A stretch of DNA of 33,967 bases, from positions 1 to 33,967 of the forward strand of contig JAXGJB010000033.1 of NCBI GenBank assembly GCA_040770465.1, written 5' to 3'. A program made the position numbers and the translations under genes. Shown here in pieces: positions 1 to 33,967 of this stretch. The stretch's first letter is position 1; every line of letters begins with the position of its first letter. The stretch comes from Methanothrix sp. (GTDB taxonomy: Archaea; Halobacteriota; Methanosarcinia; Methanotrichales; Methanotrichaceae). The notes under the pieces were generated by a model. That model had not been told where the DNA came from. It saw nothing but the letters and a program-made list of their open reading frames with translations, and ran no database searches.

Positions 1-704
<704 letters not shown>

Positions 705-794
705 GGAGGTAAGGGGAGAAGGCTCGAAAGATGAAGGCAGATGCATTGGGTCTGGATCTGTGATATTCTTATCTTGGTTTATGCAAAAAGTGCA

Positions 795-830
795 TTTGGG
801 TGGAGAGGTGGAACACCCCGCCACCCAGAT
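795..830. terminator. Imperfect GC-rich hairpin downstream of the 863..1798 gene
   Basis: TGGGTGG-AGA-GGTG-GAA-CACC-CCG-CCACCCA inverted repeat about 35 nt past the stop codon. Confidence 0.35.
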
Positions 831-862
831 TGAAGACGCCACATCAGGTTTCCAATGGCTAC

Positions 863-1798
863 CTATAATGTGCTGTTTGCCGCAAGAATCTCGATGGTCG
901 TATTATCAGCTTGTTCGATTGGTGCGATTAGCTCATAAAGTGCGGCCATTGGCAACGACCTAGTTTCATCAATATTTACTGTTTTTATATCGTCGCTGTA
1001 TAGCTTCATCTTGTCATCCGAGGGCGATGTCACTGCATAAATCCACATAGTGTGCTCGTTACCGATGCCCCATGAATGCAGCCTATGAATTCCAGGAGCG
1101 ATTTTCTGAGTAACGTCAACCGGATTTACCCTTACGTAAAGATCGCCCTTACTGCATTCTTCGGGAACACAAGAAATTCCACCAGGAGCAAAGGAATTAT
1201 AATTCATACATGTTACGGCATCACAGCCGGAAACTTCGTCCCCATCTATCGAGTAATGCTGTCCGTATGATAGGATCTCATCTTCCCAGTAGTCAGTCTC
1301 TGCATAATCTGAACCACTTACAGATAATTTTGCTTCCTCTATGGTACAGTTGGGAACGAATAGGTTCAGATCGAATTCGTCATCGAAATCGTAGGCTATC
1401 ACGCGATACATGTAGGGATCGTCTACATAGTATACACGAGGTGAGTCAGAGAAACTGCCTCCAGCAGCCTCTACTAAGTCTTGGGCTCTATACAAGTCGC
1501 GAAGTATTACTTCTCTCATATCAAGACTGAATGCAGAAGAACTCGCTATGACTACTGTACCATCATCTTTAAAAATAGCCCAGCTGCCAGTGTCTTTGTA
1601 CACCAAAACAATGCCTTTTTCATCATGATCAACTATGTCGTAAATCATATGGAATTCATCAGCTTTCGAGTAAAGAGTTTCAAAATTGACGGATATTCCT
1701 GTTGTCGACACCGCTGACCTGAATTCAGGATACTCTACCGCACTTGCTCCGAGTGTCATACATAATACGCACACGACTATGCCGAAGATTTTCATCAT
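863..1798 (-). CDS. Secreted acidic hypothetical protein
   Basis: 311-aa ORF with a signal peptide (MMKIFGIVVCVLCMTLGASA), GGAGG RBS, Asp/Glu-rich composition, a Cys cluster (CDAVTC...CVPEEC) and NxT sequons. More AT-rich than the core genes. Confidence 0.8.
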   Translation of the reverse strand: MMKIFGIVVCVLCMTLGASAVEYPEFRSAVSTTGISVNFETLYSKADEFHMIYDIVDHDEKGIVLVYKDTGSWAIFKDDGTVVIASSSAFSLDMREVILRDLYRAQDLVEAAGGSFSDSPRVYYVDDPYMYRVIAYDFDDEFDLNLFVPNCTIEEAKLSVSGSDYAETDYWEDEILSYGQHYSIDGDEVSGCDAVTCMNYNSFAPGGISCVPEECSKGDLYVRVNPVDVTQKIAPGIHRLHSWGIGNEHTMWIYAVTSPSDDKMKLYSDDIKTVNIDETRSLPMAALYELIAPIEQADNTTIEILAANSTL

Positions 1799-1913
1799 TC
1801 TCTCCTCCCACGTTGCTCAAAGCATCTATATCACATAGCATATTATCTTAGCAATAAATGTTTGGATCAAAGATCGTCGTCGAGGATGAGAAGGATAAAA
1901 GGGCAGATCCTTC

Positions 1914-3191
1914 TCAGATCCATTTCACTTCGCCATAGGACCACTTTATGTGCTCTTCGGGGTTTGAGCCGCTAAAGTCAACCATGAGGCTTGCCAAACC
2001 AATCGTAGATGATGAAACCATAGCCTCCAATTTCAACTGGTAGAGGTGGTCTTTCATCAATTCGGCTTCGATCTCACCGGTCGGCCATTCATCTATGTAC
2101 TCGTCCAGTAAGGATTCATCCTCGAAAGCCGTTGAGTAGATGAGCACCTTGTCGACGACGAAATCCTCAGTCTTGTCCTCCAAGGTCATGTATACTCTGA
2201 GATCAGCTGAACTCTTGAAGAGGTCCATCGGTAATAAACCACCTAGATCAGACACACCGGCGGTTGCGATCCCCCCTTTGACATGACACTTTAGAACAGC
2301 CCTGCAAAGATGAGTCTCCCTGTCATAAACAAACTCGTCCCAGACCGTTCCGGAGGCCCAGTGGTTGCTAAAACCCGTATCATCACAGAACAGCATTATA
2401 CGCTCGCCCTGGATACTAGAATTGCTGCGCCCGTCTCCAGATCCACCATGATTGCTGACCCCCGAGGTTACGGTGGTGCTTCGCCGGTGGAAGGGCTCCG
2501 GCACGACCGCGGGCTCGATAGATGTTTCAGATTCGTTGATCACGTATTCATGATCACTGCTGGCTGAAGCGGATCCTTTTGAGATTTCTCTCTGGGGAGG
2601 TGCCACTATCACGTTATCGAGCCCCTCAAGATCCTTTCCGTCGCTGTACTCTCCCCGGATCAAGATCCTGTCCACGTGCTCCATCGTCTCCAGGAACTCG
2701 CTCTCGTTGACCCCGAAGAAATCCGCCACCAGCGGTATCTCGTAATGGGTCCAAGCTCCCATTTCAGGCTCAACGGGCCAGGGGGCAGTGGATCCAGGCC
2801 AGGCCACGAAGGAGCCGTTGGGACCGTATATCTTCAGGATGTCAGAGAAGTTCAGGTTGATGCCGTCATCGTCATCGATGAGCCTGATGTCGAAGCTCAA
2901 TAAATCTCCAACGTGAGCAGTCCAGTTCCCAGACCAGGATTCGGGGGAGACGTAGTACCAAGTCTCGTTCTCGTCCGCATCCTCGCCGAGGAGAAAGCCG
3001 CCGGGATTTCCACCCCGCTCCATCCAGGATAAGTTGGCTCCGCCCTCAGAGCGCCACAACTCGTCCGATTGATCAAAGGTGAATCCTTCGACCACATCGG
3101 CTACGATCCCGTTCTCTTCGTCCTGGGCCATCGATGGCAATAGCGACAAAAGAGCCGCAAGGGCCAATATAAGAATCCACCTCTGTCTCAT
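1914..3191 (-). CDS. Secreted protein with laminin domain-IV (laminin B)-like beta-sandwich and an unknown C-terminal domain
   Basis: Signal peptide MRQRWILILALAALLSLLPSMA preceded by GGAGG (start 3191 preferred over 3212). Motif string GGNPGGFL...WYYVSPESWSGNW...LSFDIR...ILIRGEY...EGLDNV is typical of prokaryotic laminin-IV-like domains. A Ser/Thr/Gly-rich linker follows. Confidence 0.75.
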   Translation of the reverse strand: MRQRWILILALAALLSLLPSMAQDEENGIVADVVEGFTFDQSDELWRSEGGANLSWMERGGNPGGFLLGEDADENETWYYVSPESWSGNWTAHVGDLLSFDIRLIDDDDGINLNFSDILKIYGPNGSFVAWPGSTAPWPVEPEMGAWTHYEIPLVADFFGVNESEFLETMEHVDRILIRGEYSDGKDLEGLDNVIVAPPQREISKGSASASSDHEYVINESETSIEPAVVPEPFHRRSTTVTSGVSNHGGSGDGRSNSSIQGERIMLFCDDTGFSNHWASGTVWDEFVYDRETHLCRAVLKCHVKGGIATAGVSDLGGLLPMDLFKSSADLRVYMTLEDKTEDFVVDKVLIYSTAFEDESLLDEYIDEWPTGEIEAELMKDHLYQLKLEAMVSSSTIGLASLMVDFSGSNPEEHIKWSYGEVKWI

Positions 3192-3284
3192 AATAATCTC
3201 CTCCATTTGCATGAACGAATGTGACGATTGGCAAAAAATGTTTCTATGTCGGCCTTTTTCAGAGAAGAGTCATATCAACAGCCG

Positions 3285-3668
3285 TCACCATTCCCCCAGC
3301 TTCGCCTGCCTTTCGCCGCCCGCCTCGCCCACCTCCGGCACCGAGACCCCCAGCTCCACCTCGAACCACTCCGCCACCAGCCGCCGATGGCAGAAGGCGC
3401 CCGGCCTCTCCCAGCAGAGGAGGACGGCGTCCTCGCCGAGGTCGGCATAGACCGTGTTGGGGTCGAGCTTCGAGAGGACTTCTTCCCGGTAGCGCCGAAT
3501 GTACTCGTCCTCGTCGATGGCGCCGCTCTTCGCCTCCTGCACCAGGCGCCAGGAGGGCGCCAGCGGCTCGTACGCGCGGCCGGTCCAGCCGCGGGGCTGG
3601 GTCCGGGAGATGGCGACGGCCCTGGGGTGCGAGCCGGAACGGGAGAAGTTGGAGGTCTGCATATCCAT
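3285..3668 (-). CDS. DUF488 family protein
   Basis: Motifs TSNF...AISR..P...LAPSW.L...Y...Y..EVL..LD...VLLCWE.PGAFCHRRLVAEW match the DUF488 family (LLC.E...CHR). Confidence 0.85.
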   Translation of the reverse strand: MDMQTSNFSRSGSHPRAVAISRTQPRGWTGRAYEPLAPSWRLVQEAKSGAIDEDEYIRRYREEVLSKLDPNTVYADLGEDAVLLCWERPGAFCHRRLVAEWFEVELGVSVPEVGEAGGERQAKLGEW

Positions 3669-4083
3669 CGACTGAGTCCATTTATCACTATTTATCTCAC
3701 CTTAGCGGCTTCGGCAGTTTAATGCTACCCCTTTAATTTCAGCGATTACGTCACCCGAATCATGCGAGGGCATATGCGAGGCCATACATCTACCACCACT
3801 CTGACCGAACAAAACCCTCGGCTGACTGATATGCACCAACAACACGTTGATCCGGCGAGATAATTATGCTCAACTTGGGCTAAGAGCCCGACGATCCGAT
3901 TATACTTATTCGATGAACTTATATCTCTTGAAGACCTTGTATCCCATGTTATTGAGAGATTCACCAACACATGTCGTGCATAAAATCAATTTGTTTTTGC
4001 AATGTGTAAGAGGCGTGGAGAACCTGTTAGCTGGATGCTTTAGAGAGAAAATTTAGATTTTAGAGCTAAATCAATCTCATGAG

Positions 4084-4467
4084 GTGGAATTCTCGATGGA
4101 GATGAGCAAAAAAACTGTGTTAGAAATTGTTCGCAATACCCTAAGTCCAGAGCAGATAGAGCGATCCTTCATCTACTGGGACAGACGTTCCCTCAAGAAG
4201 GGTGAACAGATCAAGGCTGGTCCACAGACCATCACAATCCCGTTTGACGGGACGATGATCTTTGTAGATCTTGCGCCCCGCTTCAATTGGGCACATCCTT
4301 GTCTCTATTTGCTTGTAAATGAGAGAGATCTGAGAACAGAAGTTGCAAAGGCGTCCTTTCCGCCTTACTCAAATAAGTTCCCTGAAACATTCATTATTAT
4401 TCTAAGATACGGGGAAGAGCCGCCGCACGAGCGCTACTTTCAAATATTTGATGAAAGAAAGATGTAG
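4084..4467 (+). CDS. Hypothetical protein; stand-alone homolog of the N-terminal domain of the downstream protease
   Basis: 127-aa ORF; the true start may be ATG 4096, after GAGGTGG. Shares IP...DLAPxxNWAHPCxY...ASFPP with residues ~1-100 of the next ORF, with a 5-nt gap between them. Confidence 0.85.
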   Translation: MEFSMEMSKKTVLEIVRNTLSPEQIERSFIYWDRRSLKKGEQIKAGPQTITIPFDGTMIFVDLAPRFNWAHPCLYLLVNERDLRTEVAKASFPPYSNKFPETFIIILRYGEEPPHERYFQIFDERKM

Positions 4468-4472
4468 ATACT

Positions 4473-6797
4473 ATGAAATTATCGCAGGCTCTAAAAGCTC
4501 AACTAAAGAGTGAAATTTTCAGTGATATCAGGGATATCAACGTAGAAAGGCGAGTAAATCTCTCCCTCTACGATGAGGTACTAAATGCCGGAAAAAAGAT
4601 TCGAGTGTTCGATAAGGAAGTCGTCATCCCTCGAAATACTGCGTTGGTAATGGCTGACCTGGCACCACAATGCAACTGGGCGCACCCTTGCCAGTACCGC
4701 TTGTACGATGCCGATACCGGGAAGCTCTATCAAAAGATGAACGCCTCGTTTCCACCCCCTCAATTTAGACGACACCCCGAACGCGTAGAGGTTTTTCACG
4801 CACCGGTCCAGCCCATAGATACCCAGAAGATGCGTGCCGTTAAGAGAGCAGCCGTGGCGCCTCGACTAAACGCGCTCGCCAACCACCCCGGAGAACGTTA
4901 TGCTATCCTGTTTTCAGGCGATTCCAACAATAGGCACGTCAACGACATCGAGTTTCTCTACCGCACGCTGATTGATGCATATAGCTTCAACGCGGCGAAC
5001 ATACATGTTCTGAATCATGATGGAACCATAAACTACGACGGAGGCCCAAAGCCGGTGGGCAACTGGCCTGGAGACAACACAGCATACCGAATGGCGGTCA
5101 ACGGGCAGGGAACTAGAGCAGCTTTCCAAGCAACCCTAGCCACCCTGGCCACTCAAATACGTCCCGAGGATCTGCTCTTTATCCACACAAATAACCACGG
5201 CGGCGGTCCTTGCGATGGAGTAAACGACTACTGTCTTTGCGCATATGATGCCGCCCTCGATTGGGTCGCATATTACGTAAACGATTTTGTTGCTGATCTT
5301 GGCGTCCTGCCCCGTTTCGATGTGCTGATGGTGATGATGGAACAGTGCCGATCCGGAGGCTTCATCAATCCAATCATCAACAACACCCCAGCTCGATGGA
5401 CTCACGTTGCAACTGCTGTCACCGCCGATGACTATTCACTGGGCGGAGCCAATTTCGACCCCTTCGCCGAAGACTGGATTGCCGGGATAGCTGGCCAGTA
5501 CCCGAACGGAGATGGGCTTACTCAGGTTGTGGATACGAATGGGGACGGACGAATATCTGCCGCGGAGGCTTTTTCCTACGCCGATGCCGTGCATCAGTAT
5601 GACGGCTATATAGCACAATATTGTCAAGGTACGCCTCTTAGATATGGTGATACTCCTACATTCTCAGAGACTCCAACCGGTGCAGGCGCGTGGATCTTCT
5701 TGGGCCTTCCTGCACACGATCTCTTCCTGCGCGATAACCTCGAAGACCACGGTCTCGAGCCCCTCATCGGTGGCGGCATCTGTTGCAGCCCAGACATTAT
5801 CATATATCGTCAACAGTTGCTCGATCCGGATGCAACTCTTCTGACGGCAGCCGCTCAGGATAATGACATGCTGGGTGAGCCAGTCGAGTATGGGCAGGAT
5901 AACTTCGTCTATTTGCGCGTGCAGAACCGCGGATCGCAGCCTACTGCTGGCAAGGTCAAAGTCTACTGGGCACCGCCTTCTGTGCTGCCAACGCCGTCAT
6001 CATGGCATTACCTTGGTGAGGCAGACATCCCAGCAGTCCCCCCTGGAGAGATGATCGTGGTCGGTCCCGTAAAGTGGGAAAAGGCGGATATTCCGGCAGA
6101 AGGACATTACTGTTTTGTGGGACTCGTTCAGAGTGGAGATGACCCTGCCCCTGACAAAGACGCGATCAACACATGGGATGAATTTTACAGGCTAATCCGC
6201 GAGAGCAATAACGTCACTTGGAAGAACTTTGACGTCTATGATACCTTCGCCAATTCTATGAATAGCCTGGAATTCCACATCCAGGGCTGGCCCAGGACAA
6301 GGCTCTCGGCCGATCTGCTGATAGATCTCTCGGAGATGCCGCGGGAAATGGAGGTCAGGCTTCGGATACTCAAACGTCTAAGCGCAACAGCTACGCTGGA
6401 AAATATGCAGCTGGAAGAGGAGTCACAACGTTACCAGAAATTCCGGGTAGATGGTGGGGCGCGTGGGTTCCTGCATGGCATGGATCTTAAGCCATCAGAT
6501 GACACCCAGGCGTGGCTTGAAGTTGTGGTCCCGGAGGGTATACCCGACGGGGCGTATCGCTTGGGTGTTGCACAGATAGTTGATGGCCTCGAAATGGGAA
6601 GGGTCACGCGCGTTCTGGCTGTAGGAGACTACAAATTCTTGGCAAACAGCAATTCAAAAGAAGTGCACGTTCCCGAGTGTGTTTGGGCACATAGAGTTGC
6701 ACCCAAAAACAAAGTTGCCTACAGTGATCTGGACCGAGCTCTGAAACACGGTTACAATGGCTGTCACTATTGTCTTCCGGAGTTCAGCACCGATTAG
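4473..6797 (+). CDS. Clan CD (C13 legumain/caspase-like) cysteine peptidase with N-terminal prodomain-like region, Ig/CARDB-like region and C-terminal Ada-like Zn-binding module
   Basis: RYAILFSG strand, LFIHTNNHGG (His242), VMMEQCRSGGF (Cys292), DTNGDGRISAAE Ca-loop, DLFLRDN..SPDI..NFVYLRVQNRG..VKVYWA..GHYCF..NNVTWKN Ig-like block, terminal NSKEVHVPEC...GYNGCHYCLP. No signal peptide. Confidence 0.85.
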   Translation: MKLSQALKAQLKSEIFSDIRDINVERRVNLSLYDEVLNAGKKIRVFDKEVVIPRNTALVMADLAPQCNWAHPCQYRLYDADTGKLYQKMNASFPPPQFRRHPERVEVFHAPVQPIDTQKMRAVKRAAVAPRLNALANHPGERYAILFSGDSNNRHVNDIEFLYRTLIDAYSFNAANIHVLNHDGTINYDGGPKPVGNWPGDNTAYRMAVNGQGTRAAFQATLATLATQIRPEDLLFIHTNNHGGGPCDGVNDYCLCAYDAALDWVAYYVNDFVADLGVLPRFDVLMVMMEQCRSGGFINPIINNTPARWTHVATAVTADDYSLGGANFDPFAEDWIAGIAGQYPNGDGLTQVVDTNGDGRISAAEAFSYADAVHQYDGYIAQYCQGTPLRYGDTPTFSETPTGAGAWIFLGLPAHDLFLRDNLEDHGLEPLIGGGICCSPDIIIYRQQLLDPDATLLTAAAQDNDMLGEPVEYGQDNFVYLRVQNRGSQPTAGKVKVYWAPPSVLPTPSSWHYLGEADIPAVPPGEMIVVGPVKWEKADIPAEGHYCFVGLVQSGDDPAPDKDAINTWDEFYRLIRESNNVTWKNFDVYDTFANSMNSLEFHIQGWPRTRLSADLLIDLSEMPREMEVRLRILKRLSATATLENMQLEEESQRYQKFRVDGGARGFLHGMDLKPSDDTQAWLEVVVPEGIPDGAYRLGVAQIVDGLEMGRVTRVLAVGDYKFLANSNSKEVHVPECVWAHRVAPKNKVAYSDLDRALKHGYNGCHYCLPEFSTD

Positions 6798-6824
6798 AGA
6801 CGAAAATGGTGTTCGCCTGCTAAA

Positions 6825-6885
6825 AATCAACTGGTGCATCCAGCCGACCGCGCTTTCGCGCGGCGGCTGAATCACATCCTTGGGA
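6825..6885 (+). mobile_element. Degenerate integron attC-like recombination site
   Basis: AATCAAC (R'') - 5 nt - CATCCAGC (L'') - CGACCGCGC TTTC GCGCGGCG - GCTGAAT (L') - 6 nt - CTTGGGA (R' with G>C). Two unpaired bases (C6840, A6847) sit at the positions expected for attC extrahelical bases; the site begins 28 nt after a stop codon. Confidence 0.55.
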
Positions 6886-7014
6886 GCAAACAGGATCGAA
6901 TTTCTTGAGTTGATCATCAATACTCCGGGCTTTGAGCCTATAAGCTGAGGCTAGACGTCAAATTGGTATTTTATCCCTGAATCTCCACGAAGAATGTAGA
7001 AAGTTGGCGGCGGC

Positions 7015-9402
7015 CTAGTTGATCCGCGCCACCGCCGCCACCTCATCCCCCTCATCGAGCCGCATGATCCGGACGCCCTGGGTCGCCCTGCCCTGGACTC
7101 TGATGTCAGAGGCGGGGATCCTGATCATCTTGCCGTCTTTGGTGGTGATCATCAGCTCGTCATCCTCGGAGACGGTCCGGGAGGCGACGACGTCCCCTTT
7201 CTTCGATTCTATGTTCTTCATCCCCTTGCCGCCCCGCCGGTGAGCCGAGTATTCGGAGAGCGCCGTCCTCTTCCCGTACCCCTGCCGTGTCACGGTGAGG
7301 AGGGCGGCCTCTGGCCGGACCACGTCCATGCAGATAACCGCGTCGTCGTCATTGAGATCTATTCCCCTAACCCCCATAGAGCCCCGGTTGCTGGGCCGGA
7401 TGTGCTTTTCGTTGAACCTGATCGCCTTGCCGCCGGCGGTGGCGATGATCAGGTCCTGGTCGCCTCCCGTGAGCCTCGCCGCGACGAGGCTATCGCCCCG
7501 GAGGTTCACGGCCTTTATCCCGCCCTTCCGGGGGTTGCTGTAGGCCCGGATCGGAGTCTTGACGACCTGACCCCTGGAGGTGGCCATGACGATGAACCCC
7601 TCGGAGTCGAAGCTCTTGACCGGGATCGCCTCGGTGATCTTCTCGTCCGCCTCCAGGGAGAGGAGGTTGACGATCGATTTTCCTCGGGCGGTCCTGCCGA
7701 AAGATGGGACGTCGAAGACCCTTAGCCAGTGGGCCTTGCCCATATCGGTGAAGAAGAGGATGTACTCGTGGGTGGTGGCTATGAAGAGGTCGGTGACGAA
7801 GTCCTCGCTCTTGGTATCCGCCCCGATTATGCCCTTTCCGCCCCGCCTCTGCTGCCGGTAGGCGGAGAGGGGCTGACGCTTGATGTACCCGTCGCTGGTG
7901 ATGGTCACCGCCACCTCCTCCTCCTGGATCAGATCCTCAAGCTCGATCTCCTCCTCAGCCTCGATGATCTGCGTCCGCCGGCCGTCGCCGTACTTTCCGA
8001 CCAGCTCTGCAAGCTCCTGCTTTATGATGTTCAGGACCTCTCGAGGATCGGCCAGGATCTCCCGGAACCGGGCGATGGCCACTTCGAGCTCTTCCTCCTC
8101 AGACCGGATCTTCCCCTGCTCAAGAGCCGTCAGCCTCTGGAGCCTCATGTCCAGGATCGCCTTCGTCTGCTCCTCGGATAGGGCGAAGGCCTCGGTGAGG
8201 GCGGCTCTCGCCTCCGCCGGCGACTCGGCCGCCCGGATCAGCTTGATGACCAGATCGATGTTACCGAGGGCTATGAGGAGCCCCGCCAGGATGTGGGCCC
8301 TCCTCTCGGCCCGGTCGAGGTCGAACCGGGTCCTCCTCTCCACCACCTCGGTCCGATGGAATACGTACTGCTCCAGGATGTCCCGGAGGGGGAGGGTCGC
8401 AGGCTGGCCGTCGACGAGAACGACGTTGATTATGCTGTACGAGGTTTCAAGCTGGGTCTGCCGGTGGAGCTGGTTCAAGACCACCTCGGGGTTGACCCCG
8501 GACCGCAGCTCGACGACGAGCCTGATCCCCTCCCGGTCCGACTCGTCCCGGAGGTCGGAGATCCCGTCGACCCGGTCAGCCTTTATCAGGTCGGCGATCG
8601 TCTCGACTACCTTCGCCTTGTTCACCTGGTAGGGTAGCTCCGTCACCACGATCTTCGGCCGCTCGCCCCGCTCGATCACCGACTTCGCCCGGAGCTTGAT
8701 TATCCCCCGGCCGGTGGCGTAGGCGGACTCGATCCCCGTGCTCCCCAGGATGTAGCCGCCGGTGGGGAAATCGGGCCCCGGCAGCTCCTCCATCAGGTCT
8801 GCAAGGGTCGCGTCGGGATCGTCGATCAGCCTCGTTATGGCTCCTGCCACCTCGTTGAGGTTATGGGGCGGAACGTTAGTCGCCATCCCCACGGCGATCC
8901 CGGCGGACCCGTTGACCAGCAGGTTCGGAAGCTTCGACGGGAGGATCGAAGGCTCCTTGAGGGATTCGTCGTAGTTGGGGACGAAGTCGACGGTATCCTT
9001 CTCGATGTCGACGAGCATCTCGCCCGCGATCTCCGAGAGGCGGACCTCGGTGTACCTCATCGCCGCCGCGGGATCGCCGTCGATGGACCCGAAGTTTCCC
9101 TGGCCGTCGATGAGGGGGTAGCGCATCGAGAAGTCCTGGGCCATCCTCACCATCGTCTCGTAGATCGCGGCGTCGCCGTGGGGGTGATACTTACCCATAA
9201 CGTCTCCGACAACCCTCGCCGACTTCTTGTAGGGCTGGTCTGAGGTCATCCCCTGCTCGTACATGGCGTAGAGGATACGCCTGTGGACGGGCTTGAGGCC
9301 GTCCCGGACGTCAGGGAGGGCCCGGCCCACGATGACGCTCATGGCGTAATCAATGTAAGAGGACTTCATCTCCGAAGTTATGTCAACGTCGATCTCCGTC
9401 AT
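7015..9402 (-). CDS. gyrA: DNA gyrase subunit A
   Basis: [29 protein letters not shown] (catalytic Tyr), GyrA-box QRRGGKG, C-terminal pinwheel repeats. Confidence 0.98.
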
Positions 9403-9414
9403 CGTATATCACCA

Positions 9415-11355
<1,941 letters not shown>

Positions 11356-11362
11356 TTATCAC

Positions 11363-11380
11363 ATTATATATAACGGTTTG
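11363..11380 (-). promoter_or_regulatory. Putative BRE/TATA promoter of gyrBA
   Basis: Minus strand CAAACCGTTATATATAAT about 26 nt upstream of the gyrB ATG. Confidence 0.55.
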
Positions 11381-11711
11381 CCTCGACTTAATCGGCAACC
11401 AGCGCCTGCAAGATTTCGATTTGACGCATTTTATTCGATGACCTAATATCCCTCGCCCCGGAAACCAGACAGGGACGGATCGACCGTCCGGCCAGCCCTT
11501 CGGGAAGGGACGGATACATCAGGCTGCCCCCACACTGGAAAAGACGAATTGACCTTCAAATACTTAGCCTTAACGCGCTCCTTTCGGTCCTACCAGGAAA
11601 TGATCTCTGGTTCCCCAAAAGGCGGACGGGATCAAAGATCGCGAGCCTTTCGCCGGAGGCGTTGGAGAAGCTTTTGGGAGGGCCTGAGAAGAGCCGCCAA
11701 GGTCGGTTGAG

Positions 11712-12116
11712 CTAGACCGAGCCCTTTTCCGGGACGAACTTCGTCCCGTAGTAGATGATCCCTCGTTCCCCCTCTTTTCCCAGAATCCGAAAGACCGGTT
11801 TAACCCTCATGCCGATCTCGATCTCTTCGGGGCTGCAGATCACCTGGCCCGTCAGCCTCGGCCCCTCGTCAAGCTCGATGATGGCGAGGTTGTAAGGGGT
11901 CTGCCTCTTGAAGTCGTCGGTGGCGTTGTAGATGGTGGTGTAGGTAACCACCTTTCCCAGCCCTGAGAACTTGTACTCCTTCATCTTGGCGTCTCTGCGG
12001 CAGTTGGGGCAGATCGTCCGGGGCGGGTAGTAGCGCTCGTCGCAGTTCTCGCAGTGGGTCCCCACCAGGTTGTACCTCTGGGGTATATGTCTCCAGAATC
12101 TCGGCACTGTGGACAA
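11712..12116 (-). CDS. DUF35 Zn-ribbon/OB-fold protein (scaffold of the thiolase/HMG-CoA synthase complex)
   Basis: CENC...CPNC rubredoxin-like ribbon, G.VVTYT, PY..AIIELDEG, GIIYYG; directly downstream of the thiolase. Confidence 0.93.
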   Translation of the reverse strand: MSTVPRFWRHIPQRYNLVGTHCENCDERYYPPRTICPNCRRDAKMKEYKFSGLGKVVTYTTIYNATDDFKRQTPYNLAIIELDEGPRLTGQVICSPEEIEIGMRVKPVFRILGKEGERGIIYYGTKFVPEKGSV

Positions 12117-12120
12117 TTCG

Positions 12121-13284
12121 TCACCTCGACATGATGTGGACGAGGGCGGTGCCGCCGCACCCGCCGACGTTGTGGGTGAGGCCGACCTCGGCGCCGTCGA
12201 CCTGCCGCTCTCCAGCCTCGCCCCGGAGCTGAAGGACCATCTCGTAGGCCTGCTTGATCCCGGTGGCGCCGACGGGATGGCCGCAGGCCTTCAGCCCTCC
12301 GGAGGTGTTGATGGGGATCTTTCCGCCGATGGCAGTCAGCCCTTCTTCGGTCGCCCTGCCGCCCTCACCCTTCTCGACGAACCCCAGATCCTCGATGGCC
12401 ACGATCTCCCCTATGGTGAAGGCGTCGTGGACCTCGGCAAGGTCGATCTCTTTTGGCTCCAGACCCGCCTGGCCGAAAGCCTTCCTCGCGGCGTGTACCG
12501 AAGCGTCCAGGGTCGTGATCTCCCTCCGATCGTGGAGGGCGAGGGTGTCGCTCGCCTGGGCCGCCGCCAGGATCTTGACGGGGGCGTCGGAGTACTTGCT
12601 GGCCACCTCCGTCGGGGCCAGGACGACGGCGGCGGCGCCGTCGGTGATCGGCGAGCAGTCCAGAACCCGGAGGGGGTCGGCGACGAGGGGGGATTTCAGG
12701 ACCTTATCGACGGTGATCTCCATCTGGTACTGAGATATCGGATTCATGCGGCCGTTGTGATGGTTCTTTACGGCGACCGCCGCAAGCTCTTCCCGGGTCG
12801 TCCCGAATCGGTGCATGTGAAGCCTTGCTATCATGGCGTAGAGGGCCGGAAAAGTCGCCCCGAAGAAGCACTCCCACTCCCGGTCGGCGGCGGCGGCCAG
12901 GGCGTCGGCGGCCACGCCGCCCGTGACGTCGGTCATCTTCTCGACCCCGGCGGCGATGACGACGTCCGAGTAGCCGCTGGCCACCGCCAGGACCGCCTGT
13001 CGGAGGGCGAGCCCTCCAGAGGCGCAGGCAGCTTCGACCCGGGTGCTGGGGACGTGAAGCCGGGAGAGGCCCGCGCAGTCGGATATCAGGGCGCCTATGT
13101 GCTCCTGCTCTATGAACCGACCGCCGCTCATGTTTCCGACGTAGAGGCCGTCGATCTCCTCCCCGACCACGTTCGCATCCTCGATGGCCTTGATGCCCGT
13201 CTCCACCACCAAATCCCGGAGGGAGTCGTCCCACCTCTCCCCAAACCGGGTGCAACCGGCCCCAATAATCGATACAGATCTCAT
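12121..13284 (-). CDS. Acetoacetyl-CoA thiolase (archaeal mevalonate pathway)
   Basis: Start reassigned to [10 protein letters not shown] (13284). Motifs [28 protein letters not shown]. Confidence 0.95.
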
Positions 13285-13289
13285 GAATC

Positions 13290-14324
13290 TCACAGCCGAA
13301 GCTTTCCCTTGTGCTTCGCGTAAACCGCGTAGTCCAGATAGACGACGTCCTCGATGTAGTCTCTGACCCTGGGCGCCCTGTTCCGAATATCTTCTATCCC
13401 GTCGCATACCCTTATGCTGAAGGCGTCGCTCCCCGCCCCCGACCCGAAGCTCGCAAGAAATATCCTCTCACCGGGCCGGGCGACGTCCAGGGTCGCTGCA
13501 AGGCCTATGAGGCTCGACCCCGAGTAGGTGTTTCCTATCCAGGGGACGACGAGCCCCGGCTCGATCTGCTCCATAGAGAATCCGAGCTGCCGAGCCACCC
13601 TGACGGGAAACTTGCCGTTGGGCTGGTGGAAGACGGCGTAATCGTAGTCTTCGGGGATGGTCCTCATCTTCTTCAATAGGCCCCGGGTGGAGCTGGTCAC
13701 GTGCTTGAAGTAGCCGGGCTCGCCGGTGAACCTCCCGCCGTGCTCCGGATAGGGCATCCCCTCCCTCCTCCAGAAGTCCGGAGTGTCGGTGGTGAAGGAG
13801 TAGAACCCCTCGATCTCTGCCGCCAGGTTCTCGCGGCCTATGACGTAGGCCGCGCCCCCCGCGGCCGCCGTATACTCGAGAGCGTCTCCGGGCGCACCCT
13901 GGCTGGTGTCGGTCCCGATGGCGAGACCGAGGTCGATGAGGTTTGCAGACACCAGGCCCAGGCAGGCCTGGACAGCCGCGGTCCCCGCCTTGCAGGCGAA
14001 CTCGAAGTCCGCCGCAGTGAGCTCGTGGTCGACTCCGATCGCCTCGCCGACGATCGTACCCGTCGGCTTCACCGCATAGGGGTGGCTCTCTGACCCGGCA
14101 TAAATCGCCTCTATCCTTGCCGGGTCGATGGACCCTCGCTTGAGGGCGTTTCGCGCCGCCTCGACGGCTATGGTCACCGAGTCCTCGTCGGAGTCGGGGA
14201 CGGACTTCTCGAAGACGTTGAGGTTATTGGCCATGTCCTCCCTCTCGCCCCAGACCCGAGCGATCTCCTCGGCCTTTATCCTGTACCGGGGCACGTAGAC
14301 CCCGTAGCTGACTATCCCCGCCAA
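13290..14324 (-). CDS. Hydroxymethylglutaryl-CoA synthase (archaeal type)
   Basis: [47 protein letters not shown]; TTG start. Confidence 0.96.
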
Positions 14325-14328
14325 AGTA

Positions 14329-15048
14329 TCACCTGTCGCTCAGATTGTCCGCGAGATCCTCTGCCGAGATGGTGGTGGCGAGGAGGGGTATCCTCTCCAG
14401 CTCTGCGATCCTTCGAGCCACGCCGTCCACCTCTGAGGGGTCGACGCCCTGGAGTATCACGGCGCCGGGTTTGAGGTGGCTGACCCTCACCGCCACCATC
14501 GGCGACCTGCCGGATGAGACGCCAGTAAATATCAGGGCCCGAGAAGTGCTCCGGCCGTAAATCTTGGAAAACTGGTCGGGAAGAAGTTCCAGAATAGCCT
14601 TCAAACTGTCGATGATCGTATGACCGTAAATTTGGACTTCAACGTCACCGCAGACGACGCAGGCGCTGATCTGATCCACGAATTTGGAGAGCGAGATCGG
14701 CTCGTGGTACTCGCATATACAGCATACCCGTCCGAAGGACCCGCCGTCGCTGAGCATGATGCTGTAATTCCGAGCGGTGCTGCTCCCTCGAAGCTCGTCG
14801 ATGGTCAGCAGAGCGTCGATGATCTTGCTGACGATCAGAATGCCGGGGGACCGTCTTCTGCCGCTTTCGTAATCGCTTATCACGGAGGGCGAGATTCCCA
14901 GGTGGGTTGAGAGCTCGGTCTGGGTTACGCCGAAATTTCTCCGCCACTTCTTCAGGGTCTCGCCGGGATTATGTGATAATGTTATCTCACCAGCCATCTT
15001 TTCTGCGAGCAATCCTCGAATATCAGAGATATCCCCCCCAGCAGACAT
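14329..15048 (-). CDS. Conserved archaeal Cro/C1-type HTH transcriptional regulator with DRTGG-like C-terminal domain
   Basis: [44 protein letters not shown] and [20 protein letters not shown]. Start trimmed to ATG 15048 because the longer ORF overlaps the tRNA; TTTATA box about 25 nt upstream. Confidence 0.88.
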
Positions 15049-15136
15049 GGGGGGGAGACAGGCCTGCCTAGAATATAAAGTTAACGAAGAGGAGTTCGTC
15101 ATCTGACGAGATGATCGAGTTGCCGGAAAAACGAAA

Positions 15137-15229
15137 TGCGCCGACCGGGATTCGAACCCGGGTTTTGGGCTTGCTCCGCGACACCTGCCGCTTGGAAGGC
15201 CCAAGTCATAACCACTGGACCATCGGCGC
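15137..15229 (-). tRNA. tRNA-Gly(TCC) with a 21-nt intron at position 37/38 (intron 15172..15192)
   Basis: Acceptor stem GCGCCGA/TCGGCGC plus discriminator A, D-arm GTCCAGTGGTTATGAC, anticodon stem TGGGC/GCCCA with CT-TCC-A, T-arm CCGGG-TTCGAAT-CCCGG. The intron forms a bulge-helix-bulge; CCA is not encoded. Confidence 0.95.
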
Positions 15230-15490
15230 TCACCTTCTCCACCGCCTCGTCGAACTTAACGTTTTCGATCCGACGGGGGCCCCGAACGAGCGCGACCCTC
15301 CGGGACGCCTCCTTTCGGCTGGAGGATCAATCGGATGCGGTAGCACCAAAGAGATCTGAAGATGGCGATCCTAGGCCGACGTCCGGGTCGTCCTCCATGC
15401 CCAACCTCCCGCGACGGTTCGGATAGCTTGATATATCGAGGCGTCTTGGAAACTTCTGCTAAAGAGCTTCTTCCCGGGAGGAACTGGATC

Positions 15491-16036
15491 TTGAATTCGC
15501 TCGTAATCGCGATCTGGCTGATGCTGCCCGCATATCTGCCCAACAACTTCGCCGTCCTCTTCGGCGGCGGGAGGCCTCTGGACTTCGGCAGAAGGTTTCG
15601 GGACGGCCGCCGCATCCTCGGCGACGGCAAGACCTTTCGGGGCACGATCGCCGGGACCCTGGCCGGGGTGGCGATGGGCCTCGTCCTCAACGAGATCGCA
15701 TCCGCGAGACCGGAACTCGGCCTTCCGGGCTTCGGCGTCGGCTACGAGCTTTTTTTCGTTCTAATCGCCCTCTCCCTCGGGGCGATGGCCGGAGACATCG
15801 TCTCCAGCTTCTTCAAGAGGAGGATGGGGATGGAGAGAGGGGCGGCCCTCTTCCTCGCCGACCAGCTGGACTTCGTCATCGGATGCTGGGCTCTTCTGCT
15901 GGTTCTCGCTCCCCGGTGGTTCTCCGAGAACTTCACCTCCGGGATTATATTCATCGTCCTGATCGTAACACCAATCCTCCACAGGGCTACGAACATAATC
16001 GGGTACAAGATCAAAGCTAAGAAGGAGCCGTGGTGA
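15491..16036 (+). CDS. carS: CDP-archaeol synthase (CDP-2,3-bis-O-geranylgeranyl-sn-glycerol synthase)
   Basis: [25 protein letters not shown]...[30 protein letters not shown], terminal KKEPW. Start probably TTG 15491 (ORF track gives 15362). Confidence 0.93.
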
Positions 16037-16268
16037 AGAAGATCGACCGGTTTTCATTGCAAACCCCGGTGTTTTCAGGTTGTAAACAGCTTTTATCCAG
16101 GATTCGATGGTTTTTTTTCTCGGAATCATCAGCTTATTTCGAGGGGAATACCCTTAAACTTCCGGAGATCCCTATTTTATAATTCAATCTTTGATTATTC
16201 ATTTTTGTCCCGTTCAGACCCTCCAAACCCGAGACGAAAAAAGAAAAATGAGGGTAACATCGCAATTT

Positions 16269-16283
16269 CGAAAGCTTTATAAG
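16269..16283 (+). promoter_or_regulatory. BRE/TATA promoter of the mtr operon
   Basis: CGAAAG-C-TTTATAA about 90 nt upstream of mtrE; AGGAGG RBS just before the ATG. Confidence 0.75.
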
Positions 16284-16368
16284 TCCAGTAACCGATAGTC
16301 AGTACGTTACTCGCCAAATTTTTCATAGATTACTATGATTTGGCAAGAATTAAAAAGGAGGAGAGCAA

Positions 16369-17277
16369 ATGGACATGGTTAGCATGGGGCTCCTGGCAGC
16401 TATGGGTGCCCTTGCGACAGTAGCCGGTGCAAGCGAGGACTTAGAGTCCGATGTGGGTTCTCAGAGCAACCCCAACTCGCAGGTCCAGTTGGCTGCTCAG
16501 GTGGGTCATCCCCACAGAATTTACAACAAAGCCATTTCTGGAGAGCCACCATCGAACGCTCTTTACGCCAGCCTTGCCGCAGTTACAGCTAGTGTCTTAA
16601 TGTCCGGGTATGGCATGAACGCGTTCTTTGCGATCGCCATCGGCGCGGTCGTCGCTTCGATATTCAACGGCATCTATTCAGTTACCGCCTATATGGGCAG
16701 GAATACGAGCCAGGCGCGATTCAACCAGTACGTCTACCTGGACGTTCTGCGCACTCACACCACCGCCATCATGGCACATGCGTACATTACTGCCTTCTGC
16801 GTTGTCGGCATCTCCTACATCATGACAGCCCCGTGGCTTCCGATTCAGCATCCCTTCCCGATGCCCCTGGTGGCATTGATATGGGGTCTTGCCATCGGTG
16901 CCATCGGCTCGTCGACCGGAGACGTTCACTATGGAGGAGAGAGGGAGTTTCAGAACTACATATTCGGTGCGGGGCTCAACGCCGCCAACTCCGGTGACAT
17001 AGTCACCAAGGCCGAGGCTGGCCTGAGAAGCTCCATCGACAACGTCTGGTTCTGTGCTCGGTTCGGAGGCCCAGTCACTGGTATGGCCTTCGGGTTGACC
17101 GTCTTCCTGGACAACTGGCGGACCACCATCTTCGATCCGGCCACCCAGGGATGGTATGCGGTGCTGACCGGGATAGTGATCGTCATTCTGTTCATCGTCT
17201 ACAACAGAATCCTAGAGGTCAGAGCGAGAAAGAGGTACGGGCCCTATCCCGAATACAAGGGGGACATTGAGGCATGA
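16369..17277 (+). CDS. mtrE: Tetrahydromethanopterin S-methyltransferase subunit E
   Basis: EDLESDVGSQSNPNSQVQLA, NKAISGEP, GDVHYG; first gene of the operon. Confidence 0.98.
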   Translation: MDMVSMGLLAAMGALATVAGASEDLESDVGSQSNPNSQVQLAAQVGHPHRIYNKAISGEPPSNALYASLAAVTASVLMSGYGMNAFFAIAIGAVVASIFNGIYSVTAYMGRNTSQARFNQYVYLDVLRTHTTAIMAHAYITAFCVVGISYIMTAPWLPIQHPFPMPLVALIWGLAIGAIGSSTGDVHYGGEREFQNYIFGAGLNAANSGDIVTKAEAGLRSSIDNVWFCARFGGPVTGMAFGLTVFLDNWRTTIFDPATQGWYAVLTGIVIVILFIVYNRILEVRARKRYGPYPEYKGDIEA

Positions 17278-17969
17278 TTCCTCCGATTGACTCTAGCATG
17301 CTAGTGCACATAATTGAGATCGTCATTGGCGGGTTATTGGTGGGCATCGGCGTCCACTTCGTCCCTGTCGGTGGCGCTCCAGCTGCCATGGCCCAGGCCA
17401 CCGGTGTGGGGACGGGCACAGTGCAGCTGGCTGCCGGCTCTGGCCTCACCGGCCTCTTGAGCGCCGGCCTGATGTTGAATTATACAGACAACATGTTTCT
17501 GGTGGTTATAAGTGGTGCCGTAGGCGCCATGATAATGATAGACGCCACCATGATCGTGGGCAACTGGGTCTACATCTATGGTGTTGGTACTCCTCTGGCA
17601 TCTGCCAAGGCGAACTACGACCCGATAACCAAAGATTCCCAGGCACCTTACGTCGCCCCAGGGACCGTCGGCCAGGGGATACCCACCGTCTGCTTCGTCA
17701 GCGGAACCATCGGAGGTCTCCTCGGTGGAGCTGGTGGATCCCTGATCTACTACGTCCTCTATCAGATCAACCGGGACCCGGGGCTCTCAGCCTTCTTCGC
17801 CATCGGGATCTTCGTGGTGAACGCCGTCATCGCATCCTACAACATCCAGGGGACGATCGAAGGGTTCCACGACCCCAAGTTCAAGCGGGTTCCTCGGGCC
17901 TTCCAGGTCTGTTTGGTGGCATCGCTGATCATAGCAATATTTGCCGTGCTGATTTCGGGAGGTCACTGA
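17274..17969 (+). CDS. mtrD: Tetrahydromethanopterin S-methyltransferase subunit D
   Basis: VHFVPVGGAPAAMAQATGVGTGT, GTIEGFHDPKFK. Confidence 0.98.
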   Translation: MIPPIDSSMLVHIIEIVIGGLLVGIGVHFVPVGGAPAAMAQATGVGTGTVQLAAGSGLTGLLSAGLMLNYTDNMFLVVISGAVGAMIMIDATMIVGNWVYIYGVGTPLASAKANYDPITKDSQAPYVAPGTVGQGIPTVCFVSGTIGGLLGGAGGSLIYYVLYQINRDPGLSAFFAIGIFVVNAVIASYNIQGTIEGFHDPKFKRVPRAFQVCLVASLIIAIFAVLISGGH

Positions 17970-17970
17970 T

Positions 17971-18774
17971 ATGAGCGTTGCAGCAGGTGGAGGAGAAGCG
18001 AAGATCGACAAGACGAAGCTGAATATGTACGGCCTCGGCGGTGGAATCCTCGGCATATACCTGGCCCACGTCCTGAATGACGTCACCGGGACTGCTTACT
18101 TCTCGTTCCTGGCGGGCCTCGGGGTCATCGCCGCAGTGGTGATGGGCGCCGACGCCACCCGGAGAGTTTGCAGCTACGGTATCGGCACGGGTGTCCCGTC
18201 CATCGGCCTGATGGCCATGGGGATGGGGCTTGTCGCGGCGATGTTCGGCCTCTCAATCGGAGGAGTTGCAGGCCCGATCATAGGGATCGCCGTCTCCATG
18301 GGGTTCGGATACTTCGTCGGCCTTCTCACTAACAAGATCATCAAGATGAACATCCCCGTCATGGAGGAGACTCTGATGACCCTGGGCGGCGCTGGTGCGA
18401 TAGTTCTGATAGGCTTGGGCGTCATGGTATCCGGAGTGATCGACTATCCGATCATCATCGGAAACGTCATCGATACTGGATATATAGCGATAATCTTCAT
18501 CGCCGGAAGCCTCGCCATATTGCACCCATTCAACGCGAACCTCGGGCCCGACGAGACCCAGGACAGAACCCTCATTCACGCCGTCTCGACGGGTGCCCTG
18601 GCGATGTTCGCCGCAGGTCTCGCGTCCCTATATACCATAGGCGCCGAGGGGATAATCTCGGTGATCATAGCCGCCATCGTCTGGATCGTCTTCTTCAAGC
18701 GGTACTTCGCGCTGGTCAAGAGGGACTCTGCTGGCGTCAAAGGGACCGGTCTTCTTCCTGAGGGAGGTCTGTAG
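17971..18774 (+). CDS. mtrC: Tetrahydromethanopterin S-methyltransferase subunit C
   Basis: SYGIGTGVPSIG, ILHPFNANLGPDE.QDRTL; membrane protein. Confidence 0.98.
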   Translation: MSVAAGGGEAKIDKTKLNMYGLGGGILGIYLAHVLNDVTGTAYFSFLAGLGVIAAVVMGADATRRVCSYGIGTGVPSIGLMAMGMGLVAAMFGLSIGGVAGPIIGIAVSMGFGYFVGLLTNKIIKMNIPVMEETLMTLGGAGAIVLIGLGVMVSGVIDYPIIIGNVIDTGYIAIIFIAGSLAILHPFNANLGPDETQDRTLIHAVSTGALAMFAAGLASLYTIGAEGIISVIIAAIVWIVFFKRYFALVKRDSAGVKGTGLLPEGGL

Positions 18775-19086
18775 ATGGGAATTGTTAGAGCTGCTCCCTC
18801 TGATCTGCATCTGGTCTTCGACCCCCTCGAGGGGATGATCGCAGAGGAGAGGGATGACGTCGTCCAATTCGCTCTGGACCCGATAATGGCCCAGATCGAT
18901 GAGATAAACAAGGTCGCCGACGACCTGGTGAACTCGCTCGACCCCCGGGCGCCCCTCCTGAACTCTTACAAGGGAAGAGAGGGCGCAAGCTACATGGCGG
19001 GGATTTATACCAACATCTGGTACGGGTTCATCATCGGCCTAGTCGTCGCCTTCGTGTACTTAATCTCCCATGGAGGTGTGTTCTAA
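18775..19086 (+). CDS. mtrB: Tetrahydromethanopterin S-methyltransferase subunit B
   Basis: ADDLVNSLDP...LNSY.GREG...AG..TN.WYGF; operon position. Confidence 0.96.
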   Translation: MGIVRAAPSDLHLVFDPLEGMIAEERDDVVQFALDPIMAQIDEINKVADDLVNSLDPRAPLLNSYKGREGASYMAGIYTNIWYGFIIGLVVAFVYLISHGGVF

Positions 19087-19815
19087 ATGGCCAACAAGAA
19101 GCCGACATCTGACCCCTGGCCCTGGCTCACCGGCGAGTACGTGGTGGGAAACCCCGAAAGCCCGGTGGCCGTCGTGACATGTGGGTCTCACCTGAACAAC
19201 ACACCCTTCCTGGATGCGGGTGCGGCCCTGGCGGGCCCCTGCAAGACAGAGAACATCGGCATCGAGAAGATGGTCGCCAACATCATCTCCAACCCCAACA
19301 TCAGGTTTCTGGTAATAACCGGGATGGAGGTCAAGGGCCACATCACGGGCCAGGCGATCGAGGCTTTTGCAGCAAACGGGATCGATCAGGAAGGGAGGAT
19401 CGTGGGGGCCACGGGAGCCATCCCCTTCATCCAGAACCTGACCCCCGACGCGATTGAGAGGTTCAAAGAGCAGGTCGAGACGATCAACATCATCGACACC
19501 GAGGATACCGGCACCATCGTCTCCAAGATCAAGGAGTGCATCTCCAAGGATCCGGGCGCCCTCGACGTGGAGCCCATGGCCGTGGAGATCTCCGAAGGTG
19601 GAGAGGAGGAGGAAGCTCACGGGCTTCGTCCCATGGCAGGGGAGATCGCCAACATCCGGGCGAGGATGAAGCAGATCGAAACTGCAATGACCAGCATGGG
19701 GATCCAGAACAAGCACGCTGCCGGCGTCTACGCCGGGAAGATCGAAGGGATCGCAGCGGGACTGACAATAGTTCTGATCCTCTTCGGGTTGATCCTCAGC
19801 ATAGGAGGGATGTGA
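19087..19815 (+). CDS. mtrA: Tetrahydromethanopterin S-methyltransferase subunit A (corrinoid protein)
   Basis: VAVVTCGSH, GPCKTENIGIEK, NPNIRF, EVKGHITGQ (cobamide-ligand His), C-terminal membrane anchor. Confidence 0.98.
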   Translation: MANKKPTSDPWPWLTGEYVVGNPESPVAVVTCGSHLNNTPFLDAGAALAGPCKTENIGIEKMVANIISNPNIRFLVITGMEVKGHITGQAIEAFAANGIDQEGRIVGATGAIPFIQNLTPDAIERFKEQVETINIIDTEDTGTIVSKIKECISKDPGALDVEPMAVEISEGGEEEEAHGLRPMAGEIANIRARMKQIETAMTSMGIQNKHAAGVYAGKIEGIAAGLTIVLILFGLILSIGGM

Positions 19816-19816
19816 G

Positions 19817-20083
19817 ATGGCAGATGAAGAGATGAAGACCGAAGAGGTCGCAGAAGTGGCGAAACCGATAACTGCCGACATCCCATACGGGAAGGGACTG
19901 CCCACCGTGTTGATGCCCTTCATGGGACCCTTTGACCAGATCACCGATAGCATCGTATACAAGGCACAGCTGGTGGCCAGAGATCAGAAGTTGAGTTCGG
20001 GCGTTAACGCCTCAATGCCCATCGGAGCCGTCGTAGGCTTCCTCTTCGCGATTCTGATGATTCTCTTGCCACTGTATTTATGA
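19817..20083 (+). CDS. mtrF: Tetrahydromethanopterin S-methyltransferase subunit F
   Basis: YKAQLVARDQKL.SG plus a single C-terminal TM helix; operon position. Confidence 0.93.
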   Translation: MADEEMKTEEVAEVAKPITADIPYGKGLPTVLMPFMGPFDQITDSIVYKAQLVARDQKLSSGVNASMPIGAVVGFLFAILMILLPLYL

Positions 20084-20100
20084 CCTGAGGTGATACAGTT

Positions 20101-20325
20101 ATGGCTCAAGATAATCGAGAGGTAGTACCCAGCGTCGTAGTCGATCAGGATCAGTACAGACAGGTCCTGGACCAGCTGGCCAAGATCGATGAGAAGATAG
20201 AGTTCGTGAGTTCGGAGATCGCCCAGAGGCAGGGCAAGAAGCTCGGCAGAGATATAGGCATCCTTTACGGGGTCTGTGGAGGATTAATATTAGTGCTGGC
20301 ATACTATTTGCTGGCAGTTGTGTGA
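20101..20325 (+). CDS. mtrG: Tetrahydromethanopterin S-methyltransferase subunit G
   Basis: IDEKIEF..SEIAQR.GKKLGRDIGILYG. Confidence 0.96.
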   Translation: MAQDNREVVPSVVVDQDQYRQVLDQLAKIDEKIEFVSSEIAQRQGKKLGRDIGILYGVCGGLILVLAYYLLAVV

Positions 20326-20334
20326 GGGTTTGAT

Positions 20335-21270
20335 ATGTTCAGGTTTGACAAGAAGCAAGAGGTATTCGAGTTCGGCAAGATCAAGGTGGGAGGTCAGCCC
20401 GGCGAGTACCCCACCGTCTGCATAGGCACGATGTTCTATTCCCGGCACAAGATAGTGACCGACGAGGACAAGGGTCTCTTCGACGTTGCCGCCGCGGAGA
20501 AGCTGTGGAAAGACCAGGAAGAGATGAGCGACACCACTGGTAACCCCTGTTTCAACCAGATCGTCGCCGAGACCGACGAGGCGATGACCAAGTATCTGGA
20601 CTGGTTCGTCGATATATCCGATGCGCCCTTCCTGGTGGACTCCAGCGCCCCCAGCGTTCGTGGGTTCGGTGTCAAGTACGCCACCGAGATCGGCGTCGCC
20701 GACAGGGCGATCCACAACTCCATCAACGCCAGCATCACCCCCGAGGAGTTCCAGGCCGTCAAGGAGAGCGATCTCGACGCCGCCATCGTCCTCGCCTTCA
20801 ACGCCCTCGACTCCACCACCAAGGGGAAGATGGACGTTCTGACGAAGGCTGCAGGAGGCGCAGAGAAGGGAATGCTCGACTACGCAAAGGAGGCGGGGAT
20901 TACAAGGCCCCTCATCGACGTCGCTGCCATGCCCCTGGGCAACGGCTCCGGCGCCACCATCAGGGCAGGGATGGCCGTCAAGGCTCTTCTCGGACTGCCC
21001 GTCGGCGCAGGCTACCACAACGGCGCCTCCGCCTGGGACTGGATGAAGAAGTACAAGAAGGTAAACAGAGCTGCCTTCCCGCCGGTGGACATCGGATCGA
21101 ACCTCGTGGCCGGGATTGTGGGAGCCGACTATTACCTCTACGGCCCCATCGAGAACGCCACCATCGTCTTCCCAGCAGCTGCCATGGTCGACATCATGTG
21201 CGCAGAGAGCGCAAAAGAGCTCGGCCTGGAAGTCCTGGACCCGAACCACCCCATCAACAAGCTGCTCTGA
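20335..21270 (+). CDS. mtrH: Tetrahydromethanopterin S-methyltransferase subunit H
   Basis: MFRFDKKQ...GGQPGEYPTV, NSIN, HN..SAWDW, LYGPIENA. Confidence 0.98.
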   Translation: MFRFDKKQEVFEFGKIKVGGQPGEYPTVCIGTMFYSRHKIVTDEDKGLFDVAAAEKLWKDQEEMSDTTGNPCFNQIVAETDEAMTKYLDWFVDISDAPFLVDSSAPSVRGFGVKYATEIGVADRAIHNSINASITPEEFQAVKESDLDAAIVLAFNALDSTTKGKMDVLTKAAGGAEKGMLDYAKEAGITRPLIDVAAMPLGNGSGATIRAGMAVKALLGLPVGAGYHNGASAWDWMKKYKKVNRAAFPPVDIGSNLVAGIVGADYYLYGPIENATIVFPAAAMVDIMCAESAKELGLEVLDPNHPINKLL

Positions 21271-21277
21271 ACCCCCC

Positions 21278-21302
21278 TCTTTTTTTCTTTTTTTTCCTTT
21301 TT
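21278..21302 (+). terminator. Oligo(T) archaeal terminator of the mtr operon
   Basis: TCTTTTTTTCTTTTTTTTCCTTTTT immediately after the mtrH stop. Confidence 0.8.
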
Positions 21303-21314
21303 GAGGCGATCTTC

Positions 21315-21965
21315 TTGCCGATTCGTGTAGAGATCAGGGCTGCCTTCGGCTCCGCCCGTTTTCGTTGCCAGCGCTGCGGGTCCTGCTGTCATCACCGCCG
21401 TCCCGATGAGTTCGACGACCTGGTACCTCCCGAGAGGCAGGCGGAGTTCGTGGAGAAGAGCAACCTGATCTACCTCACCGGAAAGGATATCGAGGCGATC
21501 AGCAGGAAGAGGGGCCTGGCCCCCGAAGAGTTCGTCGACACCCTCTACGAGGAGAAGAAGGGGTCGGTGAGGGTCGAGGAGGGCGGGGGAAAGGTGATCC
21601 TCGACCTGCCAGTGATGAAGTCAAGGGTTTCGGACGGAGCCTGCGTCTTCTTCGAGGAAGGAAGGGGCTGCACCATCTACCCGGTGCGGCCGACGGCCTG
21701 CCGTCTATTCCCCTTCGTCGTCGCGGAGAAGTCCGGTCCCTCGGGGGTGATCATTCTCGAGATCGGCTACAACCCCACCTGTCCCGGCATGGGGAAGGGG
21801 AAGGAGCCGGACAGAAAGAGACTGGAGAAGCTCGTCGGTGACCAGTTCGTCGAGAGGATGGAGGTGATAGGCCCAACAGTCCAGAGGCTGAGGATGGAGG
21901 GGAAGATCCTCCCCGACGCCCGCATCTACAGGACGATGCCTGGGAAGAGGAAACGGCCTATCTGA
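21315..21965 (+). CDS. YkgJ family cysteine-cluster (CxxCxxCC) protein
   Basis: FRCQRCGSCC ... CVFF...CTIYPVRPTACRLFPF ... CPG. Start trimmed to TTG 21315, since the ORF-track start overlaps mtrH and its terminator. Confidence 0.88.
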   Translation: MPIRVEIRAAFGSARFRCQRCGSCCHHRRPDEFDDLVPPERQAEFVEKSNLIYLTGKDIEAISRKRGLAPEEFVDTLYEEKKGSVRVEEGGGKVILDLPVMKSRVSDGACVFFEEGRGCTIYPVRPTACRLFPFVVAEKSGPSGVIILEIGYNPTCPGMGKGKEPDRKRLEKLVGDQFVERMEVIGPTVQRLRMEGKILPDARIYRTMPGKRKRPI

Positions 21966-22023
21966 TCCATCCCCATCTTCTCAACAGCCGTCTCTCGGCC
22001 CCCTTCTACGCTGGCTCTTAAAT

Positions 22024-23013
22024 CTAGAATACGACCGTCCAGCCCTGTCTTGAAGCGTCCTCTTTCGTGTAGCTCGCGCCGTCGACCTTCAGCCCTTTTC
22101 CGTCCAATAGGCTTATGATCCCGCCCTGGTTTGATAGGACGACGTCTTCGCCCGAGAGTCCGACTTTGAGGACGTCGCCAGCTTTGATGGCGCCTTTGAG
22201 AGGGGACTTGTTCTTGTTCTTGTCGGCGAGGGCCCATCCGGCGAGGTCGATCGGATCGGGTGTCGTATTGAGGAGGAGGACGCTCTCGGAGCCCTGATCC
22301 GTGCCTTTCGGGTTTATCAGGGCCGCGATGATCCGGACGCTTCCGTCTCCGGTGGCCGGCGATTCGTCGATGCAGTGGCCCGCCGCATCGTCGGTGTGGA
22401 AGCACTGGGACTGGAAGGCGAGGAATATGGCAACCCATCGGACCTCGTCGGGGAGGTGGATTATCAGGCCGCCGTCCTGGTAGACGCCGTCATCCTTCTT
22501 CCAGCTCTCGGAGTTCCCCTGGTTCATGTGGATGTCGTGGATGCCGCTTCCCGGCTTGAAGCCGAAGTACGTGTCCCGCTTCTTCTCCGGTCCCCACCTC
22601 TGGCCGAAGGCGTAGACGGCGCTCGTCTCCATCCCGATCGCCCTCGCGATGTACTTGTGGATCAGCTCGTTGAGGTCGTTGTCGGGGCCGGGGACGTTGT
22701 AGGGGAGGGGTCTCATCCTGGATGGATTGAAGAGGTTTCCACGGATGTAGTCGAGGGCCATCCCGCCGGGCTTCGATTCCAGGCCGACGAAGCCGAAGGG
22801 GAGGGCTGCCAGCTCCTCGACGATGGGGTGGCTGAAGTCCTCGTCCACGTAGTAGAGGAGATCCGACGGCGGCTCGCTCGACTTGACGTTGATCGCAATC
22901 CGATGCCTGAGGTCGTCGTCGACGGCCAGAACCTGAAAGTGGGGGCTCTCCCCCACACCGTTCTTGCTCTCGATCGCCTTTGCTTTCAGAACGCCGTATC
23001 CTTCAAGGGGCAT
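22024..23013 (-). CDS. YukJ/DUF2278 family protein with C-terminal lamin-tail-like domain
   Basis: MPLEGYGVLK, PHFQ, RIAINVKS, LDYIRGNLF, GIHDIHMNQGN, DGVYQDGG; C-terminal IIAALINP.G.D...E.VLLLN...DLAGW.L.D. GAGGTG RBS supports start 23013. Confidence 0.88.
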   Translation of the reverse strand: MPLEGYGVLKAKAIESKNGVGESPHFQVLAVDDDLRHRIAINVKSSEPPSDLLYYVDEDFSHPIVEELAALPFGFVGLESKPGGMALDYIRGNLFNPSRMRPLPYNVPGPDNDLNELIHKYIARAIGMETSAVYAFGQRWGPEKKRDTYFGFKPGSGIHDIHMNQGNSESWKKDDGVYQDGGLIIHLPDEVRWVAIFLAFQSQCFHTDDAAGHCIDESPATGDGSVRIIAALINPKGTDQGSESVLLLNTTPDPIDLAGWALADKNKNKSPLKGAIKAGDVLKVGLSGEDVVLSNQGGIISLLDGKGLKVDGASYTKEDASRQGWTVVF

Positions 23014-23133
23014 ATTAACACCTCTTCTCTTGATCTTCCCTAAAAATAGTTTATGAGAGTTAAAACATTCCGTCCGATCCGTTCGATTTTCCGTCCGGCC
23101 GACCTTCAGCAAAGCCGGCTTAAAGGTCCCCCA

Positions 23134-24276
23134 TTATTTTCTCTCCTCCAGATACCTCTCCAGCCTCGCGAGACCCTCATTGATCCGCTCCAGGGAGCTC
23201 GCGTAGGAGAACCGGAGGTACCCCTCGCCGTTGGCGCCGAAGTCGACGCCGGGGGTGACGCCGACGTGGGCCTTCTCCAGGATGTCGAAGGCGAGGCTGT
23301 AGGAGTCGGACGAGAGGTGGCGGGCATTGACGAAGACGTAGAAGGCGCCAGTCGGCTCGGTGGCGATCCCAAAGCCCAGCTCCCGGAGCCGCTGGATCAT
23401 GAACCGCCGCCGCTCGTCGTAGGTCCGCCGCATCCGGGCGACGTCTTCGGCGGTCTTTTGGAGGGCTGCGATCCCCGCCCTCTGGACGACGGAGTTGGCG
23501 CAGATGAAGAGGTTCTGCTGCATCTTCTGGATCGGCCTGATGAACTTTTGCGGCGCGATCAGGTAGCCGAGGCGCAGGCCGGTCATGGCGTAGAGCTTTG
23601 AGAAGCCGTTGAGAACGATGGCGTCGTCTGTGAACTCCAAAATCGAGTGCTCCTTTCCAGCGTAGACGAGGCCGTGGTAGATCTCGTCGGATATGACCCG
23701 GACCCCCAGATCGGCGATCGCCCGCATCCTTCCAGCAGAGAGGACGATTCCCGTGGGGTTACTGGGCGAGTTGATGACGACGGCTTTGGTCTGATCAGTG
23801 ATTCGCGAAGATATCGCCTCGGCCGAGAGCTGGAAGCCGTCGGCCTCGCTGACCGGAACGGGGACCGGGACGCCGCCCGCGAACCTGATGAAGTTAGGGT
23901 AACAGGCGTAGCCTGGGTCGGATAAGATCACCTCGTCGCCAGCCTCCAGGAGGGCGGAGAAGACGAGCATCATCGCCGGCGACGTCCCGGAGCAGACTAC
24001 GATCTGGTCGGGCTCGACGGTGACGCCGTACCGCTCATTGTAGTGCTCGGCGATCGCCTCCCGCAGCTGAGGGTCGCCGAGGCTGTGGGTGTAGTGGGTG
24101 TGCCCCTCGACGAGGGCCCGTTTCACCGCCTCGCAGACGGGGGTGGGGAGGTCGAAGTCGGGCTCGCCCACCTCCAGGTGGACGATGTCGATCCCCTCCC
24201 TCTCCATCGCCCTTGCGCGCTCCAGAACGTCCATCACCAAAAAGGGGGTCATCTCCTCTGCTCGTCTCGAGATCAT
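23134..24276 (-). CDS. PLP-dependent class I/II aminotransferase (aspartate aminotransferase-like)
   Basis: GEPDF, INSPSNPTG, SDEIY, NGFSKLYAMTGLRLG (PLP Lys), LRFSY. Confidence 0.95.
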   Translation of the reverse strand: MISRRAEEMTPFLVMDVLERARAMEREGIDIVHLEVGEPDFDLPTPVCEAVKRALVEGHTHYTHSLGDPQLREAIAEHYNERYGVTVEPDQIVVCSGTSPAMMLVFSALLEAGDEVILSDPGYACYPNFIRFAGGVPVPVPVSEADGFQLSAEAISSRITDQTKAVVINSPSNPTGIVLSAGRMRAIADLGVRVISDEIYHGLVYAGKEHSILEFTDDAIVLNGFSKLYAMTGLRLGYLIAPQKFIRPIQKMQQNLFICANSVVQRAGIAALQKTAEDVARMRRTYDERRRFMIQRLRELGFGIATEPTGAFYVFVNARHLSSDSYSLAFDILEKAHVGVTPGVDFGANGEGYLRFSYASSLERINEGLARLERYLEERK

Positions 24277-24335
24277 GTCGATGGGCTCCTAACCTGATAC
24301 GAAAAGACGACGTCGATAAGGACGATAGACCTTTC

Positions 24336-24363
24336 GATTGAGCTATATACATATAGCTCAATC
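24336..24363. promoter_or_regulatory. Perfect 13-bp inverted repeat (operator-like) overlapping TATA-like sequence
   Basis: GATTGAGCTATAT-AC-ATATAGCTCAATC, 60 nt upstream of the aminotransferase. Confidence 0.55.
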
Positions 24364-24584
24364 ATATCGCGGTAGTGGGGGGAGCCTCGTCTCCAACGAG
24401 ACCCGAAGTACCATCGCGATCGAGCCGAATATCAGATCGATGCATCCTATGGACGATCATCCTGGATCGGGGCCAAAATTACGCACCTCCCGCCAGGGAT
24501 CTTTTGCCTTATTCAAGCAAAAATGTTGCAGTTCAATAAACTTATATGCAAGGAACAACAACCTGATACAACAGAGGTGCTGCG

Positions 24585-24989
24585 ATGATGAAGATCAGGG
24601 TTGTCAGTTCCAAGAAGGAGATCGACGAGTTGAACAGAAACGAGCAGATGATACACTTGGCCTTCAGGGCTTCAAATACCGACATCTTCAGGCTCCTTCA
24701 GGCCTGCCCGCGACTGCGGGCGATACAGGTCCCATCATCCTATTACAAAACCATGTCCCATGCGGGGCAGATGTTTCTGGAGATGCAGGGCGTCGAGATC
24801 ATAGAAGGAGACGTATGGGGGCACCGGAAGGACATCGACGAATACTACACCGTCAATGACAAGGTGATTGAAAGGATTAACAACCTTCAGTCGGAAGGTG
24901 TAAACGTCGACGAGATTGCAGGCAGAGTCTCGCGGGAATCGAAGCTCTCCCCTGCCATGGTCAAGTACATGGTAAAACAGGCAACTTGA
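24585..24989 (+). CDS. DUF1699 family protein (copy 1)
   Basis: MKIRVVSSK.EI..L..NE..IHLAFR.SN.DIF.L...CP.L..IQVP.SY..., EGDVWGHRKDIDEYY; TATA (CTTATAT) at about 24541. Confidence 0.9.
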   Translation: MMKIRVVSSKKEIDELNRNEQMIHLAFRASNTDIFRLLQACPRLRAIQVPSSYYKTMSHAGQMFLEMQGVEIIEGDVWGHRKDIDEYYTVNDKVIERINNLQSEGVNVDEIAGRVSRESKLSPAMVKYMVKQAT

Positions 24990-25099
24990 ACGTTAAAGAA
25001 GCGCATCCGACCGCTGCCAGCGGAGAGAAACGCGTTCCGCGTAAACGGCAGGAGGTTAATCGTATTCGATTACGTTCATAATTTGGGAGGGCGGTTATA

Positions 25100-25504
25100 A
25101 TGATGAAGATAAGGATAGTAAGCTCCAAAGATGACATAAACGGCATTGCGAGGGGCGATCGCACTGTTCATCTGGCCTACAGGGCCTCCAGCACCGATAT
25201 GTTCAAACTTCTACAGTCCAGCCCCAGGCTCAGGGCGGTACAGGTCCCACCATCGTACTACAAGAATATGCCCGAAACCGCTCGGATCTTCCTCGATACT
25301 CAGGGAGTTGAGATCATCGAGGGTGACGTCTGGGGTCACAGGAAGGACATCGACGAGTATTACGTAATCAACGACGATGTCATCGAAAAGATAGAAAAAC
25401 TCCAGTCCGATGGACTGAACGTTGACGAGATCTCATCCAGAGTCTCCTGGGAGTCGAAGCTCTCACCGGGAATGGTCAACTACATCATCAGGCAGTCTGC
25501 TTGA
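25100..25504 (+). CDS. DUF1699 family protein (copy 2)
   Basis: Same length (134 aa) and motifs as copy 1 (EIIEGDVWGHRKDIDEYY, ESKLSP); GGGAGG RBS. Confidence 0.9.
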   Translation: MMKIRIVSSKDDINGIARGDRTVHLAYRASSTDMFKLLQSSPRLRAVQVPPSYYKNMPETARIFLDTQGVEIIEGDVWGHRKDIDEYYVINDDVIEKIEKLQSDGLNVDEISSRVSWESKLSPGMVNYIIRQSA

Positions 25505-25593
25505 TTTCCAGCTCGACCAAAAGCCCCGGGTCCGCCCGACCTGAGGAAGGCCCGGCGACCCGCACTCCAAAACCAATCCATTTGTTATTCTGC

Positions 25594-26538
25594 CTATAGA
25601 TCCCCTTCGTCGATAGCTTCCAGCATCTCCACCATCCGGTCCAGAACCTCGGGGACACCCTCACCGCTCAATGTGGACATGGTCATCTCGGCGCCCTCGT
25701 AAGAGGAGAGGTCTGCCTTGTTTGCCACCACCAGCACCGGAAGATGAAGCCAGCTCTTGATATCAGTCAGAAGTTTAAGCTGGTCGGCGAGGGTGAAGCC
25801 GCAGTACTCGCTCGGGTCCAGGATGAAGAGGACGGCGCCCCGAAGGTGACGGAGGGCGGCGATCGCCTGAAGCTCGATCTCGTTTCTCATGGAGAGGGGC
25901 CTATCGAGGAGTCCCGGTGTGTCCACCACCTGGTACCTCTGATGATGGCGGGTGAAGTGGCCAACACCCACCCCTTTCGTAGTGAAGGGGTAGGTCGCGA
26001 TCTCCGGCCTCGCCCCGGTGACGGCGGTCATGAAGCTCGACTTGCCGACGTTCGGGTATCCAGCGACGATGACAGTGGGGAGGTCCGGATCGACCGAGGG
26101 CATCTTCCTCAGCTTCTGGCGGGCATCGTTCAGGAAGAGCAGGTCGGGCTCTATCGACTTCATCACCGAGGCCATCCTGCCGAAGGCGGCCCGCCTCAGG
26201 GCCGGCTTGTCTGCCGTCCCTCTCATCCTCGTCAGGTGATCTCTGGTGATGGCCCGGATCTGAGAGCCGGCCCAGGATACCCTGGAGAGGTGAACCCTCA
26301 TCTCGTCCACCCCCACGGCAGCGTCGGCGAGGTCGTGGTAGAAGGGCGGGATGTTCATGAAGGAGGGGTACTTTCGCACCAGGTTTGTCAGGTTGTCGGA
26401 TAGGATGTTTCCAGCGGTCATGAGCATCGCCTCGTCCTTCTTCTGGCCCGTTGCCGCCCTCTTTGACCGTCTGAAGGCCCGATCCACCAGCTCCTGGGAT
26501 GTGGGGACGGTTGGAAGCCTTTCGAACATAACCGCCAT
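25594..26538 (-). CDS. Nog1-family nucleolar GTP-binding protein
   Basis: FERLPTVPT..EL.DRAF, GYPNVGKSS, YPFTT, DTPG, NKAD. Start trimmed to 26538 (or 26529). Confidence 0.95.
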   Translation of the reverse strand: MAVMFERLPTVPTSQELVDRAFRRSKRAATGQKKDEAMLMTAGNILSDNLTNLVRKYPSFMNIPPFYHDLADAAVGVDEMRVHLSRVSWAGSQIRAITRDHLTRMRGTADKPALRRAAFGRMASVMKSIEPDLLFLNDARQKLRKMPSVDPDLPTVIVAGYPNVGKSSFMTAVTGARPEIATYPFTTKGVGVGHFTRHHQRYQVVDTPGLLDRPLSMRNEIELQAIAALRHLRGAVLFILDPSEYCGFTLADQLKLLTDIKSWLHLPVLVVANKADLSSYEGAEMTMSTLSGEGVPEVLDRMVEMLEAIDEGDL

Positions 26539-26613
26539 GGACGTTCCTTCCAGGAGATAAACTTTGAGTCCCAGGGGAGAGGCAAAACTCATCGAATAAA
26601 ATGTTTGCGGAAC

Positions 26614-26626
26614 ATTTATATAAGAT
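26614..26626. promoter_or_regulatory. TATA box in the divergent nog1 / gar1-tfb intergenic region
   Basis: ATTTATATAAG about 35 nt upstream of gar1; readable in both directions. Confidence 0.55.
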
Positions 26627-26657
26627 GGCCCCGAACAGGCTGAGGTGAGGTGACCTG

Positions 26658-26936
26658 TTGAAGAGGTTGGGCACCACCCATCATTTCGTCCAGAAAAAGT
26701 TGATTGTGCGCACAGAGGCGTCGAGCGGCGCAAAAGATACGGAACTTCCGAAGATCAATTCTGTCGTCGTAGATCAGAAGAAAACGAAGATCGGTCGGGT
26801 TTTTGACATATTCGGTCCGACGGATCGGCCCTACATCGTCGTCAAACCTTATCGGAACGTCGATGGGGCGGTTCACCTGGGGAAAAAACTCTATTTCGAG
26901 GAGCGCGGGTTTGGTGGAAGAAATAGAAAAGATTAG
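26658..26936 (+). CDS. gar1: H/ACA RNP subunit Gar1/Naf1
   Basis: MKRLG...V.D.....[18 protein letters not shown]; conserved position upstream of tfb. Confidence 0.9.
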
Positions 26937-27927
26937 GGAGATCGAACGGTCTGAGAAGGAGAAGATCCAGGAGAAGATCAAGCTCAGGCGAGAGAAGGAG
27001 AAGGTAGACGAGTTTGAGAAGTTCATCGTCGAATGTCCCGAGTGCGGAAGCCACGCCCTGGTCCACGACTACGAGCGGGCGGAGCTCGTCTGCAGCGACT
27101 GCGGTCTCGTCATCGACGAGAACTTCATCGACCAGGGTCCAGAGTGGAGGGCCTTCGACCACGACCAGAGGATGAAAAGGTCGAGGGTGGGAGCCCCCAT
27201 GACATACACCATCCACGACAAGGGCCTGTCGACGATGATAGACTGGAGGAACCGGGACTCCTACGGCAAGACCATCTCCTCAAAGAACAGGGCTCAGCTG
27301 TACCGTCTCCGAAAATGGCAGAGGCGGATTCGGGTCAGCAACGCCACCGAGAGGAACCTCGCCTTCGCCCTCTCCGAGCTCGACCGGATGGCCTCGGCCC
27401 TGGGCCTCTCTCGAAACGTCAGGGAGACGGCTGCTGTGATCTACAGGAAGGCCGTCGACAAGAACCTGATCAGAGGAAGGTCCATCGAGGGCGTCGCCGC
27501 CGCGGCCCTCTACGCCGCCTGCAGGCAGTGCAACGTCCCGAGGACCTTAGACGAGATCGCAGAGGTCTCGAGAGTATCGAGAAAGGAGATCGGGAGGACC
27601 TATCGGTTCGTTTCGAGGGAGCTGGCCCTGAAGTTGATGCCCACAAGCCCCATCGACTACATACCTCGTTTCTGCTCCGGGCTCAGCCTCAAGGGCGAGG
27701 TCCAGGCGAAGGGGATAGAGATCCTCCGCCAGGCTGCAGAGAAGGAGCTGACCAGCGGCCGGGGGCCCACCGGGGTGGCGGCTGCGGCGATCTACATCGC
27801 CTCGATCCTCTGCGGCGACCGGAGGACCCAGCGAGAGGTGGCGGACGTCGCCGGGGTGACGGAGGTCACCATCCGGAACCGCTACAAGGAGCTGGCCGAG
27901 GAGCTGGGGATAGAGATCATCCTCTGA
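26911..27927 (+). CDS. tfb: Transcription initiation factor IIB (TFB)
   Basis: Zn ribbon CPEC...CSDC, GPEWRAF, HDKGLST, GRSIE, two cyclin repeats, [12 protein letters not shown]. Start likely TTG 26911 or GTG 26914. Confidence 0.97.
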
Positions 27928-28732
27928 ATTGCTCGACGACCATGGACCTGGCGAGGGCGCTAGCCGCCTCCGCCCGGGCCGCCTCTCTTTTCCAGACGTT
28001 TGATAACCTTTCCCGAGCCATCCTCATGGAGTAGGGCTCGATCGTCCACTCGACCCCCTGATATCCCACGTCCATCAGGATCAGGCCTTCGGCCGGTGCG
28101 GCGACGACGCCCTGGTTGGTTTCAGAGTCTAGGATGGCTCCAACCCAGGCGAGGTCCCGTTTGCCTGAGCCCACCATCTCCAGGACGGTCGCGATCTTTC
28201 TCACCATGTTCCAGAGAAAGCCGTCGGCCCGCACCTCCACAACAATCGTCTCGCCCTTCTCTGACAGTTCGAGCTTCATAAGATTTCGGGTGGTGGACCT
28301 GATCTTCTCCGATGAGAGGTTCCGGAAATCGTGGATTCCGAGAAGCATTCCGGCCGCTTGCCGCATCAGGTCGAGGTCGAGGCCGTCGTTGGGAAGAAAG
28401 TACCTGTACTCGCGCCAGAGGGCGGCGTGGCGCGCGCTGAAGTTCTCGGGAACATTGGCCCAGGCCCAGGCCCAGACGTCCGGAGGAAGCTTGCTGTTTA
28501 CGACCCTGGGGACAGCGAGGCTCGCCTTCCTCGGATCGACGTAGAAGTCGATCACCTGGCCGAGGGCGGAGACGCCCCGGTCGGTCCTCCCGGCGTAGCA
28601 GAAGCTCCCGTCGTTTATGGCCAGGGATCGGAGGGCTTTCCTTACGACGGACTGGACGGTCAGGACGTCGGGCTGGAGCTGGAAGCCGTGGTATCCGCCG
28701 CCGAGGTAGCCGAGCTTGAAGGCGACTTTCAT
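27917..28732 (-). CDS. truA: tRNA pseudouridine(38-40) synthase
   Basis: [17 protein letters not shown]...[13 protein letters not shown] (catalytic Asp), [17 protein letters not shown]. Start trimmed to 28732; converges on tfb with an 11-nt overlap. Confidence 0.95.
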
Positions 28733-28778
28733 GATATCGGAGATGAAGATCAGACGATCCGGGGACAATTGCCCCGGA

Positions 28779-30041
28779 TCAGATCTCCCTCGGGTCGGTG
28801 ATCTCGCCGGTGATGGCTCCGGCGGCTGCAGTCGCCGGAGAGCAGAGGTAGACCCGAGCTTTGGGGCTTCCCTGCCTTCCCTGGAAGTTTCGGTTCGAGG
28901 TTGAGAGGGAGACCTCGCCGTCGCCGAGGAGGCCGAAGCTTCCACCCATGCAGGGGCCGCAGCATGGAGACTCGACCGTCGCTCCCGCCTCCATGAACTG
29001 CTCGACGAGGCCGGCCCTGAGGACCTTCATGTACTCGGTCCTGCTGGCGGGGATCACCACCATTCGCACCCCCCGGGCCAGGGGCTCGCCTTTCATCACC
29101 TCGGCGGCGAGGGCGAGGTCCTCGAACCTCCCGTTGGTGCAGGAGCCGAGGAAGACCTGGTCGATCTTCGTTCCCGCCAGCTCGCTTGCCGCCACCACGT
29201 TGTCGACGTTGTGGGGGACGGCCACCTGGGGAGAAAGGTCGGAGACGTCCCAGACCCGTTCCTCAAATGTTGCGTCCTCGTCGCCGTGGAGGACTGTCTT
29301 CTCGTCGAACCCATCGACCCGTTCTCTGATGTAGCTGTAGGTCGTATCGTCAGGGTCGACGAGGCCGGCCTTCCCGCCCATCTCGATCGCCATGTTGGTC
29401 ATGGTCATCCTCTCGGGGACCGACATCTTGGAGACCGCCGATCCCGCAAACTCGCAGGCCTTGTACGTTGCGCCGTCGGCGCCGATGTCGCCGATCATCC
29501 TCAGGACGACGTCCTTTGAGGTGACGAGCCGGGAGAGCCGACCTTCTGCCCTGAGCCGGAGGGTCTCGGGGACCATGAACCAGAGCTTCCCGGTGGCGAA
29601 GACCGAGGCCATGTCGGTGCTCCCGATGCCGGTCGAGAACGCGCCGAGAGCGCCGTAGGTGCAGGTGTGGGAATCGGAGCCGACGACGAGGTCGCCGGGG
29701 AGGGTGTGCCCCTTCTCCGGCATCACCTGGTGGCAGACCCCCTCGAAGATGTCGTAGTTAAGAATCCCCTGCGAGGCAGCGAACTTTCGGAGCATGATGT
29801 GATTAGCGGCTGCCGCGAGGCTGTCTGCCGGGACCTGATGGTCGAAGAGTATCACTATCTTGGAGGGGTCCCAGACAGTCGCGTCCTCGCCTGCGATCTC
29901 GTAAAACCCCTTCACCGCCAGGGGGCCGGTGATGTCGTGGACCATGGCCCGATCTATGTCGGCCATGACGAACTCGCCAGCTTTCACCTCCTTCTTCGAG
30001 GCTCGAGAGAAGATCTTCTCAGAGAGGGTATAACCAGCCAT
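28779..30041 (-). CDS. leuC: Aconitase-family 3-isopropylmalate dehydratase / homoaconitase large subunit
   Basis: [53 protein letters not shown]. Start trimmed to 30041. LeuC, HacA and DmdA cannot be distinguished by eye. Confidence 0.85.
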
Positions 30042-30199
30042 GGCCAGGGAGATCTCCGCCAAAATAGATAAAGCTTGACCTCTGCTGGGATAGAAAGATA
30101 AAAATCGTCTTCTGTAAAGTTTCATGTCATAGACGAAAGAGTTATGAAGGCTTCAAGTTATGATTTAGATCCAACTGTATCATTAAGTATCGAGAGGTT

Positions 30200-31204
30200 A
30201 TGATGAACGAAGCCATTCCTGCAAATCCTAAAGTGATTAAAGAGGCGCTGGAGCTATCCGAGACTATACGTAAGGATATCGAAATGGGAGAAATACCTTT
30301 GTCGGGTATTGCATTGAGAACCAAACGGCTTGCGGATATTCTAAAGGATACCGTTTATCAGAAGATCTTTGACTATGAAGTGAATGGCTACCCAACAACT
30401 CCTGACGGAATTAATCAGGATGTTTGGGAGTGTGCTGTTATAGCTAATAGGATTTATCAAAAAAAGGACGATAAAACAAGTGAAGTAAAGAACTATGCAC
30501 ACATCAAATCAATAGAGGAACTTGAAGCAATACTACAGGTATATCGGCCTGCAAACACTTGGATATCCCATGGAATAGGTTTCTCGAATCCGATATATAC
30601 CTCATCAGAGTTAGACGAGATGCAAAAGCTCCTTTCAAACAGAAAAAGATTTATTTATGATTATATATCTCAGAAATATTACGAACTTAAATTTTCATAT
30701 TTGGCTGAAGACGCATTTTCTCGAATACGGGAATCGGTTGATAAATCAATTGGTTCGTTAGTTCCTATGGGCGATCAAAGGATTAAATCTATTTATAAAA
30801 ATTTACGATCTGATAACCCCGAAGACTGGTCAATGGCAGTACACGGTTGTAGAAGGGTTCTCACCGCTTTGGCGGATGCTGCATTTCCACCGCAGACCGA
30901 GCCTAGGCATAAAAACGTAAATGGTAAAGAAATAAAAATCAAACTGGGACCAGATGAATATAAAAATAGACTTATTTGTTTTGTGGAGGATCACAGCAAT
31001 TCAGAACGGTTCAAGGAGTTAGTAGGATCTCACTTAGAATTCCTAGAAAATCGACTTGAAAGTGTTATCGAAGCTGCAAATAAGGGTACTCATTCGATAA
31101 TAATTAGTCGTGAAGAGGCAGATCGTTATGTGGTGTACACATATATGATCGTCGGAGATATCCTCACTCTGTGGAAGGGAAAACAACATACTCTAGAAAA
31201 TTAA
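30200..31204 (+). CDS. AbiTii-like N-terminal domain protein with putative HEPN-like C-terminal domain
   Basis: N-terminus LS.IALR.KRLA.IL.D......DYEVNGY resembles AbiTii. C-terminus EDWS.AVHGCRRVL.ALAD..FPP...NRL...NKGTH is HEPN-like. Strongly AT-rich relative to its neighbours. Confidence 0.7.
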   Translation: MMNEAIPANPKVIKEALELSETIRKDIEMGEIPLSGIALRTKRLADILKDTVYQKIFDYEVNGYPTTPDGINQDVWECAVIANRIYQKKDDKTSEVKNYAHIKSIEELEAILQVYRPANTWISHGIGFSNPIYTSSELDEMQKLLSNRKRFIYDYISQKYYELKFSYLAEDAFSRIRESVDKSIGSLVPMGDQRIKSIYKNLRSDNPEDWSMAVHGCRRVLTALADAAFPPQTEPRHKNVNGKEIKIKLGPDEYKNRLICFVEDHSNSERFKELVGSHLEFLENRLESVIEAANKGTHSIIISREEADRYVVYTYMIVGDILTLWKGKQHTLEN

Positions 31205-31275
31205 AGTTAGAACTGCGCATCGCTGCAAGCTGCGAGATGCTCAACTTGAATTAAAAACCGCCAACCTGCGCACCC

Positions 31276-31327
31276 CAAAACCCTTAAATAAAGCCCCCAT
31301 CATTACTACAATGCACAATTGAGTACA
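31276..31327 (+). promoter_or_regulatory. trpB2 promoter with paired TRP-box-like operator
   Basis: CAAAAC-CC-TTAAATAA (BRE/TATA) followed by TGCACA-ATTG-AGTACA at the expected transcription start. Confidence 0.5.
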
Positions 31328-31358
31328 TCAAAACTCATCATTTCTGGAGGGTTGACTT

Positions 31359-32711
31359 CTGCAAACGAAAATTCTGCTGGATGAAGAGGAGATGCCCAAG
31401 CGGTGGTACAACGTCGCCGCCGACCTTTTGACGCCCCTGGACCCGCCCCTGAACCCCCAGACGGGAAAGCCCCTGGTCCCAAGCGACCTGGCGGCGATCT
31501 TCCCGATGGAGCTGATAAAGCAGGAGGCAAGCACCGAGCGGTGGATCGACATCCCCGACGAGGTCCGGGAGATCCTCAAGCTCTGGAGGCCGACCCCCCT
31601 CTTCCGGGCCCACCGGCTTGAGGCGCACCTCAAGACCCCGGCGAAGATCTACTACAAGTACGAGGGGGTCAGCCCCGCCGGGAGCCACAAGCCGAACACC
31701 GCCATCGCCCAGGCCTACTACAACATGAAGGCCGGGATCGAACGGATCGCCACCGAGACCGGCGCCGGCCAGTGGGGCTCGGCCCTCTCCATGGCCACGA
31801 ACTTCTTCGACCTGGAATGCAGGGTCTACATGGTGAGGGCGTCCTTCGACCAAAAACCCTACAGGAAGAGCATCATGCAGGTCTGGGGCGCCGAGTGCGT
31901 CGCAAGCCCCAGCGAGCTGACCAACTCCGGCCGAGCGATCTTAAAAGAGCACCCCGACACCGGCGGAAGCCTTGGGATCGCCATCTCCGAGGCCGTGGAA
32001 GACGCCGCCACCCACGACAACACCAACTACGCTTTGGGGTCGGTCTTAAACCACGTCCTCCTCCACCAGACCGTCGAGGGTCAGGAGCTGAAAAAGCAGA
32101 TGGCGATCGTCGACGACTACCCCGACGTCATCTACGGCTGCGTCGGCGGAGGCTCCAACTTCCCCGGCATGTGCTTCCCCTTCGTCCCCGACAAACTGAA
32201 GGAGAATAAGGAGATCAGGATGGTCGCCTGCGAGCCTGCAGCCTGCCCCACCCTGACCAAAGGCCTCTACGCCTACGACTTCGGCGACACCGCTCGCCTC
32301 ACCCCCCTCCTCAAGATGTACACCCTCGGCCACGACTTCATCCCGCCCTCGATCCACGCTGGCGGCCTCCGGTACCACGGCGACGCCCCGCTCCTCTGCA
32401 ACCTCGTCCACGACAATGTGATCGAGGCGATGTCCTTCCACCAGAACGAGGTCTTCAAGGCCGCCGTCACCTTCGCCCGGACCGAGGGGATCGTTCCGGC
32501 CCCCGAGTCGTCCCACGCCATAAAGCCCGCCATCGACGACGCCATCGCCTGCAAGAAGACCGGCGAAGAGAAGACGATCGTCATCTCCCTCAGCGGCCAC
32601 GGCCACTTCGACCTCTCCAGCTACGACGCCTACTTCGCAGGAAACCTGGTGGACTACGAGTACCCGGCGGAGCTGGTGAAGCAGTCCCTGGCGAAGATCC
32701 CCAAATTCTGA
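31359..32711 (+). CDS. trpB2: Tryptophan synthase beta chain, TrpB2 type
   Basis: [22 protein letters not shown] (PLP Lys), [37 protein letters not shown]. The in-frame extension [10 protein letters not shown] suggests a CTG start at 31359 (ORF track gives ATG 31392). Confidence 0.95.
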
Positions 32712-32743
32712 ACTCCGAAAGGGACTAGGGAGGGGGGAGGAGA

Positions 32744-33853
32744 CTGAAGAAGGTGGGGTTTCTCGTCAACCCCGTCGCCGGGATGGGTGGAGCCGTCGGC
32801 CTCAAGGGTACCGACGGCCTCGCCAACGAGGCGATCCGGCGGGGCGCCGTCCCGGTCTCTCCCCGCAGGGCCGAGTCGGCTCTGAAAGAGATCGGAGCCG
32901 TCAATGCAATTTTTTTGACCGCCAGCGGCGAGATGGGCGAGTCTCTCCTCGAAAAATCCGGCCATCGGTACCAGGTCGTCTTCGAAGCTCAGGAGAAATC
33001 GAGCTTTGAGGACACCAGGAGGGCCTGCCGATCTTTCCTCGAAGAGGGCGTCGACCTGATCGTCTTCTGCGGCGGCGACGGGACCGCCCGGGACGTCTCG
33101 GAGGTGACGGGATCGAAGGTCCCCATCATCGGCATCCCCGCAGGCGTCAAGATGCACTCGGGGGTCTTCGCCATCAGCCCCCAGGCGGCAGGCGATCTGA
33201 TTCGAGAATTTCTCAGAAGCGACCTCAAGACGCGAGAGACGGAGATCGTCGACGTCGACGAGGAGAAGTACAGGTCGGGGACCCTCGACACCAAGATCTA
33301 CGGGGTCGCCGTCGTCCCCTACAAGCCGGCCCTGGTCCAGGAGAGAAAACAGATATACTCCGCGGGCTCCGAGGAGGAGTTCAAAGAAGAGATCGCGATC
33401 TTCGCCTCGGAGTTCATGCGGGACGGCTCAGCCTACATCCTGGGGGCCGGGACCACCACCGCCAAGATCGCTGAAGTCCTCGGCGTTGAGAAGACCCTAC
33501 TCGGGGTCGACGTGGTGAAAGACGGCAAAGTGATCTGCCGCGACGCCTCTGAACGCGACCTCCTCCGAGTCATCGACTTGGTGGGGAATACGAAGATCAT
33601 AGTCAGCCCCATCGGCGCTCAGGGATTCGTCCTGGGGAGGGGAAGCCAGCAGATAAGCCCCACGGTTCTCCGGAAGGCCGGCCCCGAAAATATCATCATC
33701 GTCGCCACCCCTCACAAGCTGAAGGAGACGGACCGCCTTTTGGTCGACACCGGCGACGTCGATCTCGACGAGACCATCTCGGGAAGAAAGCAAGTGATCT
33801 CTGGCTACAGGATCGCCCAGCTCAAAGAGGTAGTCGCCTCATCGAACGTTTAA
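32744..33853 (+). CDS. ATP-NAD kinase / AcoX-like family protein
   Basis: GFLVNPVAGMGG.VGLKGTDG, GGDGTARD, IPAGVKMHSGVFA, G.GTT, TLLGVD, QGFVLGRGSQQIS. Possible CTG start at 32744 (GTG 32753 is the alternative). Confidence 0.9.
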   Translation: MKKVGFLVNPVAGMGGAVGLKGTDGLANEAIRRGAVPVSPRRAESALKEIGAVNAIFLTASGEMGESLLEKSGHRYQVVFEAQEKSSFEDTRRACRSFLEEGVDLIVFCGGDGTARDVSEVTGSKVPIIGIPAGVKMHSGVFAISPQAAGDLIREFLRSDLKTRETEIVDVDEEKYRSGTLDTKIYGVAVVPYKPALVQERKQIYSAGSEEEFKEEIAIFASEFMRDGSAYILGAGTTTAKIAEVLGVEKTLLGVDVVKDGKVICRDASERDLLRVIDLVGNTKIIVSPIGAQGFVLGRGSQQISPTVLRKAGPENIIIVATPHKLKETDRLLVDTGDVDLDETISGRKQVISGYRIAQLKEVVASSNV

Positions 33854-33888
33854 TTTAAAATCGAAAAATAGAAGTTGAGCGAACCTGA

Positions 33889-33906
33889 GTCCCGACTTTG
33901 CGGGAC
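33889..33906. terminator. Short GC hairpin between convergent genes
   Basis: GTCCCG-ACTTTG-CGGGAC. Confidence 0.35.
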
Positions 33907-33924
33907 CCACGTCCCCTCTTGCCC

Positions 33925-33967
33925 TCACTCCAGCGAGTTCCAGAGGGCGATCAGATGATCGCCGTAC
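33925..33967 (-). CDS. Probable 3' end of a gene entering from beyond the window
   Basis: Minus strand reads ...YGDHLIALWNSLE* with host-like codon usage; too short to identify. Confidence 0.35.
   Translation of the reverse strand, partial: YGDHLIALWNSLE

Follow-up and report, generated by a model that had tools for sequence, protein, structure and literature searches.

A predicted legumain-type protease and a stand-alone paralogue of its own N-terminal domain are encoded side by side in a two-gene cassette of Methanothrix sp.

Introduction

Legumains have been well studied in animals, plants, and parasites; our literature search for bacterial, archaeal, or prokaryotic legumains returned no paper. 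The eukaryotic enzyme (MEROPS family C13) is regulated by an appended domain, the C-terminal LSAM, and by inhibitory proteins that work by inserting an Asn (according to excerpts of PMC4357240 and PMC4506564); Asn39 of cystatin E binds legumain in a substrate-like manner (PMC4506564), and Arg44 is given as a P1-pocket residue (PMC4357240). Spi, a propeptide analogue, is encoded next to speB (Kagawa et al. 2005, cited in PMC2873492), and the streptococcal SpeB protease and its inhibitor are reported to be cotranscribed, the inhibitor having been proposed to protect the producer cell (PMC2873492). Excerpts of the same source describe dedicated small inhibitor genes adjoining cysteine protease genes for staphopain (staphostatin) and for Bacteroides Bfp (Bfi), with inhibitor localization that fits cell protection and with lipoprotein partners. 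As described in an excerpt of PMC3775265, caspase-1 is a clan CD protease with an N-terminal noncatalytic domain, next to which duplicated genes encode the domain alone; the products, the CARD-only proteins COP, INCA, and ICEBERG, act as nonenzymatic decoys.

Here we describe a gene pair in a contig of 33,967 nucleotides from Methanothrix sp. (JAXGJB010000033.1, assembly GCA_040770465.1), the whole of which is referred to as the window. As with SpeB-Spi, a small protein is homologous to the N-terminal region of a protease and its gene adjoins that of the protease. SpeB, however, is a secreted papain-like enzyme (C10, clan CA), whereas the protease here is predicted to be legumain-like (clan CD) and has no sequence relation to it; most pairs of the present kind are predicted to be cytoplasmic, the paralogy goes far back and spans many phyla, and inhibition would be by analogy only. 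CARDs, as described in the excerpt on caspase-1, have a helical death-fold and the CARD-only proteins are recent and primate specific, whereas the domain described here (termed NWAHPC after its conserved loop) combines a helix with a beta-sheet and its split is old; a filament or adaptor machinery is not evident here. Staphostatins, as described, are lipocalin-like and unrelated to the domains of their proteases, whereas the partner here is a paralogue of a protease domain, and a lipoprotein partner, as reported for those systems, is found at one of our loci.

Results

Gene layout and cassette boundaries

Two open reading frames (ORFs), a small one at positions 4084 to 4467 and a large one at 4473 to 6797 (774 amino acids [aa]), lie on the plus strand with 5 nt between them, as a previous sequence-only reading had described. 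That reading took GTG 4084 as the start of the small gene (127 aa); ATG 4096 (123 aa) is more likely, because a Shine-Dalgarno-like motif (GAGGTG, 4081 to 4086) precedes it, the record of the small protein in the collection (P0001) is 123 aa long, and homologues start at the same point. The features are as follows, all on the plus strand.

3673 to 4095, plus: upstream noncoding part of the cassette, presumed promoter region (99.5% identity to the copy at locus L021; absent from congener G001)
4096 to 4467, plus: small gene, stand-alone NWAHPC-domain protein of 123 aa, or 127 aa from GTG 4084 (41 stand-alone homologues; structure model)
4267 to 4302, plus: motif DLAPRFNWAHPC of the small protein, D62 to C73 (BLASTP against the large protein; homologue alignment)
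4473 to 6797, plus: large gene, predicted 774-aa legumain-type (C13) protease without signal (Pfam, profile alignment, AlphaFold model, Foldseek)
4473 to 4832, plus: cis NWAHPC N-domain, residues ~1 to 120 (profile match E 8.7e-34; helix 5 to 21 and strands 29 to 109 in the model)
4656 to 4691, plus: cis-domain motif DLAPQCNWAHPC of the large protein, counterpart of the small-protein motif
4833 to 4895, plus: flexible linker, residues ~121 to 141, with Asn133 (pLDDT ~55, <50 at 128 to 134)
4896 to 5717, plus: predicted C13 catalytic domain, residues ~142 to 415, with R154-H155, H242-G243, and E290-Q291-C292 (PF01650, 5obt alignment, Foldseek)
5718 to 6794, plus: C-terminal all-beta module of ~360 aa, residues 416 to 774 (model; sequence comparison with other peptidases)
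about 6630 to 6794, plus: Ada/"sunset"-like H-C-C-C zinc motif (H732, C736, C764, C767) at the end of the C-terminal module
6798 to 7014, plus: downstream noncoding part of the cassette (99.5% identity to L021; neighboring gyrA, 90.8%)

A scan for sigma-70 promoters and terminators was uninformative, the host being an archaeon. Metatranscriptome contigs, likely from the source study, were short and of low depth and covered parts of both genes, with none bridging them; as evidence of expression they are weak.

Paralogy of the small protein with the protease N terminus

The proposal that the small protein resembles the N-terminal region of the large one held up on three counts. BLASTP gave 37% identity over 59 aa (residues 37 to 94 versus 37 to 95; E = 8e-12 in a single comparison), a profile built from both copy types matched these two copies and nothing else in the 2.54-Mb genome (E values of 5.9e-50 and 8.7e-34), and AlphaFold models arranged the elements of both copies alike, with six or seven strands after an N-terminal helix (small-protein model: pLDDT 91.4, pTM 0.85). 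The small protein and residues ~1 to 110 of the large protein are thus diverged paralogues, and the motif coordinates given in the sequence-only reading were right for both copies. We found 41 stand-alone homologues (111 to 172 aa, 45 to 99% identity to the small protein). In the motif D-x2-P-x2-NWAHPC-x-Y, the D, P, N, W, H, C, and Y residues were invariant in homologue alignments, with L048 and P0168 as exceptions to the loop Cys, and the loop is kept in both stand-alone and cis copies. Only in the window-like subfamily does the small protein have a conserved C-terminal ...F-D tail.

At E <= 0.001 the domain family comprises 1224 clusters. Long proteins (>=200 aa) made up 54 of the best 150 profile matches, and 45 of these 54 were scanned: 28 carried Peptidase_C13 straight after the domain, 6 had only a T9SS sorting tail, and 11 had no Pfam match, so that no catalytic family other than C13 was found fused to the domain in this set. 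No Pfam or NCBIfam model matched the small protein, and no DNA-binding domain was recognizable in it with Pfam; in ESM Atlas it matched only its own family and the N termini of C13 proteins.

Structurally, the predicted fold has no clear relative. A PDB sequence search with the domain profile returned chance-level rows only (best E 0.11), and Foldseek with the small-protein model gave nothing at E <= 0.001 in the PDB (best E 0.3) and a best E of 0.25 in BFVD. The best VIA match (5boi_A; Z 4.7, rmsd 3.4, 67 residues aligned) and a designed cystatin fold (4r80_A; Z 4.2) both fall within the stated background of the tool; a second search reached Z 3.8. The top structural rows include YpeB-C, YpmB, CD1622, the propeptide chains of vibriolysin and fungalysin, and the designed cystatin fold, which pack a helix on an antiparallel sheet as the NWAHPC domain does and several of which we take to be PepSY or propeptide domains of the kind found with M4 and M36 proteases. 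However, at Z 3.6 to 4.7, within background, and with no sequence relation, these rows are a lead and not a classification; neither VIA nor Foldseek gave a significant match to a known inhibitor or propeptide fold.

The large protein is a predicted legumain-type protease of noncanonical architecture

PF01650 scored 22.7 bits on the large protein against a cutoff of 22.8 (E 8e-5), rising above the cutoff (24.1 bits) in a six-frame search of the genome, and many homologues have a precomputed PF01650 match. A profile alignment to Arabidopsis legumain (5obt; E 9.2e-7) brought NRH, HGG, and E-x-C all into register. The dyad runs His then Cys, with H242-G243 and C292 set against HGG and E-A-C of 5obt; the residues named beforehand, His242 (NNHGG) and Cys292 (EQCRSGG), thus align with the catalytic His and Cys of legumain, and across 29 homologues the dyad residues were either invariant or conserved at 90% or more. 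Residues of the S1 pocket are likewise in place (in 5obt, Y-R-H is the aligned counterpart of N-R154-H155, and the E of EACES that of E290), where the His and Glu presumably have their legumain-type roles. With the large-protein model (pLDDT 87.0), the top 13 Foldseek rows were all legumains (E about 1e-8; TM by target 0.63 to 0.69, for example 4n6o_A with E 9.7e-9 and 0.63, and 8ae5_A with 0.69). By profile and predicted fold, then, this is a legumain-type (C13) protease with its dyad intact, and it is probably Asn/Asp specific.

The likeness to eukaryotic legumain, which covers the catalytic fold, the His/Cys dyad, and, by alignment, the R-H...E pocket residues, ends outside the catalytic domain. 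Inspection of both N termini found no hydrophobic signal-like stretch, in agreement with the sequence-only reading, and the helical LSAM prodomain of canonical eukaryotic legumain is not present, residues 416 to 774 being modeled almost entirely as beta-strands; the regulatory candidate is instead N terminal and duplicated in trans. Because its C-terminal part is all beta and is common to non-C13 peptidases, the large protein is best described as a C13-type catalytic domain in a noncanonical architecture. The C-terminal module occurs behind at least six hydrolase heads (C13, S8, M14, M64, protein-glutaminase-like, and M36-like), the peptidase heads that share it carry no signal, and C13 proteins of about 620 to 630 aa, P0315 and P0321 among them, exist that have the module and no N-domain. 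ESM Atlas gave weak CARDB or NPCBM-associated leads for the C-terminal half (score <=0.85), and a literature search found no paper on a "sunset domain." Asn133 in the linker was considered as a general autoprocessing site and rejected, since it is near-invariant in the window-like subfamily only. Together with the flexibility of the linker, it is the only hint that the N-domain might be an inhibitory propeptide taken off upon activation.

The pairing is conserved and the split between copies is old

The small gene was followed directly downstream by a large homologue at all 9 genome loci and all 19 metagenome loci, with adjacency and co-orientation in 28 of 28, which bears out the predicted placement of stand-alone copies upstream of the protease; the defence islands predicted along with it were not seen at the 16 loci inspected. 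The median gap between the two genes was 21.5 nt, and they overlapped in 7 of 30 pairs. In four phylum samples, the domain was present in 15 of 1204 genomes (11 of 1200 when seed genomes were left out), and 11 of the 15 had an adjacent stand-alone and fused pair. Three had the fused form alone (two exported or membrane anchored, one at a contig end), and in one (G594) the gene after the stand-alone copy encodes a C13 protein without cis domain; L048 is a fully split form in which the sole N-domain is supplied in trans. The pairing is conserved across many bacterial and archaeal phyla.

Stand-alone and cis copies fell into separate clades (SH 0.857, UFBoot 92), and an AU test rejected separate duplications in each subfamily (p = 0.0085). 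The phylogeny supports ancient, codiversifying paralogues, in line with the earlier view that the duplication is not recent. Compartments are matched as well: at L042 a lipoprotein partner adjoins a protease with a signal peptide, and at L051 both proteins carry signal peptides. Sequence thus supports a partner that goes with the protease to the same compartment, an export signal on the protease being accompanied by one on the partner.

Three further candidates were rejected. Tandem N-domains within one chain, found in exported Bacteroidota forms (three in L011; two in P0166, P0189, P0194, and P0197), were considered as fusions of the small and cis lineages; they form a separate clade with lineage-specific duplications. 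P0168 (N-domain, C13, small-like domain) was considered as a Rosetta-stone fusion, and its residues ~275 to 400 resemble an out-of-frame read-through of GC-rich DNA. Radical-SAM genes near L006, L022, and L048, considered as a third component, are not orthologous (best pairwise E 4e-7 over about 100 aa).

The cassette is exchanged between lineages

In the window the cassette lies between a DUF488 gene upstream and gyrA downstream; congener G001 has no cassette, and its DUF488 gene lies about 90 bp from gyrA. At L021, from another lineage, the cassette is 99.5 to 100% identical, versus 89.7 to 93.6% for the flanks (DUF488, 89.7%; gyrA, 90.8%). Between the two cassettes the small gene shows 0 differences and the large gene 6, too few for dN/dS. 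A search of 15 congeners found no full-length homologue, and a homologue, with its large gene at 255996 to 258410, is carried on plasmid pMETHO01 of Methanomethylovorans hollandica DSM 15978, beside ParA and IS5 genes. By sequence comparison, the cassette is mobile and has recently been exchanged between lineages; no convincing flanking direct or inverted repeats marking a transposon were found.

The neighbors of the pair (81 ORFs in 16 loci) were heterogeneous and mostly housekeeping, with no recurrent defence genes among them. Neither protein matched a PADLOC-DB 2.0 family at E <= 1, and 50,697 phage records held no homologue of either.

Discussion

Paralogy, conserved pairing, the old split, matched compartments, and the unity of the cassette together point to a likely role for the small protein as dedicated physical partner or regulator of the protease, and to this extent the idea of a conserved trans partner of an intact clan CD protease is borne out by pairing across phyla, ancient paralogy, and a shared compartment. 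By analogy with SpeB-Spi or with caspase-1 and its CARD-only proteins, a propeptide-like or decoy regulator is the most likely form of such a partner, and the pairing is probably an undescribed way to control a protease. That the small protein is an inhibitor specifically is tentative, with the odds somewhat against it. Our best overall explanation, to which as a whole we give a probability of about 0.5, is that positions 3673 to 7014 of the window form a self-contained, horizontally exchanged two-gene operon of 3.3 kb, in which a cytoplasmic legumain-type protease would be controlled by a stand-alone paralogue of its own N-domain. The small protein would bind its protease in one of two ways, taking the surface that the cis domain uses or associating with the cis domain itself, and binding would keep the enzyme latent or control its assembly. 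More speculatively, the invariant Asn of the rigid NWAHPC loop, Asn68 of the small protein or Asn64 when numbered from ATG 4096, might serve as a substrate-like P1 residue, in the manner of Asn39 of cystatin E.

The protease already has a cis copy of its own, a counterpoint to the view of the small protein as a trans regulator.

Since stand-alone and cis copies share the invariant loop, sequence cannot tell an inhibitor from a cosubunit or chaperone. The strongest rival explanation casts the small protein as an obligate structural subunit or folding chaperone (activator): a trans NWAHPC domain would be needed beside the cis one for folding or for the active assembly. The loop conserved in both paralogues, the split form L048 with its only N-domain in trans, the tandem copies in the exported Bacteroidota chains, and translational coupling, which suggests equimolar output, would all fit such a role. 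The tandem copies, however, are lineage-specific duplications in a separate clade, and fused forms without a second copy exist (L047 and L050); we regard this explanation as unlikely.

Quite unlikely, in our judgment, is a toxin-antitoxin-like or abortive-infection module, in which the small protein would serve as antidote to a toxic protease effector that infection or stress sets free. The distribution is patchy, as the low genome counts and the 15 congeners indicate, the cassette was recently exchanged and has a plasmid copy beside ParA and IS5 genes, and the small gene precedes the large one, with tight coupling between the two. One module on many hydrolase heads is a pattern known from conflict systems, and the C-terminal module has this distribution. 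Against such a role stand the empty PADLOC and phage searches and the housekeeping neighbors, and without defence-island context an antiviral or toxin-antitoxin function, as put forward in the sequence-only reading, is speculative and finds no support here. Since pairs that are exported cannot work as suicide switches in the cytoplasm, the partner relation is not tied to that function. A type II system is further disfavored by a small protein without recognizable DNA-binding, Pfam, or NCBIfam domain and by a 774-aa protease that is not of a known toxin family. Combining elements of both views, a decoy paralogue might keep a legumain-type executioner latent in a mobile cytoplasmic switch, with the C-terminal beta-sandwich and zinc module serving as a shared platform for sensing or targeting; once the switch is triggered, for instance by viral infection, the decoy would be displaced or consumed, and the protease would then strike cellular or viral targets. 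This we hold to be a long shot; if true, it would be a prokaryotic counterpart of the CARD-only control of caspase-1 and would give prokaryotic legumains a first function.

The small protein might instead be a substrate precursor, cleaved or ligated by the legumain-type enzyme as by asparaginyl endopeptidases/ligases. Legumains cleave and ligate after Asn (excerpt of PMC4506564), and the small protein has an exposed conserved loop with an invariant Asn, as well as a subfamily-conserved ...F-D tail; yet the loop is equally conserved in the cis domain of the enzyme itself, the compact and confident fold (pLDDT 91) is unlike a leader-plus-core peptide, and no orthology links the radical-SAM genes found near three of the loci, which leaves this reading distinctly improbable. 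A decaying duplicate or functionless chance ORF, suggested by the M. hollandica copy with its shortened tail and its absence from the plasmid gene table, is next to negligible given 41 full-length homologues at 45 to 99% identity across phyla with conserved position and orientation, invariant residues, and a confident fold; some homologues are secreted, yet there the partner is kept with a signal peptide of its own.

These results define an unnamed domain family tied to C13 proteases and usually present as a cis and a trans copy. The C-terminal module found behind many peptidase heads is a second lead. Because the cassette is compact (3.3 kb), has well-defined boundaries, and has a relative in the cultured M. 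hollandica DSM 15978, the question of its function is directly testable. If the trans copy proves to be an inhibitor or decoy, it would offer a simple, portable genetic control for an Asn-specific protease/ligase scaffold, useful for protein engineering, and the pair would represent natural control of a protease by a paralogue of its own domain, older than the split of several subfamilies.

Gene pair in the window and a hint of its expression

The sequence-only reading had placed two open reading frames on the forward strand, separated by 5 nt, and both are present:

4084-4467, +, small gene, encoding the stand-alone NWAHPC-domain protein
4473-6797, +, large gene, encoding the legumain-type (C13) protease, 5 nt after the small gene

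The small open reading frame stood as described, though its start at 4084 with a product of 127 aa is the less likely one. A GAGGTG motif located at 4081-4086, ahead of ATG 4096, the 123-aa collection record of the protein (P0001) and the starts of the homologues favor ATG 4096 (123 aa) as the true start. The proposed kinship with the N terminus of the large protein was borne out by BLASTP (37% identity over 59 residues, 37-94 versus 37-95; E = 8e-12), the motif coordinates given earlier (4267-4302 and 4656-4691) were right, and, as claimed, no signal-like hydrophobic stretch was seen by inspection at either N terminus. The two genes and the non-coding parts that flank them (3673-7014) form a cassette; near-identical DNA was found on contigs in the runs of 12 studies (digesters, sludge, sediment). 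Short metatranscriptome contigs over 4096-4334, 5083-5370, 6133-6495, and 6537-6840 (two runs of what is likely the source study) give a weak hint that the cassette is expressed.

The large protein is a legumain-type protease with a recurrent C-terminal module

Peptidase_C13 (Pfam) was found at threshold in the large protein (22.7 bits against a cut-off of 22.8 in the protein scan; 24.1 bits in a six-frame genome search). A profile built from 29 full-length homologues (A3) found plant legumains among PDB entries (best 5obt, E = 9.2e-7), with N-R154-H155 aligned on legumain Y-R-H, H242-G243 on H-G-G, and E290-x-C292 on E-A-C, which upholds the catalytic dyad His242/Cys292 proposed from the sequence; R154-H155, H242-G243, and E290-x-C292 are invariant or at least 90% conserved across the 29 homologues. 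Legumains were also the structures closest to the AlphaFold model (pLDDT 87.0, pTM 0.72; 4n6o_A, E = 9.7e-9; TM by target 0.63 to 0.69). The model runs from the N-domain (helix 5-21, strands to 109) through a linker of low confidence (pLDDT below 50 at 128-134) to a catalytic domain that begins near residue 142, with beta-sandwich domains after it. Legumain is described as preferring Asn or Asp at P1, with Arg44 in the P1 pocket, and as kept inactive by a C-terminal activation peptide and a helical LSAM domain (PMC4357240). In contrast to eukaryotic legumain, the large protein has no such helical domain, residues 416-774 being nearly all beta-strand in the model.

These residues (window 5718-6794) recur at about 47 to 61% identity behind signal-less heads of other kinds, namely Peptidase_M64, Peptidase_M14, Gln_deamidase_2, and C13 without the N-domain (P0303-P0340). 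S8 subtilases bear the C-terminal module of about 360 aa at 33 to 42% identity, and two of them lie just upstream of the pair (L022, 2522-4942; L033, 1028-4465); an M36-like head in a congener (L016) bears it at about 26%. Within the last 55 or so residues, H732, C736, C764, and C767 are invariant (29 homologues). Homologous copies of this H-C-C-C motif in relatives are recognized by Ada_Zn_binding (E = 7e-9) and give a sub-threshold match to the NCBIfam "sunset" domain; the window's own copy (about 6630-6794) reached only E = 0.074. Such a motif terminates many different proteins of this genus (L017, L018, L019, and many relatives), among them an astacin-type (LegP-like) metalloprotease (L019) and the M36-like protein (L016), and the piece of about 55 aa alone was matched in about 20 relatives.

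The NWAHPC domain defines a family associated with C13

No match to the small protein was found in Pfam, NCBIfam, or PADLOC. Among 67 candidates scored, 41 were stand-alone homologues (111 to 172 aa, 45 to 99% identity) with the invariant motif D-x2-P-x2-N-W-A-H-P-C-x-Y. A profile of the domain (A2; 15 stand-alone and 11 fused copies) retrieved, from 1.84 billion representatives, 1224 clusters with E <= 0.001, of which 339 had E <= 1e-10. Among the best 150 matches, 96 were shorter than 200 aa and 54 longer. Nine of the latter were already-known large-protein homologues; a Pfam scan of the other 45 placed Peptidase_C13 right after the domain in 28, only a T9SS sorting tail in 6, no Pfam match in 11, and a catalytic family other than C13 in none. 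In exported proteins of Bacteroidota type the NWAHPC domain stands two or three times in tandem (L011, 5812-8322; P0173, P0186, P0200, P0206, P0221), and some of these proteins have a T9SS sorting tail only and no protease domain.

The small-protein model is confident (pLDDT 91.4, pTM 0.85), and its elements follow one another as they do in the cis domain. No clear structural relative was found by Foldseek (best E = 0.3 in PDB, 0.25 in BFVD) or in a VIA structural search (best Z 4.7 in a wide search, 3.8 in a second look). Domains of the YpeB-C, YpmB, and CD1622 type are among the highest-ranking VIA rows, as are the propeptide chains of two metalloproteases and a designed cystatin fold; with Z this low, a likeness of the predicted fold to YpeB-C, YpmB, propeptide, or cystatin types is only a lead.

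Stand-alone and fused copies are paired across genomes and metagenomes

A stand-alone homologue was present in 10 of 11 genome-contig loci, and a large-protein homologue (full-length or contig-truncated) lay directly downstream on the same strand in all 9 with downstream DNA (Acidobacteriaceae, Methanoregula, Bacteroidales, Geobacter, Methanothrix, an actinomycete, Prolixibacteraceae, Desulfocapsaceae). The eleventh, L011, lacks a stand-alone gene; its three copies stand in tandem and are fused to C13. On metagenome contigs the small gene was found in 19 of 20 loci and the large gene next to it in 19 of 19, counts that include a 66-aa stub near a contig end (L037), a near-identical copy of the window (L021), two loci with identical products (L024/L026), and two that are probably one lineage by equal product lengths and match statistics (L005/L038). 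The NWAHPC pattern was the seed of both scans, which therefore sampled the closer subfamily. The gap between the genes had a median of 21.5 nt, with overlap in 7 of 30 pairs, and no third gene common to the loci was found.

In a survey with A2, matches were obtained in 6/301 genomes of Bacteroidota, 4/301 of the window's own phylum, 3/301 of Acidobacteriota, and 2/301 of Desulfobacterota; every sample holds one seed genome known to have the pair, and 11/1200 were positive once seeds were left out. The stand-alone and fused pair was adjacent in 11 of the 15 positive genomes, and the order of the two genes varied: the small gene comes first in L043 and L044, and a 457-aa protease gene comes first, with a 4-nt overlap, in L041 and L045. 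The fused form stands alone in G464 (membrane-anchored) and G913 (signal peptide), and the single match in G1217 is at a contig end. In G594 a stand-alone copy is followed by a C13 protein without a cis domain; this fully split locus (L048, G594:C1:551500-558500, 587-3700, minus strand) encodes a 112-aa N-domain protein with NFEHPV in place of NWAHPC, the 434-aa C13 protein, and then a radical-SAM/SPASM protein. Export of the partner accompanies export of the protease: L042 has C13 with a signal peptide and then a 131-aa lipoprotein copy, and L051 has signal peptides on both proteins.

In a tree of 36 sequences from 18 cognate pairs (106 columns), every stand-alone copy of the three subfamilies fell on one side of a split and every cis copy on the other (SH-like 0.857; UFBoot 92), and a separate duplication in each subfamily was rejected (AU test, delta lnL 32.8, p-AU 0.0085). 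Identity was about equal for cognate (0.29) and non-cognate (0.28) copies (18 pairs). Pairwise distances of the partners correlated (r = 0.86 for the whole set of pairs and 0.58 within the subfamily), and the p-values of this correlation mean little because the pairs are not independent.

The cassette has moved between lineages

No full-length homologue was found in 60 relatives, 15 congeners among them; matches there were to C-terminal parts only, apart from a distant C13-like one in G019. In the congener G001, about 4.4 kb separate eno from the gyrA gene that follows, and a DUF488 gene lies about 90 bp from gyrA; at this DUF488-gyrA position the window has 3.33 kb holding only the two genes.

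Identity of the window to L021, another lineage with the cassette
eno: 93.6%
DUF488: 89.7%
Upstream cassette part, 3673-4095: 99.5%
Small gene: 100%
Large gene: 99.74%
Downstream cassette part, 6798-7014: 99.5%
gyrA: 90.8-93.4%

A nearly identical cassette between diverged flanks argues that it was swapped recently between diverged lineages. No repeats flanking the cassette and no phage match to the pair were found. In Methanomethylovorans hollandica DSM 15978, plasmid pMETHO01 carries a homologue with 57.5% identity that is annotated "C13 family peptidase" and has ParA and IS5 genes nearby. The small open reading frame upstream of it (L046, 8576-8950, NC_019972.1), absent from the plasmid gene table, ends early, without the conserved PPHERYF..FD tail.

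Beside the cassette, the DUF488 protein (3285-3668, minus strand) finds a match in PDC-M45C, a candidate model of PADLOC (E = 5.9e-9); its gene is not part of the pair, since G001 has it without the cassette. The stretch from eno to DUF488 (window 711-3278 versus L021 331-4177 and L049) is a second variable spot, with two signal-peptide proteins in the window (863-1798 and 1914-3212, the latter with a Laminin_B-like domain) and a 1232-aa WD40-repeat protein in their place in L021. Other peptidase genes near the pair encode an M4 thermolysin-like protein with PepSY (L026, 7925-10366), a C39/C70 papain-like protein (L030, 3568-4191), and a trypsin-like fragment (L022, 9998-10366). Elsewhere in the window, a 93-nt tRNA gene (15137-15229, minus strand; Rfam, 55.2 bits), in which ARAGORN found no clear anticodon, probably contains an intron.

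The small protein as a partner of the protease

On the comparative evidence, the protease has a dedicated partner in the small protein. The main rival to a regulatory role is that the small protein serves as a co-subunit or chaperone. A defence or toxin-antitoxin role is possible but speculative; no recurrent defence genes were found among 81 neighboring open reading frames (16 loci), which were heterogeneous and mostly housekeeping. We favor a regulator that would keep the protease latent, either like a propeptide, as described for Spi with SpeB (PMC2873492), or as a decoy, as described for CARD-only proteins with caspase-1 (PMC3775265), the direction of the effect being inferred. Cystatin E is reported to put Asn39 into the legumain S1 site (PMC4506564), which offers one possible mechanism: the invariant Asn of the NWAHPC loop may enter the S1 site of the protease in the same way.

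Follow-up and report, generated by a model that had tools for sequence, protein, structure and literature searches.

Genomic context of the locus

The window (the whole 33,967-nucleotide stretch of DNA analysed here) carries mtrE, mtrD, mtrC and mtrH together with genes for TFIIB, an archaeal-type HMG-CoA synthase and CDP-archaeol synthase; its host is therefore a methanogenic archaeon; the initial annotation had named an archaeon from the letters alone. On its left side a small conserved ORF on the minus strand (3285..3668), with 87.7% identity to the closest relative, G001, over 3284-3672, represents the native flank of an insertion of 3.3 kb (~3673..7005) that stands out by its low GC content, 42-55% compared with 62-66% in the flanks. 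The native right flank is gyrA, identified by Pfam and also on the minus strand (7015..9402), convergent with the protease gene described below and conserved at 83-90% nucleotide identity in 15/15 same-genus genomes. Between the same two genes G001 (2 contigs) has a spacer of 91 bp, where the window has 3.3 kb. Moreover, two contigs of an activated-sludge metagenome (X4) join position 3662 to position 7014, that is, the empty-site form, belonging to related strains without the island. The island itself is present in digester and sludge communities.

Homology of the same-genus genomes to window positions 6700-7300 begins only at 7003-7017, the end of gyrA, in all 15, and the DNA beyond gyrA was different in all 11 same-genus loci read; by these comparisons the spot behind gyrA behaves as a variable hot spot. 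The flanks of the island were not found in the 100 other genomes of the methanogen family, which gave only short pieces of 22-66 nt, nor did they show nucleotide similarity to 58 loci carrying protease homologues. A search for a tRNA or att-type integration target found no tRNA near the island, and a search for terminal repeats yielded short families at chance level only.

The non-coding left part of the island contains a stretch of 50 nt (3909-3958) that matches two contigs of the methanogen-family genome G020 at 88% and 74% and may be a small repeat, as well as a tandem 12-nt repeat, ATGCGAGGGCAT / ATGCGAGGCCAT, at 3762-3785. A second low-GC variable block lies at 710-3284, where it replaces 3.85 kb of different DNA in G001; it holds two ORFs, one at 863-1798 and one at 1914-3212 that matches Laminin_B weakly. 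Further along the window, ARAGORN called a 93-nt tRNA-like gene on the minus strand (15137-15229) with a four-base anticodon (ccaa) and no amino acid assigned.

The protease module

The largest ORF of the module, presumed to be cassette cargo, lies on the plus strand at 4473..6797 and encodes 774 aa resembling the C13 (legumain/caspase-fold) peptidases. Its match to Peptidase_C13 (Pfam PF01650, E 8e-5) is weak, with 22.7 bits against a cut-off of 22.8, and the Atlas, used as a lead only, pointed to C13 clusters at 0.88. A partner ORF (4084..4467), which immediately precedes it on the plus strand, encodes 127 aa, a paralogue of the ~100 N-terminal residues of the protease; in tblastn searches with this partner a second match fell inside the protease N-terminus. 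The pairing is conserved: by tblastn, the 127-aa partner was found directly upstream and on the same strand in 15 of the 16 loci where the protease match is long; in the sixteenth it lies on the opposite strand, downstream of the protease. PADLOC gave no match for either module protein or for the two neighbouring ORFs of the island, and we consider the pair a candidate unclassified two-gene system.

Relatives of the protease were found in 47 loci, at 47-66% identity, scattered over bacteria and archaea, while a full-length copy in the host's class was present in only 2 of 300 other genomes (60-63%). The initial annotation had proposed checking whether the closest homologues lie in cassette arrays. 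The result speaks against this: with the covariance model R1 (see below) an attC was detected in 0 of 58 protease-homologue loci (548,219 bases), the lone match reaching 15.7 bits with an E-value of 0.55, and the hairpins found downstream of homologous protease genes are unrelated in sequence to that of the window. The module is thus mobile, yet not a usual cassette cargo.

Sequence and folding of the site at 6825-6885

In a working integron the bottom strand of an attC site folds into a hairpin and IntI dimers bind its R and L boxes; extrahelical G and T bases set the polarity, and cleavage takes place in the bottom-strand AAC of R', which corresponds to G|TT on the top strand. The 61-bp site analysed here lies where the initial annotation had placed it, directly 3' of the protease ORF (4473-6797) and in the same orientation, with R'' first and starting 27 nt after the stop codon (6795-6797); on its other side it faces the 3' end of gyrA. 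It reads AATCAAC (6825-6831), TGGTG (6832-6836), CATCCAGC (6837-6844), CGACCGCGC (6845-6853), TTTC (6854-6857), GCGCGGCG (6858-6865), GCTGAAT (6866-6872), CACATC (6873-6878) and CTTGGGA (6879-6885), and re-reading of the sequence reproduced exactly the letters and block plan reported before.

The folds also bore out the stem that had been proposed: CAGCCG (6841-6846) pairs with CGGCTG (6864-6869) and CCGCGC (6848-6853) with GCGCGG (6858-6863), so that the core hairpin (6839..6870, plus strand) consists of 6 bp, a bulged A6847 (bottom-strand T), 6 bp and the loop TTTC at 6854-6857. Two bases, A6847 and C6840, had been described as unpaired; this holds for A6847, whereas C6840 is unpaired in the canonical attC register only, since in the minimum-energy fold of the bottom strand its complement forms a G-T wobble and the bulged base is the complement of C6837. 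The covariance-model alignment puts C6840 on the bulge position of the aadA1-type attC. The L'' box, CATCCAGC (6837..6844, plus strand), with C6840 (bottom-strand G) as its extrahelical base, aligns without gaps to members of the environmental family described below that have identical arms. The L' box, GCTGAAT (6866..6872, plus strand), pairs poorly with GTGCAT past GCTGA and has two mismatches relative to the family pattern. The boxes CATCCAGC and GCTGAAT form an imperfect L''/L' helix with an extra base in L'' and fall within model positions 15-45, bulge column included, and the two extrahelical bases on the R''/L'' arm, C6840 and A6847, occupy the same columns as those of the aadA1-type and family attCs.

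The 61-nt bottom strand folds with -19.0 kcal/mol (z = -4.81), and 0 of 200 shuffled sequences were as stable; these values are nearly equal to those of the bottom strand of the aadA1 attC from plasmid R100 (-18.8 kcal/mol, z = -4.87). Folded as single-stranded DNA, a region of 81 nt gave -20.1 kcal/mol for the plus strand (z -3.51) and -19.8 kcal/mol for the minus strand (z -3.70).

The R'' box, AATCAAC (6825..6831, plus strand), agrees with RYYYAAC in 6/7 positions and has its AAC intact; between the end of this AAC and CCAGC there is a distance of 8 nt, which recurs in 59 AAC occurrences among 74 metagenomic copies of the family. The R' box, CTTGGGA (6879..6885, plus strand), agrees with GTTRRRY in 5/7 positions: TT and RRR are kept, the crossover G is replaced by C and the last base is A, so that no crossover G|TT is present. 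The earlier description of R' as degenerate, with CTT for GTT, therefore stands, and the box lies at the exact position of R' in the family, starting 8 nt after GCTGA, which is the commonest GTT distance (40 occurrences). The base itself is unchanged in independent metagenome contigs: the contig of run X3 (3664-6940) has 18 differences from the window, none within 6825-6885, and that of run X7 (6817-6995) has 0; hence C6879 is genuine. The two R boxes are not complementary, with 3 Watson-Crick pairs and one G-T pair out of 7, and the site folds without an R helix. This carries less weight because, where cassettes stand in an array, it is the adjacent unit that supplies the distal part of R'.

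Two further elements were observed around the R boxes. GTTGATC at 6909-6915, 38 nt after L', is complementary to the R'' AATCAAC in 6/7 positions (chance estimate ~0.1) and, when 6820-6920 is folded, closes a helix of 7 bp. Moreover, an 18-nt direct repeat (D7, 78%) links 3977-3994 with 6818-6835; the second copy covers the R'' region and the first lies ~35 nt before GTTAGCT, in a region (3975-4035) that gave no hairpin or other structure when folded.

GTTAGCT, which the initial annotation had named as a possible left end of the cassette, is indeed present on the plus strand at 4026..4032 and is a candidate left boundary (G|TTAGCT), GTTAGCT and GTTAGCC being common R' boxes of the family. Its chance expectation in the upstream spacer is roughly 0.1 (estimate), and folds of the sequence upstream of 4026 revealed no folded site (z -0.3 to -0.7). 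The putative cassette delimited in this way, 4027-6879, would be 2.85 kb long, more than every attC spacing noted in the metagenomic arrays (~0.4-2.3 kb), and the island (~3673-7005) extends beyond it on both sides, by 354 nt (left) and 126 nt (right). Judged solely by its position and orientation relative to the site, the protease module is likely to be of cassette origin.

Covariance models of attC

Covariance models were built from natural attC sites taken from eleven class 1 integron plasmids. Because MAFFT put the centre in the wrong place when attCs differing in length were aligned, model R1 was made from five sites of 58-60 nt with canonical structure, and R2 from 11 model-aligned rows. 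Both models are small, dominated by aadA1-type sites and distinct from the IntegronFinder model, and their E-values are rough. With filters off, each of them found one strong match in the window, at 6839-6870 on the plus strand, scoring 24.9 bits with R1 (E 4.4e-5; runner-up 10.0 bits) and 25.8 bits with R2 (E 8.5e-5; runner-up 8.8 bits). For comparison, held-out real attCs scored 15-57 bits with R1, all of them spanning model positions 1-60.

In both models the window aligns over positions 15-45 only, which include the L box, both bulges, the stem and the loop and leave the R boxes outside. This was counted against an attC assignment, since the real attCs tested all align over 1-60, as do nearly all of the metagenomic ones, whereas the window aligns by its core only. 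When the whole genome was scanned with R1, the window site alone was listed (E 0.0033; 150 of 488 candidates scored). The R2 scan listed one 16-bit match elsewhere and not the window site (150 of 1018 candidates scored), a result that is not informative on absence. Rfam, which has no attC family, gave only chance-level matches for 6500-7200 at E <= 10 (best E 3.1).

An environmental attC family in metagenomes

Metagenome contigs were scanned with the motif CCAGCCGACSSSSS N3-5 SSSSSGCGGCTGA, and this core was found in at least 119 metagenome stretches. From the matches listed, 80 loci were fetched, which gave 74 distinct copies with full flanks. Among these listed copies, 64 of the 74 have an AAC ending 7-9 nt upstream and a GTT starting 6-12 nt downstream; the other 10 comprise 6 without AAC, 3 without GTT and 1 without both. 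Over the 74 copies a distance of 8 nt is the commonest on either side, with 59 occurrences for AAC and 40 for GTT. When R2 was run over 79 of the fetched loci, 157 matches were obtained at E <= 0.001, with at least one in 77 of the 79, and in 33 of them a hand count gave at least two matches on the same strand, ~0.4-2.3 kb apart, that is, cassette arrays.

The arms of the hairpin are identical to those of the window in 8 of the 74 copies, to which the window aligns without gaps; compared with these it has its AAC at 8 nt and CTT where GTT is expected. To compare the surroundings of the core independently of the core itself, flank profiles (PWMs) were derived from the 16-nt flanks of all 74 copies. 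The flanks of the window fit these profiles with p ~0.009-0.016 on the left, 0.019-0.023 on the right and 0.001 combined, and rank above 7-9 of the 74 copies (left) and 18-20 of the 74 (right), in the lower part of the family. The position behind a gene is likewise shared: of 58 family sites, 55 have an open frame on the same strand whose end falls in the range from 45 nt inside to 150 nt upstream of R'', the median end lying 15 nt before R'', as compared with 27 nt in the window.

Model scores, copies of the family motif and flank profiles together place the feature well outside what chance would give and uphold the original reading of an attC-type site degenerate at R'. Very likely, 6825-6885 is an attC of the widespread environmental family CCAGCCGAC-(GC stem)-loop-(GC stem)-GCGGCTGA, which the 60-bp attC of aadA1 type closely resembles. 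Measured against its closest relatives, the window copy has a G-to-C change at the crossover base and two mismatches in the L' extension.

Integrase, further attC sites and known systems

As the initial annotation had noted for the window, no intI was detected, and the same holds for the genome, in which the best TIGR02249 match reached 42.5 bits as compared with a cut-off of 265 bits; in the methanogen family 0 of 101 genomes had an IntI (TIGR02249) at E <= 1e-20. Within the window no second R1 or R2 match exceeded 10.0 bits. A BLAST search of the site plus spacer against its own genome returned no other copy, a script scan of the genome for canonical R boxes gave as best pairs coding-like sequences at -0.25 kcal/mol per nt or weaker, and a scan with a relaxed core motif found the window site only. 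The search for further attC copies that had been suggested thus found none in the genome by BLAST, by script or among the 150 of 488 candidates scored with R1. The locus has neither a nearby IntI nor two or more attCs less than 4 kb apart, as an integron or CALIN would; by the models and scans used here it has a single attC with a CDS and no integrase or other att site nearby, which is the arrangement of a SALIN.

SALINs, in the available part of the report describing them (bioRxiv 10.1101/2022.09.11.507474), are like the locus described here in having one CDS-bearing unit and one attC, with neither an integrase nor another att site nearby, on the chromosome and outside an integron. They were defined there in bacterial RefSeq genomes by IntegronFinder calls, whereas the site described here is archaeal, has a mutated R' and was recognised with our own models. 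IntegronFinder 2, according to the accessible portion of its description (PMC9024848), filters single attC sites by default, although these 'can be true positives'.

The closest well-known likeness is the aadA1-type attC of 60 bp (the '59-base element'; aadA1, aadB, catB3, qacF). It shares with the window the block plan 7-5-8-stem-loop-stem-7-6-7, the positions of the bulged C and A, a GC upper stem and a loop of 3-4 nt, and its lower stem (AGCCGAC...GCGGCT) is near-identical to that of the window. Its R' is GTTAGAT, however, whereas the window has CTTGGGA, no R''/R' helix and a mismatched extension of the L box. The aadA1-type sites belong to class 1 integron cassettes, while the window's host is a methanogen in which neither an integrase nor an array was found. 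The environmental family CCAGCCGAC...GCGGCTGA shares with the window the same spacing of AAC (8 nt) and R' (8 nt) and an ORF end a few tens of nucleotides upstream; it occurs in arrays in at least 33 of 79 loci, whereas the copy in the window stands alone and has C at the crossover position.

Integrons in Archaea were not reported until 2022; the survey of archaeal integrons and CALINs by Ghaly et al. (2022, Sci Adv, PMC9668308), with attCs of bacterial type and mostly without IntI, was based on MAG contigs and left out all singleton attCs. Data S1 of the same paper, as far as accessible, includes a Methanomicrobiales MAG with 4 attCs and no IntI, and in the supplement text searched the name Methanoculleus has 0 occurrences. 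In comparison with the sites of that survey, the window site is a singleton in a chromosomal region whose flanking genes are conserved and which exists in empty form in a sister genome.

Origin of the site and alternative explanations

We propose that 6825-6885 is probably a fossil attC, SALIN-like, which marks the cassette origin of the two-gene protease module and is now inactive. The site retains its L box with both extrahelical bases, its stem and loop, every spacing and the AAC of R'', while the C in place of the crossover G of R' leaves AAG on the bottom strand, and no integron integrase was found. By the established mechanism of attC recombination these two facts make recombination unlikely, and the site is most likely inert; it may have been immobilised by the G-to-C change, as the initial annotation proposed, or simply by the absence of an integrase. 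With the attC 27 nt after the protease stop and in the same orientation, the module at 4084-6797 would be the former cargo. The cassette probably arrived on a slightly larger foreign piece of 3.3 kb, which host recombination would have placed in the hypervariable spot behind gyrA, with no integrase acting in this cell. Uptake of such a fragment is favoured over insertion in place by an integrase because it can do without that enzyme and accounts for the greater size of the island relative to the cassette.

Insertion in place is an unlikely course of events, although it accounts well for some details of the sequence. An integron integrase acting in trans would have joined attC x attG, a route known from SALINs, at a GTT (5'-GWT-3') in the AT-rich spacer of the methanogen; the cassette would be exactly 4027-6879, with 3673-4026 and 6880-7005 as native spacer on either side. 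The left junction would then be CCTG|TTAGCT, with a typical family R', and the right junction C|TTGGGA; joining the outer sides gives ...CCTG|TTGG..., a GTT target that fits the GWT consensus of Loot et al. (bioRxiv 10.1101/2022.09.11.507474). Spacers of the genus are AT-rich (that of G001 has ~38% GC, an estimate), so the low-GC flanks could be native, and a hypervariable locus, with 11/11 same-genus spacers differing, would suit this route too. Nevertheless, the archaeon would need to express a bacterial IntI, and searches of its genome and of 101 genomes of the family found none; the supposed native flanks occur in no relative among the 100 other family genomes, the junction G is C, and the chance expectation of GTTAGCT given above also weighs against this route. 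A fossil cassette brought in on a larger fragment is thus the reading that we prefer.

It is highly improbable that the site is an ordinary GC-rich stem-loop, a terminator or an mRNA 3' stabiliser, resembling an attC by chance and with no integron ancestry. Homologous protease genes elsewhere also have 3' hairpins, though of unrelated sequence, the hairpin has a T5 run behind it on the minus strand, and the covariance match is confined to the core with a genome-wide E of 0.0033 under rough calibration; in addition, the site was chosen out of a very large scan, in which some chance matches are expected. These points have to be set against arms identical to those of 8 environmental attCs, in a motif of which 64/74 copies have both R boxes, and against flanks that fit the family profiles (combined p ~0.001) at the exact family spacing. 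An intrinsic terminator was considered and rejected: there is no T-run on the plus strand, the T5 on the minus strand lies ~10 nt from the stem, and a terminator scan made no call at the hairpin. The initial annotation had itself named as a rival a bidirectional terminator conserved behind gyrA; since homology starts at the end of gyrA in 15/15 same-genus genomes and 11/11 spacers differ, the hairpin is absent behind gyrA in the relatives and this version is ruled out. A contig of the RNA-library run X19 (6500-7171) runs straight across the hairpin, a weak hint of read-through and against efficient termination; the run covers only 9 of 30 bins, and missing cover over most of the module carries no meaning. 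The hairpin may still act as a 3' structure in RNA.

That a real attC lies on bacterial DNA misjoined to an archaeal contig, through an assembly chimera or bin contamination, has a next to negligible probability: the assembly has 66 contigs with an estimated contamination of 3.44% and the GC content of the island is foreign, but the genes on either side of the island are native and stand in the same order in the closest relative, and contigs of other studies bridge both its left junction (X4, 3635-6550; X7, 3627-4551) and its right one (X4, 6817-7043; X19, 6500-7171), with no change at C6879.

A bacterial-type attC in a methanogen chromosome, between conserved core genes, with an empty site in a sister genome and junctions recovered from independent metagenomes, would be a clean and datable footprint of a gene from the cassette pool reaching an archaeon, and a concrete substrate for testing whether, and how, cassettes enter archaeal genomes. 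It also shows that comparison at the level of a family can bring to light single attCs in slight decay, of the kind that standard pipelines throw out, and it points to a conserved, unclassified two-gene module with a C13-like protease as mobile accessory cargo.

attC-like sites elsewhere in the methanogen family

R1 gave matches at E <= 1 in 23 of 101 genomes of the methanogen family, that of the window included; 14 of the matches outscore the window site and 12 of these 14 are full length. Six of them represent one conserved 59-nt attC-like site, found directly 3' of katG in six genomes from three genera, with 29.5-36.6 bits over model positions 1-60 (loci L089, L092, L094, L096, L097 and L098, with the site at ~1501-1559; also L228-L232); the katG product matches the catalase/peroxidase family with 1347 bits. 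The block of 2.38 kb formed by katG plus the site is 88-91% identical between one genome (G064) and four others, and in G064 it has different flanks. The block ends ~5 nt past R' and not at G|TT, so that the case for a cassette is suggestive only.

These sites raise the tentative and rather doubtful prospect that integron cassettes are a recurrent vehicle for bacterial genes into the chromosomes of this methanogen family, in which no resident integrase was found. Cassettes might have been inserted at GWT sites by an integrase acting in trans, or taken up as cassette-bearing fragments. If this were true, the integron gene pool would be the source from which methanogens obtained traits such as peroxide tolerance and a candidate protease-based defence.

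Other canonical-looking attC sites of the family, such as GCCTAAC...GTTGGGC, were seen next to accessory genes on putatively archaeal contigs (L090, L091, L093 and L095). One contig (G197:C22) has two attC-like matches 2.5 kb apart, and one such site of the family lies 117 nt after an ORF that we take to encode an ArsC/LMW-phosphatase by its look.
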